A stretch of 64,000 bases of DNA, from contig CAMDUE010000009.1 in assembly GCA_945877575.1 (NCBI GenBank), positions 7,173 through 71,172 of the forward strand, read 5' to 3'. The DNA comes from Chitinophaga pinensis. GTDB taxonomy: Bacteria; Bacteroidota; Bacteroidia; NS11-12g; UBA955. The notes beneath the pieces were generated by a model. That model saw nothing but the letters and a program-made list of their open reading frames with translations, made no database searches and was not told the DNA's origin. The position numbers were made by a program, and so were the translations under genes. This document shows, in pieces, positions 1 through 64,000 of this stretch. How positions within the stretch are numbered: the first letter of the stretch is position 1; each line of letters starts with the position of its first letter.

Positions 1-467
1 GGGCCGAGAACGTAATGATTGTAGACCTGGTGAGAAACGATTTGTCTATGGTTTCTAAGGTGGGAACGGTTGAGGTGGTAGAATTGTGTGAAATATATAC
101 CTTTAGCCATGTGCATCAAATGATATCAACGGTGGTATCTGAGATCGAGATAGGGAAGGGTTTTGAAGATGTTTTAGAAGCAACTTTTCCAATGGGAAGC
201 ATGACCGGAGCTCCTAAAATTGAGGTTATGAAATACATTGATTCGATGGAAGATTTTACCCGCACCGGGTACAGCGGAAGTTTGGGATATTGGCACGATG
301 GAGACTTCGACCTGAACGTAGTAATTCGAGGTTATGAATATGCGGAAAATAAACTCAGTTATTCTGTAGGCGGAGCAATAACCTATGACAGCATAGCTCA
401 AGATGAATGGGATGAATGCCAAACTAAAGCGAGTACGGTAAGAAGCGTTTATGCTTCGAATTTGTAG
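1..467 (+). CDS. Chorismate-binding enzyme, C-terminal part (aminodeoxychorismate synthase component I or anthranilate synthase component I); 5' end lies outside the window
   Basis: The frame is open from position 3 (AENVMIVDLVRNDLS). It carries the chorismate-utilising motifs IVDLVRNDL, GAPK and GYSGSLGY. PabB versus TrpE cannot be decided from this fragment. Confidence 0.8.
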   Translation, partial: AENVMIVDLVRNDLSMVSKVGTVEVVELCEIYTFSHVHQMISTVVSEIEIGKGFEDVLEATFPMGSMTGAPKIEVMKYIDSMEDFTRTGYSGSLGYWHDGDFDLNVVIRGYEYAENKLSYSVGGAITYDSIAQDEWDECQTKASTVRSVYASNL

Positions 468-1135
468 CCTACACCTTTAACGGTGAAAATAAAACGATCA
501 TCTAGTTTTTCACGGATTTTACGCACGTGAACATCAATGGTTCTATCTACAACAAGAACTTCATTTCCCCACACGTTCTCAAGAATTTCATCTCTGGAGA
601 ATACTCTACCAGGTTTTGAGGCAAGGAACGACAATAATTCAAATTCTTTTCGAGGAAATTGGAGAGAGTTTCCTTGGTACACAACCATGAAACGTTCGCG
701 GTCAATGATTAAATCACCAAACTCTAACTTTATCTGGGGAGTTTCAACGGTACCGGTATTTCTTCGAAGAATGGCTTTGATTCTGCTGGTGAGCACTCTG
801 GTGCGGATAGGTTTAGCAATGTAATCATCAGCTCCAGCTTCAAAACCAGCAAGTTCAGCAAATTCTTCGCTTCTTGCAGTTAAGAATATAATGGGAATTT
901 GTTGGGTTGCAGGATCTTCTTTAAGCTGTCTGCAAGCTTCCATTCCGTCCATTACAGGCATCATGACATCCATGAGGATGAGGTCAGGTAGGACTTTAGC
1001 CGTCTTTTCAATGGCTTGTTGTCCGTTAACGGCGATGTGAACCTCGTAGCCTTCTTTGTTTAGTGCGTGTCTAATCAACTCGAGAATGTCCTGTTCGTCG
1101 TCAACAATTAAAATTTTAGAAGACTTCTTAATCAT
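449..1135 (-). CDS. Two-component response regulator, OmpR/PhoB family (receiver domain plus winged-helix domain)
   Basis: ILIVDDE...D...LMDVMMP...K receiver motifs and a C-terminal winged-helix region (RFMVVYQGNSLQFPRKEFELLSFLASKPGRVFSRDEIL). No histidine kinase gene is adjacent. Confidence 0.9.
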   Translation of the reverse strand: MIKKSSKILIVDDEQDILELIRHALNKEGYEVHIAVNGQQAIEKTAKVLPDLILMDVMMPVMDGMEACRQLKEDPATQQIPIIFLTARSEEFAELAGFEAGADDYIAKPIRTRVLTSRIKAILRRNTGTVETPQIKLEFGDLIIDRERFMVVYQGNSLQFPRKEFELLSFLASKPGRVFSRDEILENVWGNEVLVVDRTIDVHVRKIREKLDDRFIFTVKGVGYKFEA

Positions 1136-1183
1136 GAAGTTACAAATTAATCTTCTAAAATTAACGAGAATGTTACGCCAAGG

Positions 1184-2413
1184 TTAATTGGTTGTTGTTT
1201 TTTCAAGCAATTCAGCCAGCTTTTCTTCTAATTGGTCGCCTCTCAATCCTTTAGCAATGATTCTTCCTTCACGGTCCAATAAAATGGTTTGAGGAATAGA
1301 ATGAACTTGGTATAATTGTGCAGCACTGCTTTGCCAACCCATCAAATCACTCACATGCAACCACTCTAATTGATCAGCTGCAATAGCACCTTTCCAACGG
1401 CTTGCATCGTTGTCAAGAGATACGCCGTAAATTTCAAATCCTTTGTCTTTAAATCTTTGATAAACTCGGCGCACATTTGGATTTTCTCTTCTGCAGGGAC
1501 CGCACCAACTTGCCCAAAAATCGATCAGTACTACCTTTCCTTTGAGGCTGCTAAGTTTAATGATGTTTCCTTCTGGAGATTTCAGTTGAATATCTGGAGC
1601 AACAGCACCATCCATTAAGGATGCCTCTTTGGTGAATTTATTTTCTATTTCCTGGGTATATTTAGAATTAGGGTCAGCAGCTTTAGCGCAATTTACGGCA
1701 TGTTGCATTAGTTTATAATCGGGAGATTGTATTGCTCCATAACTGATTGCGAAATAGGGAATAAAACCTTTGGTTTGATTGAGCGCGGTGTTTTTGACAA
1801 AATCATCTCTTTCTTGCATCAATTTGGCATACTGATAGCGCAATTCTTCGGCTTTTTTAGCGCCTTCTTCGTTTTGAGTGAGTCCTTGAGCAGTTCTTTC
1901 TAAAGCAGCTACTTCCTTTGCAAACGATTGATTCATGTTGATCAATGTTTTTAGAATTTTGCTATCTTCAAGTTCATTCCCTTCTATGTTGTAATCTACG
2001 AAAGATCCTACTAATGAGAGATTGATGCTTAGTTTTGATTTATTGTCTAAAGCCAAATAAACACTGCTTTGAGGCCCCATTTGAAGTTGGCAGAAAATTT
2101 GTTCTTTTGTATTGCCAGTGAGTTTGAATTTACCCGCTTTATCGGTTCTGCAGCTATCTATAAAAACCAATTTTGATGGAGTGAGCTCCCACAGTATCAA
2201 TAAATGTTCTGGTGAGTTTTTAATAGAACCAGAAATTGAAAACCCATTATCTACTTTTTCTAAGGTGGTTTTATTTGGTGTTACAAGGTCTAACATCCAT
2301 TGGTTGATGTCAGATTTTATCTCATTAGCTTCTAGTTTGTTGCAGCTGCTTATCAAAAATGAAAAGGCTACAATTGCAGTCAAGCGGAACATAGATTTCA
2401 GCATAGAAATCAA
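1184..2413 (-). CDS. TlpA/ResA-like thiol:disulfide oxidoreductase lipoprotein (thioredoxin fold with an N-terminal DUF4369-like domain)
   Basis: Lipoprotein signal (…FLISSC) and a C-terminal thioredoxin domain with WASWCGPC. Confidence 0.8.
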   Translation of the reverse strand: MISMLKSMFRLTAIVAFSFLISSCNKLEANEIKSDINQWMLDLVTPNKTTLEKVDNGFSISGSIKNSPEHLLILWELTPSKLVFIDSCRTDKAGKFKLTGNTKEQIFCQLQMGPQSSVYLALDNKSKLSINLSLVGSFVDYNIEGNELEDSKILKTLINMNQSFAKEVAALERTAQGLTQNEEGAKKAEELRYQYAKLMQERDDFVKNTALNQTKGFIPYFAISYGAIQSPDYKLMQHAVNCAKAADPNSKYTQEIENKFTKEASLMDGAVAPDIQLKSPEGNIIKLSSLKGKVVLIDFWASWCGPCRRENPNVRRVYQRFKDKGFEIYGVSLDNDASRWKGAIAADQLEWLHVSDLMGWQSSAAQLYQVHSIPQTILLDREGRIIAKGLRGDQLEEKLAELLEKTTTN

Positions 2414-2464
2414 AGATACAACAAAGACCTAAAAAGTTGCTTTCAAATAGGTAAAAGGATGTAT

Positions 2465-3133
2465 TTACAAGACGATTTTATCTTGAACTGACTTTGGATG
2501 GGTGGCGTTTTCAACACAATAATCTCCAATTTTGGTGCGCCTCAAATTGGTTAAGTAAGCACCTGAATTCAGAGCAATACCATAATCGCGGGCCAAAGAT
2601 CGAATATAGGTACCCTTTCCGCATTTCACCCTGAAGTCTACTTGTGGTAATTCAATTCTGGTCAATTCAAATTCGTAAATGGTGATGACTTTACTTTTGA
2701 TTTCAGCCGTACCGCCTTTTCTAGCAATATCATACGCTCTTTGACCGTCAATTTTTACGGCCGAAAATAAGGGCGGAGTTTGCTGGATTTCACCCATGAA
2801 TTGTTTAAGAGTTTCTTGTAATAACTCGGGGGTGATGTGTTCTGTAGGATATTTTGCATCTGTTTCGGTTTCAAGGTCGAAACTAGGCGTAGTTTCACCC
2901 AAAACAAAAGTTCCGGTGTATTCTTTGGGTTGCGCTTGAATTTCTTCGATTGATTTGGTCATTTTGCCTGTACACATAATGAGCAAGCCTGTTGCCAATG
3001 GGTCTAATGTACCCGCATGTCCAATTTTCTTACACTTTAGTTCGTATTTTACCTTTTTGACCGCTTGGAAGGACGTCCATCCAATGGGTTTATCAATTAA
3101 AATTACTCGGGCAGGTTCAGGGATGATCGACAC
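2465..3133 (-). CDS. truB: tRNA pseudouridine(55) synthase
   Basis: ILIDKPIGWTSF...HAGTLDPLATGLL is the TruB catalytic Asp motif region. Confidence 0.9.
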   Translation of the reverse strand: MSIIPEPARVILIDKPIGWTSFQAVKKVKYELKCKKIGHAGTLDPLATGLLIMCTGKMTKSIEEIQAQPKEYTGTFVLGETTPSFDLETETDAKYPTEHITPELLQETLKQFMGEIQQTPPLFSAVKIDGQRAYDIARKGGTAEIKSKVITIYEFELTRIELPQVDFRVKCGKGTYIRSLARDYGIALNSGAYLTNLRRTKIGDYCVENATHPKSVQDKIVL

Positions 3134-3135
3134 GC

Positions 3136-5127
3136 TTATTCTATGATGATTTTTTGAGTGTGAATGGCTTCTTTCTTGGGATGTTTTAAGCGCTCTAAAT
3201 TGTCAATAGGTGTATTCTTATATAAATTCAAAACGTAAATACCGGGACTTAAATTGTGTGTATGCAACCTGTAGATGTTGGTGCCAGTTACTGGGGTGAA
3301 AATAAATGAATGTTGTCCGTGATCATTGGTAGAAGAAGCACCCGATAGTTTAGTTAATACACCTTGCATCGTTTCATTGAGTTGGCCTTTCCATTCAATA
3401 TTTACAATGCCGTTGTTAGATGGTACCGGAAATATTCTCACACTTGCAATGGGTTGCTTCCAAACGCTATCGGCAATTTTAATTCTAGAAATGAAAGAAC
3501 TCATGGCATTGTTGCGGCCATAACTTCCCACAGTATAAAATACTCCTGGTTCATTGAATTTCCATTGGATGCCTTCATAATCGCCCCATCTCTGCATGTC
3601 AGGGTCAATTCCAAAATACGCAATGCGCGTTTGACCTTCTTTGATTTTGAGGAAATCAGAATATTCACCGTAACGATTTTGATAAATTACTCCCATGCCA
3701 GGCATATGATATTGCGAAGTATAAACTGCTGTTGTGATGGTGCTTGGATCTCCGTTACGGTCGCTTACGAAAGCCATTGCAGGGTAACCGAATTCCATTG
3801 AATCATGGGTTATTAGGTGTGAACGAATGTCTGCATCCCAAGAAAAGCTACTCACAAAATTTGGTTTATTGATGTAAACATGTGAGTGCATTAAATGGGC
3901 TTGTTTGGTTTCGAAATTCATGGAATTCTGCATGAATTGAATGTGGTCACCATCTCTAATTGCCGTTAAAACGCGAGTATCGTTGGTGCGAAGTCTGAAT
4001 TTAAAACCTGTATCTGGTTGTAAAGCATTGGGAGGGAAGCCATAAAATTGATTGGTTTTCAGCGCTAACAACTCATGCGAGGCCATTCCGCTGGCTTGAG
4101 TGTTGGTGATTTTATGGATGTAAACGGTGTCATTTTTTTCGGAAACAGACTTTACACTCACAAAATAGTTGTCGGTGCCGTTGGGCATAGGTCCGTTTTG
4201 TGCGGGACATATATTTCGAACAATAATACCATCGTGTTTTATGTTGGTATACACGTTCTTCCTGAGTGGTTTCCCTTCGTAACCATCTGATTTTCGAAGT
4301 TGCCAAATGAGAGATTCTCTGAATCCTTCTTCCCAACTAGCGCCGTTCCCTAAAAGATTAACGGTAAAAAAGAAGTCTTCTTTGGTTTGTGAAACAATAG
4401 GATAATCACTCCAAACGCTATCACCCACGGGGTTGCCGGTAACCATATAAACGTTCCAAGGTTTCAATGGATCACCAGCGCTGGAAAATCCAACAACAAT
4501 AAAACTTGTTTTATCAGTGGTGCCGTGCATATAAAGTACAATGAAGCGGTCTTCGTAAGGGTCGTAAACCACCCTAGGGTCATAAATTCTATCTAAAGTG
4601 GGGAGGTTGTCAACTTTGTTATTGGTATTTGGGTAGAACTGCAATGACCATGATTTGATGACCTTCCCGGTATCGTTATGCACTCTGATGGTGGTATTCA
4701 TCACCGAGATAATTTGGCCATTGTTGGCCACTGCAATGTGGTTGTCATTGGGAGTGCCGGTGCCCAGGAATCCGTTGATGTTTTTTTGGATTTCAGGATT
4801 TAATGAAACTGGATTAGCTGCTTCAGAACCATGAACGCTGCGTTTTTTGATGTTTTTGGACTTTAAAAACTCTGTTCTTTCGTCGTTTATTTTTTTTGCG
4901 GTGGATGCTTTAATTCCGCCCGGCAACGGCATTTCTCTTGACTTTTCGGTTAATGGTTCTACCCACAAATTGGGGACAGAGTCTGGGTAGAAAATATTGT
5001 GACGTGGGGTAATCAAATCGCGAATTACTTTCGTTTCGGAAGTTTGCGCATTCAATGAAGTGGAAAAAATGGTCAGACAAAAAGCGATAATTGCAAAGTA
5101 ATTTGATTTCATAGGCTTTTGATTCAT
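3136..5127 (-). CDS. Secreted hypothetical protein with a T9SS C-terminal sorting domain
   Basis: N-terminal signal peptide (MKSNYFAIIAFCLTIFSTSLNAQ). The last ~85 aa look like a type A Por_Secre_tail (RIFPVPSNNGIVNIEW...LSPGIYVLNLYKNT). No passenger domain was recognised. Confidence 0.6.
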   Translation of the reverse strand: MNQKPMKSNYFAIIAFCLTIFSTSLNAQTSETKVIRDLITPRHNIFYPDSVPNLWVEPLTEKSREMPLPGGIKASTAKKINDERTEFLKSKNIKKRSVHGSEAANPVSLNPEIQKNINGFLGTGTPNDNHIAVANNGQIISVMNTTIRVHNDTGKVIKSWSLQFYPNTNNKVDNLPTLDRIYDPRVVYDPYEDRFIVLYMHGTTDKTSFIVVGFSSAGDPLKPWNVYMVTGNPVGDSVWSDYPIVSQTKEDFFFTVNLLGNGASWEEGFRESLIWQLRKSDGYEGKPLRKNVYTNIKHDGIIVRNICPAQNGPMPNGTDNYFVSVKSVSEKNDTVYIHKITNTQASGMASHELLALKTNQFYGFPPNALQPDTGFKFRLRTNDTRVLTAIRDGDHIQFMQNSMNFETKQAHLMHSHVYINKPNFVSSFSWDADIRSHLITHDSMEFGYPAMAFVSDRNGDPSTITTAVYTSQYHMPGMGVIYQNRYGEYSDFLKIKEGQTRIAYFGIDPDMQRWGDYEGIQWKFNEPGVFYTVGSYGRNNAMSSFISRIKIADSVWKQPIASVRIFPVPSNNGIVNIEWKGQLNETMQGVLTKLSGASSTNDHGQHSFIFTPVTGTNIYRLHTHNLSPGIYVLNLYKNTPIDNLERLKHPKKEAIHTQKIIIE

Positions 5128-5133
5128 ACGAAT

Positions 5134-6147
5134 TTACCAAATATTCACTTCGAATTCTAGGTGCACACCGAATTTATTTGCAACATCGGTTTGGATTTCA
5201 GTAGCAAGTTGTTGAATTTCAGCGCCTGTCCCGCCGCCATAGTGCACCAAGACCAAGGCTTGTTTTTCATGAACGCCAACATGTGATCTTTTATGGCCTT
5301 TCCAACCTGATTTTTCAATGAGCCAAGCTGCCGGGATTTTTACCAATGATCCCGAGGCTGGGAAAATTTTTAAATCAGGATGATTAGATTGGATTTTTTC
5401 TGCGAGGGATTTTTCAATAACCGGGTTTTTGAAAAACGAACCCGAATTTCCTAGAATAGCAGGATCAGGTAATTTAGATTTTCGTATTTCAATAACCGCA
5501 TTGCTTACATCTTTGATGGTGGGATTCAAGATGTTTTTTTGGTTCAATGTGTTTTGAATGTCTCCGTATTGGGTATTTATTTTTGCAATTTTACTAAGTC
5601 TTAATATAACGGATGTAATGATGTATTTGCCTTTGCCTTGATGTTTGAAGTAGCTATCTCTATATCCAAATTGGCATTGATCAAGATTGAAATTTTCAAT
5701 GTTTCCAGTTTCAATATTGAATGCCTTGAGCGACTCAAATACATCTTTCAGTTCAGTGCCGTAAGCTCCAATATTTTGGATGGGTGCAGCCCCAATACAG
5801 CCTGGAATAAGACTCATATTTTCAATTCCATACCATTCATTTTCAACGCAGTACAAAACACATTGATGCCAATTTTCGCCGGCGCCAAATTCAACACATA
5901 CATACTCATCGGTTTCTTGGTTTTTTTCAATTCCTGGGATTCTAACAAGCAAAATGGGCTCTTGAATGTTTTGAGTGAGTAGCAAATTTGAACCGCCGCT
6001 AATAACTCTGAACGGTGACTTGAAAAAGTCTTCGGCATAGAGTTTTTCAAGTTGTTCTTTGTTCTCAATTTTAATCAGTTCATATCCTTGAACATCAAAC
6101 CCAAAAGTATTGTAGGGTAACAATGAGTTATTTACTTCTGAAAGCAC
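5134..6147 (-). CDS. murB: UDP-N-acetylenolpyruvoylglucosamine reductase
   Basis: FAD-binding N-terminal region (FRVISGGSNLL) and the MurB C-terminal domain (LIEKSGWKGHKRSHVGVHEKQALVLVH). Confidence 0.9.
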   Translation of the reverse strand: MLSEVNNSLLPYNTFGFDVQGYELIKIENKEQLEKLYAEDFFKSPFRVISGGSNLLLTQNIQEPILLVRIPGIEKNQETDEYVCVEFGAGENWHQCVLYCVENEWYGIENMSLIPGCIGAAPIQNIGAYGTELKDVFESLKAFNIETGNIENFNLDQCQFGYRDSYFKHQGKGKYIITSVILRLSKIAKINTQYGDIQNTLNQKNILNPTIKDVSNAVIEIRKSKLPDPAILGNSGSFFKNPVIEKSLAEKIQSNHPDLKIFPASGSLVKIPAAWLIEKSGWKGHKRSHVGVHEKQALVLVHYGGGTGAEIQQLATEIQTDVANKFGVHLEFEVNIW

Positions 6148-6224
6148 GCTGCAATTTACGTCTGTGTCGTTCGGCTTGCCAAATATTTAATTTTTTTTGT
6201 TGATTGTTTCAAACATATTGAAGG

Positions 6225-6701
6225 GTGTTTTGTTTAATCATTAGTATGAATGCTTTGACAAATACTTTGGTGTTTTTAGGGTTTTTTATTTTCATGGAGG
6301 CATTTGCTTGGTTTACTCACAAATATGTGATGCACGGATTTATGTGGATCTGGCACAAAAGTCATCACGAACCAAGACACGGAGCCTTTGAATTGAACGA
6401 TTTGTTCGGATTCATGTTTGCATTACCCTCAGTTATCTTAATTGTGTTGGGTTCAGACGGATTTGATTGGAGATTTTTTGCTGGATTGGGGATAGCCGGT
6501 TATGGATTGGCTTATTTCTTGGTTCACGATGTTTTTGTTCATCAAAGGGTTAAGTGGTTAAAAAGAACCAATCAACCTTACTTCCGCGCAATGCGCATGA
6601 CTCACCATTTACATCATGCCGTGCATTCTAAACAGGGTGCCGAAGCATTCGGTTTCTTATTTGTATTACCTAAATTCTATAAACGCTTCAATGGCAAATA
6701 A
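6225..6701 (+). CDS. crtZ: Beta-carotene 3-hydroxylase (fatty-acid hydroxylase superfamily)
   Basis: Histidine boxes HKSHHEPR, VHDVFVHQR and HHLHHAV; the N-terminus aligns with Pantoea CrtZ. An alternative start at the ATG of 6246 (MNALTNTL…) is possible. The 3' end overlaps crtI by 11 bp. Confidence 0.85.
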   Translation: MFCLIISMNALTNTLVFLGFFIFMEAFAWFTHKYVMHGFMWIWHKSHHEPRHGAFELNDLFGFMFALPSVILIVLGSDGFDWRFFAGLGIAGYGLAYFLVHDVFVHQRVKWLKRTNQPYFRAMRMTHHLHHAVHSKQGAEAFGFLFVLPKFYKRFNGK

Positions 6702-8175
6702 AACAGTTACAATAGTAGGGGCAGGGCTCGGTTCCTTAGCAACAGCGCTTCGACTTTCTTACAAGGGGTATCAAGTGCATATTTTGGAAAAGCAGGAAAG
6801 GGCCGGAGGTCGTTTGAATTTGCTTGAGAAGGATGGATTTACATTTGATATTGGTCCTTCGTTCTTTTCAATGAGTTATGAATTTAGAGAGTTATTTGAC
6901 AGTATTGGAGAACCCATACCCTTTGAGTTGGTAGAGTTAAATCCTTTATATACAGTCAATATGGCGGGCCAAGATAGGGTGTTTCAAATCTATAAAGACC
7001 TTGGAAAGCTGGCAGAGGAGTTTAAAGGAATTGAAGATGATTTTGAAGTTAAGGCTCGTAAATATTTAAAAGGAGCTCGTGAAATCTTCCACGATACCGA
7101 GTACAAAGTAATCAAAAAGAACTTTGATAGTATTCTAGGTTTCTTGATGTCAATGGCAACTGTGCCTATGAAGCATTTGCCTAAAATGTTCAGAACATTC
7201 TGGGAGGAATTAGAGAGACATTTTGATTCAGAGGAAGTAAAAATTATTTTTTCGTTGGTGGCTTTCTTCTTGGGTGCTACACCATTCAATACACCGTCAG
7301 TCTATAATTTGTTGAATTACACGGAGCTTGAGCATGACGGATACTGGAATGTGAAAGGTGGAATGTATAAAATTGTAGATGGGATACTCGGATTGCTAGA
7401 CAAAAAAGGGGTAACTATTCAGTACAACACGGAAATTAAGTCCGTAAAACACAACTGTGGCAAACTTACATCGGCTATGGATCAAAACGGGAAGGAGTAC
7501 ACTTCTGATGTGTTTGTGATTAATGCAGATGCGGCTTGGTTCCGTGGACATTTCTTGGGTAGAAAGAAATATTCAGTAGAAAAATTAGATAAGCTGGAAT
7601 GGACTTTGGCGCCATTCACCATTTATTTGGGTATTAAGGGACAAATTCCGGGAATACATCACCACAATTATTTCTTGGGAGATAATTTCAAAGGATATGC
7701 AGATACCATTTTCCGCAGCAGCGTGGCCCCTAAAAAGCCGTATTACTATGTGAACGTTGCTAGCAAAAGTAATCCTGAATGCGCTCCTGAGGGATGTGAG
7801 AATTTGTTCATTCTATGTCCAGTTCCAGACAGGCGAGTAAAGCCCAATTGGGATGATGCAGATTCATTGGTTGACGAGATCATTGAAGATCTTGGTAGCA
7901 GAGTGAAGTTTGATATTAAAAACAATATTTTAACCAAAGTTGTTTATACACCTAATGAGTGGGAATCAATGTTCAATTTGTATCGCGGCAGCGGCTTAGG
8001 TCTTGCGCACGGTTTAAATCAAATTGGAGCATTTAGACCATCCAATAAAGACGAAGAATTAGATAATCTTTATTACGTTGGCGCAAGTACTACACCCGGT
8101 ACAGGTCTTCCGATTGTAGTGATTGGTTCAAAATTAATCTTAGAAAGAATAGAAAATGAGCATCCAACTGTTTGA
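6691..8175 (+). CDS. crtI: Phytoene desaturase
   Basis: MANKTVTIVGAGLGSLATA FAD-binding fold and a full CrtI-like length. The ORF-track start at 6616 is an upstream in-frame extension; the real ATG is at 6691, overlapping the crtZ stop. Confidence 0.9.
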   Translation: MANKTVTIVGAGLGSLATALRLSYKGYQVHILEKQERAGGRLNLLEKDGFTFDIGPSFFSMSYEFRELFDSIGEPIPFELVELNPLYTVNMAGQDRVFQIYKDLGKLAEEFKGIEDDFEVKARKYLKGAREIFHDTEYKVIKKNFDSILGFLMSMATVPMKHLPKMFRTFWEELERHFDSEEVKIIFSLVAFFLGATPFNTPSVYNLLNYTELEHDGYWNVKGGMYKIVDGILGLLDKKGVTIQYNTEIKSVKHNCGKLTSAMDQNGKEYTSDVFVINADAAWFRGHFLGRKKYSVEKLDKLEWTLAPFTIYLGIKGQIPGIHHHNYFLGDNFKGYADTIFRSSVAPKKPYYYVNVASKSNPECAPEGCENLFILCPVPDRRVKPNWDDADSLVDEIIEDLGSRVKFDIKNNILTKVVYTPNEWESMFNLYRGSGLGLAHGLNQIGAFRPSNKDEELDNLYYVGASTTPGTGLPIVVIGSKLILERIENEHPTV

Positions 8176-8995
8176 TAAAACCTCTAAACAAATCAGTAGA
8201 CAAGTGTCGCTGAACTATTCGACCAGTTTTTCGTTGGGAATCAGGTTGTTGGCAAAAGATTATCGGTGGGCCGTTTTTGCGGTTTATGGTTTTGTTCGAT
8301 TAGCAGACGAGATCGTTGACACGTTCCATGGTTTTGACAAAGAGCGTTTGTTGCGCAACTTTAAAAAGGAAACGTATCAAGCCATTGAAGATGGAATATC
8401 AACAAATCCCATTCTACATTCCTTCCAAATGGCTGCAAATCAATTTGGCATTACCCATGAGCTCATTGAACCATTTTTTCTCAGTATGGAAGAAGACCTT
8501 ACCAAGAATACTCATGACCATGGTTCTTATGACCAGTATATTTATGGGAGTGCAGAGGTAGTTGGATTGATGTGCTTGAGAATTTTTTGTCAAGGGAATC
8601 AAGAGCATTACGGTCAGTTGCTTCCTTATGCAAGAAGTTTAGGTGCAGCTTTTCAAAAGGTGAATTTTTTGAGGGATATAAAAAGTGATATTGAAGAACG
8701 CGGAAGGGTGTATTTCCCAAATGTTGATTTTCAATACTTTTCAGATACAGATAAACTTCACATCATTGAAGAGGTTAGAAAAGACTTTGATCACGCATTC
8801 ATTGGAATAAAAAAATTGCCCATTGGATGCAGATTGGGAGTGCATACAGCCTACATTTATTATCTAAAGTTGTTGGAAAAAATAGAACGTACAACGGCTA
8901 CAGATATTTTAAACAGCCGCATTCGCATACCAAACTCTCAAAAGTTGGTATTGCTTGCGCGCAGCTATGTACGTGAAAAGTTGATGTCGGCTTAA
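8156..8995 (+). CDS. crtB: Phytoene synthase
   Basis: Squalene/phytoene synthase family (YSTSFSLGIRLL...AVYGFVRLADEIVD). It overlaps the crtI 3' end by 20 bp. Confidence 0.9.
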   Translation: MSIQLFDKTSKQISRQVSLNYSTSFSLGIRLLAKDYRWAVFAVYGFVRLADEIVDTFHGFDKERLLRNFKKETYQAIEDGISTNPILHSFQMAANQFGITHELIEPFFLSMEEDLTKNTHDHGSYDQYIYGSAEVVGLMCLRIFCQGNQEHYGQLLPYARSLGAAFQKVNFLRDIKSDIEERGRVYFPNVDFQYFSDTDKLHIIEEVRKDFDHAFIGIKKLPIGCRLGVHTAYIYYLKLLEKIERTTATDILNSRIRIPNSQKLVLLARSYVREKLMSA

Positions 8996-9043
8996 CGGGT
9001 TTTGGGTTACGGGGATCGGGTTTCGGGTGACAGGGATCGGGGG
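8996..9043. repeat. G-rich spacer with at least 7 G3-5 tracts (GGG TTTT GGG TTAC GGGG ATC GGG TTTC GGG TGACA GGG ATC GGGGG) between the convergent crtB and radA stops; G-quadruplex motif and an imperfect direct repeat AC(R)GGGATCGGG
   Basis: Read directly from the sequence. It exactly fills the gap between the two stop codons. Confidence 0.7.
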
Positions 9044-10399
9044 TTAGCCAAAGAGCCAAGAAAAAACCTCATCCACTTTTCCGAATTCGTGAACGCGTAT
9101 TTTGCGGTTGGAGTCAGCAGATACTTTGTTGTATTTAGATATTATGATGTCTGTGAATCCCAGTTTCTCAGCTTCGGTTATTCGTTGTTCAGCGCGTTGA
9201 ACCGCTCTAACTTCCCCAGAAAGCCCAACTTCGGCGGAGAAAACGTAGCCTTGTGGTAGTGATATTCCTTGGTAGCTGCTCATGATCGCAGATATCAGAG
9301 GAAGGTCTAATGCTGGATCTTCTAAGCGCAGACCGCCAGCTAAATTCACAAATACATCTTGTTGACCCAATCTGAACCCACAGCGTTTTTCTAAAACCGC
9401 TAACAACATATTGAGTCTTCGCAGGTCAAATCCGGTAGCTGATCGCTGGGGTGTTCCGTAAACAGCGGTACTAACCAAAGATTGAACTTCTAGCAATAGG
9501 GGACGGATTCCTTCGAGGACGCATCCCACAGAAATGCCGCTGAGAGCTTCGTCGCGCTGAGCGAGCCAAATTTCGGAGGGGTTCTTCACGGGTATGAGTC
9601 CAGAGCCTTGCATTTCGTAGATGCCCAATTCGTGGGTGCTTCCAAATCTATTTTTTAAGGTTCTGAGGATTCTATATATATGATGACGGTCACCTTCAAA
9701 TTGAAGCACGGTATCAACCATGTGTTCCAGTAATTTAGGACCTGCAATTGCACCGTCTTTGGTGATATGCCCAATCAAGAAAACCGGTGTCTGAGTTTCT
9801 TTGGCGAATTGGAGAAGTTTACCCGTGCATTCTCTGATTTGGGAAATGCTGCCGGGAGTGGCTTCAAGTTGGTCAGAATATAGGGTTTGAATGGAGTCTA
9901 CTACGAGTAAATCGGGTTTTGACTGCTCTAGATGTTCTAAAATATTCTCGAGCAGTGTTTCAGTAAGTATTTGACAACCCTCGTTAGTAATGCCAATGCG
10001 TTCTGCGCGCATTTTGATTTGGGTTTCACTTTCTTCGCCACTTACATAAAGTACGTTGGCCTGGGTTTGAAGGGCCATTTGAAGGAGTAATGTGCTTTTG
10101 CCTATACCCGGTTCACCGCCTAATAAAATGATTGAGCCGGCAACAACCCCTCCGCCCAAAACTAAATTTAACTCGCTGTCGCTGAGTATCCATCGCTCTT
10201 GTTCAAGAGTTTGAATTTCATTGATAGGAGTGGGTGACACTATTTTCCTGCTGCTTTTTTTCCATGCTTGAACATTGTTAGATGGTTTCATTTCTTCCGA
10301 TAGGGTGTTCCATTGGTTGCAACCCGGACATTTCCCGATCCATTTGGGACTTTCAAATCCGCAAGAGCGGCAATAAAAGGCAGTTTTTTGTTTGGCCAT
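9044..10399 (-). CDS. radA: DNA repair protein RadA/Sms
   Basis: N-terminal zinc ribbon (CRSCGFESPKWIGKCPGCNQWNT), Walker A (GGEPGIGKST) and a Lon-like C-terminal domain. The real start is the ATG at 10399 (MAKQKTAFYC…); the ORF-track extension to 10519 is an artefact. Confidence 0.9.
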   Translation of the reverse strand: MAKQKTAFYCRSCGFESPKWIGKCPGCNQWNTLSEEMKPSNNVQAWKKSSRKIVSPTPINEIQTLEQERWILSDSELNLVLGGGVVAGSIILLGGEPGIGKSTLLLQMALQTQANVLYVSGEESETQIKMRAERIGITNEGCQILTETLLENILEHLEQSKPDLLVVDSIQTLYSDQLEATPGSISQIRECTGKLLQFAKETQTPVFLIGHITKDGAIAGPKLLEHMVDTVLQFEGDRHHIYRILRTLKNRFGSTHELGIYEMQGSGLIPVKNPSEIWLAQRDEALSGISVGCVLEGIRPLLLEVQSLVSTAVYGTPQRSATGFDLRRLNMLLAVLEKRCGFRLGQQDVFVNLAGGLRLEDPALDLPLISAIMSSYQGISLPQGYVFSAEVGLSGEVRAVQRAEQRITEAEKLGFTDIIISKYNKVSADSNRKIRVHEFGKVDEVFSWLFG

Positions 10400-10548
10400 C
10401 TTAAGAGCAAAAATAAGGTTTGGTAAAGTTAAAGAGACTATCGATAAAGAATGAAAGTATTCGACAGGTAATTTAGAGTTATTCCAAATAATTCGTAATT
10501 TTGTATTCGTAAAAAACAAAGAAAAGTCCCTCTAAAATCAATAAAATC

Positions 10549-11118
10549 ATGGAAAAAAGCATCAATGACATTGTAACGGTATACGCAGAGGCTACACCCA
10601 ATCCTGAGAGTATGAAATTTGTGGCTAACAGAATGTTGTTGCCCAATGACAGCGCTGATTTTAGAAACAAAGAAAAAGCAGAAAGTTCTCCATTGGCCAA
10701 GGCTTTGTTTGAGATGAATTTCGTTCAAGGTATATTTATCATGAATAATTTTGTGAGTATCACCAAAAACGGAGAATATGAATGGTTCGATTTAATTCCT
10801 GATTTGAGAAACTTTTTTACTGAGTGGCTTGAACAAGGAAAAGAGATTGTAAGTCCCAAGAAAGAACTATCCGAAGAAGAAGAAACCGAAATAGAGCGTA
10901 AAATCAAACAATTGCTTGAAGATCACGTTCGCCCGGCAGTCGAAATGGACGGCGGAGCCATTGATTTTAAGTCGTTCAAAGACGGCATTGTAACGGTTGA
11001 GTTAAAGGGTAGCTGCAGTGGTTGTCCATCATCAACAATGACGTTGAAATCTGGGATTGAGAATTTATTGAAGCGCATGGTTCCAGAAGTGGAATCTGTT
11101 GAAGCATACGGTGTATAG
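10549..11118 (+). CDS. NifU/Nfu-type Fe-S cluster assembly protein (Nfu_N domain plus C-terminal NifU-like CxxC domain)
   Basis: C-terminal GSCSGCPSSTMTLKSGIENLL motif and an N-terminal Nfu_N-like region. Confidence 0.8.
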   Translation: MEKSINDIVTVYAEATPNPESMKFVANRMLLPNDSADFRNKEKAESSPLAKALFEMNFVQGIFIMNNFVSITKNGEYEWFDLIPDLRNFFTEWLEQGKEIVSPKKELSEEEETEIERKIKQLLEDHVRPAVEMDGGAIDFKSFKDGIVTVELKGSCSGCPSSTMTLKSGIENLLKRMVPEVESVEAYGV

Positions 11119-11158
11119 TTGTGTAAAACTATTACACATCTTTTAAAAAGCACACAAC
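11118..11158. promoter_or_regulatory. Nested inverted repeats just after the nfu stop and upstream of the acyl-CoA synthetase gene (GTTGTGT…ACACAAC outer arms; GTGTAA-N5-TTACAC inner hairpin)
   Basis: Seen in the sequence. The left arm can pair with either partner. No T-tract follows, so it is not a classical intrinsic terminator. Confidence 0.3.
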
Positions 11159-11214
11159 TCTTTTCTTTTTAGAGGAAAAAGACACATATTTGTCGAAATA
11201 CTATTTTCGCATAT

Positions 11215-13131
11215 ATGGAATCTTTAGCCGAAAAGCGGATGCAAAACGATCCACAGTTCAAATCGTTGCATCAATTTTTTCTTAATTCTACAAATCAAAT
11301 TCACAATCCAGACAAAACCTTCTTAATGCAGAAGATTTCTGGAGAATGGATAGAATTTTCATACCGTGAGTTGTTGGTTGATATCAATAAAGTTGCCTCT
11401 TTTTTCATAGAAGAGGGACTTGTAAAGGGCGATAGAGTAGCTATCATGCTCGAGAACTGCCCACAGTATTACATCATTGACCAGGCCTTACAGAAATTGG
11501 GAATGGTGAATGTATCAATTTATCCAACATTAACACCAGAGGAGACTAGATTCATCATTAATGATTCGGGCTCTAAAATGTGCTTTGCAGGGAATTCTTT
11601 TTTATTGAAAAAAGTTCAAAAAATTGAAGCTGAGTGCCCAACATTAAATAAGTTAATTTTTGTGCCGTCTGATAAACCTGAAGAGGGAACCGTGATTAAT
11701 TATTCAACGGTTTTATCTGTTGGTGAGTCTTCATTAGAAAAGAATTCTCAAGAAATCGAAAAGCGTTTTGAAGCAGTAGAAAAGTCAGATTTGTGCACAT
11801 TGATCTATACTTCTGGAACCACGGGTGTTCCAAAGGGCGCTATGCTGACTCATTATAATTTTATGAGCAATTGTTACGATGCGAAGGAACTTTGTCCTGC
11901 AATTGAAGAATCTGATTTGTATTTATCATTCTTGCCTTTAAGTCACGTTTTCGAAAGAATGGCAACCATGTATTTGAGTACGTATGTGGGTGCTGCAGTG
12001 GCTTTTTCCGAAGGAATTGAAAAAGTAGCAAGCAATATCCAAGAGGTTCGTCCAACGGTAATGGCTTCTGTGCCAAGATTGTTGGAGCGAATTCATGAAA
12101 AAGTCATGAAAAACGGAACTGCAGGCGGTGGAATCAAAGCAAAAATTTTCACATGGGCTTTGGGAGTAGGAGAGCAATGCCGATTGGTTCGAGAACAAGG
12201 AAAAACGCCATCCGGCTTATTAGCTCTAAAGAGTGGAATAGCAGAGAAATTGGTATTCAGTAAAATCAAAGCAAAGATGGGCGGAAGAATGAAGATGTTG
12301 ATCTCAGGTGGTGGCGCTTTGCCCCCACACGTGGGAATTTTCTTCGGGAATTTAGGTTTGAAGGTTCAAGAAGGCTTTGGACTTACCGAGACATCGCCTT
12401 TTGTTACGGTGAATGAGTTTCACCGTCAAGTTTATGGAACCGTAGGTAGGGTTGCACCACGCCAATATGTGGCCATTCAGAATGTGGAGACTTTGGAAAT
12501 CATCACTGTTCAACACTACGATAGCTTTGACCCTAGTTTCAGAAGCGAAGAAGGTGAGATTTTAACCAAAGGACCAAACGTCATGAAGGGATATTGGCAA
12601 AATAAGGAAGAAACAGATAAAGTTTTTGATGCCGATGGTTGGTTCCATACTGGAGACATTGGACGTTTTGATCAGGGATACTTGAAAATTACGGATCGTT
12701 TGAAGAATATGTTGAAGACCTCTTTGGGCAAGAATATTTATCCGACCCAAATAGAGAACGTGTTGTTAAAGAGTGAAAGGTTGGATCAGGTATTTATTAT
12801 TGGAGACAAGCGCGAGTATTTGACTGCTTTGATTGTTCCTAGTTTAGAGACTTTGCAAGAACAACTGCCGTCTAAGGTGGCATTGATGGAATCTGGCGGG
12901 GAATTTATTGAAGATGAGGAATTGACTAAATGGTTGGCTCAAGACATCAAGAAATTGTCTAACAATTTGGCAAAGTTTGAAAGAATTAAAAACTTCTTGG
13001 TGAAGAGAGAACCATTCAGTATTGAGAATGGAGATATGACCATCACCCTTAAGGTAAAACGCAAAGTGGTTATGGAGAAATACGCAGCTGAGATAGAAGC
13101 TATGTATGCTCAAACCGATTGTCCACTATAA
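11215..13131 (+). CDS. Long-chain fatty-acid--CoA ligase (AMP-binding superfamily)
   Basis: AMP-binding motif LIYTSGTTGVPKGAML and the length and architecture of long-chain acyl-CoA synthetases. Confidence 0.85.
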   Translation: MESLAEKRMQNDPQFKSLHQFFLNSTNQIHNPDKTFLMQKISGEWIEFSYRELLVDINKVASFFIEEGLVKGDRVAIMLENCPQYYIIDQALQKLGMVNVSIYPTLTPEETRFIINDSGSKMCFAGNSFLLKKVQKIEAECPTLNKLIFVPSDKPEEGTVINYSTVLSVGESSLEKNSQEIEKRFEAVEKSDLCTLIYTSGTTGVPKGAMLTHYNFMSNCYDAKELCPAIEESDLYLSFLPLSHVFERMATMYLSTYVGAAVAFSEGIEKVASNIQEVRPTVMASVPRLLERIHEKVMKNGTAGGGIKAKIFTWALGVGEQCRLVREQGKTPSGLLALKSGIAEKLVFSKIKAKMGGRMKMLISGGGALPPHVGIFFGNLGLKVQEGFGLTETSPFVTVNEFHRQVYGTVGRVAPRQYVAIQNVETLEIITVQHYDSFDPSFRSEEGEILTKGPNVMKGYWQNKEETDKVFDADGWFHTGDIGRFDQGYLKITDRLKNMLKTSLGKNIYPTQIENVLLKSERLDQVFIIGDKREYLTALIVPSLETLQEQLPSKVALMESGGEFIEDEELTKWLAQDIKKLSNNLAKFERIKNFLVKREPFSIENGDMTITLKVKRKVVMEKYAAEIEAMYAQTDCPL

Positions 13132-13138
13132 GAGTGAA

Positions 13139-13777
13139 TTACAAAAATTTATTCGCTAAAAACAGAATTAGGAAAAATCCGAATTGAATATAAAACAAAG
13201 ATGCTGCCATGCGGTTGCGAATGGGTTTCGCAATCGCATTTAGTATCAGGTGAAAAACCAGCGCTATCAGAAACCAAGCTACATAATTTTGGATAGGAAT
13301 GATTCCGTCTTTCCAATCCCAAAAGTCGTATTTCATGGCCACTGGCTCCATAAAGAAATCATACAATGTCATAACTGCAGCGCCTAAGATTGAACGCCCT
13401 AGATTGCTTTTTACAGCACCTGCGAAAATACTAGAGGTATATAATATGAGTGCTGCCCAGTTTAATCCAATTAAATAAGGAGTGCCTTGCCATTTGGCTC
13501 CAAGGGTAGAGCCATAAGCATAAGATCCAAAGATAACGCCGGTTTTAACTCCTATAAATTCTACGAAAAATCCGGCCACGCCTAAACCTAGTATAGTTAA
13601 CAAGTGAGATAGTTCCCATTTTTTGTGGAATATCCATGCAATAACAAATGCAGCAATTAAGTTCCATGGGGTTAATTTGAGAAACAGCGGATTTAATTCA
13701 GGGATAAGGAATCCTGCAATTCCAACTACATATATAATAGAGACCACCCAGATAAATCGATTTTCTACAGTTTGCAT
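13139..13777 (-). CDS. Polytopic membrane protein, putative carotenoid biosynthesis protein (DUF422/CruF-like), next to the crtD-like gene
   Basis: About six predicted TM helices and a position next to a carotenoid desaturase. The family assignment rests on context and length, not on a verified motif. Confidence 0.4.
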   Translation of the reverse strand: MQTVENRFIWVVSIIYVVGIAGFLIPELNPLFLKLTPWNLIAAFVIAWIFHKKWELSHLLTILGLGVAGFFVEFIGVKTGVIFGSYAYGSTLGAKWQGTPYLIGLNWAALILYTSSIFAGAVKSNLGRSILGAAVMTLYDFFMEPVAMKYDFWDWKDGIIPIQNYVAWFLIALVFHLILNAIAKPIRNRMAASLFYIQFGFFLILFLANKFL

Positions 13778-13780
13778 GGT

Positions 13781-15238
13781 TTAATTTTTTTCAAAGATAA
13801 CTTTACTTACTATTTTGGCACTCAATAGGCAGAGTGGAATTCCTCCACCAGGATGAACACTGCCTCCGCAGAAGTACAGATTGTCAAACTGATTTGAAAA
13901 GTTTGACTGTCTAAAAAAGGCAGACATTCTATCATTAGAGCTCGATCCATATAAACTGCCCTTGTTAGAGCCCGTTCTAGATTCAATAGTAACGGGATCT
14001 AGGACAGACTCACAAACTATATGATTTTGGATATTAACCTTTAAATGCTCGGAGAGTTTCTGTAGAATAAAAGTTTTTGCTTGTTGGGTAATTTGGTCCC
14101 AGTCTTGCCCATTGTTATAGGGTACATTAATCATCACAAACCAATTTTCTCCCTCTGATGGGGCATCTTGCTTGATTAACTTAGATGTAATGTTAATATA
14201 TATGGTAGGGTCGTGGTGCAGTGTATGCGTTTTAAAGATTGCTTTGAATTCATCTCTATAGCTTTCTGCAAAAAAGATGTTGTGAATGTCAAGTTCAGAG
14301 AAAGTTCTGTTTATGCCCCAATAAAAAATAAGAGCTGAGCTTGAGTTTTCTGCGTGATCAATTTTTCGAGGGACATCAATGTTAAGTAATTTGTTATACA
14401 CAATTTTAGCATCCACATTGGCAATTACCCCGTCAGTACTGAGTTCTTGATTATTTTCAAGACTCAAGGATGTTATCATTTGGTTATGGTGATTGATGCT
14501 TTTTACCTTTTGATTGTAACGAAAGTTGACGCCAAGTCTTAAAGATTGTTCAACGAGGATATCAGCAATTTGTCTCATTCCCAGTTTTGGGAGGTGTGCG
14601 CCGTATTCAAATTCTAGATGTGGAATCACGTTGAGCGTTGCCGGCGCTTGGTAAGGGTCTGAACCGTTGTAGGTGGCATATCGAGAAAAGAACTGGATCA
14701 ATTTTGGGTTGGTAAATCTTTTTTCGAGGGACTGATTCATGGTTTTAAACATTTCCAATCGCCACAAATTTGCAATACCACGGAGACCTGAAGGTTTGGT
14801 GTAAGTGCTTAATTTATGAAGACTATTTTCAAGAAAAACTGGGGCGGTGATATCATAGACGATTTTCGATTTCTTGAGAAAGCCCGAAATTGCATCCGCA
14901 TCTTCGATGAAGAATTGCGATGCATCGTTGACAAACGCTTCCTGATTGGCTGAAACTTGGAATCTGCTTTGGTCGCTAAAAAAATAATGGCAAAGAATTG
15001 GCAGTTTTTCAACCTGAAATTTTTGATTTAAATCTTCATCCAACAATTCACGAACAAATTGCGGCATGGTGAAAAGTGATGGGCCGGTATCAAACCTGTA
15101 ACCGTCCATTTCGAGAACACCCAATTTGCCACCGTAGGTGGAATGTTGTTCAAAGACATCAACTTGATGTCCCAAACGTGCAAGTCGAATGGCTGTTGCG
15201 AGGCCCGCAATGCCACTGCCAACGATTGAGAATTGCAT
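13781..15238 (-). CDS. crtD: Phytoene-desaturase-family FAD oxidoreductase, probably a 1-hydroxycarotenoid 3,4-desaturase (CrtD-like)
   Basis: MQFSIVGSGIAGLATAIRLA dinucleotide-binding fold and CrtI-family length. The ORF-track start at 15427 adds 63 implausible residues; the real ATG is at 15238. The CrtD rather than second-CrtI call is inferred from the adjacent CruF-like gene. Confidence 0.65.
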   Translation of the reverse strand: MQFSIVGSGIAGLATAIRLARLGHQVDVFEQHSTYGGKLGVLEMDGYRFDTGPSLFTMPQFVRELLDEDLNQKFQVEKLPILCHYFFSDQSRFQVSANQEAFVNDASQFFIEDADAISGFLKKSKIVYDITAPVFLENSLHKLSTYTKPSGLRGIANLWRLEMFKTMNQSLEKRFTNPKLIQFFSRYATYNGSDPYQAPATLNVIPHLEFEYGAHLPKLGMRQIADILVEQSLRLGVNFRYNQKVKSINHHNQMITSLSLENNQELSTDGVIANVDAKIVYNKLLNIDVPRKIDHAENSSSALIFYWGINRTFSELDIHNIFFAESYRDEFKAIFKTHTLHHDPTIYINITSKLIKQDAPSEGENWFVMINVPYNNGQDWDQITQQAKTFILQKLSEHLKVNIQNHIVCESVLDPVTIESRTGSNKGSLYGSSSNDRMSAFFRQSNFSNQFDNLYFCGGSVHPGGGIPLCLLSAKIVSKVIFEKN

Positions 15239-15449
15239 AGATTTAGTACAATTTTCGATGTTAAATTGTTGTTCTAAATGTAAATAAATCATTGCTTTGT
15301 TTAAAACATGCGAGGAGTTGCAATGTAAGCAACAGGATATCAATGAGTTGTATTCAATAAAAAAAAATAAAAAAAATATTGAGAATCCTTTGCAGATTCT
15401 GAAATCTATTTTATTTTTGCCACACACTCAATAAAAAATAAAAGGAAAA

Positions 15450-15641
15450 ATGAAAAAATTCACTTTCGCTTTGGCAGCATGTGCAGCTTTCGCTTTCGCT
15501 GCTTGTGGAAACAACAACACTGAAGAGACTCCAGCAGTAGATTCTCCTGCAGTTGAAGAAACTGTAGCACCTGACACTACTACTGACACAGCTACTACTG
15601 ACACAGCTGTAGCTCCTGCAACTGAAGAGGCTGCTAAGTAA
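15450..15641 (+). CDS. Small acidic Thr/Ala/Pro-rich lipoprotein (63 aa)
   Basis: Signal peptide with a lipobox-like AFAAC|G. The mature part is low-complexity (TEETPAVDSPAVEETVAPDTTTDTATTDTAVAPATEEAAK). A strong intrinsic terminator follows directly. Confidence 0.45.
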   Translation: MKKFTFALAACAAFAFAACGNNNTEETPAVDSPAVEETVAPDTTTDTATTDTAVAPATEEAAK

Positions 15642-15663
15642 TCCACAAAATTTAGAAAAAAGG

Positions 15664-15693
15664 AAAGGCACTTGTAAAAGTGCCTTTTTTTTT
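15664..15693 (+). terminator. Rho-independent terminator (AGGCACT-tgtaaa-AGTGCCT followed by T9)
   Basis: A perfect 7-bp stem plus a U-run about 25 nt after the stop of the 63-aa ORF. Confidence 0.8.
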
Positions 15694-15707
15694 ATTTCTT
15701 TGTACCA

Positions 15708-16082
15708 ATGATTAGAAAAATACTCTTGTTTTCTTTCATATTCGCTTTAGTTTATGTGGGCCGCGCCAATGCAGTCCCAAATCCTATTGATGGTAACCCC
15801 AATGAAATCGGGGGTCCTCAGTTTACAATTACTCCAAATCCGGTGAACGGATCTTATTTTTCTGTTAATATCACTTTTACAGAAGCAGATTATCCAGACG
15901 CTACAGTGGTGATTTCTGATGTACTCGGAAAGCAAGTTTTTATTCATTCATTGAAGAAAACTGATTTTTTGGAAGGGAAAGTGAGAATTAACGTCATGGA
16001 CGCTGGCCTAGATAAGGGCGTTTATTTTGTTCAAATGAAGAGTGGTGATATTACTCGCACACTCAAACTAGCTATACGCTAA
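15708..16082 (+). CDS. Minimal T9SS substrate: signal peptide, ~15-residue passenger and a type A C-terminal sorting domain
   Basis: Signal peptide MIRKILLFSFIFALVYVGRANA, then the CTD-like TITPNPVNGSYFSVNI…GVYFVQMKSGDITRTLKLAIR. Confidence 0.65.
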   Translation: MIRKILLFSFIFALVYVGRANAVPNPIDGNPNEIGGPQFTITPNPVNGSYFSVNITFTEADYPDATVVISDVLGKQVFIHSLKKTDFLEGKVRINVMDAGLDKGVYFVQMKSGDITRTLKLAIR

Positions 16083-16090
16083 TCTTTACC

Positions 16091-16537
16091 ATGCCTATAC
16101 GGCAGGCACAGCCACCCGATTTTATTCATGTTCATGATTTAATTACTGAGTTAGCTCATTTCGAAAAGGCCCCGCTTGAAGTAATTACGACTCCCGAAAC
16201 ACTAGAGAGAGCTTGTTGTTCAAATTCTCCATTAGCATGGTGTTGGGTAGCAGAAAATACGGATGGCACAATAGTAGGTGCAGCGGTGTGTTATGTGCGC
16301 TATTCAACCTGGAAAGGGCCTGTTTTTTATTTGGAAGATCTAATAGTTTCTGAAAGCCATCGTAGAAGTGGGTGGGGCCGAAAATTATTGACGGCAATCA
16401 TTGAATTTGCGAAGAAACAAGGTTATTCAAGAGTTCAATGGCAGGTTTTAGATTGGAATCAAAGTGCGATTGAGTTTTATAAACAATTTAATGCTCATTT
16501 TGATGGAGAATGGATCAATGTTCACGTTGAAAACTGA
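16091..16537 (+). CDS. GNAT family N-acetyltransferase
   Basis: Acetyl-CoA binding region (HRRSGWGRKLLTAIIEFAKKQG). Confidence 0.85.
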   Translation: MPIRQAQPPDFIHVHDLITELAHFEKAPLEVITTPETLERACCSNSPLAWCWVAENTDGTIVGAAVCYVRYSTWKGPVFYLEDLIVSESHRRSGWGRKLLTAIIEFAKKQGYSRVQWQVLDWNQSAIEFYKQFNAHFDGEWINVHVEN

Positions 16538-17183
16538 TAGAACAAGGCTGGGTTGGTCGAATTTCACCTTTCTATTCGTCGTTTTATTGGTAATGTTTGT
16601 CGTGTTTCTGAGGCAAACGCCTTTGATCTTGGCTTTCTATTCTACACATCCCCGTGATTTAAACGATTTTCATACGGCCTTCACAGGTTCATGGCTGCAC
16701 GGTAGTTGGGAACATTTGTGGGGTAATATTTCTGCACTGGCTGGATTGGGAACGGTTTTTATATTATTATTTCCTAAGAAGATGCCGCTGTTTTTTGTGG
16801 CCCAATGGATACTCTCAGGGGTTATTTTGTTTTTCTTGGGAAGGTCAGGGCAATCGCATTTGGGTGCATCGACTTGGGCATATTCTTTCGCCTCATTTCT
16901 TGGTGTTCTATCGCTAGTTCACCCCAATCATAAGGCTAAATCAATATTATTCTTGGTAGTTTTATTTTACGGCACCATGTGGTGGGGATTGCTACCCTTG
17001 ATTCCTGGAATCTCATGGCAAGGTCACCTCAGCGGTACATTGGCGGGGATTTTGATAGCCTTGTTTAGGTTGGAATTTTGGATAAACGCAATGAACATCC
17101 CCCGAGAGGGAATAAAATCAGATGAATTTTTAAAAGATGATGATGAAGAACCCTTGCCTTCTAATCCTTTCGATGATATTTAG
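16518..17183 (+). CDS. Rhomboid-family intramembrane serine protease (probable)
   Basis: Multi-TM protein with a GxSG-like catalytic serine (LGASTWAYSF) and a His-containing helix (GHLSGTLAGILIALF). The ATG start at 16518 overlaps the GNAT gene by 20 bp; the ORF-track start at 16464 overlaps it by 74 bp. Confidence 0.55.
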   Translation: MFTLKTDRTRLGWSNFTFLFVVLLVMFVVFLRQTPLILAFYSTHPRDLNDFHTAFTGSWLHGSWEHLWGNISALAGLGTVFILLFPKKMPLFFVAQWILSGVILFFLGRSGQSHLGASTWAYSFASFLGVLSLVHPNHKAKSILFLVVLFYGTMWWGLLPLIPGISWQGHLSGTLAGILIALFRLEFWINAMNIPREGIKSDEFLKDDDEEPLPSNPFDDI

Positions 17184-18436
17184 GATGTAGTAGCTGGGGA
17201 TTCTATTTTTTCAGGTGATTTAAATAAGAAAATAAAAGCGATGGCGACAATGAGCGAATAAGCTGAAAAGGTGAGCCAAATGCTTTGCCAGTTTTTAATG
17301 CCCGTTGATGGATCCACAAAATATTTTTGGATGAGGAATCCACTTCCAATAGACCCTAAAATAGCACCAATTCCGTTTACCATCATGGTAAAGAGTCCTT
17401 GTGCGCTAGATCTTATGCTTGGGGATACTGATTTTTCAATGTATAAAGAGCCTGAGACGTTAAAGAAGTCGAAAGCCATTCCGTATATGATGCACGACAA
17501 GATAATCATCCAGAGGCCTTCTGTGGGGTTTCCATAGGCGAATAAAGCAAAGCGGAGTACCCAAGCAAACATGCTTATAAGCATGACTTGTTTGATTCCG
17601 AATCTTTTCATGAAAAAGGGGATGGCTAAAATGAAGAGTGTTTCGCTGATTTGAGATATACTCATAATCATAGCAGGATATCTAACGGCTAAGGAGTTTG
17701 TGTATTCAGGAATGGACTCAAATTCATGGATGAAAGTATCTCCATAGGCATTGGTCAATTGCAAAGCAGCTCCCAACAGCATAGAAAACATGAAGAAAAC
17801 AAAGTAGGTTGGATTTTTCAGCAATGAAAACGAATCTAAACCGAGAATATTGATGATACTGGATTTGCCGCGGGAGTTTTTTCCCAGCGGTGGACAATCA
17901 GGAAACGTGAAAGCGTATAAGCCTAGTATGACTGAAACAACTGCTCCAATGTAAAATTGATTTGGTGATACTTCGCTGTGGGTGAGTGAGACGGTCCACA
18001 ACGCTGCTATGAAACCAACAGTACCCCAGACCCTGATGGGTGGGAAAGATTTAATTACGTCTTCGCCTCTTGTTGTTAGAATATGGTAAGCAACTGTAGA
18101 GGAGAGAGAGAGGGTTGGCATGTAGAAAATCATGGTAGCTAAAATTCTCCAGAACATGTCTGATGGAGAAACGGCAGATGGCACAGTGGCCAATCCAACA
18201 CCTCCCAACAGATGTAAAATCCCGTAAAGTTTTTGAGCGGATATGTGTCTGTCAGCCAATATACCGGTGATTGCAGGCATGAAAAGTGCTGCAATTCCCA
18301 TAGTTGAAAAAATAACACCGAAATCTTGTGAATCCCATTGTTTGGTTTTAAACCAAAACGCACCGATTGTGATAAGCCAAGAGCCCCAAATGAAGAACTG
18401 CAGAAAACTCAGCAGTGTGAGACGAAATTTAATCAT
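17180..18436 (-). CDS. MFS transporter, nucleoside:H+ symporter (NupG/XapB-like) family
   Basis: 12 TM helices, 418 aa, N-terminal FLQFFIWGSWLITIGAFW resembling NupG. Confidence 0.65.
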   Translation of the reverse strand: MIKFRLTLLSFLQFFIWGSWLITIGAFWFKTKQWDSQDFGVIFSTMGIAALFMPAITGILADRHISAQKLYGILHLLGGVGLATVPSAVSPSDMFWRILATMIFYMPTLSLSSTVAYHILTTRGEDVIKSFPPIRVWGTVGFIAALWTVSLTHSEVSPNQFYIGAVVSVILGLYAFTFPDCPPLGKNSRGKSSIINILGLDSFSLLKNPTYFVFFMFSMLLGAALQLTNAYGDTFIHEFESIPEYTNSLAVRYPAMIMSISQISETLFILAIPFFMKRFGIKQVMLISMFAWVLRFALFAYGNPTEGLWMIILSCIIYGMAFDFFNVSGSLYIEKSVSPSIRSSAQGLFTMMVNGIGAILGSIGSGFLIQKYFVDPSTGIKNWQSIWLTFSAYSLIVAIAFIFLFKSPEKIESPATTS

Positions 18437-18450
18437 TTCGTCAAAGTTAA

Positions 18451-19020
18451 TTAAAGATTCATCGTCTTTTCAACACCGTCGATCAAAGCATGAATGACTT
18501 TAATGTGTATTTCTTGAGCGCGATCTGCATAATCGCTTTTGGGAGCGCGAATTTCGAGGTCGCAAAGGTCTTTGATTTTTCCACCGTCTTTGCCGGTTAA
18601 GCCAATGATAGTCATCCCTAATTCTTTGGCTTTTTGCATGGCTAAGAAAACGTTTTGACTGTTGCCGCTGGTGGAAATTCCCAAAAGTACATCGCCGGGT
18701 TTTCCGTGTGCTTCTACAAATCTTGAAAAGATATAGTCATAGCCATAGTCATTTCCAACACAGGTTATGTGACTGCTATCGCTGATGGCTAGGGCAGGAA
18801 GGGCTTTACGGTTGTTTTTATAACGTCCGGTTAACTCTTCTGCAAAATGCATGGAATCGCAATGACTTCCGCCGTTACCGCAGGAAATAACTTTTCCTCC
18901 GTTTTCAAAACTGGTTGCCAAAATAGAGACAGCCTGATCAATTTTCCTAAAATTTTCTTCTTCAGAAAGAAATTGATTTAATACCGACTGAGCTTCTTGA
19001 AAATGTTGAATGGAACTCAT
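18451..19020 (-). CDS. gmhA: SIS-domain D-sedoheptulose-7-phosphate isomerase
   Basis: [16 protein letters not shown] and ISTSGNS motifs; GmhA length. Confidence 0.75.
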
Positions 19021-21128
19021 TATTTGCTTCTTTTTGAGTATTCTGCAATTCCTTCTTCTAGGAACTTTTTGAAAGGTTCTACTTCGAATTGGAAATAATC
19101 GGCGCCTAGAGCAGGCTGCACCAATTCTTCATTGGCGTCAAGCAAACAGTAGAGCGGTTGAGTGGTTTTTCCAAAATAGTATTCTTGCAATTCTGCATTT
19201 TTGTCACCCAAAGTAGTGATTTGCTTTCCGGTAGAATGACTTTTGAAGAATTCGTTGGGTTGTAACTTGATTTTTTTGTCGTCAACGTATAATGAAACTA
19301 CTACAAATTTTTCTTTGAGTAATTTAAGTACTGTAGGATCTGACCATACTTTTTCTTCCATTTTACGGCAATTCACACAGCCATGACCTGTGAAATCAAT
19401 GAATAATGGTTTTCCTTGTTCACGCGCACATTTGAGAGCTTCATCGTAGTCGAAATAACTGTTGATTCCGTGAGGTGCGTGCAATAGATCAGCATATTTC
19501 GGGGTGAAGCAAGTTCCTTCTTTAGAATCGCTGGCGCGATCCATTCTGAAATCTTGTGTACTCATTGGAGGTAGATATCCAGCAAGCGCTTTTAAAGGCG
19601 CACCGAACATACCTGGAATCATATAAACTACAAAAGCGAAAACAGCGATGACGGTGGTTAATCTGAAAATCCCTAAATGTTCCATGGGTGAGTCGTGGTC
19701 AAATTTGATTTTACCCAACAAATACAATCCCAAGAGAGAAAAAATAACAATCCAAAGAGACAAATATACTTCGCGGTCCAAAATTCCCCAATGGTAGGTT
19801 TGGTCAGGAATGCTTAAGAACTTGAGGGCAAATGCTAATTCCACAAACCCTAGAACCACTTTAACGCTGTTTAGCCAACCACCGCTTTTGGGGAGTGAGT
19901 TCAACCATGAGGGGAAAAGCGCTAAAAGTCCAAAAGGAAGGGCAAATGCGAGTGAGAATCCAAACATTCCGACTATGGGACGTGAAGCGCCACCAGCAGC
20001 TGCTTCCACCAATACGGTACCAACAATAGGGCCAGTGCAAGAGAATGACACCAAGGCAATGGTGATTGCCATGAAGATAGCTCCGGTGATTCCACCCTTA
20101 TCGGCTTGTTTATCGGCTTTATTCACCACCCATGAGGGTAGGGTGATTTCGAAGGCTCCGAAGAAAGACGCTGCAAAAACCAAGAAAATCACCGTGAAGA
20201 AAATATTTGGAGCCCAGTGTGTGCTCATCCAATTGGCAGCGTTGGCTTGAAATAGGAAGGCTACAATGGTACCAATAACGGTATACAAGGCAATGATGGA
20301 GAACGCAAAAATGAACGAATCTCTGATGGCAATAGATCGATTTTTATTTCTAATGAAGAAAGAAACGGTCATTGGAATCATGGGGAAAACACATGGAGTC
20401 AACAGGGCTGTGAGTCCGCTCAAAAAAGCAAGAATAAAGAGTCCGAGCATTCCTCCTTCTTCTTCTGAAGCAGCTTGTCCGTTGAATGTTTTGGTAGATT
20501 TCAAATCTTTTGTTAGATAATCTGGTGCTTCGTTGCTCGGGATGTTTTTCTCGGGGGAAATTTCTTTTGCTGTGTCTTGAGCAGATGAGTTGTTTTCGGA
20601 AGGATTTTCGGGTGCAATGGCAGATGGGGCCGAAATGACTTCTCCGGTTACTTTCAAAGCAGGTGCATTTATGCCCATGTCTCTGAGGTTTTCGCAGCCA
20701 GATTCATTGCAAATTTGGCCGTTAAACACCATTTTTATACCTTGAATGGGGCCCAAAACTTTGATTTTTTGTCTGAATTCTCCTTTGCCAGTAAACTCTC
20801 CGGTGGAGCAATTCCAGATTTCGGTTTCCTTTACCATGTGATCTCCAACACCGTAGAATTTTCCTACTAATTGGTAAGATGAACTTGGGGTAAAGTCAAT
20901 GGTTGCTCTCAAAGGGCCATCGTATTCAGGGCAGTCGCTTTTTTCGCTGTACACGTGAAATCCGGGAGCAACATCAAATTGGATAATTAATTCAATGGTT
21001 TCACCCGTTTTTACTTCTGATTTACTATACTTCGCTTTGAAATTGGGTTTGGGAAATCCAGCAGCCCACGTATAGCTCACAAGTAAGGAAAGAACTATGA
21101 ATAGCCCTGATTTGGAGAGATTTTTCAT
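19020..21128 (-). CDS. dsbD: Thiol:disulfide interchange protein DsbD
   Basis: Signal peptide plus DsbD-alpha domain, a central 8-TM region with FSCTGP, and a C-terminal thioredoxin domain ([11 protein letters not shown]). It overlaps gmhA by 1 nt (TAATG). Confidence 0.85.
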
Positions 21129-21202
21129 TATTTACAAAATTAGCACATATCCTCTTAATGTGAACAATTCATCGTTAAAGGAACCAACAAATCGTTTTAG
21201 GT

Positions 21203-22570
21203 TTGAAGACGAGCATGGAAATCAACAAGTTGCACAGATCTAAATTAATCATATTGTTTTTATTATTGGGATGTTTGTCGCTGCAAGCACAGACACGTAA
21301 ATCAATGAATACCAAAGAGTATGTAGATTCCTTCAAGCGGTATGCCATGTTAGAGATGAGTTTGAATGGCGTACCTGCGAGTATCACTTTGGCCCAAGGA
21401 ATTTTAGAAAGTGCCTCGGGAAATTCTAAGCTTTGTTTGGAGTGTAACAATCATTTTGGCATAAAATGTAGAAAAAATTGGAATGGGAATTTTTGTTTGG
21501 CCGATGATGATGCAAAAGATGAGTGCTTTAGAGGTTACGAGAGTCCCATAGAAAGCTACAGAGACCACTCGCTTTTTTTAAAAGGGAGTCAGAGATACGC
21601 TAGTTTGTTTGAATTGGACCCCACTGACTATAAATCTTGGTCTCACGGTTTGAGGGAGGCTGGATATGCAACAAATCCGGAATACGGAAATTTATTGATT
21701 AGAGTTATTGAGCGAAATCGTTTGGGTCAATACGATAGTATGGTAGTGCTCGGACAAGATTTCTATAAATCTGGAAGTTCTCCTGTAATTGAGTATAACG
21801 GGCTTCCTGCAGTGGCTGTGAGGCCGGGAAATACGGCTGCTGATATTGCCAAAGAAAACCAGTTGGCAGAATGGAAATTATACAAATACAATGATTTAGA
21901 GAAGAATCAGATGATCAATCCTGGTGAGATTTTATATTTGAAACCTAAGAGAACATCAGCACCTGAACAGGTTCACATCATGAAACGCGGTGAAACCTTA
22001 CACGATGTTTCACAGTTGTATGCCATCAAATTAAAATCTTTGAGGAAAATGAATCAATTGACCAACAATGAAGAGCCGGTAATAGGAGAAGAAATTTATT
22101 TGAGCGAAAAGCGTGAAACCAAGCCCAAAACAGTGAAAGGGCCAGTTCCCATGTCAACGGCGAGTACTATTATGCGACCGGCGGTTCAAAGTGCTTCAAA
22201 GAATATACCCAATACCCATGAAGTTCAGGCGGGAGAAACCATTGAGCAAATTGCTGATAAATATAAAACCTCGGTATTAAATATTGTTCGTTGGAATGAT
22301 TTGGAATTTGCTGAGGTGAGTACAGGACAGATTTTGGCATTGGCTCCGGGAGCAAAGGGAGGATCAAATATTCAATCGGTTTCGGATGCAAAGGTTCCTA
22401 TGAATGAAGTCAGTGCAGAACTTAAGAATGCGAGCATCCACTTTGTGAAGCCAGGAGAGACTTTATTCAGAATCAGTACTCAATATGGAGTATCTGTTGA
22501 TCAGATTAAAAAGTTGAACGGAATGACGAACAACGCCATTCGTGCAGGACAAAAGCTAAAGATTCGTTAA
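21203..22570 (+). CDS. Peptidoglycan hydrolase: N-acetylglucosaminidase (FlgJ-like glucosaminidase domain) with three C-terminal LysM repeats
   Basis: ITLAQGILESASGNSKL glucosaminidase motif and three LysM-like repeats (GETLHDVSQLY…, GETIEQIADKY…, GETLFRISTQY…). N-terminal signal peptide. Confidence 0.8.
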   Translation: MKTSMEINKLHRSKLIILFLLLGCLSLQAQTRKSMNTKEYVDSFKRYAMLEMSLNGVPASITLAQGILESASGNSKLCLECNNHFGIKCRKNWNGNFCLADDDAKDECFRGYESPIESYRDHSLFLKGSQRYASLFELDPTDYKSWSHGLREAGYATNPEYGNLLIRVIERNRLGQYDSMVVLGQDFYKSGSSPVIEYNGLPAVAVRPGNTAADIAKENQLAEWKLYKYNDLEKNQMINPGEILYLKPKRTSAPEQVHIMKRGETLHDVSQLYAIKLKSLRKMNQLTNNEEPVIGEEIYLSEKRETKPKTVKGPVPMSTASTIMRPAVQSASKNIPNTHEVQAGETIEQIADKYKTSVLNIVRWNDLEFAEVSTGQILALAPGAKGGSNIQSVSDAKVPMNEVSAELKNASIHFVKPGETLFRISTQYGVSVDQIKKLNGMTNNAIRAGQKLKIR

Positions 22571-22571
22571 G

Positions 22572-23840
22572 TTATTGGAGCACATAATGCATGGCAGAGC
22601 CCGTATTTTGCTGAAGCAGAATATGTCCTAAGCCATGAATATTCGCAGCATCTTTTTCGTTTTCCGTGGGTTTGTAAACGGTAAGAAGTTTTAGTCCTTC
22701 AATAACTTCAATGTCTAAATTGGAGTTGGAAAGGGCTTGAAGTAGGGGTTGATGCCTATTTTCTTTGTTGTCAATCACGCATCTGAGTTGAATGGCTGAA
22801 TTTTGCATGATATTCACTCGGATTTTATTTTCGCTGAAAACGGCAAAGATTTCACGCAGGTTGTCTTCGGCAATGAAGTTGAAGTCTTTGGTAGAGATAC
22901 AAAGCATCAATTGATTTTCTTTCAATATTTTGCAAGGCACGTTTATGGGTTGGCCGGAGTCAGATACCATGGTGCCGGGCAAATCTATATTCAAGAAGCT
23001 TTTAACAAAAAGTGGAATGTTTGAAGCTTTAAGAGGCTGAATGGTTTTGGGATGTATCACAGAAGCACCGTAATAGGCAAGTTCGATGGCATCATTGTAA
23101 GTGAGGTGGTCAATTTTTTGAGTATCTGGGAATTTTTTAGGGTCAGCGTTCATGACACCTTCTACGTCTTTCCAAATGGTTACACTTTCGGCGTTGAGGA
23201 GTTTACCGAAAATGGCGGCACTGTAGTCACTGCCTTCTCTTCCGAGGGTGGTAGACTCTCCTTTGGGCCCTTTACCCATAAATCCTTGGGTGATGATTAG
23301 ATTTTTCTGAGCCAATGGAAGTAAACGATTGATAACAACTCTCTCGGTGTCTGTCCAATCAACTCGTGCATCGCGATAGCGATCGTTGGTTAAGATGAAA
23401 TTTCGCGAATCTACCCATTGATTTCTGATTCCTTGAGAGAGCAAATAGTCACTTACAATTCTTGTTGAGATCAATTCTCCGTAAACAACGACTTGATCAT
23501 ACAAAAAATCATAGTCATCCTGTAAATTTTCATTGTCTACCAAACACTCCAATTCGAGGAACAAATTCTCTACTTCATTGACCCACATTAGTGCTGTTTC
23601 TGCGAACAATTCGTTGATGATTGTTTGATGTGAATGCCGCAGTTGAGAGAGTATTTCATGAAGGGTGTTTTTCTTGTGGAAGCAAGCATCTACTAGTGAT
23701 TCAAGAGCATTGGTGGTTTTGCCCATGGCGCTAATGACAACCAACAATTGGGCTGGATTTTCAGCGGAAATAATTCGGGCTACATTTTGAACCCCAGAGG
23801 CATCTTTAACAGACGCACCACCAAATTTGTAAATCTTCAT
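22572..23840 (-). CDS. lysC: Aspartate kinase (monofunctional)
   Basis: MKIYKFGGASV…VVISAMGKTTN kinase fold plus C-terminal ACT regions. Confidence 0.9.
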   Translation of the reverse strand: MKIYKFGGASVKDASGVQNVARIISAENPAQLLVVISAMGKTTNALESLVDACFHKKNTLHEILSQLRHSHQTIINELFAETALMWVNEVENLFLELECLVDNENLQDDYDFLYDQVVVYGELISTRIVSDYLLSQGIRNQWVDSRNFILTNDRYRDARVDWTDTERVVINRLLPLAQKNLIITQGFMGKGPKGESTTLGREGSDYSAAIFGKLLNAESVTIWKDVEGVMNADPKKFPDTQKIDHLTYNDAIELAYYGASVIHPKTIQPLKASNIPLFVKSFLNIDLPGTMVSDSGQPINVPCKILKENQLMLCISTKDFNFIAEDNLREIFAVFSENKIRVNIMQNSAIQLRCVIDNKENRHQPLLQALSNSNLDIEVIEGLKLLTVYKPTENEKDAANIHGLGHILLQQNTGSAMHYVLQ

Positions 23841-23914
23841 GAAATTATAAAGTCAAGGAAAACTGATGTTTTTTTAGTTGTTTTGCAAAATTAATTCTTA
23901 ATTCACAATTCCCT

Positions 23915-24943
23915 ATGCCCTATAGCAATGAAATCATAACATTAGAACAGTTTATCGTAGATCAACAAGCATTGTATAAAGATGCTGGTGGATCTTTGAG
24001 TCGGATATTTCGTTCTATCGAACTAGCTGCTAAGGTAGTGAATAGAGATGTAAGAAAGGCAGGCCTTGTTGATATCCTCGGAAACCAAGGAAGCACAAAT
24101 ACACACGGCGAAGATCAAAAGAAGTTAGACGTTATTGCCAATGATCGTTTTATCAATGCGTTATCGAAAAGTGGAGAAGTAAGCGTAGTGATATCTGAAG
24201 AAAATGATGAACCTATTTTTGTGGAGGGATCTGAGGAAGAGAAGTACATTGTGGCTATTGATCCCTTAGATGGAAGTTCAAACATTGATGTAAACGCGAG
24301 TATCGGAACTATTTTTTCTATTTATCGCAGACCTTCTTCGTCAAAAGTTGCCAATGAGAAGGATCTCTATCAAAAGGGTAAGCACCAAGTTGCAGCAGGA
24401 TATGTGATTTATGGCTCTAGCACCATGCTGGTATATACCACAGGGTTGGGCGTTAATGGATTTACCTTAGACGATAGCATCCAAGAGTTTTGCTTATCTC
24501 ATCCAAACATTCAGATTCCTACAGACGGAAAGATATTCAGCGTAAATGAAGGAAATTATTCAGAGTTTCCTCAGGGGGTGAAGAACTACGTTGAATATTG
24601 CAAAAGCAACGATAAAGAAACCCATAGACCCTACGGCGCTCGTTATATTGGAAGTTTGATTGCTGATTTTCACCGAAATCTATTGAAAGGTGGCATTTTC
24701 TTGTATCCTCCTACAGCAAAAACCCCCAATGGTAAGCTAAGATTGATGTACGAATGCAATCCTATGTCGTTTATAATTGAACAAGCCGGTGGGAAATCAT
24801 CTACGGGTACAGCTCGAATTTTAGATGTTGAGCCTACTGATTTGCACCAAAGAGTTCCCATTTTTATTGGGTCAGCGAATATGGTTGATTTGGCGGTAAA
24901 AATGTTCCAAGAAGCCGAAGTAACCATAGCGGAACAGGCTTAA
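23915..24943 (+). CDS. fbp: Fructose-1,6-bisphosphatase class 1
   Basis: [11 protein letters not shown] metal-binding motif and [12 protein letters not shown]. Confidence 0.9.
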
Positions 24944-25572
24944 AATCCTTCAAAAATTTCTAGACTTTTTAATTTTTTGTCTGGGAAAGCATAATATTTT
25001 AACTGATTTAAAACTTCATTCAGTACCAATCTTCTTTGTTCCTGGTTTAGATTGATTGCTTGTTGGTTTTCCAACTCATCAAGCGCGGTGATTATCCAAC
25101 TGGGGGTGTAAAATTGTTGCCAGTCTAATTCATATCCGAGTCCTCGACAAACATTCAATACGAATTGAATAGGCAAATATTTCAATTGACTTTTATTGGC
25201 GGAATTCAGTTTGTCAAACTCATTCAATACCAACTGAAAGAAAATAGCATCTGGAAAATGTTCATGTACACACAGCGAGATCAGTTCAGTGTAAAAGAAT
25301 TTCACTTGCTGAATATCCATGGCATCAGGTACAATGGATGTTTTTAATGCAGATATTTCCTTTATTCTCAATAATCCCGGCGACTGTTTTACGGTATACA
25401 CCAATTCAACAGCAGTGCCTGATTGGTAATAGGCATTTTTGCTTTTGGCTTTTCCCAATCCTTGAACGAGAAAAGCTGCTAGACCTGATAATTCTGTGTA
25501 AATGTGCACCACCGCCGAATGATCGGTGTAGGGAATGCGTTTTATGACAATGCCTTTGGTCTTGACCAACAT
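24940..25572 (-). CDS. recO: DNA repair protein RecO (probable)
   Basis: N-terminal OB fold typical of RecO ([34 protein letters not shown]). The size fits Bacteroidetes RecO. Confidence 0.55.
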
Positions 25573-25590
25573 CTGCGACCAAAAATAAAA

Positions 25591-26739
25591 TCAATCTACC
25601 CAGTCTGCAATAAAAAGATTGGTATCACGCGTTCCGCCGTTGTTGCGGTTTGAACTAAAGATCAATTTTTTACCGTCAGGCGAAAACATGGGGAAGGCGT
25701 TGAATATGCTGTTATTGGTGATTTTTTCAAGCCCGGTTCCGTCTAAATTTATCATATACAACTGGAAGTCATAACCTCTGGTTGAATGATGGTTGCTGGA
25801 GAAGATGATTTTTTTGCCGTTAGGGTGAAAAAATGGTGCCCAGTTCGCTTTTCCCAGTTTAGTGATTTGTTTTAAATCGCTTCCATCTAAATTTACTGTG
25901 TAAATTTCCATGTTGGTAGGAGCAACTAGATTTTTAGATAAGTAATCTTTGTATTTTTTAATTTCTTCTTCTGTTTGGGGACGTGAAGCTCTAAAAACCA
26001 ACTTCTTAGAGTCTGGCGAGAAAAATGCTCCGCCGTCATACCCTAAACCGTTGGTTATTTGGCGTTGATTTTTGCCGTCAATATCCATGATCCAAAGTTC
26101 AAGATCACCTGATCTGGTGCTCGTGAAAACAATAGATTTTCCATCAGGAGAAACGGTTGCTTCGGCGTCGTAACCGGTTTGATTGGTCAATTGATTGACG
26201 ATTTTTCCTGTTTTATCTGAAACGAAAATATCAAAATCTCTGTAAATGGGCCAAAGATATGCGCCAGAAGTTTCAGGCGTTGGTGGACATTCCTTGGCAC
26301 CTAAATGCGTGCTTGCGTAAACCAATTGTGAATCACCTGGCATGAAATAAGAACATGTAGTTCTACCAAGGCCTGTGCTAACCATGGCAGGTTTGTAATC
26401 AGCTGAGCCCATTTCTGACAGTTTAGTCCAAAAAATCTGATCGCATTGAAGCCCCCACTTGGCGTTGTTGCTTTGAAAAACGATGGATGAGTTGTCAAAA
26501 CTAAAATATGCTTCCGCATTGTCACCACCGAATGTAAGTTGTTTTAAATTTTTCAGGTGTGGTTCTGGGTGTGTTGCAGGTTCAGTGGCAATGTTTTGTT
26601 TGTATTCCTTAGAAATGCCGTGGCCATGACCTTCATGTCCTTGCTGGGCTTGTTGGGCATTCAAAGTGGTTGCCGCAAAAAAGCTCAAGCCGAAGTATAG
26701 GGTGATTTTTTTCATGTATTTTATTTTAACACTTCCCAA
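25591..26739 (-). CDS. Secreted TolB-like PD40 beta-propeller protein with a His-rich N-terminal segment
   Basis: Repeated PD40 motifs (VSPDGKSIVFTSTRSGDLELW; FFSPDSKKLVFRA; MFSPDGKKLIFSSNR). Signal peptide; the likely start is Met9. A GHEGHGHG stretch follows the signal peptide. Confidence 0.7.
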   Translation of the reverse strand: MGSVKIKYMKKITLYFGLSFFAATTLNAQQAQQGHEGHGHGISKEYKQNIATEPATHPEPHLKNLKQLTFGGDNAEAYFSFDNSSIVFQSNNAKWGLQCDQIFWTKLSEMGSADYKPAMVSTGLGRTTCSYFMPGDSQLVYASTHLGAKECPPTPETSGAYLWPIYRDFDIFVSDKTGKIVNQLTNQTGYDAEATVSPDGKSIVFTSTRSGDLELWIMDIDGKNQRQITNGLGYDGGAFFSPDSKKLVFRASRPQTEEEIKKYKDYLSKNLVAPTNMEIYTVNLDGSDLKQITKLGKANWAPFFHPNGKKIIFSSNHHSTRGYDFQLYMINLDGTGLEKITNNSIFNAFPMFSPDGKKLIFSSNRNNGGTRDTNLFIADWVD

Positions 26740-27779
26740 GCCATTTTAGGGTATCCTTTACGGCCTTGATCGTCATAAAAGTCAATGAATCTCATTTTGA
26801 ACCAGTTGCCAGATTCAGTTTTTAGAAGGAAATATTTGTTTTGAACGATGGTGTACTTTGCTGAGTTTTGATCATAGACTTTCCAATCATAGCCAATTTC
26901 ATTGAGTGTCTTACCCATAGAAAAACTTTGTGCCAATTCTTTGGTCATGTTATCAAACGATATGCCGGAGGTATTTGAATTGATTTCACAAACGGATATT
27001 TTATGTTGGTTGATTAAAGCTCCACGAATGATATAGGGATAAGGTTGTCCGTTTACATCGTGAATGGATTCTTTGTACGTCGTAAAAACTATGTCCCATT
27101 TATTGTTTTTGATGGGTTCGTTTTCAACGGTTTTTAAAGTTCCAAAATTGAAGTACGTGTAATTGTACTCTGGATTGGTGTATATTTTGGTGATGTTTAT
27201 TTTGGATGGATTAAAAACGTAGGTCCATTGAAATTCATACATTCCACCTCTTACAGACAAGAATTTAATTTTAATGAATCTATTAGCAACAATTGAGTCT
27301 GAGCCTAAATCTAAAACGTATGTTTCATTGGGATTGCCTTCATAGCCGTTTGCATTGGGTTGGAAACAGTTGGAAGTTACCAAAGAGTCAATGTGTCCGT
27401 TAGGATTATCAAATCCCCAATTGAGTTTTGACATTTGCAGTGAATGGAGATCATCGAAGTGTGTGTCAGTAACTTTAGCTAATGCGTAGCTGGTGCTTTT
27501 ACCTGCACAAACAATGACGTGTGGTGTTCCATTGCAGGCAAAGCCCAAGTCCCACTGACCAAAAAAGTTGGTGGTTTTGGTTTGCGTTTCGAAGTCAAAA
27601 TACAATTGATTGCTGTAGGTTTCACCCATTTCGAATGTTTGAGTTTGCAGTCCATCAGCGACTTTGGGTTGAGGATACAAGGGTTCGTCTTTTTCGCAGG
27701 AAGTGAAAAACACTGCGAACAAAACCAGAAGAGCGAGGCTGGCTTTTGAAAATAAGTGATTGAAAAATGAAACTAACAA
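26721..27779 (-). CDS. Lipoprotein, HmuY-like domain (paralogue of the T9SS protein at 29847-31130)
   Basis: Lipobox FFTSC. It shares the motifs QWDLGF / KWDIVFTTY with the 427-aa protein (QWDFSW / DWHLNFTRY). The HmuY assignment is inferred from these motifs plus the position beside a TonB-dependent receptor. Confidence 0.45.
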   Translation of the reverse strand: MLVSFFNHLFSKASLALLVLFAVFFTSCEKDEPLYPQPKVADGLQTQTFEMGETYSNQLYFDFETQTKTTNFFGQWDLGFACNGTPHVIVCAGKSTSYALAKVTDTHFDDLHSLQMSKLNWGFDNPNGHIDSLVTSNCFQPNANGYEGNPNETYVLDLGSDSIVANRFIKIKFLSVRGGMYEFQWTYVFNPSKINITKIYTNPEYNYTYFNFGTLKTVENEPIKNNKWDIVFTTYKESIHDVNGQPYPYIIRGALINQHKISVCEINSNTSGISFDNMTKELAQSFSMGKTLNEIGYDWKVYDQNSAKYTIVQNKYFLLKTESGNWFKMRFIDFYDDQGRKGYPKMAWEVLK

Positions 27780-27785
27780 AATGAA

Positions 27786-29819
27786 TTACAAATTTACGGT
27801 AAGCTGAACAAATAAAATCCTACCCATACCAATGTTTACACCCCCATTACTGTTATTGTGAACACCTCCAGTTTGAGCAGTTGCAACTAATTGATTCACA
27901 TTGAAGATGTTTTTTGCACCCCATTGAAATTGAGCTTTGTTGAATAAATTATAGCTAAAACTAAGGTCAGCAAGAGTAAAGGAGGGCAAAGAATATATTT
28001 CACCATTAGAAGTGAACCCTTGCGTTTTGCCTGAGAAACGGCTAAACCAAAGTACATTGGTGTTATAATTTTTAATGGGATATTGAATGTTTAGAGTATG
28101 CTGAAACACTCGCCATTCATTGAGTCCGCCATCAACATTGACTCTTGCATGATTTTGAATGAATGATGAGTTCCATGTGAAGGTAGCATCGTAAATAAAA
28201 AATTCAGATGAGATATTGACACCGCTAGAAGTCATTTCACCAATGTTGATATATTGATACATGGTGGTATTGGGATCTACCAAACTCAATTGAATTTGGT
28301 TATTGATGGAGTTGTAAAAGCTCGAAAGTTTAAATTGAGCTGCAATGTTTTTATTGATGGTGTGACGATAATCAAGGGAGGCAATAAAGTTGTGAGAATT
28401 TTCAGCTTGTAGGTTCTCGTTGCCTTGAACGTTATGATTGATATCTACAAACAAAAAATACATTTCTTTTGCTGTAGGGGCTCTAAATCCTCGAGCATAA
28501 GATGCTCGGAATTGAGTAAATTTCGAAATTTGATATTTGATTTGAAAAGAAGGTATGATGGGAGCGAATTTTAAGTGATTATTGAAGATTGCAGGAGCTA
28601 TTGCAGTACCAAAAGCATTGTTGTAGGCAATTCTTAATGAGGGTTTCAGATTGATTTTTTGGGTAGGTTTGAATTCGAGTGATCCAAATAAGGCCGCATC
28701 CCAGATGGGTTGAAACTTTTGGATTCTCTGTCCGGTGATATCTTCACGTTGAACATCATAACCAGCCATGAAAACAAACTTTTTGAATTTGTTGTTTTCC
28801 CAGAGAGCACGCAGATTCAATAGTGTATTTAAGGTAGTGTCTTGGTCAGAGGGTCTTGTAACCACTTCTGAGCCGGTAACTAAATTGCGACGAACATTGA
28901 TTTTTTCTCGATGATATACATTGAAGGCATTTTGAAAGCGAAAACTGTTGTTTGCATTCATTTTATAGTCAACAATGTAACCAATATCAGCTCGTTGAGT
29001 GTAGAAATAGTTGTTGTAACCAGTTACTCCAATCAAATTGAACTCGGCATTGGAGCGATCTGTTAATTTTTCGTGGAAGTAGTTTAAGTTGATTTTGTGG
29101 GTTGTCTTTTTTGTTTTGTATCCCCAACCCGCATTTCCAAACCATTTGATTTTTGGCTTCCAATCTACCATTCTGTTATCTGCATTGAAGTCAAAGCCCT
29201 CAAAAAACTGTCTTCCAACGTTGATTTCTAACCACTGATTTTTTGTATAGAAGTACTTTATGCCAGCATCTTGATTGATGTTTTTGGCGCCGTCAAAATA
29301 GGCTTTTGCGAAATAAGAATTTCGGTTGTTCAATGGGGTTTTGGTGATGATGTTTATAACACCACCTATAGCATCTGTGCCATACACTACGCTCATAGGA
29401 CCTTCAACTACTTCAATTCGTTCAATACTTTCGGTTGGGATTTGAGAAACATCAATATTTCCATTTAATCGGCCAACCATGGGAATTCCATTAACTAAAA
29501 TTTTAACGTTTTGTCCTCCCAATCCCTGAAGTTTAACAGATGAACCTAAACTTGGGTCGTTTGAAATAATCATGGACGATTGATTGTTTAAAACTTCATT
29601 TAAGTTCTGAGCAGCCATATTTTTGATGGTTTTAGAATTAATGACTTGAACAGAGTATGGGTTGTCAGTTGCTAAGCGAGGATTTACTGAAGCAGTTATA
29701 CTGACGGGGTTGATTAATTCCACTGAAGAGTCAATGGCACTAGATGAACGCAAAGAATTTTGGGAGTGCAATGTGTTTAGCACTCCCAAAATTAAAAATA
29801 TGATTAGCGTTCTTTTCAA
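27786..29819 (-). CDS. TonB-dependent outer-membrane receptor (HmuR/BtuB size class)
   Basis: Signal peptide, TonB-box-like PVSITAS, plug domain (IERIEVVEGPMSVVYGTDAIGGVINIITK) and a 22-strand barrel length. Confidence 0.9.
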   Translation of the reverse strand: MKRTLIIFLILGVLNTLHSQNSLRSSSAIDSSVELINPVSITASVNPRLATDNPYSVQVINSKTIKNMAAQNLNEVLNNQSSMIISNDPSLGSSVKLQGLGGQNVKILVNGIPMVGRLNGNIDVSQIPTESIERIEVVEGPMSVVYGTDAIGGVINIITKTPLNNRNSYFAKAYFDGAKNINQDAGIKYFYTKNQWLEINVGRQFFEGFDFNADNRMVDWKPKIKWFGNAGWGYKTKKTTHKINLNYFHEKLTDRSNAEFNLIGVTGYNNYFYTQRADIGYIVDYKMNANNSFRFQNAFNVYHREKINVRRNLVTGSEVVTRPSDQDTTLNTLLNLRALWENNKFKKFVFMAGYDVQREDITGQRIQKFQPIWDAALFGSLEFKPTQKINLKPSLRIAYNNAFGTAIAPAIFNNHLKFAPIIPSFQIKYQISKFTQFRASYARGFRAPTAKEMYFLFVDINHNVQGNENLQAENSHNFIASLDYRHTINKNIAAQFKLSSFYNSINNQIQLSLVDPNTTMYQYINIGEMTSSGVNISSEFFIYDATFTWNSSFIQNHARVNVDGGLNEWRVFQHTLNIQYPIKNYNTNVLWFSRFSGKTQGFTSNGEIYSLPSFTLADLSFSYNLFNKAQFQWGAKNIFNVNQLVATAQTGGVHNNSNGGVNIGMGRILFVQLTVNL

Positions 29820-29846
29820 GTGATTGATTTAATGCTCAAATGAGAA

Positions 29847-31130
29847 TTAGATCTTTGAAAAAGAGATGGCACTTTTACCTAAATTATGGGTTACTTCCAA
29901 GATGTATTGTCCAGCAGAAAGTGCAGACAAATCAATAGTAGATTGAGTAGAGTTCAACAATAAACGTCCATCGAAACTTCTAACTACAAACTGATTAGGA
30001 GTTACATTTTCTGGAACAATTACATTGAGTTGCTCTGAAGCAGGAACTGGGAATGCAACGATGTTCGCATTGATAGATTTTTTCACGCTTGCTTGTGAAC
30101 CTAATTTCACGCGATCTAAAATGCTGTTTCCGTTAGATGTTCCTCCAAATCCGGTGAAACGAATTCCCCAGTAGTCAGCGCCAGTTGCATTAGGCACTTC
30201 AATAATATAGGCACGATCTGCTACAACTTCGAAAGCTTGTCCGTTGAACGCTTTCCAATCTGAACCCACACGGGTAAGGTCGTTTTTAAATCCTTTTCCG
30301 CCAGTGGTATCTGTATCGGTGATATAAAGTTCAGGTTTCGCCAATAAATCGGCCCACTTTACATTTTCAAGTTTGGCAATCTTCAAACCGCGTTTAGATT
30401 CTACTCCCATGGTTAAGTAAGGAATATAACCTGTACCTGTGAAGGTAGGTACATAGTAGCGGGTGAAATTCAAATGCCAATCGCCTCCGTTAGGTTCAAC
30501 GTTTACTTGAGTCATTTTTTGAAGGTCATAATATTTGTAAGTAGCTCCATTAGCTTCAGATTGTTTCATAGTGTCTGTAACTGGCACAGGACTACCCAAT
30601 GGTGCATATTTGAAAATGAAGTCGCCGTTAGGTTCTTGAGAAATGGGCATGAACTTCACGAAATAGGTATTTGCACCTACAGCGAAAGTTAAAAGATAGA
30701 GGGAATCACCTTTTACTTTGTGAGACCCGGCATCATACACTCCCCAAGAAAAATCCCACTGGTTGTTTGGGTTAAAATTTTGATTGAAGGCGCCTTTTTC
30801 GTGAACGTGTAAATCGTTCATGGGCTTAACCCAAGATTGCCAACCGGCAGTATCCATTTGATCAAATGCCGAATTGTCTCCTTTGGGATATAAATACACA
30901 TTTACCCCAGCGGTGTGATTTAAACGAATACAATTGTCACGAGTGGCAGAAGTGTGCGCCATGTGCCATTTGTTGATGGGTGACGAATGTTTGCTTCCAG
31001 TAACCACGTTAAAGTAGTTGCTGTTCGCATAGCCTGCCCCCATTGACACGGTGTCAGTGATGACTGTTTGAGCTCCCAAGGAACCAAAAAGTGCGCTTAC
31101 TAACAATGCTGAAAAAGTATGTTTAATCAT
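29847..31130 (-). CDS. T9SS-sorted secreted protein with an HmuY-like domain
   Basis: Signal peptide and a C-terminal type A sorting domain (IVAFPVPASEQLNV…SAGQYILEVTHNLGKSAISFSKI). The central domain is homologous to the lipoprotein at 26721-27779. Confidence 0.55.
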   Translation of the reverse strand: MIKHTFSALLVSALFGSLGAQTVITDTVSMGAGYANSNYFNVVTGSKHSSPINKWHMAHTSATRDNCIRLNHTAGVNVYLYPKGDNSAFDQMDTAGWQSWVKPMNDLHVHEKGAFNQNFNPNNQWDFSWGVYDAGSHKVKGDSLYLLTFAVGANTYFVKFMPISQEPNGDFIFKYAPLGSPVPVTDTMKQSEANGATYKYYDLQKMTQVNVEPNGGDWHLNFTRYYVPTFTGTGYIPYLTMGVESKRGLKIAKLENVKWADLLAKPELYITDTDTTGGKGFKNDLTRVGSDWKAFNGQAFEVVADRAYIIEVPNATGADYWGIRFTGFGGTSNGNSILDRVKLGSQASVKKSINANIVAFPVPASEQLNVIVPENVTPNQFVVRSFDGRLLLNSTQSTIDLSALSAGQYILEVTHNLGKSAISFSKI

Positions 31131-31180
31131 AGAGTTTTTAATCTGTTACAAAGGTAACTCCAACCCATTGCCTCCAATTT

Positions 31181-31227
31181 ATGACATTCGTCATCTTCAT
31201 GTCATCTAACGTCAATTTAATGTCACG
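31181..31227. promoter_or_regulatory. Operator-like array: palindrome ATGACATTCGTCAT followed by GTCAT/GTCAA/GTCAC half-sites at 10-11 bp spacing, 50-90 bp upstream of the hsp70 start
   Basis: Seen in the sequence. Helical phasing is the usual signature of a protein binding one DNA face. Confidence 0.35.
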
Positions 31228-31273
31228 AAGTAGTTGGGTAGAGTTTTGCGGATTGCGTTGTAATTTCGCGGAC

Positions 31274-33193
31274 ATGGCAAAGATTGGAATTAATATCAAA
31301 CAGGGCAAAATTGAATTGCCCAAGGTGATAGTGGGTATAGATTTGGGAACCACAAATTCTTTGATTGCTTACGTTCCGGATCAAGCAAATTCAGAGAAAG
31401 CTGATGTTGAAAAAGGCAGATCACCCAAAGTTATTCCAGTGAGAGGACAAGGATTGGTGCCATCGGTAGTGTATTTTGATGAGCATGGAACCCCCAGTGT
31501 TGGACATTATGCTAAGAGTAAGATTGCCCAAGAGCCTGAGAGAACCATTTTTAGTGTAAAAAGATTATTGGGAAAAAGTTATAAAGACGTAGCAGATAAA
31601 GCTGATTATGTAAGTTATAAAATCATTGATTCTGATTCAACGTCAGAAGCCATGGTAAAGATAGAAATTGACGGTAAATTTTATAATCCTATAGAATTGT
31701 CGTCTTTGATTCTTAAGGAAATAAAAACTCAGGCAGAAAAGGAGCTTTCGGTACAAATTGAACAGGCTGTCATTACGGTGCCCGCGTATTTCAATGATTC
31801 ACAAAGACAGGCCACGCGAGATGCAGGTAAATTGGCCGGTTTAGATGTTTTAAGAATCATCAATGAGCCCACTGCCGCTAGCATTGCTTACGGTATTGCT
31901 GAGAAAAAATCAGGGAATGTTTTGGTTTATGATTTGGGAGGAGGAACCTTTGATGTGTCTATTTTAACCTTAGAGGAAGGAGTATTTGAAGTGCTTTCTA
32001 CCCATGGAAATACCTATTTGGGTGGAGATGATTTAGACAGGAGTATAGCTGAATTTTGGTTGAAAAAGCATCAGTTAACGTCAAATCAACTTTCAAAAAC
32101 CGAATTGCAGACGCTTCGAATGATTGCAGAAGAGGCCAAAATATACATCTCTCAAGATGATATTTGGGGTCAACCAGAGGCTCAATTTGAGCGAGCGTTT
32201 CAATGCGTAAATAGCAACTTGACTTTGACTTTGAATGTCTCAGAATTGCAAAATGCCGTTGCGCCTCTTATCGCAGAAACGCTTAAGTCTGTCCATAAAG
32301 CCTTATCTGACGCTGAATTAAAGCCTGATCAAATTGATGAAGTGGTATTGGTAGGTGGCAGTACTCGTTACCCAGGTGTGATGCAAGCGTTAATGCCTAT
32401 TTTCCCTCATGTATCCATCAATAATCGCATAAATCCTGACGAAGTAGTGGCTTTGGGAGCCGCTATTGAAGCAGATGTATTGGCCGGAAACAGAAGCGAT
32501 GTGCTATTGTTAGATGTCACCCCGTTGTCTTTGGGTATTGAAACTGCCGGCGGATTGATGGATGTTCTCATCCCCCGAAACAGTAAAATCCCCACAAGAC
32601 TGGCAAGAGAATATACCACATCGGTAGATGGGCAGGTTAATTTGAAGGTTTCTGTGTTCCAGGGAGAGCGAGAGTTGGTCGGTGAAAATCGAAAGTTGGG
32701 CGAATTTGTTTTAAAAGGCATTCCTGCCATGCCTGCGGGACTTCCTAAAATTCAAATTCAGTTTGCCTTGAATCCGGATGGGATTCTTAAAGTTGCAGCA
32801 AAAGAGTTGAGAAGTGGGGTAGAGCAAGAGGTGGAAATTCAACCTACTTATGGGCTTACCGACGGCCAGGTGGAGGAAATGTTGCTTGCTGGATTTCAAA
32901 ATGCTCAATCAGATATTGAGTTGCGCTTGAATCAAGAAACCATCAACGAAGGAAATCAAATGGTATACACGGCTGAACGCTTTATTGAGAAAAACGGTCA
33001 ACATCTTTCGGCAGAGGAAATTGCAGGCAGCAAACAACGAATTGAAGATTTGCGTTGTCTATTGAACGATAAAGCTGATCGAAACTCAATAAACAAACAA
33101 ATTGAGTTGTTGAATGACTACACTCGTCCTTTCGCTGAGCGGGTAATGGATATAGCAATAGGTCAAGCTTTAAAGGGTAAAACATTAGACTAA
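31274..33193 (+). CDS. hscA: Hsp70-family chaperone, HscA-like
   Basis: [14 protein letters not shown] and [37 protein letters not shown]; a substrate-binding domain and helical lid are present. The real start is the ATG at 31274; the upstream ORF-track extension is an artefact. No hscB or isc genes are adjacent. Confidence 0.8.
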
Positions 33194-33195
33194 AT

Positions 33196-33882
33196 ATGTA
33201 TAAAAACGCAGGTATATTTCTTCTCTCTTTCATCTTGTCTTTAGTGGCTAAAGCGCAATTGGCACCTCAAGAAGTTTCGAACTTAGGGTTTAAGATGGGA
33301 TTTGGATTTTATTCTTTTGGATCGGGCGAATTGGTTAATCCTCGTCCAATGCTAGGTTATACCGCGGGTTTTAATGTACACAGTGATTTTACCAAAAAGA
33401 AGAGATTGTTCTACCAAGCAGGACTTGATTTTACTTTGAGGGGTGGAAATTTTACAAATCCCGAAAAAATTGATAGCGCAGTTAATAGGGCTTACGGAAA
33501 GATCACTCTGGTTACAGTTGATTTTCCATTGAGTGTTTTAGTCCCACTAAGGCCTTTAAAAAAAGCAGAGTCGCCCATGATTAAAATGGGTGTAACTCCA
33601 AGCATTTTGCTTAGATCTGTTGTTTATGTGGGACCAGATAGAATTCCGTTAAACAGTCAGATTTATCAGCAAACTTGGGAAAATCTTCCTCTTAAGCAAG
33701 TAGAATTTTTGGCCCATGTGGGTTATCAAAAAAAGGTGGCAGAGGTTGGGTATTATGTGGGGTTGAATTTTGGGGTGAATAATTTGAATGCGGGAGATTT
33801 TAAAATTGAAGGAATCTATCCTGCTACAGGCACCGGTAAACGTATTTCTACGTGGTCTATCGAAGCGGTCATGATTTTTTAA
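33196..33882 (+). CDS. Outer-membrane beta-barrel protein (porin/OmpA-like barrel family)
   Basis: Signal peptide, alternating hydrophobic beta-strand pattern and a C-terminal aromatic residue (…SIEAVMIF). Confidence 0.65.
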   Translation: MYKNAGIFLLSFILSLVAKAQLAPQEVSNLGFKMGFGFYSFGSGELVNPRPMLGYTAGFNVHSDFTKKKRLFYQAGLDFTLRGGNFTNPEKIDSAVNRAYGKITLVTVDFPLSVLVPLRPLKKAESPMIKMGVTPSILLRSVVYVGPDRIPLNSQIYQQTWENLPLKQVEFLAHVGYQKKVAEVGYYVGLNFGVNNLNAGDFKIEGIYPATGTGKRISTWSIEAVMIF

Positions 33883-33920
33883 GGCAATAGCCCGATATTT
33901 GCAGTATATTTAAATCTGCC

Positions 33921-35231
33921 GTGTCTCAATCTGTCACATTATATACCTTGGGTTGTAAGCTGAATTTTGCTGAAAGTTCAACCATTGCACAGCAATTGAT
34001 TAAGAACGGCTTTGAGCGCAAAGAGTTTCACGAAGGGGCAGACTTATATGTTATAAATACTTGCTCGGTCACTGATCATGCAGATAGAAAATGCAAGAAA
34101 GTGGTTAGTGAGGCTTTGAAGTACAACCCCAATGCTTATGTTGTGATTGTAGGTTGTTATGCTCAATTGAAGCCAGAAGAAATTGCCAATATTCCGGGTG
34201 TAGATATGGTTTTGGGAGCTGCTGAGAAATTCCAATTGATGGATTATTTGCACGGCCTGAATAAGGAACCTAAAGCCCGACTTCACAATCAACCCATCAA
34301 AGATGTCAATGAGTTTGTTCCTGGATTTAGTGAGGGAGATAGAACTCGGATGTTTTTGAAGGTGCAAGACGGGTGTGATTATTTTTGTAGTTTTTGCACC
34401 ATCCCATTAGCCCGCGGTAAAAGTCGGAGTGCCAATATTGAAACCACATTAAAGCAAGTGCATGAAGCTACGGCTAAAGGCGTAAAAGAAGTGGTTCTTA
34501 CAGGGGTTAATTTGGGCGATTTTGGAGTCAATCACGAAGAAGATTTTTACGGTCTCATTCAGGAATTAGATAAAATTGAACAGGTAAAAAGATACCGAAT
34601 CAGCAGCATTGAACCCAATTTGCTGACCGATGATATCATTCGATTTGTTGCCCAAAGTGAAAAAGTTGTTCCGCATTTTCACATTCCGCTTCAAAGCGGA
34701 AATGACGAACTTCTGCAACGCATGAGAAGGAAATACCTCAGTGATTTGTATAAAAGCAGGGTGCATTTAATCAAAGAACTCATGCCTGATTGTTGTATTG
34801 GTGTAGACGTAATTGTGGGATTTCCAGGTGAGTCTGAAGAGCATTTTTTAAGTACCTACGAATTCATCAACGAACTTCCTGTTTCCTATTTGCATGTGTT
34901 TCCATACAGCGAAAGACCCAATACCACTGCTCGTAAAATGAAAGACGTTGTTCCTGTTAAGGTTAGAGGCCAACGAACTACTATGTTAAGAGGGTTGTCA
35001 GAAAAGAAGAAACGGGCATTTTATGAGTCGCAAGTGGGAAAAACCAGGCCTGTTTTATTTGAGCACGATGTTAAGAACGGCAAAATGGAAGGTTACACTG
35101 ACAATTATATCAGGGTAGTAACTGATTACGATCCGTTATTGGTTGATGCTATTGTGCCCTTTTACATGCAACACATTGATGCTGATTTCTTAATGCAAGG
35201 CAGCTTTGAATCTGCGCATATAACCCTTTAA
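33921..35231 (+). CDS. mtaB: Radical-SAM tRNA methylthiotransferase, MtaB-like (MiaB family)
   Basis: MTTase N-terminal domain (LYTLGCKLNFAES…VINTCSVT), radical SAM CxxxCxxC (CDYFCSFC) and a TRAM-like C-terminus. Confidence 0.75.
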   Translation: MSQSVTLYTLGCKLNFAESSTIAQQLIKNGFERKEFHEGADLYVINTCSVTDHADRKCKKVVSEALKYNPNAYVVIVGCYAQLKPEEIANIPGVDMVLGAAEKFQLMDYLHGLNKEPKARLHNQPIKDVNEFVPGFSEGDRTRMFLKVQDGCDYFCSFCTIPLARGKSRSANIETTLKQVHEATAKGVKEVVLTGVNLGDFGVNHEEDFYGLIQELDKIEQVKRYRISSIEPNLLTDDIIRFVAQSEKVVPHFHIPLQSGNDELLQRMRRKYLSDLYKSRVHLIKELMPDCCIGVDVIVGFPGESEEHFLSTYEFINELPVSYLHVFPYSERPNTTARKMKDVVPVKVRGQRTTMLRGLSEKKKRAFYESQVGKTRPVLFEHDVKNGKMEGYTDNYIRVVTDYDPLLVDAIVPFYMQHIDADFLMQGSFESAHITL

Positions 35232-35239
35232 TTTGAACC

Positions 35240-36421
35240 ATGTTTCCTACCCTATATCATTTCATCAAAGACACGCTGGGTCTTGAATTTCGTTTTTTAG
35301 AAATCGTAAACACCTTTGGGTTGTTTGTGGCTTTTGCCATTGGTGCTGCATATTGGGCCATGCAAACTGAGTTTGCCCGTAAAACACAGTTGGGTGTTTT
35401 TTCCAAGCGCACTCAACAAATTACCGTTGGAGAAAAGTTCCCTATGAGTGATTACATCATGAATGGACTGCTTCTTTTTGTCTTTGGATATAAAATCTTA
35501 TTCTTGGCCATAAATACCGGAACTGATTTTTCGCCACAAGAACATATCTTTACCTCCGAAGGAAACTGGTTGTTGGGGATTTTATTGGCTGGCGGTGGAA
35601 CCTATTATCGATACAGAGAAGATCTCAAACAGCGCTTGAATCCACCGGTAAAAAAACACATTGAAACATCCATTGCTGATGAAATGTCTACCATTACTGG
35701 TGTTGCATTAATCAGCGGCTTTTTGGGAGCAAAAGTGTTTCATATTTTAGAAACCCCCGAGAATTTTTCATTCACGGCCATAGTTAGTCAGTTATTTACA
35801 ACGGGAGGTTGGACGTTTTTCGGTGGATTAATCATGGGTGCTTTGGGTGTATTGATTTACACACAGCGCCGCGGTTATCACTATTTGAATGTATTAGATG
35901 CCGGTGTTCCCGCCATGATGTTGTCTTATGGAGTAGGGAGATTTGGCTGTCATTTTTCGGGAGACGGCGACTGGGGAATAGCCAATTTGAAACCATCTTC
36001 TTGGTTGCCAGATTGGGCGTGGGCGTATAAATATCCGCACAATGTTTTAGGGAAAGATTATGGCGCCGCTGGCATGGAACCCATACCGGGTTGCGAGGGA
36101 AATTATTGTTTTCAATTGATTGATCCCGTCTATCCTACGCCTCTGTATGAAGCCTTAATGGCGTTGTTGCTTTTTGGAGTTTTGTGGTTTTATGTAAGAA
36201 AATTGGCCCTGAAGCCAGGTCAAGTATTTGGTATTTATTTGATCTTCGCCGGAGTTGAAAGATTTTTGATTGAAAGCATTCGTGAGCACGGAGATAGCCT
36301 TTATCAAATAGGTGAGATGGTTTTCTCACAAGCACAAATGATTTCGTTGGTATTATTCGTTGTAGGAGTATGCGTCTTATTATTGACTCAAAAAGGATTG
36401 ATCAAGCCGGCCTCTCGCTAA
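35240..36421 (+). CDS. lgt: Prolipoprotein diacylglyceryl transferase (long Bacteroidetes-type)
   Basis: Lgt signature G.GRFGCHFSGDGDWG and multiple TM helices. Confidence 0.7.
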   Translation: MFPTLYHFIKDTLGLEFRFLEIVNTFGLFVAFAIGAAYWAMQTEFARKTQLGVFSKRTQQITVGEKFPMSDYIMNGLLLFVFGYKILFLAINTGTDFSPQEHIFTSEGNWLLGILLAGGGTYYRYREDLKQRLNPPVKKHIETSIADEMSTITGVALISGFLGAKVFHILETPENFSFTAIVSQLFTTGGWTFFGGLIMGALGVLIYTQRRGYHYLNVLDAGVPAMMLSYGVGRFGCHFSGDGDWGIANLKPSSWLPDWAWAYKYPHNVLGKDYGAAGMEPIPGCEGNYCFQLIDPVYPTPLYEALMALLLFGVLWFYVRKLALKPGQVFGIYLIFAGVERFLIESIREHGDSLYQIGEMVFSQAQMISLVLFVVGVCVLLLTQKGLIKPASR

Positions 36422-36993
36422 TTTTTTTATTTTTCGGGGGAAGAGCTGACGCTCAAACTCCTACTCAGCCGTTGCCAAATCAACCGAAGGTTGGCGAAAT
36501 CAAGCAAAAAGTAGAACAAAATCGCGATACCATTTTCATTGATTACGACAAAATTGATCCTGTTTTGGTATCGGGATCTTTGGATGCTGAACATCAGAAA
36601 CAGTATCAAATATTGAGGCGAAGGGTTATAAAAACGATGCCTTATGCTAAGATGGCGGCCTATAAAATTCAGGCCATGGAAGATAAATTGGCTACCATAA
36701 AGAATAAGAAAGACCGGAAAAAATACATTAAGCAGTCAGAAAAAGCCATTAAAGCTATGTACACCCAACAGTTAAAGAATTTAACCATTGGTGAGGGTCA
36801 AATTTTGATGAAATTATTGCACCGCGAAACCGGCAAGACTACTTGGGAAATTATGAAAAATTATCGTGGCACTACTGAAGCCTTGTTTTGGCAGGTGTTT
36901 GGCAGCATGTGGGGGCACAACCTAAAGCTAGAGTACGATCCGGTTGTAGACTATCAAATTGAAAATATCATCAAGCGTGAGCGTCTGGAGTGA
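36370..36993 (+). CDS. Secreted hypothetical protein (DUF4294-like)
   Basis: Signal peptide ending …FGGRADA|QTP and a Lys-rich soluble domain. It overlaps lgt by 52 bp in another frame, so the start is uncertain. Confidence 0.45.
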   Translation: MRLIIDSKRIDQAGLSLIFLFFGGRADAQTPTQPLPNQPKVGEIKQKVEQNRDTIFIDYDKIDPVLVSGSLDAEHQKQYQILRRRVIKTMPYAKMAAYKIQAMEDKLATIKNKKDRKKYIKQSEKAIKAMYTQQLKNLTIGEGQILMKLLHRETGKTTWEIMKNYRGTTEALFWQVFGSMWGHNLKLEYDPVVDYQIENIIKRERLE

Positions 36994-37915
36994 TGTTTCT
37001 TTTAAAGAAACTTGCAATTAATATGGGTGCACCAACGAGAGCACATATGGCATTCACTTGAAGTATTCTATCTGGAATTAGGTAATGAGCAATTGAATCG
37101 GCTCCAACACACATGATTGCACCCGTTAACAGGGTTGGAATGATGAGTTTGCGGTGGTTTTCGGTGTTGAACCAGCGTTTAACAATGTGAGGTGAAACCA
37201 ATCCAACAAATCCTATAGGTCCGCAATAAGCAGTGATCCATCCTGCGCCAAGAGCTCCAAAAAGGATGAGCATTTTGCGAAGTTTATTTACTGGAATGCC
37301 TGCTGATTCTGCATAAATATCGCCCAACAGATAGTTATTCAACTGGTGAGAGTGAATGGCTGTAAATGCAGTCAGCAGTGATACTGGAATCAGCATCGAA
37401 TAAAGGTCAGTTTTTAGAATTCTTTCAAAACTTCCCATACCCCAAAAGGAAAATTTCTGGAGTTGCTCAGCATTTCCAAATTGCTGGATGATTTCAATGA
37501 TTGCACTGAACACAAAGCCTAAAACCATTCCGGTCAATAAAAGCCTAAGATGGTTGCCAAATCCTTGATTTAAGAAAATTTGCAATAACAGCGCCATCAA
37601 TGCACCCAATATGCTTCCAGTTAAAGGATTTAATCCCAAAGGGAGTGCAGTGGGTGCAAAAATCATCAATGCCATACCTAAGTTGGCTCCAGGTGTTACA
37701 CCCACTAAATAAGGGCCTGCAAGCGGATTTCTGAACAGTGTTTGCATGAGTAATCCAGAAATTGCGAGTCCCATGCCGGCAAGAGCGCTTCCCAAAACAC
37801 GTGGGAATCTGAAGTCCCAAAAAACAATTTGAAAATTATCAGGAGTTAAGTTCCAATGGAGATCAAAAAACAAGAGCAGAAATAACAGGATGAATAGCGC
37901 ACTATTTTTGATCAT
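36971..37915 (-). CDS. ABC importer permease, FecCD/BtuC family (iron-siderophore, heme or B12 type)
   Basis: FecCD signature region (LGSALAGMGLAISGLLMQTLFRNPLAGPYLVGV), about 9 TM helices. Confidence 0.85.
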   Translation of the reverse strand: MIKNSALFILLFLLLFFDLHWNLTPDNFQIVFWDFRFPRVLGSALAGMGLAISGLLMQTLFRNPLAGPYLVGVTPGANLGMALMIFAPTALPLGLNPLTGSILGALMALLLQIFLNQGFGNHLRLLLTGMVLGFVFSAIIEIIQQFGNAEQLQKFSFWGMGSFERILKTDLYSMLIPVSLLTAFTAIHSHQLNNYLLGDIYAESAGIPVNKLRKMLILFGALGAGWITAYCGPIGFVGLVSPHIVKRWFNTENHRKLIIPTLLTGAIMCVGADSIAHYLIPDRILQVNAICALVGAPILIASFFKRNITPDAHA

Positions 37916-39057
37916 GGAGTCAAATTAATTTGGCCGTAAAAATAGGCGTTTTCACCGTTTTGATAAAAGATTCTTTGAAGATCTTGCAGTAAAAGATGGG
38001 GTTGTGCACTTCCAATATCCCAAAAAGGATTCGCGCCTGTTGATTCCATTTTAAGGTCATTTTGCCAAACTTGTGGTTTGCTGTAAAGGATTTCTTTTTT
38101 AATTCGATCATCAGAGATTTCCGAAATGTACTTTATTGAACCTGGGTGCAGTAAAACATTGCAGCGATGAATGTGAGCGAGGGCATTTTCTGTAGAGATT
38201 TGCACAGAATTGTTGCCAGAAAGGTTGGGAGTTATCCAAACTGGATCACCGCCGGCATCGTAAATGAGTTGAGTGAGGTAGTTGTTTTTTTGTGGTACCC
38301 ACCAAATTCCGGAGTATGGCAAGTTGACCATGATTTTTGGCTTTTTAATGGAGCCAGAGTTATTCGTGTTAAACTTTGATACCAGTGAAATGTATTTCGA
38401 TTTTTCTTCTTGAAAAAGGGACGATGCTAAAGAAGATTTATGCAAGAAATACCCAAAAACCTTGATCCATTCGGCCTTAGCCAATGGATGGACTTCGAAA
38501 TGGTTTTGAATGTATACGAGCGTAGTGAATTTACTGACTCTTTGGTCAATTTTGGGCTCTAAAGTGTAAGTAAAAGTGAGATTGGGTTTTAATTGAATGA
38601 GTTTCTCGATGTTTAGGTTTCCGCCTTTTTGAATTTCTGAAGTTTGATTCTTTTGAGGCAGCTCAGCAATGGTATTTTGTGTCCAATGTGCTAGTTGATC
38701 AACGGCAATAACAGCTTTCAAGGAGTGCGATTGATTCAGAAATTGAGAAAAGGCAGAAGTAAGAACGGCTATTTTTGTTTGATCCTTGGATGGCGAAAAG
38801 GAGATATATTCAGGGTGGTTTTGAGGATTTTTACCTTTGTGAAATTTTTGCAGAATGCGTGTCGAGTCAAAATAAATTTCGAGTAGGGTATCGGTTGAGG
38901 TGGTGCCAATTCGAAAGAATTTTGCGTGCGAATTAGTCTGCCAATGAACCATGCTTTCATGGTTTTCTGTGTTTTGGGGACTTTGACCGCCTGAACATCC
39001 GCTGAGAATCAGCAAAATGCCCCAAAAAATAATGACAGAAAATCTGAGGAGCTGCAT
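37912..39057 (-). CDS. ABC importer substrate-binding lipoprotein (BtuF/HmuT-like class III SBP)
   Basis: Lipobox LSGCSG, class III periplasmic-binding-protein fold features, and a 4-bp overlap with the downstream permease gene. Confidence 0.65.
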   Translation of the reverse strand: MQLLRFSVIIFWGILLILSGCSGGQSPQNTENHESMVHWQTNSHAKFFRIGTTSTDTLLEIYFDSTRILQKFHKGKNPQNHPEYISFSPSKDQTKIAVLTSAFSQFLNQSHSLKAVIAVDQLAHWTQNTIAELPQKNQTSEIQKGGNLNIEKLIQLKPNLTFTYTLEPKIDQRVSKFTTLVYIQNHFEVHPLAKAEWIKVFGYFLHKSSLASSLFQEEKSKYISLVSKFNTNNSGSIKKPKIMVNLPYSGIWWVPQKNNYLTQLIYDAGGDPVWITPNLSGNNSVQISTENALAHIHRCNVLLHPGSIKYISEISDDRIKKEILYSKPQVWQNDLKMESTGANPFWDIGSAQPHLLLQDLQRIFYQNGENAYFYGQINLTP

Positions 39058-39139
39058 GTTTAGGCAAAATTAGATTAAAAAAATTGACAGCCGATAAAGT
39101 TGTTAATCAAACACGAAAGTTAGATAGCATATTTGTGAG

Positions 39140-39436
39140 GTGAATTTTCCGCTGTTGAAATATAAATTTTGGATAGGAATAGGTCTATTCTTCTTGTGGA
39201 TGACCTTTTTTGACAATAACAGTTTTGTATACAGATGGAGATTATCTTCTGATATTTCGCGATTGGAAGAGGGAATAAAAATTCATGAGAAGAAGATTCA
39301 AGAGCTTCGAAGACAAAAAAAAGAATTGTTCGGAAGCCAAAAGAATTTGGAAAAATTTGCTCGCGAGAGGTATTTAATGAAAAAAGAAAACGAAGACTTA
39401 TTTTTAATTGTTGACGTCGAAGAAACCGACGATTAA
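39140..39436 (+). CDS. Septum formation initiator family protein (FtsB/DivIC-like)
   Basis: N-terminal TM (FWIGIGLFFLWMTFF) followed by a coiled coil (ISRLEEGIKIHEKKIQELRRQKKEL). Confidence 0.6.
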   Translation: MNFPLLKYKFWIGIGLFFLWMTFFDNNSFVYRWRLSSDISRLEEGIKIHEKKIQELRRQKKELFGSQKNLEKFARERYLMKKENEDLFLIVDVEETDD

Positions 39437-39545
39437 CATAAATAAGTCGACATGTTTATAAAAATAGATTTATTGTGCATTTCTATTGACTTTGAATAAA
39501 TAGGTTTGCAGTAGTAGGAAAACCAACAAAACCGAAATAACGATT

Positions 39546-40667
39546 ATGAAATTTATAGCTTCTTCAAGCGACTTGCTTCAGCACCTTCTCACAGTAAATG
39601 GTGCCATCATGTCTAAACCCATCATCCCTATTTTGGAGAACTTTTTGTTCGATATTCACGGGGGTGAGTTGACCATATTCAGTACCGATTTGGAAACGAG
39701 TATGACAACGGCGTTAAAGGTAGAAGCCAATGATGATATTCGTATTGCCGTTCCAAGTAAGATGGTCATTGACATTTTGCGCTCTTTGCCTGATAGTCCG
39801 GTGACATTCAATATAGATACTACCACCTTTTCAATTGAGGTAATTTCAAGCAATGGACGTTACAAGATGGCTGGTCAAGACGGAACAGAATTTCCTTCTT
39901 TGCCTGAGAAAAGTGGCGAAGGTAGTTTTAGCATGCCTGCCAGCATTTTGTTGAGAGCGGTTAGTAAAACACTTTTTGCAGCAGGAACTGATGAGTTGCG
40001 TTTGAATTTGACGGGTTTGTTCGTAGAAATGAAGAATGACCACGTGAATTTTGTCGCTACAGATGCCAATAAATTGGTTTGTTTTACAAGAAAAGATATC
40101 TCTCCAAATGTTGATCATTCTTTCATCATTCCTAAGAAGCCTTTGAATCTATTGAAAACAGCTCTTCCTAATGATGAAACGCCAGTAGTAGTAGATTACA
40201 ACAAGGCGAATGTATTCTTTAATTTTGGAGATACTCAATTGATTTGCAGATTGTTGGATGAAAAATATCCTGACTATTCAGCGGTAATCCCAAAAAACAA
40301 TCCGAACATTTTGATCATCAATCGTATGGACTTTTTAAGCTCCATCAACCGTATATCTATTTTTGCATCCAAAACTACCCATCAAGTACGTTTGAAAGTG
40401 GTTGGAAGTGAATTGACCATATCTGCCGAAGATATAGAAATGGCCAATGAAGCAACCGAAAAAATCGCTTGTGAATACAACGGTGATGACATGGAAATTG
40501 GCTTCAATGCCCGTTTCTTGAAGGAAATGTTATCAACCCTTGATGGCGAGAGCATTCAACTTCAATTGTCACAACCAAACAGAGCTGGACTTTTAGTACC
40601 AACTGGCAAAGATGGGTCAGAGGAGATCACTATGTTGATCATGCCTATGATGCTGAATAATTATTGA
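39546..40667 (+). CDS. dnaN: DNA polymerase III beta sliding clamp
   Basis: Three-domain clamp; the N-terminus MKFIASSSDLLQHLLTVNGAI… is typical of DnaN. No dnaA is adjacent. Confidence 0.9.
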   Translation: MKFIASSSDLLQHLLTVNGAIMSKPIIPILENFLFDIHGGELTIFSTDLETSMTTALKVEANDDIRIAVPSKMVIDILRSLPDSPVTFNIDTTTFSIEVISSNGRYKMAGQDGTEFPSLPEKSGEGSFSMPASILLRAVSKTLFAAGTDELRLNLTGLFVEMKNDHVNFVATDANKLVCFTRKDISPNVDHSFIIPKKPLNLLKTALPNDETPVVVDYNKANVFFNFGDTQLICRLLDEKYPDYSAVIPKNNPNILIINRMDFLSSINRISIFASKTTHQVRLKVVGSELTISAEDIEMANEATEKIACEYNGDDMEIGFNARFLKEMLSTLDGESIQLQLSQPNRAGLLVPTGKDGSEEITMLIMPMMLNNY

Positions 40668-40833
40668 TTGGTACCGAGTACCGGGTAGCTGGTAATTGGT
40701 AGAGGGTAGAGGGTAGAGGGTAGAGGGTAGAGGGTAGAGGGTAGAGGGTTGCAGGAACTGCAGACCACGGACTATGGACCAACTACCATGTACCATGTAC
40801 TATCTACCAAAGTCTACCAAAGTCTACCAAAGT
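40668..40833. repeat. Composite tandem-repeat array between the convergent dnaN and yggS stops: GGTAC-rich leader, (GGTAGAG)x7 at 40698-40746, degenerate RGACYAY-type heptamers (…CAGACCACGGACTATGGACC…), then (CTACCAAAGT)x3 at 40804-40833
   Basis: Counted directly in the sequence. The array abuts both stop codons. The GGG-TAGA-GGG periodicity is a G-quadruplex motif. Confidence 0.9.
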
Positions 40834-41499
40834 CTAAACGAAAACCGCCGTGCCCACTCTTACGAACGTAGATCCGTGTTCGATGGCTATGTGGTAATCA
40901 CTGCTCATACCAATTGATAGTTCACAGAAAGCGGGTGAGTCATTGAAGATGTTTTCCTTGGCGTCAATGAATAATTTCTGTATCAATGAGAATTCATTGG
41001 AGATTTGAACGGTGTCATCGGTGAGTGAAGCCATGCCCATCAGTCCGCAGATTTGAATGTTCAACAATGAGGCTTTTTCGGCGTTGAATTCAGACCAAAA
41101 TTGGGGCAAATGTGCGGGAGGAATTCCAAATTTGCTATCTTCCTGGGCGACATGAAGTTGAATTAATACGTTGATGATTCTATTGTTTGCCGCAGCTTGT
41201 TTGTTGATTTCTTTAAGTAGTTTTATTGAATCTACGGAGTGAATCATTTCAATGAACGGCGCAATATATTTGACTTTGTTGGTTTGAAGGTGGCCTATTA
41301 AATGCCATTCAATGTCAGTAGGAAGTTGCTCTCTGCGCTCAAGGAGTGCTTGGACTCTGTTCTCTGCGAAAATTCTTTGTCCGGAGTTGTAGGCTTCCTG
41401 GATTTCTTGGATTTCACGGTACTTGGAGACGACAATGAGCTGTGTGCTTTTAGGCAATTGTTTCTTGATTTGATCGATGTTTTCTGCTATGCGACTCAT
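40834..41499 (-). CDS. yggS: YggS-family pyridoxal-phosphate homeostasis protein
   Basis: LIVVSKYREIQ…FAENRVQ…WHLIGHLQTNK signature. Confidence 0.85.
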   Translation of the reverse strand: MSRIAENIDQIKKQLPKSTQLIVVSKYREIQEIQEAYNSGQRIFAENRVQALLERREQLPTDIEWHLIGHLQTNKVKYIAPFIEMIHSVDSIKLLKEINKQAAANNRIINVLIQLHVAQEDSKFGIPPAHLPQFWSEFNAEKASLLNIQICGLMGMASLTDDTVQISNEFSLIQKLFIDAKENIFNDSPAFCELSIGMSSDYHIAIEHGSTFVRVGTAVFV

Positions 41500-41513
41500 T
41501 TTGTAGTACCTTT

Positions 41514-41882
41514 GTGTTTATGCAATTTTGTACCCGCAAAATAACACCCGTTTTCCCTAAAGTAAGCTTGGTGGTGGGTATTTTATTGTGGTTTTCATCG
41601 TGTTCAAAAAACCTTCCGGTGAAGGATGAGAAATTGGTAGAAATTTTGGCCGATGCTATGCGACTTGAAGCTTCTCAACAAGTGGCTTATAATTACTTGA
41701 CAATGCCTGATTCAGCTTGGGACAAGGGTTATTCCTTTATATTGAAAAAACACCAGGTTAGTGCGGAAGATTTTGAAAAATCCATGAATTACTATCAGAA
41801 AAATGCTCAAGAATTTTCTGATTTGATGGGCAAAGTGGTTGACGTCTTGAATAAAGAGGAACTTAAAGAATATCGCCGGTGA
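41514..41882 (+). CDS. Small lipoprotein (DUF4296-like)
   Basis: Lipobox LWFSSC. It overlaps the mutS2 start by 4 bp. The divergent yggS start is only 14 bp away. Confidence 0.45.
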   Translation: MFMQFCTRKITPVFPKVSLVVGILLWFSSCSKNLPVKDEKLVEILADAMRLEASQQVAYNYLTMPDSAWDKGYSFILKKHQVSAEDFEKSMNYYQKNAQEFSDLMGKVVDVLNKEELKEYRR

Positions 41883-44305
41883 TTTATCCCCATAACTTTG
41901 AGGATATTGTTGGATTTTCTCCGCTTCGCGAGGATATTAAACGCTTTTGTCGACTCGAATCTGCCCAAGCAAAAGCAATCGCATTTGGTTTTGTGAGGGA
42001 TGAATTGGAGTTGTTTAAGCGTTTGGATGAGATAGATGAATGCAATTTGCTCAATGAACAGCTTCCATCGCTATTTGAATGGGGAAAAGTGGTTGACATT
42101 GATGAAAGCTTAAAACACGTTTCTGTTGATGGTTACTTTTTGATGGAAACTGAATGGGTTTCGGTGTTGACGGTATTGAAGTCGTATCAACGTTTCGCCC
42201 AAGCGTTAACCAATAGGCAAGGAGATTTTCCGCGATGGGCTGCTTTGTTTGGTCCATCGGAAGCCGCAAGAGGCTGTCAGGCTTTGATTGTTAAAGTTAT
42301 TGATGAGGAAGGAAATATCCATAATAATGCATCCTCGGAATATCAAAAAATCAGTCTGGAAATTTCCAGAATGGAACGCGAAGCCCGGAATGCAACAAAG
42401 TCCATTTTCAAAGAATGGAAAGCCCTTGGTTATACAGCTGATACCGATGTAACCATTCGTGAGGAACGCTTGGTTATTCCTGTTTTGGCTGAGTTTAAAC
42501 GTAAGGTGAAAGGTTTTGTGAAGGATGTTTCAGCAACAGGAAAAGTCTTATTTATCGAACCAGCAAGCTTGTTGGAGGTGAATAACCGATTGAGGGAATT
42601 GTTTGCCGATAGAAAAAGAGAACGCGAGCGTTTATTAAAACAATTAACGCGAGATATTGCCCCATTTACGCCTCAATTATTGCAATTGACAGCCAATTTA
42701 TCTACCGCAGATTTTATCTATGCTAAGTGGCAAATGCTGCAACTGATTCAAGCTGAAAGACCTCGTTTTAAGAAAGACGGGGGAATTTATTTGAAGTCAG
42801 TGGTTCACCCGGTTTTAAAGCGTGAACTGGGCAAGCAGAATAAGAAGATCATTCCTTTAGATATAGAACTGCATGATCAACGAATTGTTGTGGTAAGCGG
42901 ACCGAATGCCGGAGGAAAGAGTGTGGTCTTAAAAACCGTGTTATTGACCCAATATATGTTTCAGTGCGGTTTGTTTGTTTCGGCCAAGCCCGAAAGCGAA
43001 ATGGGTATCTTTGAGCAATTGATGATTGATTGCGGTGATGGCCAATCAATTGAAGCAGGATTGAGCACGTTTTCTGCGCATTTGGCCAATTTGAAAGCCA
43101 TAATGGATCATGGATCTGACCGAAGTTTGATTGGTTTGGATGAATTGGGTACTGGAACTGACCCTAGGTATGGAGCTCCAATTGCTCAATCTGTCTTAGA
43201 ACGATTGGCTGAAAAAAAGAGCTTCGTAATTGCTACAACACACTTTTCTCAGATCAGGGAGTGGGGTGCACGAAACCCGAAGGTGATGCAAGCGAGCATG
43301 GCCTATGATGCAGTGAAATTGGAACCTCGTTATCAGTTTGTATCGGGGAAACCGGGTAGCAGTTTTGCTTTGGAATTGATGCGTAAAACTGGATTTGATT
43401 CGGAGTGGTTGGAAAGCATTCAAGAATTGGCGGGGAAACAATTGGGTAAAACCGAAGATTTGATGCTTGATTTAGATCGAAAAAACGAGCATTTACAGCA
43501 ATTGTTGCAAGACAATCAACGTAAAAATGCTCACCTGCAACAGTTGATTGACGATTATTCTCAGGTTAAAGATAAAATTCAATCCAAAAGGCAACAAATC
43601 ATTGATCAAACCCGATTGGAGTCTCAGAAAATCTTATCGAAGGCGAACCAACAGATTGAGGAAACCATCAGAATCATTCGCGAAAATAGGGCAGATAAGA
43701 ACAAGACTCAAAAAGCAAGGCAAGAGTTAGATGGGTTCAAGAAAACGGTAGATGATAAATTAAAACCCTTAGCAGGTCTCGATAAATCTTTGGTTGGAAA
43801 ATCAGTCGAAGAAAAAACATCCCCCGAAACTATCGGGAAAGAAAAACCAGTTCCTGTGAAAATCATGGCCGGTTCGAAGGTGAAGAACACCATCAACGGT
43901 CAAAAAGGGGAGGTGATAGAGATCAAGAAAGATAAGGTTTTAGTGGTGTTTGGACTGATCAAAATGTGGGTGCCCATGAGTGAGTTGCAAGCGGTTGGTG
44001 GAGCTGAGTCGGCGCAGAAAAAACAGGGTACCGGTTTTCAATGGATTGAAAGGCAGTCTACTTTTTCGGCGAATTTGGATATCAGGGGACTGAGGGGCGA
44101 GGAGTCGATGTTAAAGATCCAGAAATGGTTGGATGAGGCATATGCCTTGGGCAGCAGGGATTTAAAAGTCATACATGGTAGAGGCGATGGAATACTGCGA
44201 AAATTGATTCGAGAATACTTGAAAACCGTAAATTTTGTAAAATCTTATAAATACGAAACCGAGCAACAAGGCGGTGATGGAGCTACGCTTATAACGTTGA
44301 ATTAA
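41879..44305 (+). CDS. mutS2: Endonuclease MutS2 (MutS domains III-V plus C-terminal Smr domain)
   Basis: Walker A VVVSGPNAGGKSVVLKT, GLDELGTGTDP, and a C-terminal Smr (LDIRGLRGEESMLKIQKWLDEA…KVIHGRGDGILR). Confidence 0.9.
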   Translation: MIYPHNFEDIVGFSPLREDIKRFCRLESAQAKAIAFGFVRDELELFKRLDEIDECNLLNEQLPSLFEWGKVVDIDESLKHVSVDGYFLMETEWVSVLTVLKSYQRFAQALTNRQGDFPRWAALFGPSEAARGCQALIVKVIDEEGNIHNNASSEYQKISLEISRMEREARNATKSIFKEWKALGYTADTDVTIREERLVIPVLAEFKRKVKGFVKDVSATGKVLFIEPASLLEVNNRLRELFADRKRERERLLKQLTRDIAPFTPQLLQLTANLSTADFIYAKWQMLQLIQAERPRFKKDGGIYLKSVVHPVLKRELGKQNKKIIPLDIELHDQRIVVVSGPNAGGKSVVLKTVLLTQYMFQCGLFVSAKPESEMGIFEQLMIDCGDGQSIEAGLSTFSAHLANLKAIMDHGSDRSLIGLDELGTGTDPRYGAPIAQSVLERLAEKKSFVIATTHFSQIREWGARNPKVMQASMAYDAVKLEPRYQFVSGKPGSSFALELMRKTGFDSEWLESIQELAGKQLGKTEDLMLDLDRKNEHLQQLLQDNQRKNAHLQQLIDDYSQVKDKIQSKRQQIIDQTRLESQKILSKANQQIEETIRIIRENRADKNKTQKARQELDGFKKTVDDKLKPLAGLDKSLVGKSVEEKTSPETIGKEKPVPVKIMAGSKVKNTINGQKGEVIEIKKDKVLVVFGLIKMWVPMSELQAVGGAESAQKKQGTGFQWIERQSTFSANLDIRGLRGEESMLKIQKWLDEAYALGSRDLKVIHGRGDGILRKLIREYLKTVNFVKSYKYETEQQGGDGATLITLN

Positions 44306-44329
44306 TGGGAAAATCGTATTTTTGCAGTT

Positions 44330-45208
44330 ATGGCAGAAATACTTGACGGAAAGGCCGTTTCTCAGCATTATAAGAATCAAATCAAAGCGGAAGTTGATGA
44401 AATGACCGCTAATGGTTTGCGCGCACCTCATTTGGTCGCGATATTGGTTGGAAACGACGGTGGAAGTCAAACTTATGTTGCTGCTAAGGAAAAAGCTTGT
44501 CACGAGGTGGGTTTTACGGGGACCGTCTTGAGGTATCCAGATACCATTACTCAAGAAGAATTGTTGAGAACAGTGCATCAAATCAATGAAGATACTGAAA
44601 TTGACGGACTCATTGTTCAATTGCCGTTGCCAAAACATATTGACGAAAATGCTGTAACACAAGCTATTAAGCCTGAAAAGGACGTAGATGGTTTTCACGA
44701 TATCAATATGGGGAAACTCGCTAAGGGCGATACATCAGGATATACCAGCGCTACGCCATTGGGGGTGACGATGTTGTTGAAATACTATGGTATAAAAACT
44801 TCGGGTAAGCATGCCGTGGTCATTGGGCGAAGCAATATTGTGGGCAGGCCCATGAGCATTTTGTTGTCAGATTCATCGGAGACGGGCAACTGCACGGTTA
44901 CTTTGTGCCATTCGAGAACATCGAATTTAAAAGAACTTTGTTTGCAAGCAGATATTGTTGTGGCGGCCATTGGAAGACCCGGTTTTGTTACTGGCGATAT
45001 GATTAAGCCAGGCGCGGTGGTTATTGATGTAGGAACCACCAGACTAGACGACACCAGTAAAAAGGCAGGATGGAGGTTGGCCGGTGATGTTGATTTTACA
45101 AGTGCCTCAGAAAATGCTTCCATGATAACACCTGTTCCAGGCGGTGTGGGACCCATGACCATTACAGGTTTGATGTTAAATACCCTGAAATCTAGAAAAT
45201 TGAGATGA
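44330..45208 (+). CDS. folD: Bifunctional methylene-THF dehydrogenase / methenyl-THF cyclohydrolase
   Basis: MAEILDGKAVSQ… and VVIGRSNIVGRPM NAD(P)-binding region. Confidence 0.9.
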   Translation: MAEILDGKAVSQHYKNQIKAEVDEMTANGLRAPHLVAILVGNDGGSQTYVAAKEKACHEVGFTGTVLRYPDTITQEELLRTVHQINEDTEIDGLIVQLPLPKHIDENAVTQAIKPEKDVDGFHDINMGKLAKGDTSGYTSATPLGVTMLLKYYGIKTSGKHAVVIGRSNIVGRPMSILLSDSSETGNCTVTLCHSRTSNLKELCLQADIVVAAIGRPGFVTGDMIKPGAVVIDVGTTRLDDTSKKAGWRLAGDVDFTSASENASMITPVPGGVGPMTITGLMLNTLKSRKLR

Positions 45209-45804
45209 ATCAATTGCCGGTAATGGAGCATTTTTACACCATTCAAGGTGAAGGTGCTTACACGGGGTTTGCTGCTTATTTTGTGCGTTTGGGTGGTTGT
45301 GATGTAGGTTGTACATGGTGTGACGTCAAAGACAGTTGGGATGCTTCTAAGCACCCTGTTTATTCTGTAGATGAAATATTGGCATGGGTATTAAATGCCC
45401 GGGCAAATCGGGTAGTGATTACCGGTGGAGAGCCCGCCTTGTATGACTTAACAGAGTTGGTTGAGGCATTCAAACAGCATCAAATTTTTGTGCACATTGA
45501 AACATCGGCAGCACATGAAATAAAGGGATCGTTTGATTGGGTGACTATTTCCCCGAAAAAATTCAAATTCCCCTTAGATAGTCAGATGTCAAGAGCACAT
45601 GAATTAAAGATTATAGTTTATAACAAGTCAGATTTTGAATGGGCGGAAAAGTGGGCACAATGTTGTCTGCCTGAATGCAAATTGTATCTGCAACCTGAAT
45701 GGGATAGAAGAGATGTTGTGATGAATCAAATTATTGATTACGTGAAGATTAATCCGCACTGGCAAATTTCACAACAAACTCATAAATACTTAGGAATTCC
45801 ATAA
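45205..45804 (+). CDS. queE: 7-carboxy-7-deazaguanine synthase (radical SAM)
   Basis: FVRLGGCDVGCTWCD cluster-binding motif. It overlaps folD by 4 bp. Confidence 0.85.
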   Translation: MNQLPVMEHFYTIQGEGAYTGFAAYFVRLGGCDVGCTWCDVKDSWDASKHPVYSVDEILAWVLNARANRVVITGGEPALYDLTELVEAFKQHQIFVHIETSAAHEIKGSFDWVTISPKKFKFPLDSQMSRAHELKIIVYNKSDFEWAEKWAQCCLPECKLYLQPEWDRRDVVMNQIIDYVKINPHWQISQQTHKYLGIP

Positions 45805-45874
45805 TTTCAAACGCTGCAAACCCTGTGAGTAAGTAGGTTGTCAATAGACAATCGGTTCAATTATTTTTGAATTT

Positions 45875-46990
45875 ATGTTGAAGAAGGGGCTTCTTGCTGT
45901 TGTTTTGATCTTGGGATTGGGTCGTGAGCTCAATTTGAAGGCGCAGCAAAATAAGGGCCTTACTACCGAACAGATTATTCAATCTCGGTATCATCCTTTC
46001 TCTGATTCTACGAGGAGTAAAATTGAGAATTTCTTTGATTTCCATCAGCGAATTGGTAATTTCAACGGTACCTATTTGATGTTTTCTAATGACAGCATTA
46101 TTTATGGTTCGAGGGGCTATGCCATTTACGGTAATTTAGATTCTGTAGAACCTGGTGATTTATTTCAATTGGCATCAGTTTCAAAAATATTTACGGCCAT
46201 GAGCGTCATGATGCTAAATCAAGACGGTTACTTGAATATTGACGATTCTGTGCATTGGTACATTCCTGAACTAGAAAACAAAGGGGTTACTATTCGACAA
46301 TTATTGAGTCACACCAGTGGGTTGCCTGACTATTTTTATGCTGATTATCCCAAAGGGTTTTTCCCCGAGGGACAAACACACATGACGAACGAGCAGGTAG
46401 TGGAAGTCATCAATTTGCAAGGTAAACGCAAGTATACCAAACAGGGTTTTTATCATTACTGCAATACCAATTATGCTTTTTTGAGTCTCATTGTTGAACG
46501 ACTTTCTAATAAAGATTTTCGCACTTTTGTTAGGGATCATATCTGTAAAAGCGCAGAAATGAAATATTCGCACATTGCTAATTTTGATTCATTGCCACTG
46601 GTGAATTATCCGGTTCAAGGATACAATAAGTGGAGCGTATTTGATGACAACATTTTCAACGGTACCACTGGCGATAAGGGCGTTTATTCAAACGTTTTCG
46701 AAATGTTTATGCTTGATCGGGCGTTGAAAGGCTCCTATATCCTTCACGAAGCCACCAAACAAGAAATGTGGACTCCCCAAACGGTTACAAGTTCTGATGG
46801 ATATTATTCTCTAGGCTGGAGAATCAAATACATTGATGGCAAAAAATGGGTCTTCCACAACGGCTGGTGGAAAGGATTCCGTACCTACTTCTGGCGTTGT
46901 TTGGATGAAGATAAAAGTTTTGTAGTCTTAACCAACAATGTTGACGGCCGATTTCTCAGTACCCTACAAATGGTTCATTTACTCGATTGA
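45875..46990 (+). CDS. Secreted serine hydrolase, beta-lactamase/PBP4*-like family
   Basis: Signal peptide and the S-x-x-K active-site motif (FQLASVSKIFTAM), plus a YxN-like HYCNTNYAF. Confidence 0.8.
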   Translation: MLKKGLLAVVLILGLGRELNLKAQQNKGLTTEQIIQSRYHPFSDSTRSKIENFFDFHQRIGNFNGTYLMFSNDSIIYGSRGYAIYGNLDSVEPGDLFQLASVSKIFTAMSVMMLNQDGYLNIDDSVHWYIPELENKGVTIRQLLSHTSGLPDYFYADYPKGFFPEGQTHMTNEQVVEVINLQGKRKYTKQGFYHYCNTNYAFLSLIVERLSNKDFRTFVRDHICKSAEMKYSHIANFDSLPLVNYPVQGYNKWSVFDDNIFNGTTGDKGVYSNVFEMFMLDRALKGSYILHEATKQEMWTPQTVTSSDGYYSLGWRIKYIDGKKWVFHNGWWKGFRTYFWRCLDEDKSFVVLTNNVDGRFLSTLQMVHLLD

Positions 46991-47923
46991 GATTCGCTGA
47001 AAAGTTCGCTGAGTTCTAACAATGTAAATCCCTACAGGTAAATGGCTTAAGTCTAATATTTGACCTTGGTTCATCCTGCTTATTTCCATAATCACGGTTC
47101 CATTGGAAGCAATAATTTGAAGATTTTCGAGATTTCGAAACCCTGTGAGCTCCTTGTTTTGCGGGTTGTAAAAGACTATTTTTTCTGTTTCGGGGGATGT
47201 TAACCCGTTGAAGATTCCTTGATTGATCACTCCTACAGCATCGAGATCAAATCCTGAGCTGGCAAAATTCGTTGGCCACGGATCATTGATAATATTTCCT
47301 TTGGAATCTCTGCTGCCCAAAGCAGGGTTTATTGATCCAATGACGTCAATGATTCGTAGGAAGTAAAATTGATTTGGTAAGTTAGCCGCTGTTATTTCAT
47401 CAATATCAAACGGCGTTCCGTAAGGCATTCTATATTTACCCGCTAAATTGTGAATTTGCTCGGAAAAGGTAGGCCCAAAAGGGGCAGTTTGACTGTCGGT
47501 TTGAGTTTGGCTTTCAGACGGAAACCTATAAAAATCAATACCATTTTCGCTGATTTCGACATGGGCTAATTCCAGAAAGGAATCGTTAAACGCATTTTCA
47601 AAAACAGCAAAGTCAAATCCAGTACCGTTTATGATGGGGGGATTGAAAAACAGGGTTATAGACCCACCATCTCCCAGGCTAATCACTCCATTTTTTCTGG
47701 ATTTTCCTGTGGCCGAATTTTCATTTCCTATTGTTGTCTTTCCAGAATCAGGCACATTGATTTGCCTCAATGCAACATTCGTTTGAGAAGAAATTGCCCA
47801 GCCAACAAAGCAAGAACTATCACCGTGAATGGCGGTGCTCCCGGGTTTCCCTGCCGCAGGAGGGAAATTGCCTTGTGACCACAAACTCCGGCTAGTGAGT
47901 AGCAACAACAATATGAATGTTTT
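46979..47923 (-). CDS. T9SS-sorted secreted protein; the start codon cannot be fixed
   Basis: C-terminal type A sorting domain (…ASNGTVIMEISRMNQGQILDLSHLPVGIYIVRTQ…). A signal-peptide-like KTFILLLLLTSRSLWSQ is present, but no in-frame ATG lies next to it; ATA at 47914 and TTG at 47911 are the candidates. The ORF-track N-terminal 48 aa translate repeat locus B. Confidence 0.5.
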   Translation of the reverse strand, partial: KTFILLLLLTSRSLWSQGNFPPAAGKPGSTAIHGDSSCFVGWAISSQTNVALRQINVPDSGKTTIGNENSATGKSRKNGVISLGDGGSITLFFNPPIINGTGFDFAVFENAFNDSFLELAHVEISENGIDFYRFPSESQTQTDSQTAPFGPTFSEQIHNLAGKYRMPYGTPFDIDEITAANLPNQFYFLRIIDVIGSINPALGSRDSKGNIINDPWPTNFASSGFDLDAVGVINQGIFNGLTSPETEKIVFYNPQNKELTGFRNLENLQIIASNGTVIMEISRMNQGQILDLSHLPVGIYIVRTQRTFQRISIE

Positions 47924-47925
47924 AT

Positions 47926-48013
47926 GGTACTTGGTCTTTGGTACTAGGTACAGGGTACTTGGCGGTAGCCGGTACCCTCTACCCGCTACCCGGTACCAAG
48001 TACCTCTATCTAA
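47926..48013. repeat. Heptamer-periodic repeat (locus B): (GGTACTT/GGTCTTT/GGTACTA/GGTACAG/GGTACTT) followed by GCCGGTA CCCTCTA CCCGCTA CCCGGTA…, the reverse complement of the GGTAG(A/C)G family
   Basis: Seen in the sequence. It lies between the ftcD stop and the 5' end of the T9SS gene and overlaps the ftcD stop codon. Confidence 0.8.
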
Positions 48014-49691
48014 GCTCCGCTTCAATTTTATTAGCAATTTCATCGCATTCACGGTGATTTTTTGCAAGTAAATCTTCAGCTTGTTTTACAATGTTTTCAG
48101 CAAACGTGCGATCAGATAGTCCTTTGGCGTTAGTCAATACATTGAAAAAAGCACCTCTTACAGCGGTTTTGATGCAAATGACGCCAACAGCTACATCGCT
48201 CATGCTGTTGGGATTGCCAATTTCAGACATTTCTTTGAGTAACGGTAGACAGTTATAAGCGGCTTCCATGGTTCTAAATGGAATCATGGTGGCGTATTGA
48301 CTGGCTTTTTCTACGGCCTCTTTGCGCGCTGTTTTTTGTTCATCGGTGTCTTTTGGAAGTTGAAATGCGGCCATGATTCCGTCAAATGCACGAGTATCTT
48401 CATCAACAAGATGCAGCAGTTGGTCTTTGAGTTTTTGTCCTTTTTCTGCCCAGGGCGAGAAATCATTTACGCTATCTTCCCAACCTCTTTTGATGGCGCT
48501 TCCGTTTGCTACCATGGTTCCTAGTGCGGCACCGAGGGCACCAGAAAGCGCCGCTATACTTCCTCCGCCAGGAGCAACAGAATCGCTGGCCGTTTCATTA
48601 GTGAAGGCCTTTACGCTCATGGAAACAAGGCGTTCTTGGGCCAAATCTTTCAAGAGATATTCAATGATTCTGGTTTTGGGGTCAAATTGGCTCAATTCAT
48701 TTAATCCCATACTTTTGATGGCCATATCCACCAAGGTTTGCTCGTCAACACCGCTGCTCATGCCTTGTTTTTCTAGGAAATATTTGCCTGCATCGAGTAT
48801 GGGTTGCAAAGGTACAAGTCCAACCAATTCGCTGCCTGTTACTCTAACGCCGCGTTCGTCAGCTGATTTGCATGTTTCTTCAAAAACAACGTGAAGGGGA
48901 GTTTCTCTGAAATTGGTGAGATTGATGCTGATTTGAGCAATGCCGTACTCTTCAATATACCAACCAATGGCTTTGACGTATTTTAGCTTTCCGGGGATGC
49001 GGACATCCTCGCCGTTTTGGTCTTTGACGATTTTTCCAACGAAGGGATTTCCTTCTCGGAGGACTCTTCCAGCTTCGCGGATGTCAAAGGCTATTCGGTT
49101 GGCTATGCGAGTGCTTTTGCTGTTGAGGTTTACGTTGTATGCAATTAAAAAGTCTCTAGCGCCTATGACCGTTGCGCCTGCTTTGGCATTCATTTTTGAT
49201 GGACCAAAATCAGGTTTCCATTGCGGTTCTTGAATTTTATCGAAAAATCCTTCGTATTCACCTGAACGAATCACACTAAGGTTGGAACGTGTTTTATTGG
49301 TTTGAGCCTCTTCATATAAATATACCGGAATTTGAAGATTATTGCCGACTCTTTCAGCGAGTTTTTTGGCATATTCAGCGGTTTCTTCCATGCTGATGCC
49401 TGAAATGGGTATCAAAGGACAGACATCGGTGGCACCCATTCTAGGATGTTCGCCGCTGTGTTGCGACATATCAATAACTTGGGATGCGCATTCAATTCCA
49501 CGGTAAGCGGCTTCTATCACAGCATCGGGTTCACCAACGAAGGTAACTACCGTTCGGTTGGTGGCTTTTCCTGGATCTACGTTTAATAATTTTATCCCTT
49601 CAACTGATTCAATAGCATCAGTAATTTGCTTGATAATCTGAGGGTTTCTGCCTTCACTAAAATTAGGAACGCACTCAATATTTTTTTGCAT
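48006..49691 (-). CDS. ftcD: Bifunctional glutamate formimidoyltransferase / formimidoyltetrahydrofolate cyclodeaminase
   Basis: N-terminal MQKNIECVPNFSEGRN is the classic formiminotransferase start; a C-terminal cyclodeaminase domain follows. The real ATG is at 49691. Confidence 0.85.
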   Translation of the reverse strand: MQKNIECVPNFSEGRNPQIIKQITDAIESVEGIKLLNVDPGKATNRTVVTFVGEPDAVIEAAYRGIECASQVIDMSQHSGEHPRMGATDVCPLIPISGISMEETAEYAKKLAERVGNNLQIPVYLYEEAQTNKTRSNLSVIRSGEYEGFFDKIQEPQWKPDFGPSKMNAKAGATVIGARDFLIAYNVNLNSKSTRIANRIAFDIREAGRVLREGNPFVGKIVKDQNGEDVRIPGKLKYVKAIGWYIEEYGIAQISINLTNFRETPLHVVFEETCKSADERGVRVTGSELVGLVPLQPILDAGKYFLEKQGMSSGVDEQTLVDMAIKSMGLNELSQFDPKTRIIEYLLKDLAQERLVSMSVKAFTNETASDSVAPGGGSIAALSGALGAALGTMVANGSAIKRGWEDSVNDFSPWAEKGQKLKDQLLHLVDEDTRAFDGIMAAFQLPKDTDEQKTARKEAVEKASQYATMIPFRTMEAAYNCLPLLKEMSEIGNPNSMSDVAVGVICIKTAVRGAFFNVLTNAKGLSDRTFAENIVKQAEDLLAKNHRECDEIANKIEAELR

Positions 49692-49743
49692 AGCACAAAG
49701 GTAAATAATTCGTTTCAAATGGGTATCTTTGCGGCCCGTTTTT

Positions 49744-51123
49744 ATGACGTTAATCAAATCCATTTCAGGCATTCGCGGCACCATAGGTGGTGCACCTACA
49801 GACAACCTTACTCCAGTTGATATTGTGAAGTTTGCTTCGGCCTACGGCACATGGATATTGAGCAAGGGCGTTAATAAGACAATTGTTATTGGTAGAGATG
49901 CTCGAATCAGTGGTTCTATGGTTTCTGAGTTAATTATTCAAACACTCATTGGCCTAGGACTTGATGTTGTTGATTTGGGACTTTCTACAACACCAACAGT
50001 TGAAATGGCCGTTCCAGCAGAGAATGCTGCAGGCGGTATTATTGTCACCGCTTCTCACAATCCTAAGCAATGGAACGCATTGAAATTGTTGAATGAAGTA
50101 GGCGAGTTTATCAGCGCAGAAGAAGGGCAAAAGATTTTAGAAATTGCTGAAGCGGGTGAATTTCAATACGCTACCGTTGATCAATTAGGGAAACGAAGCA
50201 GCAAAGATTATTTAGATTATCATATTGAGCAGATTCTAGCATTAGATCTGGTGAAACCAGAGTTGATCAAGAAAGCCAATTATAAAATTGCAGTTGACCC
50301 TGTGAATAGCGTAGGTGGTATTGCCGTGCCGCGTTTATTGAACGCTTTAGGCGTTGATGATGTGGTTATAATCAATGGCGAGCCTACGGGTATTTTCGCT
50401 CACAATCCAGAGCCTTTGGCAGAACATTTAGGAGAAATTTCTTCTACTGTTAAAAGTGAAAAATGCCATTTAGGCATTGTAGTAGATCCAGATGTAGACC
50501 GTTTGGCATTTGTTTGTGACGACGGAGAAATGTTTGGCGAGGAATATACCTTGGTAGCAGTTGCTGATTTTGTACTCACTCACAATCCCGGTGCAACCGT
50601 AAGTAATTTATCGAGCACACGTGCTCTGAGAGATATTACAGAAAAGGCAGGACAATCTTATTTTGCCAGTGCAGTGGGAGAAGTGAATGTGGTAGAGGTA
50701 ATGAAAGCAAATAATGCGGTGATTGGTGGCGAAGGCAACGGCGGAGTCATCGTTCCGGAGTTGCATTATGGAAGAGATGCTTTAGCTGGAATTGCCTTGT
50801 TTTTGACTCACCTTGCTGAGAAGGGTGTGAAAATCAGTAACTTGAGATCTACATATCCAACATATCAAATGTCAAAAAACAAAGCAGAGTTAACTGCAGG
50901 TACTGACGTTGATATGATTTTGGAGAAAATTTCCGAAAAATATAAAAAGCAGCCGCAAAATACCATTGACGGTGTTAAGATTGAATTTGATGGTGATTGG
51001 GTGCATTTGAGAAAAAGCAATACCGAACCCATCATCCGAATCTATGCCGAAAGCGCAAGCATTACCACTGCTGAGAATTTAACTAAAAAAATCCTCCAAG
51101 ACATTGGAGAAATAATTGAATAA
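49744..51123 (+). CDS. glmM: Phosphoglucosamine mutase (phosphohexomutase family)
   Basis: SGIRGT…, active-site GIIVTASHNP and metal-binding VVDPDVDR. The ORF-track start at 49729 is TTG; ATG at 49744 is preferred. Confidence 0.75.
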   Translation: MTLIKSISGIRGTIGGAPTDNLTPVDIVKFASAYGTWILSKGVNKTIVIGRDARISGSMVSELIIQTLIGLGLDVVDLGLSTTPTVEMAVPAENAAGGIIVTASHNPKQWNALKLLNEVGEFISAEEGQKILEIAEAGEFQYATVDQLGKRSSKDYLDYHIEQILALDLVKPELIKKANYKIAVDPVNSVGGIAVPRLLNALGVDDVVIINGEPTGIFAHNPEPLAEHLGEISSTVKSEKCHLGIVVDPDVDRLAFVCDDGEMFGEEYTLVAVADFVLTHNPGATVSNLSSTRALRDITEKAGQSYFASAVGEVNVVEVMKANNAVIGGEGNGGVIVPELHYGRDALAGIALFLTHLAEKGVKISNLRSTYPTYQMSKNKAELTAGTDVDMILEKISEKYKKQPQNTIDGVKIEFDGDWVHLRKSNTEPIIRIYAESASITTAENLTKKILQDIGEIIE

Positions 51124-51125
51124 CT

Positions 51126-52226
51126 ATGTCTTTACAATGCGGAATTGTTGGTTTACCCAACGTAGGGAAATCTACTCTTTTCAATGCAGTTTCTAGCGCC
51201 AAAGCGCAATCTGCAAACTTTCCTTTTTGTACCATCGAGCCCAACGTAGGTACCATCACCGTTCCTGATGTCCGCATCAACATGTTATCATCGTTGGTGA
51301 ATCCACAAAATATAGTTCCTACAACCATTGAGATTGTGGATATTGCTGGATTGGTAAAAGGCGCATCAAAAGGCGATGGCTTGGGTAATCAGTTTTTGGG
51401 TAATATCAGAAATACGCATGCCATTCTGCACGTACTTCGTTGTTTTGACGATGATAACATCATTCACGTAGACGGAAGTGTAGATCCCATTAGAGACAAA
51501 GAGATCATTGATACGGAATTGCAATTGAAAGATTTAGAAACTCTAGAAAATAGAATTTCAAAAATTGCCAAGCAAGCCAGAACTGGTGGCGATAAAGAAG
51601 CGGCGCGCTTATTGGAAGTTTGCGAAGCTTTCCGCGACCATCTTTTAAAAGGACAAAATGCTCGAACTCTAGAAATGGATGCCGAGAAACGTGTTGCAAT
51701 AAAAGAACTAAATTTATTGACCGACAAGCCAGTGATGTACGTTTGTAACGTTGATCCTAGCAGTGCGAAGTCAGGAAATGCATACGTTGAAAGAGTGCGC
51801 GATGCAGTTAAAAATGAGCAAGCCGAAATCTTGATCATTTCTGCAGCCATTGAAGCGGAAATCGCAGAACTTGAGAGTTTCGATGACCGACAAATGTTCC
51901 TACAAGAATTGGGTCTAGACCGCAGTGGGGTTGAAAACCTCATTCACGGAGCGTACAAATTATTGAATTATATCACCTATTTCACGGTGGGCGTAAAAGA
52001 AGTAAGAGCTTGGACCATCACCAAGGGTATGAAAGCCCCCCAAGCTGCTGGTGTCATCCATACAGACTTCGAAAAAGGTTTCATCAGAGCCGAAGTCATT
52101 GCCTATGACGACTATGTTCATTACAAGACAGAATCAGCGGCTCGTGACTCCGGTAAACTTCGTGTTGAAGGAAAAGAATACGTAGTCAGCGACGGAGACT
52201 GCATGCATTTTAGATTTAATGTTTAG
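51126..52226 (+). CDS. ychF: Ribosome-binding ATPase YchF
   Basis: GIVGLPNVGKSTLFNA G1 motif and a C-terminal TGS domain (…GKEYVVSDGDCMHFRFN). Confidence 0.9.
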   Translation: MSLQCGIVGLPNVGKSTLFNAVSSAKAQSANFPFCTIEPNVGTITVPDVRINMLSSLVNPQNIVPTTIEIVDIAGLVKGASKGDGLGNQFLGNIRNTHAILHVLRCFDDDNIIHVDGSVDPIRDKEIIDTELQLKDLETLENRISKIAKQARTGGDKEAARLLEVCEAFRDHLLKGQNARTLEMDAEKRVAIKELNLLTDKPVMYVCNVDPSSAKSGNAYVERVRDAVKNEQAEILIISAAIEAEIAELESFDDRQMFLQELGLDRSGVENLIHGAYKLLNYITYFTVGVKEVRAWTITKGMKAPQAAGVIHTDFEKGFIRAEVIAYDDYVHYKTESAARDSGKLRVEGKEYVVSDGDCMHFRFNV

Positions 52227-52433
52227 TACCAGGTGCCTGGTACTTGGAAGCTGGTAGGGGGTAGGGGGTAGGGGGTAGGGGGTGACCACAGACTACGGAC
52301 TATGGACTATGGACCACGGACCACGGACCACGGACCACGGACTATGGACTATGGACCACAGACCACAGACCACAGACCACAGACCACAGACTACAGACCA
52401 CGGACTACAGACCATGGACCACAGACCAATATC
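52227..52433. repeat. Heptamer tandem array (locus C) filling the gap between the convergent ychF and E1 stops: GGTAC leader, (GGTAGGG)x4 at 52253-52280, then about 21 consecutive heptamers A[CT][AG]GAC[CT] (GGACCAC / GGACTAT / AGACCAC variants)
   Basis: Counted directly. The strict 7-bp register holds over about 180 bp. GGGGG-TA-GGGGG x4 is a canonical G4 motif. Confidence 0.9.
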
Positions 52434-54437
52434 CTAATACCCTAACAATTCCTCCAAACTAGATTCTAATCGGTTCCATGGGAGGAATTGGTCTTCTAAG
52501 GATTTGGATAGTGGAATGGGAGTGTCTAAACTTCCGAGGCGCTTTACAGGGGCGTCTAGATGTTGGAAAGCGTTTTCAGTTATGTATGCCGATATGTCCG
52601 AAGCTATGCTTCCGGTGAGAGTGTCTTCTGTGAGAACCAAGGCCTTATTGCAGCGTTTAACTTGTTCAATAACCGTGTCTTTGTCCCAAGGAAGGAGCGT
52701 CCGCAAGTCTATGACTGTGACGCTGAGATTTTTCCTCTTGATTAGATCTAGGCTTTGGAGAACGCCCCAGCCGTAAGTGATGATGCAACAATCACTGCCA
52801 AAGTCGTGCACGGTTGCTTGGCCCTCGGGGAGGGTGTAATAGGCCGTTGGAACCTCGGCTTCTGTGTTCCGGTAGAGAAATTTATGTTCGAAAAATAGCA
52901 CCGGATTTGGGTCTTCGATGGCGCGCAATAAAAGCCCTTTTGCATCAAAAGGATTTGATGGGTAGTAAATTTTAAGTCCCGGCACATGGTAAAACCAGGC
53001 TTCTGTACTTTGGCTGTGAAACGGGCCGGCTTGAACGCCAGCGCCAGTGGGCATTCGAACCACTACCGATGCGGGTTGCTTCCAGCGGTAATGACTTTTT
53101 GCCATATTGTTGACTATCTGGTTGAAACCGCAAGTCACGAAATCGGCAAATTGCATCTCAACCACTGATTTTGTCCCTTTTATTGAAAGTCCATATGCCG
53201 CACCTAAAATGCTACTTTCGGTGATGGGAGTATTCCGAACGCGGTGTCTACCGTGTCTTTCACTCAGTCCTTCGGTCGCTTTAAATGCCCCGCCGTATTC
53301 AGCAATATCTTGGCCCATAATCACCAAATCTGGGTGTTTTTCAAGAGCCAGGTCAAGGGCGTTTTTTACCGCATCAATTAGTCTCAGGGTTGTTTTTTCG
53401 GGGGATGACCCTTCGGGGGATACGCCTTCGGCGGATATTGATTCTGATTCTGATGCAAACGGTGCGTATAAATCAGTGAGCTCTCGGTCTAAATCTGGAA
53501 TGATTTCAGGTTCATTGAATACTTTTTCAATGGCTAAGTTTAGGATGTCGAGTCGTTCTTTTCTGATTTTTTCAATTCCTTCGTGATCTAAAAGTCCTTC
53601 GCCAAAAAGAAAATCTTCATAATTCTTAATGGGGTCTTTTTCAGCCCACATTTCAATGAGTTCTTTGGGGACATATTTGATGCCAGAGGCTTCTTCGTGT
53701 CCGCGCATGCGGAAGGTCATGGCCTCGAGAATGACAGGGCGAGGCCTAATTCTGATGCTTTCTGCGAGATTTTTGACGGTGTTATAGACTTCTAAAATGT
53801 TGTTTCCATCCATTTTTACGGCTTCCATTCCGTAGCCAATGCCTTTGTCAATGAATTGCTTGCATCGAAATTGTTCATTGCTTGGTGTAGACAATCCATA
53901 TCCGTTGTTTTCGATGAGGAAAATTACGGGTAGATCCCACACCGCAGCTACGTTTAACGCTTCGTGGAAATCACCTTCACTAGCACCGCCATCGCCGCTA
54001 AATACTACAGTTACTGTATTTTTTTGATTGAGTTGATCTGCTAAGGCAATGCCATTGGCCACTCCTAACATGGCTCCTAGATGACTGATCATTCCAACAA
54101 TGTGGAATTCATTGGTTCCGAAGTGAAAACTTCTATCTCTGCCTTGGGTAAACCCAGATGCTTTCCCTTGCCATTGAGCAAAGAGGCGTTCATCGGGGAT
54201 GTTACGGGATGTGAATACGCCCAAATTTCGGTGCAAGGGTAATATGTATTCATCTGAATTTAATGCCAATGTGGTTCCCACAGAAATGGCTTCTTGTCCT
54301 ATGCCAGAAAACCATTTACCTATTTTACCCTGTCTGAGTAGTATGAGCATCCGTTCTTCAATGATGCGGGGCGTCAATAGAGATTTATAAAGGTCTATTA
54401 GTTGTTGATCACTGAGGTTTCTGCGATTGAATTGCAT
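52434..54437 (-). CDS. TPP-dependent 2-oxoacid dehydrogenase E1 component, fused alpha and beta subunits
   Basis: The N-terminal half is E1-alpha (TPP-binding GDGG…EG…NN: VVFSGDGGASEGDFHEALNVAAVWDLPVIFLIENNGYG). The C-terminal half is E1-beta/transketolase-like, joined by a Ser/Glu-rich linker. Confidence 0.8.
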   Translation of the reverse strand: MQFNRRNLSDQQLIDLYKSLLTPRIIEERMLILLRQGKIGKWFSGIGQEAISVGTTLALNSDEYILPLHRNLGVFTSRNIPDERLFAQWQGKASGFTQGRDRSFHFGTNEFHIVGMISHLGAMLGVANGIALADQLNQKNTVTVVFSGDGGASEGDFHEALNVAAVWDLPVIFLIENNGYGLSTPSNEQFRCKQFIDKGIGYGMEAVKMDGNNILEVYNTVKNLAESIRIRPRPVILEAMTFRMRGHEEASGIKYVPKELIEMWAEKDPIKNYEDFLFGEGLLDHEGIEKIRKERLDILNLAIEKVFNEPEIIPDLDRELTDLYAPFASESESISAEGVSPEGSSPEKTTLRLIDAVKNALDLALEKHPDLVIMGQDIAEYGGAFKATEGLSERHGRHRVRNTPITESSILGAAYGLSIKGTKSVVEMQFADFVTCGFNQIVNNMAKSHYRWKQPASVVVRMPTGAGVQAGPFHSQSTEAWFYHVPGLKIYYPSNPFDAKGLLLRAIEDPNPVLFFEHKFLYRNTEAEVPTAYYTLPEGQATVHDFGSDCCIITYGWGVLQSLDLIKRKNLSVTVIDLRTLLPWDKDTVIEQVKRCNKALVLTEDTLTGSIASDISAYITENAFQHLDAPVKRLGSLDTPIPLSKSLEDQFLPWNRLESSLEELLGY

Positions 54438-54470
54438 GGGAGTAAGATTTTGAATGAATATAAATTGCGA

Positions 54471-54725
54471 TTAAAACACGAAATTTAACGATGTGTTATA
54501 CAGCGTCGTATTTTGTTTATGGAGTTTAAACTCTGGTCGTTTTACCAATTCAATGGCTTTCTGAAGCGAAGAGTTGTATTTTAAACAATACAGTCTGATT
54601 TCCTTGGTAGCTGCATAAGGGTTGTTATTGTAATATTGGGCATGAGATTTAGGATAGAAATAAAAGCATCCTAAAATAGTCAAGATGCAGAATTTCAATG
54701 AAATAGACAAAGTGTTATTGCTCAT
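54471..54725 (-). CDS. Hypothetical small secreted protein (84 aa); weak call
   Basis: ORF with a signal-peptide-like N-terminus in the 350-bp divergent gap between the E1 and sigma genes. No family support. Confidence 0.25.
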   Translation of the reverse strand: MSNNTLSISLKFCILTILGCFYFYPKSHAQYYNNNPYAATKEIRLYCLKYNSSLQKAIELVKRPEFKLHKQNTTLYNTSLNFVF

Positions 54726-54789
54726 TGCAACAAATTTTACAAAATTTCTGCAACCTTTTTCCTATTGTGCGTCATAAATCTGAAACTAC

Positions 54790-55326
54790 TTGTTAACACA
54801 TGAGCAAATCATAAAGGGCTGTATCAAGAATGATCGAAAAGTACAAAAAGAACTTTTTGAGCGTTTCAGTCCTAAAATGTATGGTTACTGCCTCCGTTAC
54901 TCGGTAAATGCAGCAGATGCTCAAGATGTTTTACAAGAAGGTTTCATTAAGGTCTTTGAAAAAATTAATTCCCTAAAAAACCCAGATCAACTGGAAGGGT
55001 GGATGTCTAGAATCTTTATCAACTTGGCAATCAGTAGGTTTCGAAAAAATAAAATCGCACCTAATATGATCAGCACAGATGAAATTGATGTAGCAGACGA
55101 AGCCCCCTCAGAAGAAATGAACGAGCTCACACCTTCAGAAGTGCTTAGTAAAATGCAAGAACTTCCAGAGTTGTACCGAACGGTTTTGAATTTGTATGCA
55201 ATTGATGGTCATTCACACCGAGAAATATCTCAAATGTTAGACATCACTGAAACCAATTCAAAAAGCATTCTCAGTAGATCCCGGAAAATGTTAAGAGAAT
55301 TAATTTCAAAAAGTCCCAACAAATAA
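54790..55326 (+). CDS. RNA polymerase sigma-70 factor, ECF subfamily
   Basis: Region 2 (DAQDVLQEGFIKVFE) and region 4 (LPELYRTVLNLYAIDGHSHREISQMLDITETNSKSILSRSRKMLRE). Confidence 0.9.
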   Translation: MLTHEQIIKGCIKNDRKVQKELFERFSPKMYGYCLRYSVNAADAQDVLQEGFIKVFEKINSLKNPDQLEGWMSRIFINLAISRFRKNKIAPNMISTDEIDVADEAPSEEMNELTPSEVLSKMQELPELYRTVLNLYAIDGHSHREISQMLDITETNSKSILSRSRKMLRELISKSPNK

Positions 55327-55333
55327 GTACAAG

Positions 55334-56611
55334 ATTCTGGAAAACAAGGTTTTAAATATCGACCAACAACTAGCAGAAAAGTTCAATCACTTTACTGCCG
55401 AAGTTCCTGCGTTCTCCTGGGATGCGGTAGCGTCGAATTTAGATCGTAAAGATTCCAGACGAAAAGCGATAGTTTGGTCATCGGTGGCTTCAGTTGTTCT
55501 CATGGCGGTATCGGGGATGTTGTTTTTTAACATTCCTGCTACCGAGATGAATGAGTCTCAACAAAAGTTTGTAATTACACCAAGTACACGTCCCCAAGAA
55601 ACCCAAAAAGCACAAGCAGAGAGCAGCAATGCTGTTCGAACAGATCGTCATAGCCAAGAAGTTTTGCAGTTGTCACGCACAAACTCCTTAGAAGGAAAAA
55701 TTTCAAAAACTCCTGAAGTCATGCAACCATCCATTGCATTAACTTCAGGAGTTGTTTTGGAAGAGGCATTGGCTCAGAAGTCTTTAATGACAAATGATTT
55801 TAATTTGAATAGCAAGAAATTGACTTCGTTTGAATTAGGTTCATGGATATTGAAATTCACTGATTTTACAGCTCCGACTAAGAATATACGCAAGCAAAAA
55901 GTTTCACCTTGGGCTTTTGAAGTTGGATATGATCAAAATCAAACGCAATTCAATTACCAAGTATCATCTACTCAACAGAAATACGTACACAAGAATTATT
56001 TAAACAGAATGCGCGAAGGGGAATTTTCTCTTTCTGCGCCCCAATTTCATACGGCACTCAGATACGATTTAAATGACCGTTGGCATGCTTCTATTGGATT
56101 GGGATTTGCTCAAACCAAAACTTCTCAGAATTTTAATTTTAGGGATAGTGTTCCGGTCAGTGTTGGACAAGGACAAGAGGCTGATGCTTTTGGAAATTAT
56201 CCGATCTTTGGATATGCAGGTTTGGGACAACAAGTTAATTATGACGGTGTACAAACCATCAATATGGTTTCAATCCCCATGAACATTGGGTACAACTACC
56301 CAGTAAATAGGTTATGGTCTATCACTGCAGAGGGTTCTGCTAGGTATAATTTAATATCTGGAAGTATTGGTAAAACGTTGAATTATCACACTCTAGAGTT
56401 GATGAACGCTGATCAACAGGTTTATAGAAATAGTATTGTTACCGCTAGGGTAGCAGCAGGTGTTGAGCGAAGACTTGGTCTGAAGAAATGGTTTGGCGTT
56501 CGTTTGAATACTCAAGGTAGCATCACTCCGCTGTTCAAACAGGATGCGGCGGTTCAAAATCGCGGTTGGTCTGTTGGATTGTCAGCTTACTATTATTGGA
56601 AATTATTTTAA
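55334..56611 (+). CDS. Anti-sigma factor-like membrane protein with a C-terminal outer-membrane-beta-barrel-like domain; start uncertain
   Basis: Region 55328-55483 is in frame with the GTG-initiated ORF (55484..56611). It encodes a typical Bacteroidetes anti-sigma N-terminus (…LNIDQQLAEKFNHFTAEVPAFSWDAVASNLDRKDSRRKAIVWSS) followed by a TM helix (VASVVLMAVSGMLFF). No ATG, GTG or TTG exists between the upstream in-frame stop (55301-55303) and 55484, so I placed the start at ATT 55334 as a guess. The C-terminus is a beta-barrel-like domain ending YYWKLF. Confidence 0.55.
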   Translation: MLENKVLNIDQQLAEKFNHFTAEVPAFSWDAVASNLDRKDSRRKAIVWSSVASVVLMAVSGMLFFNIPATEMNESQQKFVITPSTRPQETQKAQAESSNAVRTDRHSQEVLQLSRTNSLEGKISKTPEVMQPSIALTSGVVLEEALAQKSLMTNDFNLNSKKLTSFELGSWILKFTDFTAPTKNIRKQKVSPWAFEVGYDQNQTQFNYQVSSTQQKYVHKNYLNRMREGEFSLSAPQFHTALRYDLNDRWHASIGLGFAQTKTSQNFNFRDSVPVSVGQGQEADAFGNYPIFGYAGLGQQVNYDGVQTINMVSIPMNIGYNYPVNRLWSITAEGSARYNLISGSIGKTLNYHTLELMNADQQVYRNSIVTARVAAGVERRLGLKKWFGVRLNTQGSITPLFKQDAAVQNRGWSVGLSAYYYWKLF

Positions 56612-56659
56612 GGCAAAACGGTGACTACATTTTCAAACATATCGCTTAACTTGCAGGGA

Positions 56660-59095
56660 ATGAAGAGACTGATCCTCGGTTTGATCACTGTTTTACTTGC
56701 GAATTTCGTGAGTGCGCAGGTATTGCAGCCGTTGGGTACGGGTTTGCCTGGAAAAGTAGTTGCTTCATACGCAACTGAAAGTGAATTTTTTGCTCTTTAC
56801 GAGGATGTAGAAACAGCACAGCCCAATGATTATACTTTGGCTCGCTGGAACGGAGTTTTTTGGCAGTTATATCCAGGATTGGAAACTCCAGAACCTGTAG
56901 AGGTTACAGAAGGGGTATACAACTTTCATTCAATTGTACTTTATAAAAACACCATTTATGTGGGTGCATACATTGCTAACGCCTCGAAAGACGCAGAGGT
57001 ACCTGTGACGCATTTGTATAAATGGAGCGAGTCTAAACAAAGTTGGGTTCCTGAAATTGGCGTGGTAGATACCCGAAATAACGGTATTGTATTTATGTCG
57101 GTTTTTGATGACAAATTGATGATTGCCGGACAGTTTGAATCTACAGTTGCTGGCAAGAGTATTCAGAATATTGCGGTATTTAATGGTAGTCAGTGGGATT
57201 ACATGGGTACTAGTGACATGGTTCAAGGAGCAAACGGATTGATTCGTGCGTTACAGCCATTGGGCAATAGATTGTACATGGCGGGTAACTTTTCGACCTT
57301 TGCGGGTGGTTCAACTGGAAACATTGCTTATTACACAGCTGCCAATGGTGGTTGGGGTGGAATAGGAAGTCCGTTCACTGGTGAAATTTTGGATATGGCC
57401 ACCTACAATGGCAGTTTGGCTGTTCTAGGTACCCAAACCAATGGTACACAAGAAGTTAGAATATTCAAAGGAACTTGGTCTTCGGCAATAGATTTCACCG
57501 GGTTTTCTACTGCAAACATTAAGAGTATTGCAGGAGCAGGTGACAATTTGGTTTTGGCCGGTGATTTTGTAAAAGACGGCAATGGTTCTTCTTTGTTGGT
57601 GTATGATGGTTCACAACTTTCTTTCACCGGGAATCGGTTAACTGGGCAGTTTAGCCTAGGTCAAAGGGGTAGTGAAGCTTTTGTTTGGGGAGATTTTAAA
57701 GAGTTAAATACAGACCTTAAGTATTTTTCTACCATTGTCTTTGCAACGGGTAATTTATACGGCGATTTATACTTTGATCTTGATGGTGACTGCATCAAAG
57801 ACGGGAACGAAATAGGTATCCCTGAAAGTATTATTAGAGCTATTCGTAAGTCTGATAAGCAGCAGTTTTTTACTGTAACTGATAAAAATGGGCACTTCAC
57901 ATTATCATTGCCTGAAGGTGATTATACTTTAGAACACATGTCTCGAAGACACATGTATAGTATTTGCACCGGAAACTATGCTACACAAGTCAGAAATGGT
58001 AAATATTCATCAGTAAGTTTGGGAGAGTATATGAGTCCAACAACCAAAGATTTGGAAGTGGCTTTAAATCCCATTTATCCTGCAGAATTGAAGGCAGGTG
58101 ATACTGTTCGAGCTTTGTTGGTTATAAAAAATCACGGGGCACAGAAGGTAAATAGTACTATTCATGTGGCCCATGATTTGCCATTGGCCGATTTTGAATC
58201 ATTCCCAGAAGCAGATAACTACGACGGAATTGAAGCAACATACTCATTGTCCAATTTAGAACCCTTTGAAACCCGTTCAATTATATTAAAGTATAAAATT
58301 CCGCATACTGCCACTGCTGAAAGTCGGTTTGGTTTGTATGTGAAAACTGGTTCGTTGTCAGCTCAAAACGATGCCTATCAAAATGATAATTTTGATACTA
58401 CCAAATTGAGTATTGGTAAGCGAGGAAATGGAGCGAATTCAGTTGAAAAAGTGGCTGACATTGGTTCTACAGTTGATTACAGAACCAAAACTTGGCTGTA
58501 CACTGTGAATTTCAGAAATACGGGAAGTTCATTTGTGAAGAAGGCTGTAATGATTGATACATTGTCAACTCAGCTACCCTTGCAAAGGATATTGTTGAAA
58601 TCTTTCTATCCGGTGAAAGCCCATTACAGCATTCAAAAGGGACGTATTTTAGTTGTGACTTTTGATCCTGCTAATTTGAAAACCTACGAGAGCAGTCCAA
58701 CACAATCTACAGGCTGGGTTCAATATCAATTAGATTTTTACGAGCAAATGGGCGTAAAAACTCAGGTTGATAATATTGCATATGTGAATTTTGACTCAAA
58801 ATGGGTAGGGGCATCTGAAAACTGTCAAGTGATGGTTATTGACGGTGCTATGTCTGTTAATAAGAGTCTAAACAAAAATGGTTTGAAGGTATATCCGAAT
58901 CCAGTAAAATCTGCATTGTCTGTTGAATGGTTACAGAGAGAGCTAGGTCAAGAATACCAAATATTGGATATGACCGGCAGAGTGGTATTGGCGGGAACGG
59001 TTGGAGAAGGCATTGTAAACGTAGTAGGATTGAATTCAGGTATTTATTTACTCAATACCCTTTCAAGCAGTACGAGATTCCAAGTATTGAAATAA
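56660..59095 (+). CDS. Large T9SS-sorted multidomain surface protein (N-terminal beta-propeller-like repeats, CnaB/SdrD-B-like domain, DUF11-like repeat, C-terminal sorting domain)
   Basis: Signal peptide MKRLILGLITVLLANFVSAQ (start at Met14 of the ORF-track entry). Repeated …AG(N/Q/D)F… blade motifs, DLDGDCIKDGNE…TVTDKNGHFTLSLPEGDYTLE, and the CTD KVYPNPVKSALSVEW…GIYLLNTLSSSTRFQVLK. Confidence 0.75.
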   Translation: MKRLILGLITVLLANFVSAQVLQPLGTGLPGKVVASYATESEFFALYEDVETAQPNDYTLARWNGVFWQLYPGLETPEPVEVTEGVYNFHSIVLYKNTIYVGAYIANASKDAEVPVTHLYKWSESKQSWVPEIGVVDTRNNGIVFMSVFDDKLMIAGQFESTVAGKSIQNIAVFNGSQWDYMGTSDMVQGANGLIRALQPLGNRLYMAGNFSTFAGGSTGNIAYYTAANGGWGGIGSPFTGEILDMATYNGSLAVLGTQTNGTQEVRIFKGTWSSAIDFTGFSTANIKSIAGAGDNLVLAGDFVKDGNGSSLLVYDGSQLSFTGNRLTGQFSLGQRGSEAFVWGDFKELNTDLKYFSTIVFATGNLYGDLYFDLDGDCIKDGNEIGIPESIIRAIRKSDKQQFFTVTDKNGHFTLSLPEGDYTLEHMSRRHMYSICTGNYATQVRNGKYSSVSLGEYMSPTTKDLEVALNPIYPAELKAGDTVRALLVIKNHGAQKVNSTIHVAHDLPLADFESFPEADNYDGIEATYSLSNLEPFETRSIILKYKIPHTATAESRFGLYVKTGSLSAQNDAYQNDNFDTTKLSIGKRGNGANSVEKVADIGSTVDYRTKTWLYTVNFRNTGSSFVKKAVMIDTLSTQLPLQRILLKSFYPVKAHYSIQKGRILVVTFDPANLKTYESSPTQSTGWVQYQLDFYEQMGVKTQVDNIAYVNFDSKWVGASENCQVMVIDGAMSVNKSLNKNGLKVYPNPVKSALSVEWLQRELGQEYQILDMTGRVVLAGTVGEGIVNVVGLNSGIYLLNTLSSSTRFQVLK

Positions 59096-59959
59096 ATTAA
59101 AATTACCCTTTTTAAGCTCCATCTCAATTTCTCTTTGAAGCAATTGAATGGATACATCACTCATTCTGTTTCGCTGAATGATTTTAAATGCTTTTTCAGC
59201 AAACAAGTATTTTTTTCGGGAATTCTGTTGGTTGACAGTTTCGTGTTTGGAAATTGCCTCTGCTAGGCTAGAGACTCCTTCATTTTGCATTGCTTGGGTT
59301 AAAACAACTGGACATTCCCACAATTCATTGGCACGAATATGAGCCAATTTCTTCAGGTAAGAAGCAAACGCGGCAGCGCCGTCTCTATCTGATTTGTTGA
59401 CCACGAAAATATCGGCAATTTCCATGATTCCGCTTTTGAGTGTTTGAATTTCATCGCCGCTTTCAGGTACTGAAACTACAATGGTGGTATCGGCTAATCC
59501 AGCAATTTCTATTTCACTTTGACCAACCCCTACGGTTTCGATGATGATGCGATCAAAGGGAGCATATTTTAGAACTTCTACCATTTCAATGATACTAGCA
59601 GATAGTCCGCCAAGTGATCCTCTAGAAGAAACGCTTCGAATGTATACATTGGGATTTAAGAAGAGCGATTGCATTCTCAATCTGTCACCAAGGAGTGAAC
59701 CAAAGTTGAAAGCACTGCTCGGATCTACAGCTAGAATGGCAATTTTATGATTCTTTTCTGCCCAGTAATTCACCAACGCATTCACCAATGTGGATTTACC
59801 TGCACCTGGAGGGCCGGTAATGCCAATGACGGGTGTGTTTCCGTTCATTTGTTTTAGAAGACTCAAAGCATTGGGGTGCTGGTTTTCTACCCAAGATAAG
59901 GCCCGAGCAATATGCAGCTCGTTGCCTATTTTGATTTGTGGCAGTTCAGGAATCAGCAT
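59063..59959 (-). CDS. meaB: Methylmalonyl-CoA mutase-associated GTPase MeaB/ArgK
   Basis: GITGPPGAGKSTL P-loop and VDPSS…GSLLGDRLRM signature. It converges on the T9SS gene with a 33-bp overlap. Confidence 0.85.
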   Translation of the reverse strand: MLIPELPQIKIGNELHIARALSWVENQHPNALSLLKQMNGNTPVIGITGPPGAGKSTLVNALVNYWAEKNHKIAILAVDPSSAFNFGSLLGDRLRMQSLFLNPNVYIRSVSSRGSLGGLSASIIEMVEVLKYAPFDRIIIETVGVGQSEIEIAGLADTTIVVSVPESGDEIQTLKSGIMEIADIFVVNKSDRDGAAAFASYLKKLAHIRANELWECPVVLTQAMQNEGVSSLAEAISKHETVNQQNSRKKYLFAEKAFKIIQRNRMSDVSIQLLQREIEMELKKGNFNLFQYLESRTA

Positions 59960-59975
59960 GTTTCAAATATACGTT

Positions 59976-60977
59976 TCAACTCCGAGTGTATGGTAAGTCT
60001 GATATTTTTAGGTGTCTGTCTGTTTGATGCAAGAAGCTACCTGCAATGGCAATCATTGCCGCATTATCTGTGCAATATTCAAATTTGGGAATGTAAGATG
60101 GGATATTATATTTTAGAGCAATTTTTGCAAATTCTGCTCGCAAAGGTTGGTTTGCAGACACCCCACCAACCAGCCCAATGGACTTGGGATTAAATTGTTT
60201 GATTCCTTTGGTCAATCGTTTACAGAGCATGTCAATCAAACATTTTTGGTATGACGCACAAACAGATGAAATTTCTTGTTCTAAGAACTGAGGATCAGTT
60301 TCAATTTGTTTCCGAAGAAAATACAAAAGTGAGGTTTTAATTCCCGAGAAACTAAAATCTAAATTGGAGGTTTGGCTATCGGGAAATGAATAGGTGTTTG
60401 GGTTTCCGTTTTCGGCTAATTTTGAGATAATGGGGCCGCCAGGATAACCCAAGTTCATGAGTTTTGCACCTTTGTCGAAGGCTTCTCCAACTGCATCATC
60501 AATGGTGTTACCAACTATGTTCATTTGATCGAATGATTCAACCATGATCAATTGTGTATGTCCTCCGGAAACCAACAAACAGAGCATAGGGAATTCAACT
60601 TGATGATCAATGAAAAGTGCAGCGACATGAGCTTGAAGATGATTTACGCCAATGAGGGGTTTGTTAAGGGCAATGGAAAGGCCTTTGGCTGTATTCAGTC
60701 CAACAATCAAGGAACCCATAAGCCCAGGCCCTTGTGTCACGGCAATTGCGTCAATGTTTTGGAGGGACATATTGGCAATTTTAAGTGCTTCATCAATAAC
60801 GGGAATGATGTTACTTTGATGCGCTCGAGAGGCCAATTCAGGTACCACGCCACCGTATTTTCGATGAACGTCTTGAGTGGCCATAACATTTGACAGTATA
60901 ACACCGTTATGAATCACAGCTGCAGCGGTATCGTCGCAACTGCTTTCAATGCCCAATATAGTGGAGTTGTGGCTCAT
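59976..60977 (-). CDS. tsaD: tRNA N6-adenosine threonylcarbamoyltransferase
   Basis: ILGIESSCDDTAAAV and the Kae1/TsaD HxxH metal-site architecture. Confidence 0.9.
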   Translation of the reverse strand: MSHNSTILGIESSCDDTAAAVIHNGVILSNVMATQDVHRKYGGVVPELASRAHQSNIIPVIDEALKIANMSLQNIDAIAVTQGPGLMGSLIVGLNTAKGLSIALNKPLIGVNHLQAHVAALFIDHQVEFPMLCLLVSGGHTQLIMVESFDQMNIVGNTIDDAVGEAFDKGAKLMNLGYPGGPIISKLAENGNPNTYSFPDSQTSNLDFSFSGIKTSLLYFLRKQIETDPQFLEQEISSVCASYQKCLIDMLCKRLTKGIKQFNPKSIGLVGGVSANQPLRAEFAKIALKYNIPSYIPKFEYCTDNAAMIAIAGSFLHQTDRHLKISDLPYTRS

Positions 60978-61019
60978 AGGTGGATTGGCGTATAGTATAA
61001 AAAAATATCTTTGAGGGAT

Positions 61020-64000
61020 TTGAAAAAACGGCAGTCAAAATTAAGAAAGTTCTTGCTTAGAACTCTACTGGCATTGGTATTTCTTTCCAGTGTGGTTGCC
61101 GTTTTGACTCGCAATAGAAAAGTTCAAACCCAGATTGCCCGTTATTTGACTTATAAATTCACAGAGTTGACCGGTGCAGATATCCACATTGGTTCGGTGG
61201 AAGTTGATTTTTTACGCAATTTCCATGTAGAGGATTTGGTGATTTTTGATCTGCATAAAGACACATTGTTAAAGCTGAAAAGCCTAGATTTCAGAATAAA
61301 CGAAGTGAATTTCCCCAAGAACACTGTGCGTGTGACTCAGGTAATCTTGAATCACGGCTATTTCAAGATGGGGCAATACCCTAATGAACCTCGTTTTAAT
61401 TATGAAATGATCTTAAATCGTCTGGGTTCGGATACCACATCCTCAAAACCCTGGGGTGTACAAGTTGATCAAATTAAATTAATTTCTACCGATTATGTCT
61501 ATTTCTCGGGTAGTCATCCCGAAAAATTGAACACAAAAGGAGAGTTTAATCCGAGTTATATCAGAGTGAATAAACTCACTGGCGAAATTGCAACATTGGA
61601 AGTTTTCAAAAATGGCAAGGTGACTTTTGATGTTAAGTCGTTGAATGGCGCTGAACGAAGCGGTTTTGTCATTGATGAACTAGCTACTCAAGGGGTTTTT
61701 TATAACAAACGACTGGAGTTGAATGCGCTTAGATTATTCTCTTTTGACACCCACATTGAAGGATTATTCAGCATGGATTGGTCTGCTAAAGATGCCATGA
61801 AAGATTTCTACCGGAAAGTGATTTTTCAGATGACGGTGGCATCATCGCCCATTAGATTGAGCGATATTGGCCCATTTGCACCTTGGTTGAAATCGCACAG
61901 TACTTCTTTGTTGTGTGATTTTACTCTAAAGGGGCCGCTTTCCGATTTGAGAAGCAAAGATTTTACAGCTTTGACATCAGCTGGAACCGAGTTGAATTTG
62001 AATTATCGGTTGACTGGACTACCCAACGTCTCAAAATTGGTGAGTACCGTCAAAATGAACGATTGCGTAATCGAAATGACCGATGCTATGGAAATGTTTG
62101 CCGGTGAGACATGGGGGGGGTATTTGGCTCGATTTGGAACTACTTATTGGAATGCTCAGCTTTTGATACCTATGGATTCCTTTGTCTTTAACGGGACTGC
62201 TCAAACAGATATTGGCGGCTATGACGGAGAATTCGCCCTTGATTTTTCGCAGGATGAGTCTATGCCCTTTAGACTTTTTGGCGAAACCAAAGGACTCCAA
62301 TTGAATGGATTTGCTACATCTCTCAAAGATTTTGGAGCGTTGAATGCAAGGGTTTCTGTTTTTGGTGACGGATTTGATGAGAATGCATCAGGTGATTTTG
62401 ATTTGGATATTCTAGACGTTATTTACAATGGGCAGATCTTGCAGAATTCTGCGCTGACTGGCACCTTGCAAAAAGGGGATCTTGAATTGAATGTTAAATC
62501 ATCAGACGTCAAATCTAAATTGGAACTCAGCTTACTCGGAGGCAATATTTTTGGACAAAATAAGAGTTTAAACGCACAACTAAATTTGAGCAAATTAGAT
62601 TTTAAGGCTCTTGGATTTGATACTGGAAATTTAGACGTCGCTGGAAAATTCAATATCGCTGTTAATGGTTCGTCTTGGGATGATTTAACGGGTTTAGTGA
62701 CCATTCAAGATGCAAGATTTCACAAGGGCAATGATGAATACATACTTAGAAATCAACTCATTCAACGCCCTACAACGGATTATTTGGGATTTAAGGGCGA
62801 TTGGGCCGAGGGAAGTATTTCTGGACCGTTGAAATTCACTCATACACCTGATTGGATTGATCACTTAAGCAATAATTTAGTGCCGGAGCGATTTAAAGAC
62901 ATTGGGTTTGCTTTGAATGATTCTATTTATTTCAGTTTGTTTTTACCCCAAACGGCTTGGATTGATGCTTTCTTGGTAAAGGGTTTGAAATTGGGTCCAT
63001 TGAACATCAAAGGCCATTATTTCGCACAAAACAATATTTGTGACCTCAAAATTGGGCCTTTTAGTTTGGAGTACGGAAAACTATACAGCGAACGGGTGCG
63101 CGTGAGCCTGTTAAAACCAACTACACACGGCATGACAAAATTGAGGGTGTCAACAAACTACATGTTGGTAGATAATACGGTTTATGATACCTTGGGATTT
63201 GCCTTCGATATCATGAAGGGTGGATACCAAGTAAAAACGTTGTTGCACGAAAAAGCTGATCGGTACTCCCTGGGTGTAGCTGGTACGGGAGCTATACATG
63301 AAGATTTTGCAAATTTGTATTTTCAAGAAACCTATCTCAGAATCCAAAAGCAATTTTGGACCTTAGATGATAAGGCTCGAATCAACTTTAATGAGAACAA
63401 TATAGAAGTGAATGATTTTTACATTGCAGACGCTACTCACTTTTTCCAAGTGGATGGAGTTGCAAGTAAATCGCATTCAGATACGTTAAAAGTTGAATTT
63501 GGGAATATAACACCCCGTGTTTTGACTCCGTTTTTCCCTTCGGGGACGTTTGATAGCTTGAATTTTAGGTCAAACGGTGCTGTTGCTTTGAGCGGTGTTT
63601 TTGGGGATTTGCAGTTTTTAGGGAATTTAGACATCAACAAGATAAAATATCAAAATTTTGAATACGGAAGTGCATCTGTTTCCATCGAAGAATCAGAAAT
63701 TCAAGGCAGACTGAAGGTTGATGCGTCAATGAGAACAGGTCCGTTGGAGAAAACTCGTTTCTACGGAACAGTGAGTCTTAAAGAAAACGAATCGGCTGAT
63801 TTGGATATTTTAGGTACCATTCCACAAAATTCTAGTTTGCAAATTTTAAAGCCGTTTTTAGATGGTGTAATAACGGTTAAAGAAGGGAAATTTGGCGGAA
63901 ATGTGCGTATTTCAGGAAAAAGTAATCGACCCAAAATCATGGGTTTATTGACCACAAATACAGTAAAATTAGGGGTTGATTATCTAGGAACAGATTATTA
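61020..64000 (+). CDS. Very large membrane-anchored protein, probable translocation-and-assembly module TamB / AsmA-like (DUF490); 3' partial, continues past the window end
   Basis: I read a single frame with no stop from 60996 to 64000; it is not in the ORF track because no stop codon falls in the window. Probable TTG start at 61020 (M/L-KKRQSKLRKFLLRTLLALVFLSSVVAVL gives an N-terminal TM anchor), followed by about 960 aa of beta-rich repetitive sequence. The TamB call rests on size, anchor and composition. Confidence 0.5.
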   Translation, partial: MKKRQSKLRKFLLRTLLALVFLSSVVAVLTRNRKVQTQIARYLTYKFTELTGADIHIGSVEVDFLRNFHVEDLVIFDLHKDTLLKLKSLDFRINEVNFPKNTVRVTQVILNHGYFKMGQYPNEPRFNYEMILNRLGSDTTSSKPWGVQVDQIKLISTDYVYFSGSHPEKLNTKGEFNPSYIRVNKLTGEIATLEVFKNGKVTFDVKSLNGAERSGFVIDELATQGVFYNKRLELNALRLFSFDTHIEGLFSMDWSAKDAMKDFYRKVIFQMTVASSPIRLSDIGPFAPWLKSHSTSLLCDFTLKGPLSDLRSKDFTALTSAGTELNLNYRLTGLPNVSKLVSTVKMNDCVIEMTDAMEMFAGETWGGYLARFGTTYWNAQLLIPMDSFVFNGTAQTDIGGYDGEFALDFSQDESMPFRLFGETKGLQLNGFATSLKDFGALNARVSVFGDGFDENASGDFDLDILDVIYNGQILQNSALTGTLQKGDLELNVKSSDVKSKLELSLLGGNIFGQNKSLNAQLNLSKLDFKALGFDTGNLDVAGKFNIAVNGSSWDDLTGLVTIQDARFHKGNDEYILRNQLIQRPTTDYLGFKGDWAEGSISGPLKFTHTPDWIDHLSNNLVPERFKDIGFALNDSIYFSLFLPQTAWIDAFLVKGLKLGPLNIKGHYFAQNNICDLKIGPFSLEYGKLYSERVRVSLLKPTTHGMTKLRVSTNYMLVDNTVYDTLGFAFDIMKGGYQVKTLLHEKADRYSLGVAGTGAIHEDFANLYFQETYLRIQKQFWTLDDKARINFNENNIEVNDFYIADATHFFQVDGVASKSHSDTLKVEFGNITPRVLTPFFPSGTFDSLNFRSNGAVALSGVFGDLQFLGNLDINKIKYQNFEYGSASVSIEESEIQGRLKVDASMRTGPLEKTRFYGTVSLKENESADLDILGTIPQNSSLQILKPFLDGVITVKEGKFGGNVRISGKSNRPKIMGLLTTNTVKLGVDYLGTDY

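Follow-up and report, generated by a model that had tools for sequence, protein, structure and literature searches.

A TonB-dependent receptor flanked by two HmuY-like surface proteins: a likely heme-acquisition module in an uncultured Bacteroidota bacterium

The stretch of DNA analysed here, called hereafter the window, is 64 kb long and comes from a free-living uncultured Bacteroidota bacterium. Four co-directional ORFs are present on its minus strand, at positions 25591–31130, with intergenic gaps of 5–27 nt, in agreement with a preliminary description of the region. In the order of transcription, they encode a 427-aa secreted protein (29847..31130), a 677-aa TonB-dependent receptor (27786..29819), a 352-aa lipoprotein (26721..27779) and a 382-aa PD40/TolB-like beta-propeller (25591..26739), so that the receptor gene is bracketed, as had been proposed, by the genes of two HmuY-like proteins. 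The next gene on the same strand, RecO, begins 18 nt past the PD40 gene, so that close spacing is by itself insufficient to delimit the unit. The trio is flanked on one side by genes for PD40, RecO, FBPase and an amino-acid kinase, and on the other by those for an HSP70, an OMP, a radical-SAM protein and Lgt; housekeeping genes account for the remaining large ORFs of the window that were compared to Pfam. Neither HmuS-type nor HmuT/U/V genes were found nearby downstream of the receptor, among the neighbour genes and the Pfam-scanned ORFs, and the same scan of large ORFs revealed no HemS and no heme oxygenase in the window.

The 427-aa protein is composed of a type-I signal peptide, an N-domain (residues ~21–188), a HmuY-like C-domain (residues 197–335) and a T9SS type-A C-terminal domain (CTD, residues 360–427). 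The sorting domain (TIGR04183 / PF18962), together with the N-terminal signal peptide, makes it a T9SS type-A cargo. Its score on the HmuY family PF14064 was 21.1 bits, under the cut-off of 27, and five of 16 relatives matched this family at E<=0.01. The best PDB fold matches of its model were HmuY-family structures; one Foldseek run with this model returned matches to the CTD only. A HA-17 hemagglutinin-like match of the N-domain (E 0.004) was set aside as noise, because this domain aligns with the HmuY-like N-domain of the lipoprotein family.

In the 352-aa protein, the lipobox FFTS-C28 precedes EKDE. Cys28 is shared by the entire family, and the Cys28-EKDE sequence resembles a surface-export signal. 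The two proteins would therefore reach the surface by two different routes, as the preliminary description had it, one with a T9SS CTD and the other with a lipobox. The lipoprotein appears to comprise two HmuY-like domains (N, residues ~40–198; C, residues 206–347). Its PF14064 score was 65.1 bits, versus the gathering cut-off of 27. The N-domain in isolation scored 26.5 bits, over positions 2–79 of PF14064, and the N-domains of orthologues 32.6 and 37.2 bits. The AF2 model had a pLDDT of 88.4, and its top 10 PDB matches in Foldseek all belonged to the HmuY family (10/10). Relatives of the lipoprotein were found in at least 540 genomes, mostly of uncultured freshwater and marine Bacteroidota.

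The receptor consists of a plug (residues 52–154; 86 bits in Pfam) and a barrel (92 bits), and lacks an N-terminal extension of ~70 aa that is present in most orthologues, as judged from N-terminal lengths. Among NCBIfam models, TonB-hemin (TIGR01785) was the best match, with 135.2 bits versus a cut-off of 316.85, closely followed by TonB-B12 with 127.3 bits, also far below cut-off. Heme receptors, but also CirA, XusA and BtuB, are among its best sequence matches in the PDB. Heme receptors have been described to carry FRAP and NxxL motifs, together with a His in loop L7 (PMC9331221). The orthologue alignment revealed a signature of this heme/hemoglobin-receptor type, FRAP-x13-His462-x4-GNENL, at residues 445–470 (28410..28487, minus strand), which reads GFRAPTAKEMYFLFVDINH462NVQGNENL. 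None of the 66 receptor orthologues deviates at its P, H or L, and F, R, A, G and N are kept in 56–65 of them. The receptor thus has both boxes, FRAP and NxxL, and the intervening conserved His that characterise the HemR/HmuR type.

The order T9SS gene, receptor gene, lipoprotein gene was kept in 55 of the 64 related loci that could be assessed, namely those with enough upstream sequence. Loci with only ~30% identity and without common flanking genes are among those that keep it.

The PD40 protein, with four repeats (137.6 bits) and a type-I signal peptide, likely has its true start at the ATG at 26715. Directly after the signal peptide, the translation reads GHEGHGHG (26617..26640, minus strand), a His-rich segment that had been noticed before. 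Comparable His-rich linkers, of varying sequence, are limited to the closer clade (L001, L006–L013, L015, L025, L069); distant orthologues have no such tail and several of them are lipoproteins instead. The preliminary description had taken this protein for an extra metal-binding propeller of the system. It would then be a genuine fourth component, a periplasmic acceptor or chaperone whose His tail binds the heme iron or metal released by the receptor. Consistent with this, its gene has almost no gap to the lipoprotein gene, 27 of the 70 assessable loci have a PD40 orthologue no more than 600 nt downstream, and one is still found within 10 kb downstream in seven of 48 loci without the HscA/RecO flanking synteny. 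His-rich linkers recur where the coupling is tightest, and propellers serving TonB-dependent receptors are known, BtuG and XusB. However, the PD40 family has more than 8000 matches, ~73–77% identical across Bacteroidota, whereas the HmuY-like neighbours drop to ~30%, which is the signature of a housekeeping protein. In three unrelated genomes the PD40 gene was located far from receptor and HmuY genes (in two of them next to an M28-PDZ peptidase gene), in 41 of the 70 loci the downstream 10 kb contain no PD40 gene, and RecO follows the PD40 gene equally closely. Moreover, the sequence of the protein resembles neither BtuG nor XusB, and since the protein has no lipobox it is not a surface cap like them. 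The size of the family, its frequent location elsewhere in the genome and the restriction of the His-rich tail to one clade make a dedicated role doubtful. We therefore regard a fourth component as unlikely; the protein most likely has a conserved housekeeping role in the periplasm and is a neighbour through lineage-specific synteny. This calls for caution, as the His-rich propeller appears embedded in the operon. PD40-repeat blades are shared with TolB of the Tol-Pal system, and TolB proteins were the best PDB sequence matches, but the score on the TolB model TIGR02800 was 123.2 bits versus a cut-off of 343.15, the TolB N-terminal domain was not detected with Pfam or NCBIfam, and no tol/pal genes are adjacent.

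An inner-membrane leg for the system had been suggested in a Peripla_BP_2 lipoprotein (381 aa, 34.9 bits) and a FecCD permease (314 aa, 233.8 bits), encoded without ATPase at 36971..39057 on the minus strand. These proteins belong to the right superfamily, but they are separated from the locus by opposite-strand housekeeping genes and share only 19% and 29% identity with the heme ABC proteins of the related locus L071, so that orthology with this Fluviicola-type heme ABC set was rejected. They are therefore no more than a candidate inner-membrane leg. Homologues of the L071 ABC ATPase and HemS were not found among the window ORFs either, and in this genome the locus itself does not encode the periplasmic and inner-membrane steps.

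As to the ligand, related loci proved informative. In four of them (L057, L071, L074 and L084), genes for Peripla_BP_2, FecCD, an ABC ATPase and HemS-ChuX separate the gene of the T9SS protein from that of the receptor (HemS, 255 bits; ChuX_HutX, 189 bits), and in a fifth (L046) a heme ABC and HemS/ChuX set abuts the trio in convergent orientation. These five, all of Flavobacteriales, are the only ones among 85 loci with such a set. The receptor signature, the conservation of the trio, these heme ABC and HemS/ChuX loci and the lack of a cobalamin riboswitch make heme the best-supported ligand, and the locus probably encodes a HmuY/HmuR-type module for heme acquisition at the outer membrane, as first proposed from the HmuY-like pair. 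The points against such a module are the sub-threshold score of the T9SS protein, the near-equal hemin and B12 scores of the receptor, the lack of conserved heme ligands, the absence of HemS and the low number of loci (5/85) with a heme set. Orphan members of the family, which occur with no receptor in Flavipsychrobacter and Chitinophagaceae (e.g. L073), offered no hint as to function.

Some of these points would fit a trio that imports another ligand, such as a corrinoid, another tetrapyrrole or a metal chelate, in which case the HmuY fold would serve as a generic binder. The receptor scores (127 bits for B12, 135 for hemin), the presence of CirA, XusA and BtuB among its best PDB matches and the unconserved HmuY ligands go in this direction, and the nearest ABC permease of the window scores best on BtuC. 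Against it, Rfam searches matched no cobalamin riboswitch, whether at gathering score in the whole window, at E<=5 over 25–40 kb, or in seven related loci; the core of the FRAP-His-NxxL signature is invariant, and a HemS/ChuX and heme-type ABC set is embedded in orthologous loci. Furthermore, all characterised HmuY-family proteins bind heme, with varied ligands (PMC9331221). A non-heme ligand thus appears improbable, more so than a role for the propeller. Its B12 version, which the preliminary description had put forward with BtuG as a possible relative, was rejected on the basis of the Rfam scans and of PDB sequence searches, in which no locus protein was similar to BtuG. BtuG is a beta-propeller, not a HmuY-like sandwich. 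Overall, the HmuY-like pair and the capture of heme held up from that description, whereas B12/BtuG, the propeller as a component and the SBP/permease leg did not.

BLASTP aligned the two binders collinearly over ~320 residues, with 21% identity and an E value of 5e-6. Comparison of the two family alignments with hhalign gave a probability of 99.8% (E 2.8e-28, 284 columns), and by domain 97.5% for N versus N and 99.3% for C versus C. The family HMMs matched each other's ORF reciprocally, with E values of 1e-24 (lipoprotein HMM against the T9SS protein) and 1e-20, and matched no other ORF of the window. Homology, which had been postulated from three pairs of motifs, therefore extends over the whole length, although only two pairs are in register (YLLTFAV..FVKF/YVLDLG..IKIKF and DWHLNFTRY/KWDIVFTTY). 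The third, QWDFSW/QWDLGF, is not: hhalign placed QWDLGF of the lipoprotein opposite KWHMAH of the T9SS protein. Pairwise alignment and PF14064, the check that had been recommended, thus supported the proposal, with a clear Pfam match for the lipoprotein and, according to the models, an all-beta HmuY fold in both proteins. That they might be unrelated beta-sandwich surface proteins with motifs common by chance or convergence, as the low identity and the misplaced motif pair could suggest, is ruled out for practical purposes by the profile comparisons, overall and by domain, the reciprocal HMM matches and the HmuY structures matched by both models.

From its sequence, each binder looks like a tandem of two HmuY-like domains. 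This is deduced from the Pfam match of the isolated N-domain, and not from hhalign of N- versus C-domain within a family, which gave a probability of 58.6% in the lipoprotein family, over 24 columns, and of 1% in the T9SS family. To our knowledge, all solved HmuY members are single-domain proteins of ~190–215 aa; both proteins of the window differ in being two-domain.

Axial heme ligands are His134/His166 in HmuY and Met140/Met169 in Tfo. Such canonical His/His or Met/Met ligands are not conserved in either family. Family alignments revealed no invariant His or Met anywhere in the lipoprotein, and none in the C-domain of the T9SS protein, whose invariant residues of this type (M30, H59 and H72) are all in the N-domain. 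The HMMER alignment to solved HmuY structures covered the conserved first hairpin and last strands only, not the ligand loops. Since the C-domains have no invariant His or Met, heme ligation would have to differ from that of P. gingivalis HmuY and Tfo. Invariant tyrosines, Y235 and Y249 in the lipoprotein and Y225 and Y238 in the T9SS protein, are candidate ligands on the basis of the alignments.

Consider how such a module might operate. The T9SS protein, once exported, would act as a distal heme scavenger, released or attached to the surface. The lipoprotein would be flipped to the cell surface by its Cys-EKDE export-type signal and, positioned on the receptor or close to it, would be the proximal acceptor of heme. 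Heme would be handed between the two binders, and then pass through the receptor with TonB energy. In its most extended form, this would be a widespread and undescribed two-tier hemophore relay of free-living aquatic Bacteroidota, from a secreted tandem-HmuY protein to a receptor-docked tandem-HmuY lipoprotein, with non-His/non-Met (possibly tyrosine) ligation, some lineages recruiting the periplasmic His-tailed PD40 protein as acceptor at the inner face of the receptor. We propose this complete scheme tentatively, as it is rather doubtful that all of it is correct.

The locus resembles the Hmu system of Porphyromonas gingivalis (HmuY lipoprotein and HmuR, operon hmuYRSTUV) in that a HmuY-fold binder lies beside a FRAP/NxxL/His receptor, a binder is a lipoprotein and the host belongs to the Bacteroidota. 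It differs by the presence of two binders, of about double size and with two HmuY-like domains each, one being a T9SS cargo, by the lack of a conserved His/His pair and by the absence of hmuS/T/U/V nearby. Judging from its description, the Hfp locus of Flavobacterium psychrophilum, an aerobic member of the Bacteroidota, is similarly minimal, with a receptor and a HmuY-like protein but no HmuSTUV (PMC9331221). HfpY and HfpR bind and use heme, and HfpY has diverged strongly from the HmuY proteins of anaerobes, its ligation being thought non-canonical (PMC9331221). However, the Hfp operon contains a single HmuY-like gene, with a DoxX gene in between, whereas two paralogues flank the receptor in the window. 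T9SS-secreted HmuY proteins are already known in Flavobacterium: C6N29_01035 of Flavobacterium columnare, with HmuY_like and Por_Secre_tail domains, is described as T9SS-secreted, and its deletion had no in vitro growth phenotype (PMC9618737). By description it shares with the 427-aa protein the combination of a HmuY-like domain and a T9SS type-A CTD, but the paper mentions no pairing with a lipoprotein paralogue on either side of a receptor (PMC9618737). Finally, in BtuG-BtuB and XusB-XusA of gut Bacteroides, a surface lipoprotein also catches the ligand for a dedicated TonB-dependent receptor, and a propeller gene adjoins the receptor locus. BtuG and XusB are themselves seven-bladed surface propeller lipoproteins, whereas the binders of the window have the HmuY fold, and its PD40 protein, with a type-I signal peptide, is not locus-specific.

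As far as we know, studies of HmuY-type heme capture have been confined almost entirely to host-associated anaerobes (Porphyromonas, Tannerella, Prevotella, Bacteroides) and two fish pathogens. Here the HmuY fold is duplicated and double-domain, in one T9SS cargo and one lipoprotein, which offers a natural system for asking how a secreted binder passes heme to an anchored one. The spread over at least 540 genomes and the order kept in 55/64 loci suggest that heme scavenging is common among environmental Bacteroidota, and, as the known axial ligands are absent, heme binding may follow a different chemistry.

Two elements were observed upstream of the first gene. The Bacteroidota -7 promoter consensus is TAnnTTTG. 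It is matched by TACCTTTG (31149..31156, minus strand), read off the sequence and ending 18 nt before the ATG, which we presume to be a promoter element. Further upstream, 60–95 nt from the gene, are four phased direct repeats TGAC(A) with 10–11 nt spacing (31190..31225, minus strand). The pattern TGAC-N6-7-TGAC-N6-7-TGAC occurs at this single site in the 64 kb, versus an expected number of zero in shuffled sequences. Phased repeats were present at about equal distance upstream of the orthologous gene in closer relatives (L006–L008, L010–L016, L021, L022), compared to 1.5% of background 170-nt windows, and may correspond to an operator for some regulator.

As the preliminary description had it, four open reading frames follow one another in the same direction on the minus strand (25591–31130). 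They encode a 427-aa HmuY-like T9SS cargo (29847–31130), a 677-aa TonB-dependent receptor (27786–29819), a 352-aa HmuY-like lipoprotein (26721–27779) and a PD40 propeller (25591–26739) of 382 aa, or more likely 374 aa with an ATG at 26715. Gaps of 27, 6 and about 5 nt separate the genes. RecO (24940–25572) comes next on the minus strand, 18 nt beyond the PD40 gene, so tight spacing alone is no marker of the limits of a functional unit.

The 427-aa protein has a type-I signal peptide (ending in SLGA, followed by QT) and a type-A T9SS sorting domain (27.1 bits against TIGR04183, cut-off 23), and PF18962 was matched by all 16 of its aligned relatives. In the 352-aa protein the lipobox ends at Cys28, which is followed by EKDE and is invariant across the family. 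The family consensus around this residue, SCEKxE, resembles the surface-export signal of Bacteroidota lipoproteins. The PD40 protein also starts with a type-I signal peptide; immediately behind it comes QQAQQGHEGHGHG, and then four PD40 repeats (137.6 bits). A second T9SS cargo (56621–59095, plus strand; 824 aa, DUF7619 and Por_Secre_tail) is unrelated to the HmuY-like pair apart from its sorting domain.

Judged from their sequences, the T9SS protein and the lipoprotein are homologues, as had been proposed. BLASTP aligned them collinearly over about 320 residues (E 5e-6, 21% identity), and a profile-profile comparison of two family alignments of 16 diverse relatives each gave 99.8% probability (E 2.8e-28, 284 columns), with 97.5% for N-domain to N-domain and 99.3% for C-domain to C-domain. 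Among the window ORFs, the two family HMMs matched each other's protein reciprocally (E 1e-24 and 1e-20) and nothing else, apart from one further match of the T9SS family HMM to another T9SS-CTD protein. Of the three motif pairs cited for this homology, the last two are in register and the first is not: QWDLGF of the lipoprotein aligns with KWHMAH of the T9SS protein instead of QWDFSW.

The suggested comparison with HmuY bore out the family assignment. The lipoprotein scored 65.1 bits against PF14064 (cut-off 27), and the T9SS protein 21.1 bits (E 3.6e-4), under this cut-off; 5 of the 16 relatives of the T9SS protein matched at E≤0.01. AlphaFold2 models built from the family alignments had a mean pLDDT of 88.4 (lipoprotein) and 80.7 (T9SS protein), and the ten best Foldseek matches of the lipoprotein model in the PDB were all HmuY-family structures (PinO, Bvu, Tfo, BF2707, HmuY, BfrB). 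In both binders the PF14064 match falls in the C-terminal half. The lipoprotein N-domain alone matches PF14064 positions 2–79; the window protein scores 26.5 bits there, and two orthologues score 32.6 and 37.2 bits. In the lipoprotein family profile, N-domain and C-domain both align to one and the same part of solved HmuY-family structures, the first hairpin. Direct profile comparison of N-domain and C-domain was weak (58.6% over 24 columns). Both binders are probably tandems of two HmuY-like domains, the N-domain being the more diverged. The family members with solved structures all have a single domain and about 190–215 residues.

Relatives of the lipoprotein are encoded in at least 540 loci, nearly all from uncultured Bacteroidota (scan with one genome per species). 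From these, 85 related loci were fetched; of the 64 among them whose upstream sequence was long enough to judge, 55 have the order T9SS gene, receptor gene, lipoprotein gene. This order holds even at about 30% identity, without any common flanking genes. The window receptor is without the N-terminal extension of about 70 residues seen in most orthologues (about 750–770 aa; compared with L008, L010, L001 and L071), which in L071 has a weak CarboxypepD_reg match. Eight loci (L040, L043, L047, L048, L073, L076, L080, L083), from Flavipsychrobacter and Chitinophagaceae MAGs, have a tandem-HmuY lipoprotein gene with no gene for a T9SS paralogue or orthologous receptor within 10 kb; that of L073 is flanked by a thioredoxin-like gene and rpoN. 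The closest relatives, L006 and L007 (lipoprotein identity 93% and 91%), and several other MAG records bear the names ‘uncultured Rhizobium sp.’, ‘Bifidobacterium sp.’ or ‘Sphingomonadales’. These organism labels look wrong, since the genes present are Bacteroidota-like (T9SS cargo, HmuY trio, same synteny).

The locus likely serves heme uptake, because of the receptor signature, the gene context in relatives, the absence of a B12 riboswitch and experimental precedents. The receptor carries the motif GFRAPTAKEMYFLFVDINH(462)NVQGNENL. The signature described for heme/hemoglobin receptors consists of FRAP and NxxL boxes together with a loop-L7 His (PMC9331221). In all 66 receptor orthologues aligned from the related loci, the FRAP proline, this His and the NxxL leucine are unchanged; the remaining positions are conserved in 56–65 of them. 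In four loci from Crocinitomicaceae, Fluviicola and other Flavobacteriales (L057, L071, L074, L084), the T9SS and receptor genes enclose a complete heme-utilisation set: Peripla_BP_2, FecCD, ABC ATPase, plus HemS (254.8 bits) with ChuX_HutX (189 bits). The same Peripla_BP_2/FecCD/ATPase/HemS-ChuX set adjoins the trio, convergently, in L046. As experimental precedents, two sets of characterised relatives from aerobic Bacteroidota bind heme or use it: HfpY/HfpR of F. psychrophilum and the HmuY_like plus Por_Secre_tail protein of F. columnare.

Some points limit the heme reading or count against it. Family scores of the receptor itself fall far short of both curated cut-offs and hardly separate TonB-hemin (135 bits, cut-off 317) from TonB-B12 (127 bits, cut-off 600), and its sequence matches in the PDB are mixed (CirA, XusA, BtuB, heme receptors). 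Vitamin B12 as the ligand is disfavoured by the Rfam searches: at gathering score the whole window gave neither a cobalamin riboswitch nor a match to any other Rfam family, its 25–40 kb segment gave no match at E≤5, and seven related loci gave no cobalamin riboswitch.

As to how heme would be held, a further limiting point, the lipoprotein family alignment contains no invariant His or Met. In the T9SS family M30, H59 and H72 are invariant, but they all belong to the N-domain, and the HmuY-like C-domain is without any. The His/His ligation of HmuY and the Met/Met ligation of Tfo are thus not conserved. Two Tyr are among the residues that both families keep invariant, Y235 and Y249 of the lipoprotein, equivalent to Y225 and Y238 of the T9SS protein; they are proposed as no more than candidate heme ligands.

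The window system shares a HmuY-fold binder and a heme-type receptor with HmuY/HmuR and HfpY/HfpR, and would work like them. It differs in its two paralogous binders with two export routes, in their double-domain build, in having no conserved His or Met ligands and in having no HmuSTUV genes. A T9SS-secreted HmuY-domain protein is already known, the F. columnare protein with HmuY_like and Por_Secre_tail domains being described as T9SS-secreted, and that element is not new (PMC9618737). In the literature searched, we found no description of a conserved binder pairing around a receptor, nor of the tandem architecture.

A Peripla_BP_2 lipoprotein and a FecCD permease (36971–39057; Pfam 34.9 and 233.8 bits) had been put forward as the inner-membrane leg. 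They are of the right superfamily for this, but nothing ties them specifically to the locus. The binding protein is divergent, with a weak IsdE match (E 9e-5), and the best NCBIfam model for the permease is BtuC (166 bits, cut-off 334). The two are only 19% and 29% identical to the embedded heme binding protein and permease of L071, and no ATPase gene adjoins them. Five genes intervene (HSP70/HscA-like, OMP, radical-SAM protein, Lgt, DUF4294); four lie on the opposite strand, and none has to do with heme uptake. Neither HemS nor a homologue of the L071 ABC ATPase was found among the window ORFs, which also limits the heme reading; the other large ORFs scanned are housekeeping genes.

The propeller had been described as an extra, metal-binding part of the locus. 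Its His-rich segment and PD40 repeats stand, but its dedication to the locus is doubtful: the family is widespread and found apart from the trio. It has more than 8000 database matches, with 66–89% identity, mostly 73–77%, among the matches listed. Downstream sequence was sufficient in 70 loci; the PD40 gene lies beside the trio in 29 of them, no more than 600 nt away in 27, and near it in only 7 of the 48 loci without HscA/RecO flanking synteny. L077 has it on the opposite strand. We conclude that the adjacency mostly reflects lineage-specific synteny. Recruitment into the heme system in the window's clade is unlikely. The His-rich linker occurs in the closer clade in varying form (e.g. HQGHNHGHSHG…HAGHNHG in L015 and L025), and distant orthologues are without it, several having a lipobox instead. 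Across related loci PD40 keeps about 500–600 bits where its HmuY-like neighbours drop to about 130 bits, a conservation that points to a core function in the periplasm. The gene is away from any receptor or HmuY gene in three unrelated genomes. In two of these, L086 (7001–9248) and L087 (7001–9309), the PD40 orthologue, about 74% identical, is directly followed by the gene of a Peptidase_M28 plus PDZ protein, a neighbour hinting that it may help to handle proteins or peptides in the periplasm. The best PDB sequence matches are TolB proteins; TolB identity was rejected (TIGR02800, 123 versus 343 bits; no tol/pal neighbours), and searches of Pfam and NCBIfam found no TolB N-terminal domain. No similarity to BtuG or XusB was found.

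Upstream of the T9SS gene, by 60–95 nt, are four phased TGAC(A) direct repeats spaced 10–11 nt apart (31190–31225, minus strand). The three-repeat TGAC pattern occurs once in the 64-kb window, and none was expected in shuffles; phased TGAC repeats recur at about the same distance in closer relatives, versus 1.5% of background windows. They look like a candidate operator for a direct-repeat-binding regulator and not like a classical Fur box. Next comes a TAccTTTG box that stops 18 nt short of the ATG. The listed start of the divergent HSP70/HscA-like ORF (31181) overlaps this promoter region (31181–31273); its true start is likely the ATG near 31274 (MAKIGINI…), which would make the intergenic region 143 nt long.

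Follow-up and report, generated by a model that had tools for sequence, protein, structure and literature searches.

The host is an uncultured freshwater Bacteroidia bacterium of low GC content (40%), with a close relative represented by a contig of ~2 Mb. In the 64,000-nucleotide stretch of its DNA that was analysed (the window), two housekeeping genes converge: dnaN (39546-40667, + strand; DNA polymerase III beta clamp, with Pfam beta-clamp domains and a TIGR00663 score of 261 bits against a cut-off of 138) and yggS (40834-41499, - strand; YggS-family PLP-binding protein, PF01168, with a TIGR00044 score of 170 bits against a cut-off of 106). The original prediction that the whole 166-bp spacer between them is repeat was borne out, and the repeats lie where it placed them: the non-coding gap between the two stop codons is filled, and 2 nt separate the TGA stop of dnaN from the first heptad. 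The genome is compact, and spacers are mostly <30 bp across the window; eight of the 11 convergent gene pairs are separated by 7 bp or less, the three convergent junctions with longer spacers all consist of heptad arrays, and the larger divergent, promoter-bearing gaps of the window (468, 352 and 280 bp) contain no array. A small open reading frame (59 aa, - strand, 40617-40796) was discounted, as it falls within the repeat. An assembly artefact was likewise ruled out by the presence of the arrays in ENA, JGI, Logan and NCBI assemblies.

Along the + strand, the dnaN-yggS array (locus D) comprises 11 RGTNNNN heptads, a 20-nt GC hairpin, six complementary NNNNACY heptads, and copies of AAAGTCTACC that run into the yggS stop codon. 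The left, G-rich arm (40670-40746, + strand) keeps one register throughout, GGTACCG AGTACCG GGTAGCT GGTAATT (GGTAGAG)x7, and its junctions yield GGG every 7 nt (a G3N4 motif); Tandem Repeats Finder scores the GGTAGAG run as 7.4 copies at 40698-40749 (100% matches, score 104). At the dnaN end of this arm a small proximal hairpin, GGTAC-CGA-GTACC (40670-40682), is predicted in RNA folds of both strands. The element has its point of symmetry at the centre, GGTTGCAG-GAA-CTGCAGACC (40747-40766), in which an 8-bp stem interrupted by one bulge is capped by a GAA loop. The right arm (40767-40808, - strand) reads on the + strand as NNNNACC/ACT units (ACGGACT ATGGACC AACTACC ATGTACC ATGTACT ATCTACC) and on the - strand as RGTNNNN heptads, the two arms forming an inverted pair around the conserved hairpin and the whole a long imperfect palindrome. 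The RGACYAY heptamers of the original prediction exist in two copies only (40762 and 40769), the other right-arm units being of the NNNNACC/ACT type. Its threefold tail repeat was confirmed as a tandem 10-mer that reaches into the yggS stop codon and not merely up to it: the tail (40809-40836, - strand; TCTACCAAAG x3.4 at 40803-40836, 100% matches, score 68, according to Tandem Repeats Finder) consists of (AAAGTCTACC)x2 followed by AAAGT and CTA, which on the - strand is a repeated TAG ACTTTGG, with the stop codon belonging to the repeat unit.

Related arrays lie elsewhere in the window. Locus A (8996-9043, + strand), a one-armed G-rich array of GGGTTTT GGGTTAC GGGGATC GGGTTTC GGGTGAC AGGGATC GGGGGTT, takes up the convergent gap that separates radA from a phytoene/squalene-synthase-like gene. 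Locus B (47926-48005) is two-armed and is situated directly after the ftcD stop codon (48006-48008, - strand) and directly before a secreted-protein gene on the same strand. Locus C (52227-52433) fills the convergent gap between ychF and a 2-oxoacid dehydrogenase E1 gene with eight left heptads including (GGTAGGG)x4, a centre GGTGACC, and ~21 GACCACR/GACTAYR units. Three of the four arrays are thus in convergent gaps, and the arrays begin at, or a few nucleotides from, stop codons. For the pattern GGTN4GGTN4GGTN4GGT, 16 occurrences were counted in the window where shuffled sequences predict 0.00, and each falls in one of three loci (40684-40749, 47926-48004 and 52253-52385).

The 7-nt register and unit types are common to all four loci: alleles of each contain GGTTTCG, and GGTGCCG, GGTAGCG, GGTACCG, GGTACTT and GGTAGAG each occur at two or more. 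In ~90% of the distinct unit types the second and third heptad positions are occupied by G and T, with positions 4 to 7 varying freely; locus A keeps GGG, not GGT. What the loci have in common is units, with no full-length copy shared by any two of the four. A 17-nt block, GACCACGGACTATGGAC, is present verbatim at 40763 and at 52333 in locus C, the 18-mer claimed for both loci being restricted to locus D, and GGTACTTGG, once listed as a sub-block of locus D, is absent there and is common to loci B and C. Nevertheless, a dispersed family related by common descent or a common generating mechanism, as originally proposed, is supported by the shared register, shared units and species-specific vocabulary of the four loci. 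Had each array expanded on its own, the result would not be a unit vocabulary that is common within the species and different at the orthologous loci B and C of a sister species. A link between the G-rich strand and the direction of replication did not hold: the G-rich side is the 5' arm on both strands, and GC skew is positive over the entire window.

Conspecific metagenome contigs differ at all four arrays in both the number and the type of units. Seven alleles of locus D span gaps of 152-364 bp. One of them (L001) has no differences from the window in the 1122 nt of dnaN, yet it carries five GGTAGAG units rather than seven; in the others, which differ by 17-27 nt in dnaN, the arms are extensively rearranged while the centre and both array ends are fixed. 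Every allele keeps a single 7-nt register from the dnaN stop to the centre, the proximal hairpin (with a minor variant, GGTATCGAGTACC) and, in seven of seven, an identical centre at the apex of the predicted fold; right-arm units range from 6 to at least 12, tail copies number two or three, and GGTAGAG units never fall below four. Gaps vary from 34 to 62 bp at locus A, with changes in unit number and type, and from 107 to 321 bp between fixed anchors at locus B; at locus C they are 95, 116, 207 and 221 bp, differing by exact multiples of 7. The arms therefore gain, lose and exchange units by 7 or 14 nt at a time (10 nt for the tail), at a pace well above that at which the neighbouring genes acquire point substitutions. 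Ordinary slippage in copy number, taking place in situ, thus does alter the arrays, a point that the original prediction missed. At loci C and D the arms vary independently of each other, with no sign of selection for a fully paired stem.

These properties match a known class of heptameric long simple sequence repeats (SSRs): head-to-tail 7-nt units in non-coding DNA, shared among several loci and polymorphic in copy number. G-rich heptameric repeats have been described as GGGAATC in Xanthomonas and GGGGA(C/T)T in Nostoc PCC 7120 (Rehm et al. 2015, PMC4692102), in a study that also cites the heptanucleotides of Calothrix PCC 7601. Heptameric SSRs are over-represented in bacteria, where they are the commonest class of long SSR, intergenic and dispersed, frequently in inverted pairs, with no established function; their length and sequence vary strongly between close relatives (PMC4692102). 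Slipped-strand mispairing has been proposed to account for their excess. In Xanthomonas, 70-75 cases per genome consist of two convergent arrays, one on each strand, capable of forming a stem-loop (PMC4692102). Like these, the arrays of the window are tandem, dispersed, mostly intergenic, variable, putatively capable of G-quadruplex (G4) formation and found as inverted pairs. Unlike them, they have an RGT core with four free positions and mix several unit types per array, locus D has a conserved non-repeat GC hairpin at its centre and one arm devoid of G3 runs, and convergent gaps are favoured, where only 11-16% of the published repeats lie (PMC4692102). The GGGNATC/GGGGAYT consensus is not that of the present units (GGGTAGA, GGTACCG and similar), GGGGATC occurring in locus A only.

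In Cyanobacteria, short tandemly repeated repetitive (STRR) heptamers, with which knowledge of dispersed heptameric repeats began, were reportedly described by Mazel and colleagues in 1990. Such repeats resemble the present arrays in being heptanucleotide, tandem, non-coding and strain-polymorphic, with many copies per genome; they differ in phylum and units, and are mostly single-armed in our sample, a complementary arm being nearby in 7 of 99 cross-taxon STRR-type arrays among the matches listed. A search of a genome collection for (GGTANNG)4 returned at least 120 matches, in Cyanobacteria, Saprospiraceae/Chitinophagales, Acidobacteria, Chloroflexi and others, with many Nostocales arrays of GGTAATG, GGTATTG and similar units among the matches listed, which did not include the source species. 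Among these listed matches there is no orientation preference by crude ORF context (18 versus 18), and within pairs the G arm and the C arm do not differ significantly in which comes first (5 versus 2). A metagenome search with GGGTTTCGGGTTTCGGGT yielded at least 120 loci, none of those listed being similar to the window by megablast; 57 of the 80 contigs listed came from a single sample (Ga0307489), and two of the four loci that were read mix GGGTTTC with telomere-type TTTAGGG and look eukaryotic. In viral contigs, the matches listed for six GGTN4 units were unrelated sequences, the pattern being unspecific.

Heptamer direct repeats (TAACTGA and others) are also known from Beggiatoaceae, Cyanobacteria and five Bacteroidetes; where close relatives retain the gene neighbourhood, their spacers are short and repeat-free, and assemblies break within the arrays (MacGregor 2015, PMC4679880). 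These TAACTGA-type arrays are proposed translational regulators, forward-oriented copies of a single AT-rich unit that mostly lie just upstream of start codons (PMC4679880). The present arrays are similar in being heptamer arrays of Bacteroidetes that relatives do not have, but locus D lies between gene 3' ends and not upstream of starts. A CRISPR array was ruled out, the units being contiguous and of 7-10 nt as opposed to repeats of 24-48 nt with unique spacers, and an integron attC site was ruled out on anatomy. We therefore assign the spacer, with high confidence as to both identity and slippage dynamics, to the hypermutable heptanucleotide long-SSR arrays of the STRR/GGGNATC type; locus D matches this class as a new example, an inverted pair as in Xanthomonas.

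The inverted arms give the transcripts a strong predicted secondary structure: the + strand folds in silico at -65 kcal/mol (z -4.2) and the - strand at -53 kcal/mol (z -3.5). All locus D alleles are predicted to form long imperfect hairpins, with + strand z-scores of -3 to -7 against shuffles, and the predicted hairpins are significant in nearly all alleles. Both convergent transcripts, as well as single-stranded DNA, are thus predicted to be capable of forming a long imperfect GGU:ACC zipper hairpin. The G3N4 motif noted originally is present as sequence, the + strand having eight runs of at least three G and the - strand none. Across the alleles, 6-18 such runs with 4-nt loops (more than the four consecutive tracts that define a G4 motif) are found on the dnaN-sense strand, and every allele lacks runs of three or more G on the - strand, so that the quadruplex motif, and with it any predicted quadruplex, is confined to the dnaN-sense strand. 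A DNA or RNA G4 of the form (GGGTAGA)n might pause polymerases or recruit G4-binding proteins, as has been proposed for GGGAATC and GGGGAYT repeats, which form G4 structures in vitro with four units favoured (PMC4692102). The minimum of four GGTAGAG units and the GGGNNNN units of locus A, GGGGATC among them, are in line with such an element. We consider it very unlikely to explain the arrays, however, since the - strand of locus D is devoid of G3 runs, loci C and D contain GG only in their right arms, the feature conserved across arms is RGT and not GGG, pairing with the complementary arm into a duplex or hairpin would be in competition with it, and the model repeats themselves are likewise without established function (PMC4692102).

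Comparison with relatives bears on the origin of the arrays. In three of them the dnaN-yggS spacer is a canonical A-tract/hairpin/T-tract terminator (48 bp in L247, 51 bp in L248 and 93 bp in L387), and in a fourth (L250) the two genes overlap. Throughout the syntenic segments of the relatives (~19-21 kb; 74-82% DnaN identity), no array of three or more GGT-phased units was found in intergenic spacers, the few 3-unit matches being inside called genes; this absence points to a recent origin of the arrays. In a sister species (89% nucleotide identity in dnaN) dnaN and yggS overlap, so that locus D has no counterpart, and an array is evidently not required at this position; loci B and C are occupied there by arrays of a different unit vocabulary, and locus B has a similar centre, GGCGGC-GAA-GCCGCC. 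Locus B corresponds in relatives to a co-directional, stop/start-coupled gene pair (TAATG). The centre of locus D has AGAGGGTTGC in common with the terminator stem of L247, a match of a length reached in 13 of 5000 shuffles, and in the terminator of a relative AGAGGGT adjoins GGGTTGC. This similarity lends moderate support to the proposal that the locus D array grew from part of an ancestral intrinsic terminator of the bidirectional type, namely its stem and 5' flank.

The array occupies the same position as the bidirectional terminators of L247, L248 and L387 and, like them, has a central GC hairpin with flanks able to pair; unlike them, it has neither A-tract nor T-tract, and its hairpin is flanked by heptad arrays measuring 60-150 nt or more. 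A GC-rich stem-loop like that of an intrinsic terminator is present in all alleles, GGTTGCAG-GAA-CTGCAGACC, but no T-tract terminator was found at 40668-40833, 47926-48005 or 52227-52433 by a consensus terminator scan of 38-54 kb and, for locus D, by direct reading. A strict scan for a hairpin plus T-run was uninformative, as 0 of 53 gene ends were positive; Rfam gave no matches at the gathering threshold in the whole window. The array may have replaced the A-tract/hairpin/T-tract terminator as a selected 3'-end element (a U-tract-independent bidirectional terminator, an insulator against convergent transcription or a 3' stabilizer), its arms lengthening the central hairpin so that each mRNA would end in a long stem-loop. 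The substitution of the array for a canonical terminator with which it shares AGAGGGTTGC, the constancy of the GAA-loop hairpin and its likeness to the centre of locus B in the sister species, the significant folding of both strands, the conserved RGT:ACY core, and the location of the arrays at stop codons and mostly in convergent gaps would all be accounted for. We nonetheless regard such an element as doubtful, though possible. It would have to function without a U-tract; the sister species and L250 dispense with any spacer, as do, nearly, the eight tight convergent pairs of the window; and a low fold z-score is obtained automatically from inverted arrays. Strong terminators are also hard to reconcile with the co-directional genes at locus B, where the array sits inside what is an operon-like coupled pair in relatives and leaves no room for a downstream promoter, meaning that transcription must cross it, and with the unbalanced, independently varying arms of locus C (8 versus 21) and the single arm of locus A.

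The dispersal of the arrays also recalls mobile palindromes. The REP/BIME sequences of enterobacteria are dispersed, species-specific, imperfectly palindromic and extragenic, and are often located at 3' ends or in convergent gaps. REPs have a conserved GTAG; they are single palindromes of ~35 nt linked to RAYT transposases. The present arrays share their dispersal, species specificity and imperfectly palindromic form at 3' ends, and differ in being tandem heptads. An element of the REP/BIME or MITE kind, carrying heptad arrays internally and inserting at the ends of genes, would fit the presence and absence of locus D between sister species, the resemblance of locus B to an insertion exactly at the TAATG stop/start junction, ends that look like terminal inverted repeats (such as GGTACTTGG...CCAAGTACC at locus B) and blocks common to several loci (such as GGTGCYTGGTACTTGG, which locus C shares with alleles of locus B). 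Such mobility appears highly improbable, given that no target-site duplication is visible at the junctions of locus D or B in comparison with relatives, that the loci lack a common full-length copy, that no transposase or RAYT domain was found among the Pfam-annotated genes at ~1-11 kb, 29.5-56 kb and within 10 kb beyond the window start, and that the 10-nt match to the terminator of a relative argues for origin in situ at locus D.

In one strain, the CGGGT unit class is found simultaneously at loci B, C and D. This co-occurrence, the vocabulary common to loci within a species and different between sister species, and the retention of the RGT core while the other four positions are free could reflect a hypothetical trans-acting protein that recognizes RGU or RGT at 7-nt spacing in RNA or single-stranded DNA and sets the unit vocabulary. 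Against such a protein, unit classes are heterogeneous within one array, and locus A has GGG rather than GGT. A binding platform of this kind is, in our estimation, a remote prospect. A broader proposal would combine these elements: heptad 'zipper' palindromes, with RGU arms pairing with ACY arms about a GC hairpin, would have evolved in this streamlined Bacteroidia clade to take the place of A/U-tract terminators, their species-specific vocabulary being set, and kept in step between loci, by a trans-acting factor or a templated or conversion system instead of plain slippage. We think this unlikely. If it were true, convergent transcription would be stopped or insulated without a U-tract.

Under the long-SSR interpretation that we prefer, slipped-strand mispairing during replication or repair would generate the changes in heptad copy number, and exchange between loci, for example by ectopic conversion, or a shared constraint would produce the species-specific vocabulary, judging from the units that the loci share. 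Slippage and homogenization would regenerate arrays at harmless positions, namely gene 3' ends, and this would be the main cause of their persistence; termination or 3'-end protection would be a by-product or weakly selected. On balance we lean slightly towards the arrays being largely non-adaptive, and a selected role as terminator or insulator is possible. Several observations count against the preferred interpretation. Arrays of 100-300 bp that persist in a compact genome suggest maintenance by selection or an active process, as does the finding that both sister species have arrays at loci B and C although the units have turned over completely. The conserved GT core at positions 2 and 3 is not predicted by slippage alone, and the occurrence of an array in each of the longer convergent gaps (three of three) and in none of the larger divergent ones, as well as folding better than that of shuffled sequences, also weighs against it.

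Neither a reason for the 7-nt unit nor a function of heptameric repeats has been established in the literature (PMC4692102). For the freshwater group to which the host belongs, the arrays provide VNTR markers ready for use in strain typing, and they account for contig breaks and N-runs in its assemblies. The lineage is an unusually clean natural experiment: hardly any long 3' spacers other than the arrays exist in its compact genome, public metagenomes already contain many alleles from the species, its sister species has no array at dnaN-yggS and orthologous arrays of another vocabulary elsewhere, and more distant relatives keep a canonical terminator. Accordingly, both the possibility that the arrays substitute for terminators and the possibility that a trans-acting factor underlies their concerted vocabulary are testable in this group.

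The convergent genes dnaN (39546-40667, + strand) and yggS (40834-41499, - strand), both backed by Pfam and NCBIfam, are separated by 166 bp between their stop codons, and the whole of this gap is repeat, as the original prediction held. Tandem Repeats Finder recovers the expected GGTAGAG array as 7.4 copies at 40698-40749 (100% matches, score 104) and the expected triple 10-mer as 3.4 copies at 40803-40836 (100%, score 68). Read in a single register beginning 2 nt past the dnaN stop, this element (locus D) has four parts: a left arm (40670-40746; GGTACCG AGTACCG GGTAGCT GGTAATT and seven GGTAGAG); a central 20-nt hairpin (40747-40766; GGTTGCAG-GAA-CTGCAGACC); a right arm (40767-40808; ACGGACT ATGGACC AACTACC ATGTACC ATGTACT ATCTACC); and a tail (40809-40836; two copies of AAAGTCTACC, then AAAGT and CTA, the yggS stop codon). 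Of the predicted RGACYAY heptamers, locus D contains just two. The right half also follows the pattern RGTNNNN when read on the - strand. Two heptad arrays in inverted orientation make up locus D, and each starts at its own gene's stop codon. The yggS stop belongs to a 10-mer unit (TAG ACTTTGG, - strand); on that strand the tail (40803-40836) reads TAG ACTTTGG TAG ACTTTGG TAG ACTTTGG TAG, and the 10-mer copies put TAG into all three frames downstream of yggS.

Four GGT triplets spaced 7 nt apart occur 16 times in the window, confined to three loci, against 0.00 expected, and (GGTANNG)2 is present 12 times where 0.01 would be expected. The two-armed layout of locus D recurs at locus C (52227-52433, in the gap separating ychF from a 2-oxoacid dehydrogenase E1 gene; centre GGTGACC) and at locus B (47926-48005; centre GGCGGTAGCC). 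Locus A (8996-9043) fills the convergent gap separating a phytoene/squalene-synthase-like gene from radA; it has a single arm, a G-rich array of GGGNNNN units of G-quadruplex (G4) type (GGGTTTT, GGGTTAC, GGGGATC, GGGTTTC, GGGTGAC). Several loci have unit types in common, and GGTTTCG is found in alleles at all four. The block thought to be shared by loci D and C is indeed shared, at 17 nt rather than 18, and GGTACTTGG, proposed to tie locus D to B and C, joins B and C but is absent from D. With the heptad register fixed from the flanks rather than from unit content, position 2 is G in 40 and position 3 is T in 38 of the 43 distinct unit types, and positions 4-7 vary freely. Arrays fill convergent gaps at three of the four loci; the exception, locus B, is flanked by the ftcD stop and by the start of a secreted-protein gene on the same strand. 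At the eight other convergent junctions the genes overlap or have spacers of at most 7 bp, and no arrays were found in the larger divergent gaps of the window.

Locus D RNA is predicted to form a long imperfect hairpin on both strands (-65.2 kcal/mol, z -4.2; -52.9 kcal/mol, z -3.5), and its single-stranded DNA is predicted to fold at -29.4 kcal/mol (z -4.5). Every gap-free locus D allele is predicted to fold likewise (z between -3.1 and -6.9 for the + strand and between -1.4 and -6.2 for the - strand), through a periodic GGUAG:CUACC zipper interrupted by internal loops. It is possible, though doubtful, that the arrays are a selected terminator, insulator or stabiliser: their position, the conserved centre and RGT core, their retention in a compact genome and the freedom of promoter gaps from arrays would fit such a role, whereas the lack of a U-tract, the unbalanced arms, the single arm of locus A and the intra-operon site of locus B argue against it. 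No T-tract terminator was found within the arrays, and no Rfam family matched anywhere in the 64-kb window. The organism uses ordinary terminators elsewhere, since a canonical hairpin followed by T9 (GGCACTT-GTAAA-AGTGCC TTTTTTTTT) follows a small lipoprotein-like gene (15451-15690), whose coding sequence includes a 15-nt tandem repeat (15577-15608). The G3N4 G4 motif foreseen at locus D is real yet one-sided, as in locus D alleles the + strand has 6-18 runs of at least three G and the - strand 0. Interpretations of the arrays as a G4, a mobile element or a protein platform are less well supported. The G-rich strand is not tied to replication direction: each 8-kb bin of the window has a positive GC skew (0.06-0.15), placing the window on one replichore, and because the 5' arm is the G-rich one on both strands, G-richness tracks local gene direction.

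Contigs of the same species, from this uncultured freshwater Bacteroidia lineage, carry different alleles at each locus. Locus D gaps measure 152, 163, 166, 198, 226 and 364 bp (the last holding an N-run); the centre and both array ends are the same in every allele, GGTAGAG numbers 4-7, blocks of GGTTTCG, GGTGCCG and GGTGTCG come and go, heptads in the right arm number from 6 to at least 12, and the 10-mer is present in 2-3 copies. Locus B spans 107-321 bp between fixed anchors, with units varying in number and type in both arms; locus C gaps (95, 116, 207 and 221 bp) differ by multiples of 7 and retain the GGTGACC centre; and locus A gaps (34-62 bp) differ in number and type of units. Gain and loss of 7-nt (also 14-nt and 10-nt) units is much faster than point substitution. 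Indeed, contig L001 has 0 differences from the window over the 1122 nt of dnaN, yet 5 rather than 7 GGTAGAG; the other locus D alleles differ at 17-27 dnaN positions. Slipped-strand mispairing probably generates these changes, and ectopic conversion or a common constraint may homogenise the units. Strain JGI Ga0480408_0000065 has a CGGGT unit class at all three of loci B, C and D, and the window strain at none of them. Metagenome assemblies of this lineage have N-runs or contig ends inside these repeats (L003 at loci D and B, L004, L259), which thus fragment them.

Locus B adjoins the start of the secreted-protein gene, which encodes ~314-317 aa (region 47926-48043, - strand). At the start, contigs L004-L006 read ATGCACCATAAA, and the window, L001 and L002 read AAGTACCAT at the same ATG position; in the latter three no stop interrupts the frame across the array as far as an ATG within ftcD (48043), and gene callers accordingly predict 354 aa. 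Length changes in 7-nt steps alter the frame, so the array could switch where this gene starts or what its N-terminus is. Relatives have a TAATG stop/start overlap there, with no spacer, so the locus B array did not arise from a terminator.

Gene order around dnaN is kept in relatives. Canonical A-tract/hairpin/T-tract terminators occupy the dnaN-yggS spacer in L247 (DnaN 82% identical in amino acids, 48 bp), L387 (79%, 93 bp) and L248 (76%, 51 bp); L386 (82%) has, between the two genes, an extra 191-aa ORF (10288-10863; no Pfam match) adjoined by a hairpin and T-run, and in L250 (74%) the two genes overlap by 4 bp. Segments of ~19-21 kb from the 74-82% relatives have no run of at least three GGT-phased units in intergenic spacers, the few 3-unit matches all lying within called genes. 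In the sister species (L388, L390; DnaN 98% in amino acids, 89% in nucleotides) dnaN and yggS overlap by 4 bp without an array, which also speaks against a selected role; only the window species has the dnaN-yggS array, which is dispensable at this site in its sister. The sister species has arrays at locus B (174-195 bp, centre GGCGGC-GAA-GCCGCC) and locus C (180 bp), built of other units (GGTGATC, GGTTATC, GGTCAGT, GCTCTCA/GCTGAGA, GGTCTTT); its locus C array (L391, 5102-5281) consists of GGTCTTT and GCTGAGA/GCTGATG, wholly unlike the window's. The arrays are therefore a trait of this small clade, with unit content fully replaced between species; unit vocabularies are species-specific and common across loci. 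The L247 terminator (ACAGAGGGTTGCCGTTTGGTAACCCTTTTTT) and the junction of the last GGTAGAG with the central hairpin have AGAGGGTTGC in common, a match equalled in just 13 of 5000 shuffles, which suggests that the unit AGAGGGT multiplied in situ, starting at the base of an ancestral terminator's stem; the dnaN-yggS array may thus have been seeded by a terminator.

Heptamers are the most over-represented long simple-sequence repeats in bacteria, an excess for which polymerase slippage has been proposed (both relayed in PMC4692102). The GGGAATC and GGGGAYT heptamers of Xanthomonas and Nostoc are dispersed, intergenic, near stop codons and on the sense strand, differ in length between close relatives and form G4 in vitro; Xanthomonas has 70-75 convergently oriented inverted pairs per genome, and a function was sought and none found (Rehm et al. 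2015, PMC4692102). Heptamer arrays also occur in Bacteroidetes whose close relatives are without them (MacGregor 2015, PMC4679880). What defines this class is present at locus D: tandem units of 7 nt at a non-coding site, dispersed with shared types and polymorphic between strains. It differs in its RGT core and mixed units, conserved central hairpin, host phylum and compact genome, and in the preference of the window arrays for convergent gaps. A (GGTANNG) scan of one genome per species (arrays of at least 4 units) found, among the matches listed, arrays across many phyla, with Nostocales and other cyanobacteria prominent, and in several Saprospiraceae/Chitinophagales MAGs; these arrays are mainly single-armed, with a complementary arm nearby in 7 of 99 among the matches listed. 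GGGTTTC arrays also occur in JGI metagenomes (L261-L380; 57 of 80 contigs listed coming from the single sample Ga0307489); at the four loci read they sometimes alternate with arrays of the telomere-type unit TTTAGGG, which looks eukaryotic and unrelated.

On balance, we lean towards the arrays being largely non-adaptive, persisting harmlessly at gene 3' ends, where the 3' stem-loop would be a by-product. Locus D is real and joins a known repeat class of still unexplained function, and its allelic series, together with the sister-species contrast, makes the old question of heptameric array function directly testable.

Follow-up and report, generated by a model that had tools for sequence, protein, structure and literature searches.

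Locus B is a heptanucleotide array located between ftcD and the gene for a secreted T9SS protein in the window, that is, the whole 64,000-nt stretch of DNA that was analysed. Comparison with relatives shows that the array originated in the ftcD/T9SS spacer, that it has gained and lost whole units, and that the ATG of the downstream gene has been lost. The explanation to which we give somewhat better than an even chance is that locus B is a lineage-specific intergenic heptanucleotide array, now a stabilised remnant, that has consumed the start codon. Among the heptamer arrays of this family, which is STRR-like, it is degenerate and stable, and not a demonstrated contingency switch.

The heptamer tract and its flanking genes

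The coordinates of the features discussed below are given in Table 1. Pfam and TIGR profiles bear out the setting described in the initial annotation, in which the repeat lies between the ftcD stop and a secreted T9SS protein gene. The stop codon of ftcD is TAG at 48008-48006, and the tract begins 1-2 nt past it. The product of the downstream gene, in which TIGR04183 identifies a T9SS type-A sorting domain, belongs to a large family with more than 7,000 homologues. Searches of this protein against Pfam and NCBIfam gave the T9SS sorting domain only, and a PDB sequence search with the mature protein gave a marginal match to the C-terminal domain and nothing else. The DNA just past the array reads CAT AAA ACA TTC ATA TTG TTG TTG CTA CTC ACT AGC CGG AGT TTG TGG TCA / CAA, where the slash marks the predicted cleavage site; the Gln codon that follows it, at 47875-47873, is conserved in an alignment of 16 homologues. 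A Gln at position +1 agrees with the 'Q-rule' of Bacteroidetes.

Table 1. Features of locus B, its flanking genes and the other heptamer arrays of the window.
Feature	Position	Strand	Description
5' (G-rich) arm of locus B	47963..48004	-	GGTACTT GGTACCG GGTAGCG GGTAGAG GGTACCG GCTACCG; begins ~2 nt past ftcD stop
3' (C-rich) arm of locus B	47926..47962	-	CCAAGTA CCCTGTA CCTAGTA CCAAAGA CCAAGTA CC
Array/leader junction	47924..47938	-	window AAAGACCAAG-TAC-CAT; relatives AAAGACTAA(A/T)ATG-(C/T)AC-CAT
Sole in-frame upstream ATG	48041..48043	-	38 nt inside ftcD 3' end, in another frame; start of the 354-aa product of gene callers
Candidate non-ATG starts, ATA 47914-47912 and TTG 47911-47909	47909..47914	-	from the sequence
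Codons of the signal peptide that are left (H K T F I L L L L L T S R S L W S)	47876..47926	-	alignment of 16 homologues
T9SS cargo gene body	46979..47926	-	intact, 315 codons + stop; TIGR04183 / PF18962 C-terminal domain
ftcD (glutamate formimidoyltransferase / cyclodeaminase)	48009..49691	-	Pfam FTCD_N, FTCD, FTCD_C, E 1e-60 to 1e-73; TIGR02024, E 2e-115
Locus A	40672..40836	.	convergent junction; GGTAGAG x7.4, spacer, TACC-type units
Locus C	52227..52431	.	convergent junction after ychF; GGTAGGG x4.4, then GACCACG/GACTATG x20.7
Locus D	8996..9041	+	convergent junction; seven GGGnnnn units right after stop codon

The tract occupies 79 nt of the minus strand (47926-48004) and comprises 11.3 heptamers in a single unbroken 7-nt register; its sense strand, read from 48004 to 47926, is the 5' arm of Table 1 followed directly by the 3' arm. 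It had been drawn out to 48013, but the repeat stops at 48004, and 48006-48013 belong to ftcD (stop codon and coding sequence). That the tract is real, as had been claimed, is clear from a self-identity at lag 7 of 0.71, against 0.14-0.33 at other lags, a value that was matched by none of 10,000 shuffles. The pattern GGTAN3GGTA, with 0.67 occurrences expected in the window, is found there 21 times, and one third of these (7/21) fall within locus B. TRF counts just 4.1 copies at 81% match. No two neighbouring units of the tract are identical, and hence it is a poor substrate for slippage; in the ATG-containing alleles of relatives, identical units occur in runs of 3-5.

Six G-rich units come first, and the five that follow are approximately complementary to them (arms of 33 nt, 76% complementary), so that the tract can form a single hairpin in the sense RNA or in DNA. 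The description of locus B as an inverted copy of the heptamer family therefore holds for half of the tract, whereas the whole is a two-armed quasi-palindrome. In particular, the final 10 nt of the 3' arm (ACCAAGTACC) are perfectly complementary to the first 10 nt of the 5' arm. The 5' arm is homologous to the GGGTACC/GGGTAGC arm of relatives, and the 3' arm is found also in a second allele that has no ATG at the usual place (L093/L094).

The predicted structure of locus B is one long imperfect fold (dG -52.7 kcal/mol, z -5.25; z -8.2 for the array alone). For most alleles and loci, the z-score of the predicted hairpin lies between -2.4 and -6.1; the hairpin potential is weak in L003 (z -1.2), in L096 (z -1.8) and on the plus strand of locus C (z +0.4). 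A G-quadruplex reading was considered for locus B and rejected, there being just three G3 runs; loci D, A and C do have canonical G3N1-7 x4 motifs in their G-rich arms.

A scan for intrinsic terminators and sigma-70 promoters found nothing at the array. The sequence after the stem, AUAAAACAUUC, contains no U tract, and thus locus B is not a canonical intrinsic terminator. A -7 box of the Bacteroidetes type (TAnnTTTG or TAnnTTT) does not occur on the minus strand between 47850 and 48400, and a covariance-model scan of 47700-48200 against Rfam 15 gave 0 matches at E<=1. Since the ancestral spacer is tiny and no promoter-like box is found near the array, ftcD and the T9SS gene are most likely co-transcribed, with the array as part of the mRNA. 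In alleles that retain the ATG, the most likely role of the array is that of a hairpin, intercistronic or in the 5'-UTR, that modulates the expression of the downstream gene.

The same site in relatives and the loss of the start codon

The initial annotation had stated that a homologue with an ordinary ATG and no repeat would speak against its reading, and such homologues exist. In distant homologues (~50-55% identical), ftcD lies directly upstream, the spacer is 2-35 nt long, the start is an ordinary ATG and there is no 7-nt periodicity. The array is thus a clade-specific invasion of a short spacer, and the ftcD/T9SS gene pair, which is conserved, probably forms an operon. A scan of metagenomes with a 28-mer from the 5' end of the T9SS gene returned three loci only, all from the L006-like species.

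Closer to the window, the ftcD-T9SS layout is common to L001, L002, L096/L097, L006 and L086-L088, where the array after the ftcD stop is much longer. There, the array is followed by a leader, (A/C)AAAGACTAA(A/T), and then by ATG-(C/T)AC-CAT-AAA. In strains with 89-99% identical proteins, the array stops 13 nt ahead of this ordinary ATG, and in the ATG-containing relatives it is wholly non-coding. The stop-to-ATG spacers of five ATG-containing alleles measure 154, 196, 203, 210 and 252 nt; all are exact multiples of 7, which means that the arrays change by whole units.

Homologues in the alignment of 16 start with M-x-x-K, followed by a hydrophobic core and the conserved Gln. The closest proteins (89-99% identical; P0001 97%, P0002 96%, L006 89%, and P0122, which differs at 3 codons) begin MHHK(I/T)FILLLLLTSRSLWSQ or MYHK..., whereas the window reads ...K-Y-H-K-T-F-ILLLLLTSRSLWSQ; that is, KYHK stands in place of MHHK or MYHK, and the codon that replaces the ATG, whose A and T have been lost, is AAG at 47932-47930. 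The earlier claim that the repeat obscures the start is accordingly well founded: at the place where close relatives have a leader and an ATG, the sequence of the window resembles the array. Of the ATG-containing alleles, L096 is the closest to the window (dS 0.054), and it is identical in the sequence downstream. Deletion of the G of the ATG as a single-base event was rejected on the DNA of the relatives.

From this comparison, a history of the site can be drawn. The array grew in the former 2-35 nt spacer between ftcD and the T9SS cargo gene and evolved by gain and loss of whole 7-nt units, with a quick turnover of unit sequences. A misalignment mediated by repeats at the boundary between array and leader would then have removed the CCCGAAA arm and the ATG, a step whose route we infer. 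The array core (AAGCACCAT) and the start region ATG(C/T)ACCAT could mispair to give AAG-TAC-CAT. In ATG-containing alleles, the core ...GCCAAGTACCAAGCACCATTGACC... and ATG(C/T)ACCAT are indeed near-identical 9-mers, ~130-190 nt apart.

Two routes can be considered. In the first, a slipped deletion between the two 9-mers would produce AAG/TACCAT, and the CCCGAAA arm, the leader and the ATG would be lost in one step. In the second, GACTAA(A/T)ATG(C/T)ACC would be converted to GACCAAGTACC by a templated change of the quasipalindrome type (cf. PMC7202029); GACCAAGTACC copies CCAAGTACC, located 35 nt upstream, and is exactly complementary to the 10 nt with which the array begins. Both routes fit, and with either of them the junction prolongs the 7-nt register as well as the palindrome, and a perfect 10-bp stem closes the hairpin. 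The likeness to slipped misalignment and quasipalindrome template switching (PMC7202029) is that the change affects several clustered bases and matches two nearby copies, a direct one 35 nt upstream (CCAAGTACC) and an inverted one at the 5' end of the array (GGTACTTGG); the difference is that the mechanism in the window is read from the products only, and two routes fit them.

The common allele, in which the array has consumed the start codon and the gene is intact, documents both the invasion of operon spacers by such arrays and the remodelling of a gene start. The situation amounts to a natural experiment, in which one uncultured freshwater Bacteroidia population and the same gene pair span the range from a 2-nt spacer to a 250-nt array.

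Note that a misassembled repeat could in principle produce a missing ATG, or the array itself. Arrays of this family do break assemblies, and runs of N cover the array in L006, L007 and L099. However, the 79-nt array recurs with the same junction in assemblies made independently of each other from different samples (ENA, Logan, JGI and NCBI-derived). In addition, a single read is longer than the tract, in which no two neighbouring units are alike. The probability of an artefact is thus negligible.

The site also has consequences for annotation, because the length called for one and the same gene is 258, 301, 310, 317, 354 or 359 residues, according to the caller and to gaps that the assembly leaves at the array. 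Two of these forms were examined as possible further alleles and rejected. The 301-aa calls of JGI (LWSQ...) are not additional ATG-less alleles, since L098 has a normal ATG and the start is the caller's choice, and the 258-aa products are not 5'-truncated alleles, since in them an N-run scaffold gap covers the array (L099).

Candidate starts and constraint on the ATG-less alleles

The absence of an ATG beside the signal peptide, on which the initial annotation had remarked, is confirmed, and the ATA and TTG triplets that it proposed as starts are where it placed them. However, the Met that it located within the repeat is outside it: the sole in-frame ATG, at 48043-48041, lies 37 nt upstream of the repeat, inside ftcD. 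Of the three frames, one is open through the array, namely that of the T9SS gene.

For translation of the T9SS gene in the window allele, we tentatively favour this upstream ATG, whose use falls a little short of an even chance. The protein would still be made, from 48043, and the array would be translated in an extension ahead of the old signal peptide. This extension would probably be basic and ~41 residues long, derived from the tail of ftcD (in another frame) and from the array, and export would have to proceed with a predicted leader of 57 residues, compared with 18 residues in L096. Counting against the use of this ATG, its context is G/C-rich and lies within a translated gene. A degenerate array that does not slip is what would be expected of a sequence that has turned into coding sequence. 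If the start is at 48043, the array and the out-of-frame tail of ftcD would together have turned into a part of a secretion leader, an unusual route to an overlapping gene.

Translation might instead begin near the old site, at ATA 47914 or TTG 47911, in the A/T-rich, unstructured stretch 3' of the hairpin. The upstream context, CCATAAAACATTCATA, is A/T-rich like the leaders of the relatives, the hairpin ends at 47926 and is predicted to leave this stretch single-stranded, and the JGI gene caller picked TTG 47911 in L100. On the other hand, the choices of callers are unreliable, JGI having taken an internal TTG in L098 despite the ATG there. In addition, the product would begin M-L-L-L-L-(L)-T-S-R, with no charged n-region and 5-6 hydrophobic residues, compared with MxxK and 8-10 such residues in the homologues, and would thus probably have too short a signal for Sec export. 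A non-ATG start near the old site is therefore very unlikely.

In another alternative, the rearrangement simply destroyed the start and the gene is silent, the ORF being intact because the event, or the import of the allele, is recent, and the open frame being a coincidence. The canonical ATG and the A-rich leader are in fact gone. However, a 948-nt ORF is intact in all alleles, and the ATG-less ones are frequent (~18 contigs, against ~13 with an ATG; the 354-aa form accounts for 8, the 359-aa form for 8, and variants for the rest), occur in two diverged backgrounds and are free of frameshifts and stops in all copies. The values of omega are 0.09 against L001 (dS 0.135), 0.08 against L096 (dS 0.054) and 0.15 between the window and the ATG-less L093 (dS 0.30), the last of which speaks against a silent gene. 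The counts of codon changes, 10 synonymous and 6 non-synonymous on the window branch and 8 and 2 on the L001 branch, lean the other way. Taken as a test for a pseudogene, omega and these branch counts gave no such signature, with a hint of relaxation only.

The second ATG-less allele, L093/L094 (359 aa, 8 contigs), bears on the same question. It shares the 3' arm and the junction of the window, and its 5' arm has two extra heptamers (+14 nt) and a change of GGCTACC to GGATTACC (+1 nt). The net +15 nt leave the frame from the same ftcD-internal ATG open, and this pairing of an expansion by 14 nt with a frame-keeping +1 nt counts against a silent gene. The preservation of the frame across the ATG-less alleles is a suggestive but weak indication that the upstream ATG is in use, to be read with the facts that there are two length classes, that protein-based retrieval favours open frames and that the chance expectation is ~0.1-0.3; a silent gene would have kept its frame open by chance with a probability of roughly 0.3. 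In addition, the window and L093 share an identical stretch of 56 nt around the junction, although their flanks are 6.4% divergent and, immediately downstream, there is a sharp divergence of the codons for the signal peptide. Such identity amid 6.4% divergence makes recombination likely: the ATG-less module has probably moved recently in this way, which weakens the argument from long-term purifying selection and agrees with a recent knock-out. On balance, a silenced gene appears rather unlikely.

Repeat stability, the array family and known systems

The pure tracts of the family and locus B behave differently. Over 17.7 kb, L004 and the window differ by zero substitutions and exactly two indels of 14 nt each, L004 having two more GGACCAC units in locus C and two fewer GGTAGAG units in locus A, which gives an idea of the pace at which pure tracts mutate; locus B is identical. 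The length of locus B is constant in at least 7 independent assemblies, a count to be read with the caveat that short-read assemblers may miscount repeats, the tracts here being shorter than a read. Its copies, from differing ENA, Logan and JGI samples, are base-identical in L004, L005/L089, L090, L091, L092 and L100, and differ by one substitution in L095. Since the pure tracts of A and C differ and locus B does not, A and C are hypermutable and locus B is stable in this allele.

The length variability claimed for locus B is hence found between alleles, in 7-nt steps from 154 to 252 nt, and not within the window allele. The same division applies to invariant repeat length, which the initial annotation had named as evidence against its reading: length is invariant within the window allele but not between alleles. 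Two properties usually asked of a contingency locus are missing at locus B. The period is 7, but the units are neither perfect nor nearly so, and length polymorphism among very close strains is seen at A and C (14 nt) and not at B.

These observations bear on the proposal that locus B is a phase-variation switch, in which slippage by one unit in either direction would turn the T9SS protein on or off through the frame of the 48043 ORF or through an altered leader. Several facts speak for it: the length of the unit is not divisible by 3; the sole ORF that begins with an ATG contains the array; in arrays of this family, whole units come and go between strains; the gene encodes a secreted or surface protein; and a heptamer hairpin in the 5'-UTR controls the hmw1A adhesin of Haemophilus influenzae (PMC12721329). 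However, the tract of the window has no identical adjacent units; at least 7 independent assemblies agree on its length, while the pure tracts of A and C vary between otherwise identical genomes; the sole length variant found differs by 15 nt, in frame, and not by 7; the family lies mostly at convergent junctions, where there is no gene start; and the array is non-coding in ATG-containing alleles. What stands of the original claim is that the family is prone to slippage and that the start has been displaced, whereas the tract is degenerate and invariant and the family is not tied to surface genes. A contingency locus is thus quite unlikely.

The hmw1A tract may nevertheless be regarded as the best-characterised analogue of the locus B hairpin. 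Its (ATCTTTC)n repeats form an arm of a long 5'-UTR hairpin that is cut by RNase III, and expression is inverse to the number of repeats (PMC12721329). As in hmw1A and hmw2A (PMC12721329, PMC8262952), a 7-nt tandem repeat directly precedes a gene whose product is secreted or located at the surface, the repeats make up one arm of a hairpin whose other arm is complementary in composition, and strains differ by whole units. In silico, repeats as an arm of a long stable hairpin are found here as well, with dG from -50 to -125 kcal/mol and z down to -8. The hmw repeats, however, are perfect, number at least 11 and vary within populations, whereas the tract of the window is degenerate and invariant. 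Unlike locus B, the hmw genes have their own promoter and a normal start codon, and both RNase III processing and the inverse dose relation have been shown for them. As a further difference, the arrays of the window also sit at junctions between two gene ends.

In Neisseria opa genes, CTCTT tracts lie in the coding region of the signal peptide, are perfect and switch at high frequency. If the start is at 48043, locus B would resemble them in that the leader-coding region of a surface-protein gene holds a tract with a unit length not divisible by 3, but the tract of the window is degenerate and its allele has no length variation. REP/BIME elements of enterobacteria are imperfect intergenic palindromes that follow stop codons, also between co-transcribed genes, and are thought to shape mRNA stability. 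They have a conserved consensus of ~35 nt and not tandem heptamers, whereas the arrays of the window have no conserved consensus and their units turn over.

As the initial annotation had noted, loci A, C and D lie at convergent junctions, unlike locus B, and the coordinates agree. Tandem heptamers are thus present at 4 intergenic loci in 64 kb, and the same sites are filled in relatives. When TRF was run over all 85 loci of the comparison, period-7 arrays were abundant only in the clade of the window (window, L001-L008) and few in unrelated MAGs. Most of 80 Bacteroidota loci have none, so that the family is restricted to a lineage, in which arrays differ by indels of whole units. The arrays are two-armed, with a G-rich arm of GGGnnnn or GGTAnnn units first and a C-rich arm after it, so that the complete element is able to form a long hairpin, and they start within 0-10 nt of a stop codon.

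Three array sites are syntenic, namely the ones downstream of ychF, in the ftcD/T9SS spacer and between alr and dnaN. The units are GGGTACC/CCCGAAA/CTACCAA in L001, L002 and L006, GGGTTTC/CTAGTCT in L003, and TTTGGTC/GAGAGCC/GCTGACC/CCGATCA in L007 and L008. Unit sequences are thus replaced between species, while the loci within one genome share unit types, a pattern that looks like concerted evolution. Syntenic positions are kept across species down to 71% protein identity, although by then the units have been replaced completely.

The closest known families are those of repeated heptamers. The cyanobacterial STRR repeats, the heptamers of Nostoc and the 'long simple sequence repeats' likewise occur at many intergenic loci, in several unit variants and with restriction to lineages, and some of these arrays abut start codons or overlap with them (Mrazek 2007 as cited in PMC4679880; bioRxiv 10.1101/2022.06.06.494920). 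They differ from the window arrays in phylum and units, and the latter are two-armed, form hairpins and lie 0-10 nt from a stop codon. Strict membership in the STRR families, with a cyanobacterial host and STRR1-3 units, does not apply, the host here being a Bacteroidia MAG and the units GGTAGAG, GGGTACC, CCCGAAA, GACCACG and others.

Assemblages of TAACTGA and mixed heptamers are known from Beggiatoaceae, Cyanobacteria and five Bacteroidetes (MacGregor 2015, PMC4679880). As in the window, there are intergenic arrays in Bacteroidetes, close relatives that share the gene neighbourhood but lack the arrays or have 7-nt indels, and contig breaks. However, those arrays are direct and mostly located just upstream of start codons, whereas the arrays of the window are inverted and two-armed, mostly follow stops and contain no TAACTGA. 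Compared with known intergenic heptamer arrays, those of the window stand out in that they are two-armed, abut stop codons and persist in synteny while their units turn over, and locus B is a well-documented case of start-codon consumption.

A further reading, which we consider unlikely, is that the arrays constitute a genome-wide functional system, in which a trans-acting factor would write or read the heptamers specific to each genome, and are not mere products of slippage, and that the array of locus B has been exapted as coding sequence. This reading draws on the two-armed layout, on the position of the array starts at stop codons, on the syntenic sites that persist while units are replaced, and on the unit types common to different loci of a genome. 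If this were true, the N-terminal extension encoded by overlapping genes would couple the T9SS cargo to ftcD. Bidirectional insulators or terminators acting through a hairpin or a G-quadruplex would be an example of such a system.

Mutability and composition of the heptamer arrays

The perfect heptamer tracts at loci A and C, two of the four intergenic 7-nt tandem arrays (A to D) of the window, mutate much faster than by point substitution, since the comparison locus L004 shows no substitutions relative to the window across 17.7 kb, and the only differences are two 14-nt (two-unit) indels, one in each of these tracts. Unit types are common to separate array loci of one genome (the arrays of L006-L008, L001, L003, and the window); for example, AAAGACC is a unit at both B and C in L007 and L008, as is AAACCCG in L001. 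Because units are thus common within a genome and are unrelated between species at orthologous array loci, the dispersed arrays show a pattern that resembles concerted evolution.

The 64-kb window contains four canonical G-quadruplex motifs (G3N1-7 x4), and three of them lie within the G-rich arms of loci D, A, and C, against about 0.15 expected from shuffling; locus B has only three G3 runs.

Probable exchange and the upstream ATG at locus B

Locus B separates the ftcD stop from a gene for a T9SS cargo protein. In L093, one of the alleles in which the usual ATG of this gene is lost at the array junction, the signal-peptide codons (IFLLLLTTQNLWSQ) match the distant L003 type and the junction matches the window exactly, which places an apparent recombination breakpoint inside codons 5-6 of the gene. 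In L098, an array of about 330 nt, composed of about 20 GGTCGAT-type units followed by CCCGCTA/CCCGAAA, precedes the same gene; its upstream flank is unlike the 3' end of ftcD, and the array may therefore have been a site of rearrangement.

The in-frame upstream ATG within the ftcD 3' end is a product of synonymous choice at an Asp codon (GAT-GAA). All ATG-less alleles have GAT, whereas 4 of the 8 ATG-containing alleles (L001, L096, L003, and L008) have GAC and therefore no ATG at this site, a comparison that is not independent, since the alleles are linked haplotypes.

The gene pair and its public records

Distant Bacteroidota also keep the ftcD-cargo pair, and only 2-35 nt separate the two genes; this suggests an operon in which an uncharacterised secreted protein is tied to formiminoglutamate/folate metabolism. 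Homologues in the cargo family number more than 7,000, are about 315 aa long, and share the invariant motifs GFDFAVFENAF..SFLELAHVE and DPWPT.F.SSGFDLD; no Pfam domain besides the C-terminal sorting signal and no sequence relative in PDB were found for it.

In L099, L006, and L007, scaffold gaps (N runs) coincide exactly with arrays. As a result, the lengths of the T9SS gene differ among public collections: it is annotated with 258, 301, 309, 310, 317, 354, or 359 residues, depending on assembly and gene caller. For several TPA MAG records with this Bacteroidia locus the title is 'uncultured Rhizobium sp.', and for others it is Chitinophaga pinensis or Chryseobacterium gleum; the taxonomy in these titles looks mislabelled.

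Coordinates of the features in the window and in comparison loci (L-numbers)
Feature	Sequence	Positions
Indel-bearing perfect tract, A	window	40698-40749
Indel-bearing perfect tract, C	window	52284-52428
G-quadruplex motif, D	window	8997-9020
G-quadruplex motif, A	window	40704-40727
G-quadruplex motif, C	window	52257-52282
Upstream ATG (GAT-GAA)	window	48041-48046
T9SS cargo gene	window	46979-47926 (minus)
Segments compared for breakpoint	L093	2640-2680
	window	47880-47915
	L003	590-625
Array upstream of T9SS gene	L098	100-440
Conserved ftcD-cargo pair	L010, L013, L014, L017, L018, L021-L023	around 10000
N run over array	L099	2257-2357
	L006	about 9750-9850
	L007	about 9620-9720
Records with odd titles	L006, L007, L014, L016, L017

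Follow-up and report, generated by a model that had tools for sequence, protein, structure and literature searches.

A heptanucleotide array that varies by whole units between close strains occupies the spacer between the convergent genes ychF and E1 in an uncultured Bacteroidota population

The 207-bp gap (52227-52433) between the stop codons of the two convergent genes ychF and E1 is probably a compound heptanucleotide SSR, i.e. a microsatellite of the LSSR/STRR kind that is generated by slippage. The array gains, loses and swaps units in exact 7-bp steps, at a rate that exceeds that of its flanks by orders of magnitude. It was analysed within a stretch of 64,000 nucleotides, here called the window, and the features that are relevant for the argument are collected in Table 1. 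As for the host, the 80 best YchF loci are all from Bacteroidota, and T9SS-type Por_Secre_tail and CHU_C domains, which are encoded nearby, are consistent with a host from that group.

The array consists of 29 heptamers in a single unbroken register (52225-52427, heptamer parse). The TAG stop of ychF (52224-52226) already lies in this register, and at the other end 6 nt separate the final heptamer from the E1 stop (52434-52436). Four degenerate lead units are followed by four GGTAGGG units, a single GGTGACC and 20 AYRGACY units. TRF reports (GGTAGGG)x4.4 at 52253-52283 with 100% matches and a period of 7 with 20.7 copies at 52284-52428 with 85% matches and zero indels, and it also finds a higher-order period of 42 bp; the scores for the gap are 62, 143 and 188. 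The long block, the E1-sense strand of which reads (GGUCYRU)n, has 19 perfect RGACYAY units (52290-52422) with one imperfect unit at either end, and the units of this family, among them GGACCAC, GGACTAT, AGACCAC and AGACTAC, are arranged in homogeneous sub-runs. An earlier, sequence-only reading had described four GGTAGGG units and about 21 further heptamers in perfect register, which is confirmed by TRF and by the parse, and the register covers also the 26 bp before the G block. The array is not a product of chance, because the RGACYAYRGACYAY doublet has 19 matches in the window where shuffles give 0.02, and because lag 7 is singular in the window: together with its multiple 14, it is the sole strong self-identity among lags 2-15 anywhere in the 64 kb. 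Head-to-tail units of 5-11 nt that extend beyond chance length, as they characterise LSSRs, are thus what is found in this gap.

Table 1. Coordinates of the ychF/E1 array, its flanking genes and the sister arrays in the window
Feature	Coordinates	Strand	Basis
ychF, 366 aa	51126..52226	+	ORF list; Pfam MMR_HSR1 + YchF-GTPase_C on identical called gene
Lead heptamers AGTACCA GGTGCCT GGTACTT GGAAGCT	52225..52252	+	heptamer parse; continuous lag-7 region 52226-52429
Palindrome GTACCAGG-TG-CCTGGTAC, 8-bp hairpin	52227..52244	+	RNA folds, either sense
(GGTAGGG)4 G block	52253..52283	+ (ychF sense)	TRF, G4 regex, G4Hunter
Junction unit GGTGACC (GGTNACC palindrome)	52281..52287	.	heptamer parse; present in all four allele types
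20 AYRGACY units (RGACYAY family)	52288..52427	+	TRF, motif count, heptamer parse
Fused E1 component of 2-oxoacid dehydrogenase, 667 aa	52434..54437	-	ORF list; Pfam E1_dh + Transket_pyr + Transketolase_C
Sister array, whole crtB-like/radA-like convergent gap, G3N4 heptamers (CGGGTTT, CGGGGAT, CGGGTGA, others)	8996..9043	+	TRF
Sister array, whole dnaN/yggS-like convergent gap	40668..40833	.	TRF, lag scan, alleles
Sister array immediately past the stop (48006) of a gene on the minus strand, (GGTACNN)n followed by (NNGTACC)n	47926..48005	.	lag scan

The way in which the array changes can be seen in an allele comparison of the window with six contigs from ENA, NCBI, JGI and Logan assemblies. All seven encode an identical YchF protein, and their ychF DNA is 99.8-100% identical. 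The gap is polymorphic in length at this level of identity: it measures 95 bp in three contigs, 116 bp in one, 207 bp in the window and 221 bp in two, always in register. Every length difference is a multiple of 7 (14, 91, 105 and 112 bp among them), and the make-up of units varies as well. The 221-bp alleles (L001 and L004) differ from the window by two additional GGACCAC units and by nothing else, at 100% identity of the ychF DNA, and this supports the earlier proposal that the homogeneous sub-runs result from slippage. In the 116-bp allele (L003), the order of unit types is kept with fewer copies and with a few substituted units (GGTAGCG for GGTAGGG), and the 95-bp alleles (L002, L005 and L006) have another G-rich block, GTGCCGG GTTTCGG GTTTCGG GTGCCGG GTAGCGG, after which the GGTGACC junction is retained and a short RGACYAY block follows. 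Whole-unit copy changes between close strains, another characteristic of LSSRs, are thus found at the ychF/E1 gap, and they are found at the sister arrays as well.

With the ychF/E1 array included, there are four period-7 arrays in the 64-kb window, and all four lie beyond stop codons, in agreement with the mainly non-coding location of LSSRs. No further array was detected in about 7 kb past the right window edge, which gives four arrays per about 71 kb. In the whole window, Rfam at gathering threshold gave no match, and ARAGORN detected no tRNA or tmRNA. The dnaN gap is organised in the order (GGTANNN)n including (GGTAGAG)7, a hairpin TGCAG-GAA-CTGCA, GACCACGGACTATGGACC, (NNNTACC)n and (TCTACCAAAG)3, and the array at 47926-48005 is a long imperfect palindrome. 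Among contigs with identical DnaN, the dnaN gap varies from 152 to >290 bp, and several of these contigs end within the array or carry N-runs; the crtB gap varies from 47 to 159 bp among contigs with an identical CrtB-like protein. All three convergent-gap arrays are retained in every strain seen, and no allele that extends as far as the central hairpin of the dnaN-gap array has lost this hairpin. The unit types GGGTTTC, GGGTGCC and GGGTAGC recur at separate loci, for which ectopic exchange or a shared constraint could be responsible.

The surroundings of these arrays indicate how the spacers came about. Among the 11 convergent gene pairs of the window, 8 have at most 7 bp between their stops or have overlapping stops, and in the three pairs with a spacer of more than 7 bp, each spacer is a period-7 array. 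In the closest relative found (L007, YchF 86% identical), 4 nt are shared by ychF and its convergent neighbour, and there is no array. Since 8 of the 11 pairs have no spacer, the other three spacers are all arrays and L007 is devoid of an array, it is the natural reading that the array creates the ychF/E1 spacer through expansion and is not the filler of a pre-existing gap. The former statement that the array fills the gap is therefore better replaced by the reading that the array makes the gap.

The motor of the changes would be slipped-strand mispairing in replication together with an occasional unequal exchange of several units, as suggested by the 42-bp higher-order period, and the homogeneous sub-runs would form when mutated units are re-amplified. 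As convergent genes normally abut or overlap in this compact genome, an array may persist only where it is harmless, which is past stop codons, and there it would become the entire spacer. The transcripts of both genes probably carry the array as their 3' tail, and those of the window allele would then contain a G4 motif 27 nt past the ychF stop and a G.U-rich hairpin just past the E1 stop.

Tandem repeats favour a period of 7, here as well as in many other bacteria, and the sequence of the unit is not special. When a uniform tandem detector was run on 1.39 Mb around ychF from 80 other Bacteroidota genomes, it found 11 period-7 arrays versus 3, 1, 2 and 0 arrays for the periods 5, 6, 8 and 9. 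Some Bacteroidota arrays begin at the ychF stop and have very different units, as in three MAGs with TTAGACY (Sodaliphilus), CATTGAC (Bacteroides) and CAAGANN (Mucilaginibacter). A JGI metagenome scan for four RGACYAY units gave at least 120 stretches on contigs with a GC content of 0.25-0.75, and among the 120 loci listed there were 97 further period-7 arrays, none of which contains a run of three RGACYAY units, versus at most 18 arrays for each of the other periods between 5 and 12. The many metagenome stretches could be taken to mean that RGACYAY is a special conserved motif, and this was rejected, as scrambled units give similar counts: in one viral contig collection, RGACYAYx4 occurred in 28 stretches, and three scrambled heptamers, searched with the same design, occurred in 19, 17 and 47. 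Because of these similar controls, the wide spread of RGACYAY arrays points to a general propensity of bacterial DNA for heptamer arrays.

The G block of the ychF/E1 array (GGTAGGGGGTAGGGGGTAGGGGGTAGGGGG) has four G5 tracts with TA loops and qualifies as a canonical G4 motif (G4 regex), for which the maximum given by G4Hunter is 3.04, so that a G4 is predicted from the sequence. Its start lies on the sense strand, 27 nt past the ychF stop. In the 95-bp allele, a G3N4 motif is retained that is built from other units, and the 116-bp allele has just three G3+ tracts and no strict G4 motif. A G4 motif is thus present in three of the four allele types of the ychF gap, even though the unit sequence changes completely, and the G-quadruplex motif that had been noticed before proves to be canonical by prediction, but not conserved in every allele. 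The hairpin at 52227-52244 is located directly 3' of the ychF stop and is followed by UUGGAAGC, i.e. not by a U-tract. It is present in L003 and absent in L002, L005 and L006. A terminator consensus scan listed no terminator-like site inside the gap, and a canonical Rho-independent terminator can be rejected in view of the missing U-tract, the negative scan and the absence of the hairpin in the 95-bp allele. The statement of the sequence-only reading that there is no terminator hairpin in the gap therefore needs to be amended: there is an 8-bp hairpin, but it is not a canonical terminator. A canonical terminator with hairpin and T-run is present elsewhere in the window (15660-15695).

Apart from this hairpin, the ychF-sense RNA is unstructured (z = +0.6). 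The E1-sense RNA of the minus strand forms, in the predicted folds, a long G.U-rich hairpin of -85.7 kcal/mol with z = -5.3 in the 207-bp allele (-5.7 in the allele comparison), in which GGUCUGU pairs with GUGGUCC, giving six pairs (three of them G.U) and a U-U mismatch per heptamer. With z-scores of -5.5 for the 221-bp allele, +1.0 for the 95-bp allele and -0.8 for the 116-bp allele, there is no unusual fold in either short allele, and the hairpin is therefore rejected as a conserved element. The G4 motif and the long RNA hairpin at the ychF/E1 gap are thus allele-dependent, and no structure is common to all alleles. At the sister loci, the RNA of either strand has z-scores of -3 to -5.7 in the majority of the dnaN-gap alleles, and RNA of the 48006 gap has -5.7 and -7.5; the arrays in these two gaps are true imperfect palindromes, and that of the crtB gap has G4 potential alone. 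A structure of one sort or another is thus present in most cases. Since the G4 motif and the hairpin of the ychF/E1 gap both come and go between alleles, they are taken as by-products and not as a conserved device, and an effect on 3'-end formation, if there is any, would be allele-specific.

One aspect of these arrays is a polarity rule. In all window arrays, GGT-type (G/T-rich) units are found 5' and ACC-type units 3', and this is the case on both strands. In the ychF/E1 array, the unit GGTGACC is the polarity switch, as the GGT-type units to its left are on the + strand and those to its right on the - strand, and in the dnaN gap the switch is the small palindrome GGTTGCAGGAACTGCAGACC, which is kept in all alleles that reach it. 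Among the metagenome loci listed, inverted array pairs within 120 bp have the order (RTRGTCY)n..(RGACYAY)n in 12 of 12 cases, and the mirror order, which would be equally self-symmetric, has not been seen once. These 12 pairs are not copies of one element, because their spacers and flanks differ. Replication direction cannot explain the polarity either, because the arrangement is two-fold symmetric, and a link to the replication strand is rejected also because the orientation of the arrays is only weakly associated with contig GC skew (40 versus 29). Transcription from both sides could be an explanation. In arrays that border on a stop codon, the mRNA sense corresponds to the GT-rich strand in 11 cases versus 4, which is not significant (p = 0.12). 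The polarity rule is unexplained by blind slippage and is the only hint of a function for these arrays. Blind slippage also does not predict the 12 of 12 order of the inverted pairs, that the arrays are never lost, that the dnaN hairpin is kept and that a G4 motif occurs in three of the four alleles.

It is possible on these grounds, albeit unlikely, that the array is a selected bidirectional 3'-end element, in which GU-rich folds (the G-quadruplex of ychF, the G.U hairpin of E1 and the inverted-repeat hairpins of the sister arrays) make RNA polymerase pause or terminate, or else hold up 3' exonucleases, and thereby insulate the convergent genes, with a sequence that drifts and some structure that stays. 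The main evidence for such an element is the polarity, i.e. the 5' position of GT-rich units on both strands in all window arrays and in the 12 of 12 metagenome pairs, with the trend of 11 versus 4 for a GT-rich mRNA sense after stops pointing in the same direction. The strong folds fit in as well (z = -5.3 for the E1 sense, -3 to -5.7 for most dnaN-gap alleles and -5.7 / -7.5 for the 48006 gap), as do the sense-strand G4 motifs less than 50 nt past a stop, like in the case of the Xanthomonas and Nostoc heptamers (PMC4692102), and the retention of arrays in every strain seen. However, 8 of the 11 convergent pairs manage without a spacer and L007 has none at ychF, both short ychF/E1 alleles have no unusual fold and L003 in addition has no strict G4 motif, the gap has neither a U-tract nor a terminator-like match, the stop-codon orientation test is not significant at p = 0.12, and the canonical terminator at 15660-15695 implies that the organism needs no exotic one. 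An extension of the idea, according to which arrays of fixed polarity and composite build are a distinct and widespread class of 3'-end elements that is defined by structure only, would have slippage remake the sequence and selection keep the fold (G4 or hairpin) and the polarity, with the 12:0 order of inverted pairs on unrelated metagenome contigs as a signature; it is rather improbable.

It is very unlikely that the heptamers are iterated sites for a protein that reads DNA or RNA directionally, be it as KOPS-like sites for FtsK loading, as a Chi-like signal or as sites for a cold-shock or S1-type RNA binder at one protein per heptamer. The E. coli KOPS consensus is GGGNAGGG, and the octamer GGGTAGGG of the array fits it; KOPS-like sites would be expected to be conserved and to be enriched genome-wide with a strand skew. 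This octamer occurs three times in overlapping arrangement at 52253-52283 on the strand with positive GC skew, and the existence of a polarity rule would agree with a directional reader, as would the binding of CspB to heptamer repeats with one protein per unit (reviewed in PMC4679880). But the octamer is missing from L002 and is found once in L003, and outside the array it has 5 copies in the window versus about 3.8 expected. These five copies are all on the + strand, a bias that the GC skew, being uniformly positive in the window, predicts. Furthermore, the unit sequences vary by locus and by strain and arrays of scrambled heptamers are just as frequent, which speaks against a reader with sequence specificity.

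That the ychF/E1 array is an assembly artefact, a collapsed or chimeric low-complexity region as the sequence-only reading had considered, is hardly credible. Such arrays do perturb assembly, as several contigs terminate inside the dnaN-gap array or hold N-runs there, and the exact copy number of any single allele calls for caution. However, the same architecture is seen in seven assemblies (ENA, NCBI, JGI and Logan), the flanks join properly to both ychF and E1, and the homogeneous sub-runs are all at most 42 bp long and thereby well under read and k-mer length. Since three independent datasets share one and the same 95-bp allele and two share the 221-bp allele, an artefact is excluded. The probability is practically negligible that the repeat codes for a small repetitive peptide or is a phase-variation switch: ORFs of 40-51 aa run through the array (e.g. 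51 aa at 52282-52437) and a 7-nt unit would give a 7-residue peptide repeat every 21 nt, but Rfam gives no match, the length differences between alleles include 14 bp and other non-multiples of three that shift the reading frame, so that these ORFs are rejected as genes and the non-coding nature that had been claimed is supported, and whereas phase-variation (contingency) SSRs lie within an ORF, between promoter elements or in a 5' UTR, this array lies between the stops of two convergent genes, outside gene and promoter, for which reason unit changes cannot switch ychF or E1.

The compound microsatellite generated by slippage is thus another example of a heptanucleotide class that has been known since the cyanobacterial STRRs. 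Among the long SSRs of most prokaryote genomes, heptanucleotides rank first in abundance, and polymerase slippage has been proposed for them (Mrazek, Guo & Shah 2007, as relayed by PMC4679880 and PMC4692102); they occur also in some Bacteroidetes (PMC4679880). The earlier opinion that the array belongs to no described family can therefore not be upheld, as the class was described in 2007, according to the account in PMC4679880, and G4 heptamers at stop codons are known as well (PMC4692102), although a literature search for the exact units of the array gave one unrelated match only. The array resembles LSSRs in having tandem 7-nt units beyond chance, in its intergenic location, in copy numbers that vary between close strains, in a phylogenetically scattered occurrence and in the preference for period 7. 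It differs in the uncultured Bacteroidota host, in its units and in that several unit families in one register form whole convergent gaps.

The G4-forming heptamers GGGAATC and GGGGA(C/T)T near stop codons of Xanthomonas and Nostoc (Rehm et al. 2015, PMC4692102) are similar in that a G-tract and a short loop make up 7 nt, with four units in the window allele, in that length and sequence vary between close relatives, and in that inverted pairs occur; GGGGATC units are even found in the sister array at 8996-9043 and in its alleles. Four or more G3+ tracts at heptamer spacing, as in that study, are present at 52253-52283, with the strict motif absent in L003, and the position near a stop on the sense strand is the one reported for the GGGNATC heptamers, as the block starts 27 nt past the ychF stop. 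Unlike in those cases, the unit is GGTAGGG, the G block is joined to a non-G4 block of much greater length, and the G4 is considered here as a sequence motif. A preference for four G units as in Rehm et al. 2015 is not seen across the ychF/E1 and sister alleles.

In being dispersed intergenic tandem heptamers, in having several unit types in one genome and in being hypervariable, the arrays resemble also the STRRs of cyanobacteria, from which they differ in the unit sequences of STRR1-3 and in the phylum, i.e. heterocystous cyanobacteria versus Bacteroidota. Cyanobacterial STRR heptamers were reportedly described by Mazel et al. in 1990 as dispersed intergenic tandem units with several types per genome. 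STRRs have been used for strain fingerprinting (mentioned in PMC5088731). Direct repeats of TAACTGA are known from Beggiatoaceae, cyanobacteria and five Bacteroidetes, mostly just upstream of start codons (MacGregor 2015, PMC4679880). They too are intergenic heptamer repeats that form long mixed arrays in Gramella forsetii and Aequorivita sublithincola, with close relatives that have no array at the same gap, but the ychF/E1 array has no TAACTGA unit and sits between two stop codons. With Rho-independent terminators, finally, the array shares the position directly after stops and the hairpin potential, but it has no U-tract, its fold depends on the allele, and most convergent pairs here are too tight for a terminator.

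For assemblies of this lineage it is of relevance that the arrays break short-read assemblies, which concerns its MAGs. At the same time, three loci of one uncultured Bacteroidota population provide a natural allelic series of 95-221, 152 to >290 and 47-159 bp with nearly identical flanks, and this series could be used for studying the dynamics of heptamer slippage and for finding out whether selection acts on G4 motifs and hairpins, and as a source of strain-typing markers. If the polarity rule is true in complete genomes, it would be the first sign that these arrays are more than tolerated products of slippage.

Length polymorphism between strains is found at both other convergent gaps of the window that are made up of heptamer arrays. 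The gap between dnaN and the yggS-like gene is 152 bp at its shortest and over 290 bp at its longest across assemblies that share an identical DnaN (loci L087-L096), with a conserved central hairpin (TGCAG-GAA-CTGCA) and, in some strains, with inserted (GGGTNYC)n blocks; three contigs end inside this array, and two scaffolds carry runs of N there. Next to the yggS-like stop lies the only clear repeat of a period other than 7 that is joined to a heptamer array, and also its copy number (2-3) differs by strain. The gap between the crtB-like and radA-like genes, 47-159 bp long depending on the strain (L097-L104), is made of the units GGGGATC, GGGTTAC, GGGTTTC and GGGTGAC, the first of which matches the GGGNATC repeat type of Xanthomonas and Nostoc (PMC4692102). 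A G-quadruplex motif is present on the plus strand in five of the six alleles that were folded, all of them free of N; a seventh (L099) carries an N-run. Copy number varies within coding sequence as well: the E1 protein has 667 or 662 residues by strain (GVSPEGSSPE versus GVSPE), because the copy number of a 15-bp tandem repeat differs, and the polymorphism thus stays in frame and adds or removes five residues in a linker-like region.

The array behind the 599-aa gene is the only one in the window that lies in a co-directional gap. It forms an imperfect palindrome, (GGTACNN)n followed by (NNGTACC)n, and the RNA folding z-scores of its two strands are -5.7 and -7.5.

Repeat-related features in the window and in other sequences
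Feature	Sequence	Positions	Setting
Heptamer array, GGGNNNN-type units only	window	8996-9043	crtB-like/radA-like convergent gap
Small lipoprotein-like ORF and terminator	window	15450-15695	ORF with 15-bp internal repeat (15577-15608)
Compound heptamer array	window	40668-40833	dnaN/yggS-like convergent gap
(TCTACCAAAG)x3.4, period 10 bp	window	40803-40836	adjoins yggS-like stop
Heptamer array	window	47926-48005	directly past stop of 599-aa minus-strand gene
15-bp tandem repeat	window	53397-53437	inside E1
Heptamer array	L025	4174-4209	adjoins ychF
Heptamer array	L042	9894-10002	adjoins ychF
Heptamer array	L054	11054-11114	adjoins ychF
Heptamer array	L069	9781-9890	adjoins ychF
Heptamer array	L074	11100-11144	adjoins ychF
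Composite arrays	L143	664-935, 12247-12308	other metagenome
Composite array	L147	204-439	other metagenome

Heptamer arrays also touch ychF in other Bacteroidota, where their sequences are unrelated: three, with the units TTAGACY (Sodaliphilus), CATTGAC (Bacteroides) and CAAGANN (Mucilaginibacter), lie directly past the stop, and two lie just upstream of the start, (GGTGAAA)9 in one Pedobacter species and (GAGATGT)13 in another. The Bacteroides locus (L074) holds five such arrays within 19 kb. The composite architecture seen in the window recurs in two metagenome contigs, in L147 as a GGGNNNN-type block followed by an RGACYAY block, and in L143, past a TAG stop, as TACCAGG-type units, about 25 GGTCTGT/AGTCGNT units and then (CCCRCTA)n; the source assembly of L143 (JACCDM) also has a crtB-like gene of the window's lineage. 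In metagenome contigs with a GC content of 0.55-0.70 (L115, L119, L130, L131, L146, L155, L162, L174, L197, L198 and L199), all 12 inverted array pairs are ordered (GTAGTCC-like)n, short spacer, (GGACTAC-like)n and none the mirror way, with no kinship among their spacers or flanks. Array density is extreme in the metagenome contig L107 (6662 bp, GC 0.61), in which 31 separate period-7 regions make up about 1.7 kb, a quarter of the length.

The plus strand shows a positive GC skew in all 4-kb bins of the window, which therefore probably lies inside a single replichore. Downstream of the lipoprotein-like ORF there is a textbook hairpin with a T-run, GGCACTT-GTAA-AAGTGCC-TTTTTTTTT, and intrinsic terminators of the canonical kind are thus in use in this organism. 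Genes are packed very densely in its genome, and as the stops of 8 of the 11 convergent gene pairs in the whole window overlap or are at most 7 bp apart, terminators have no room there.
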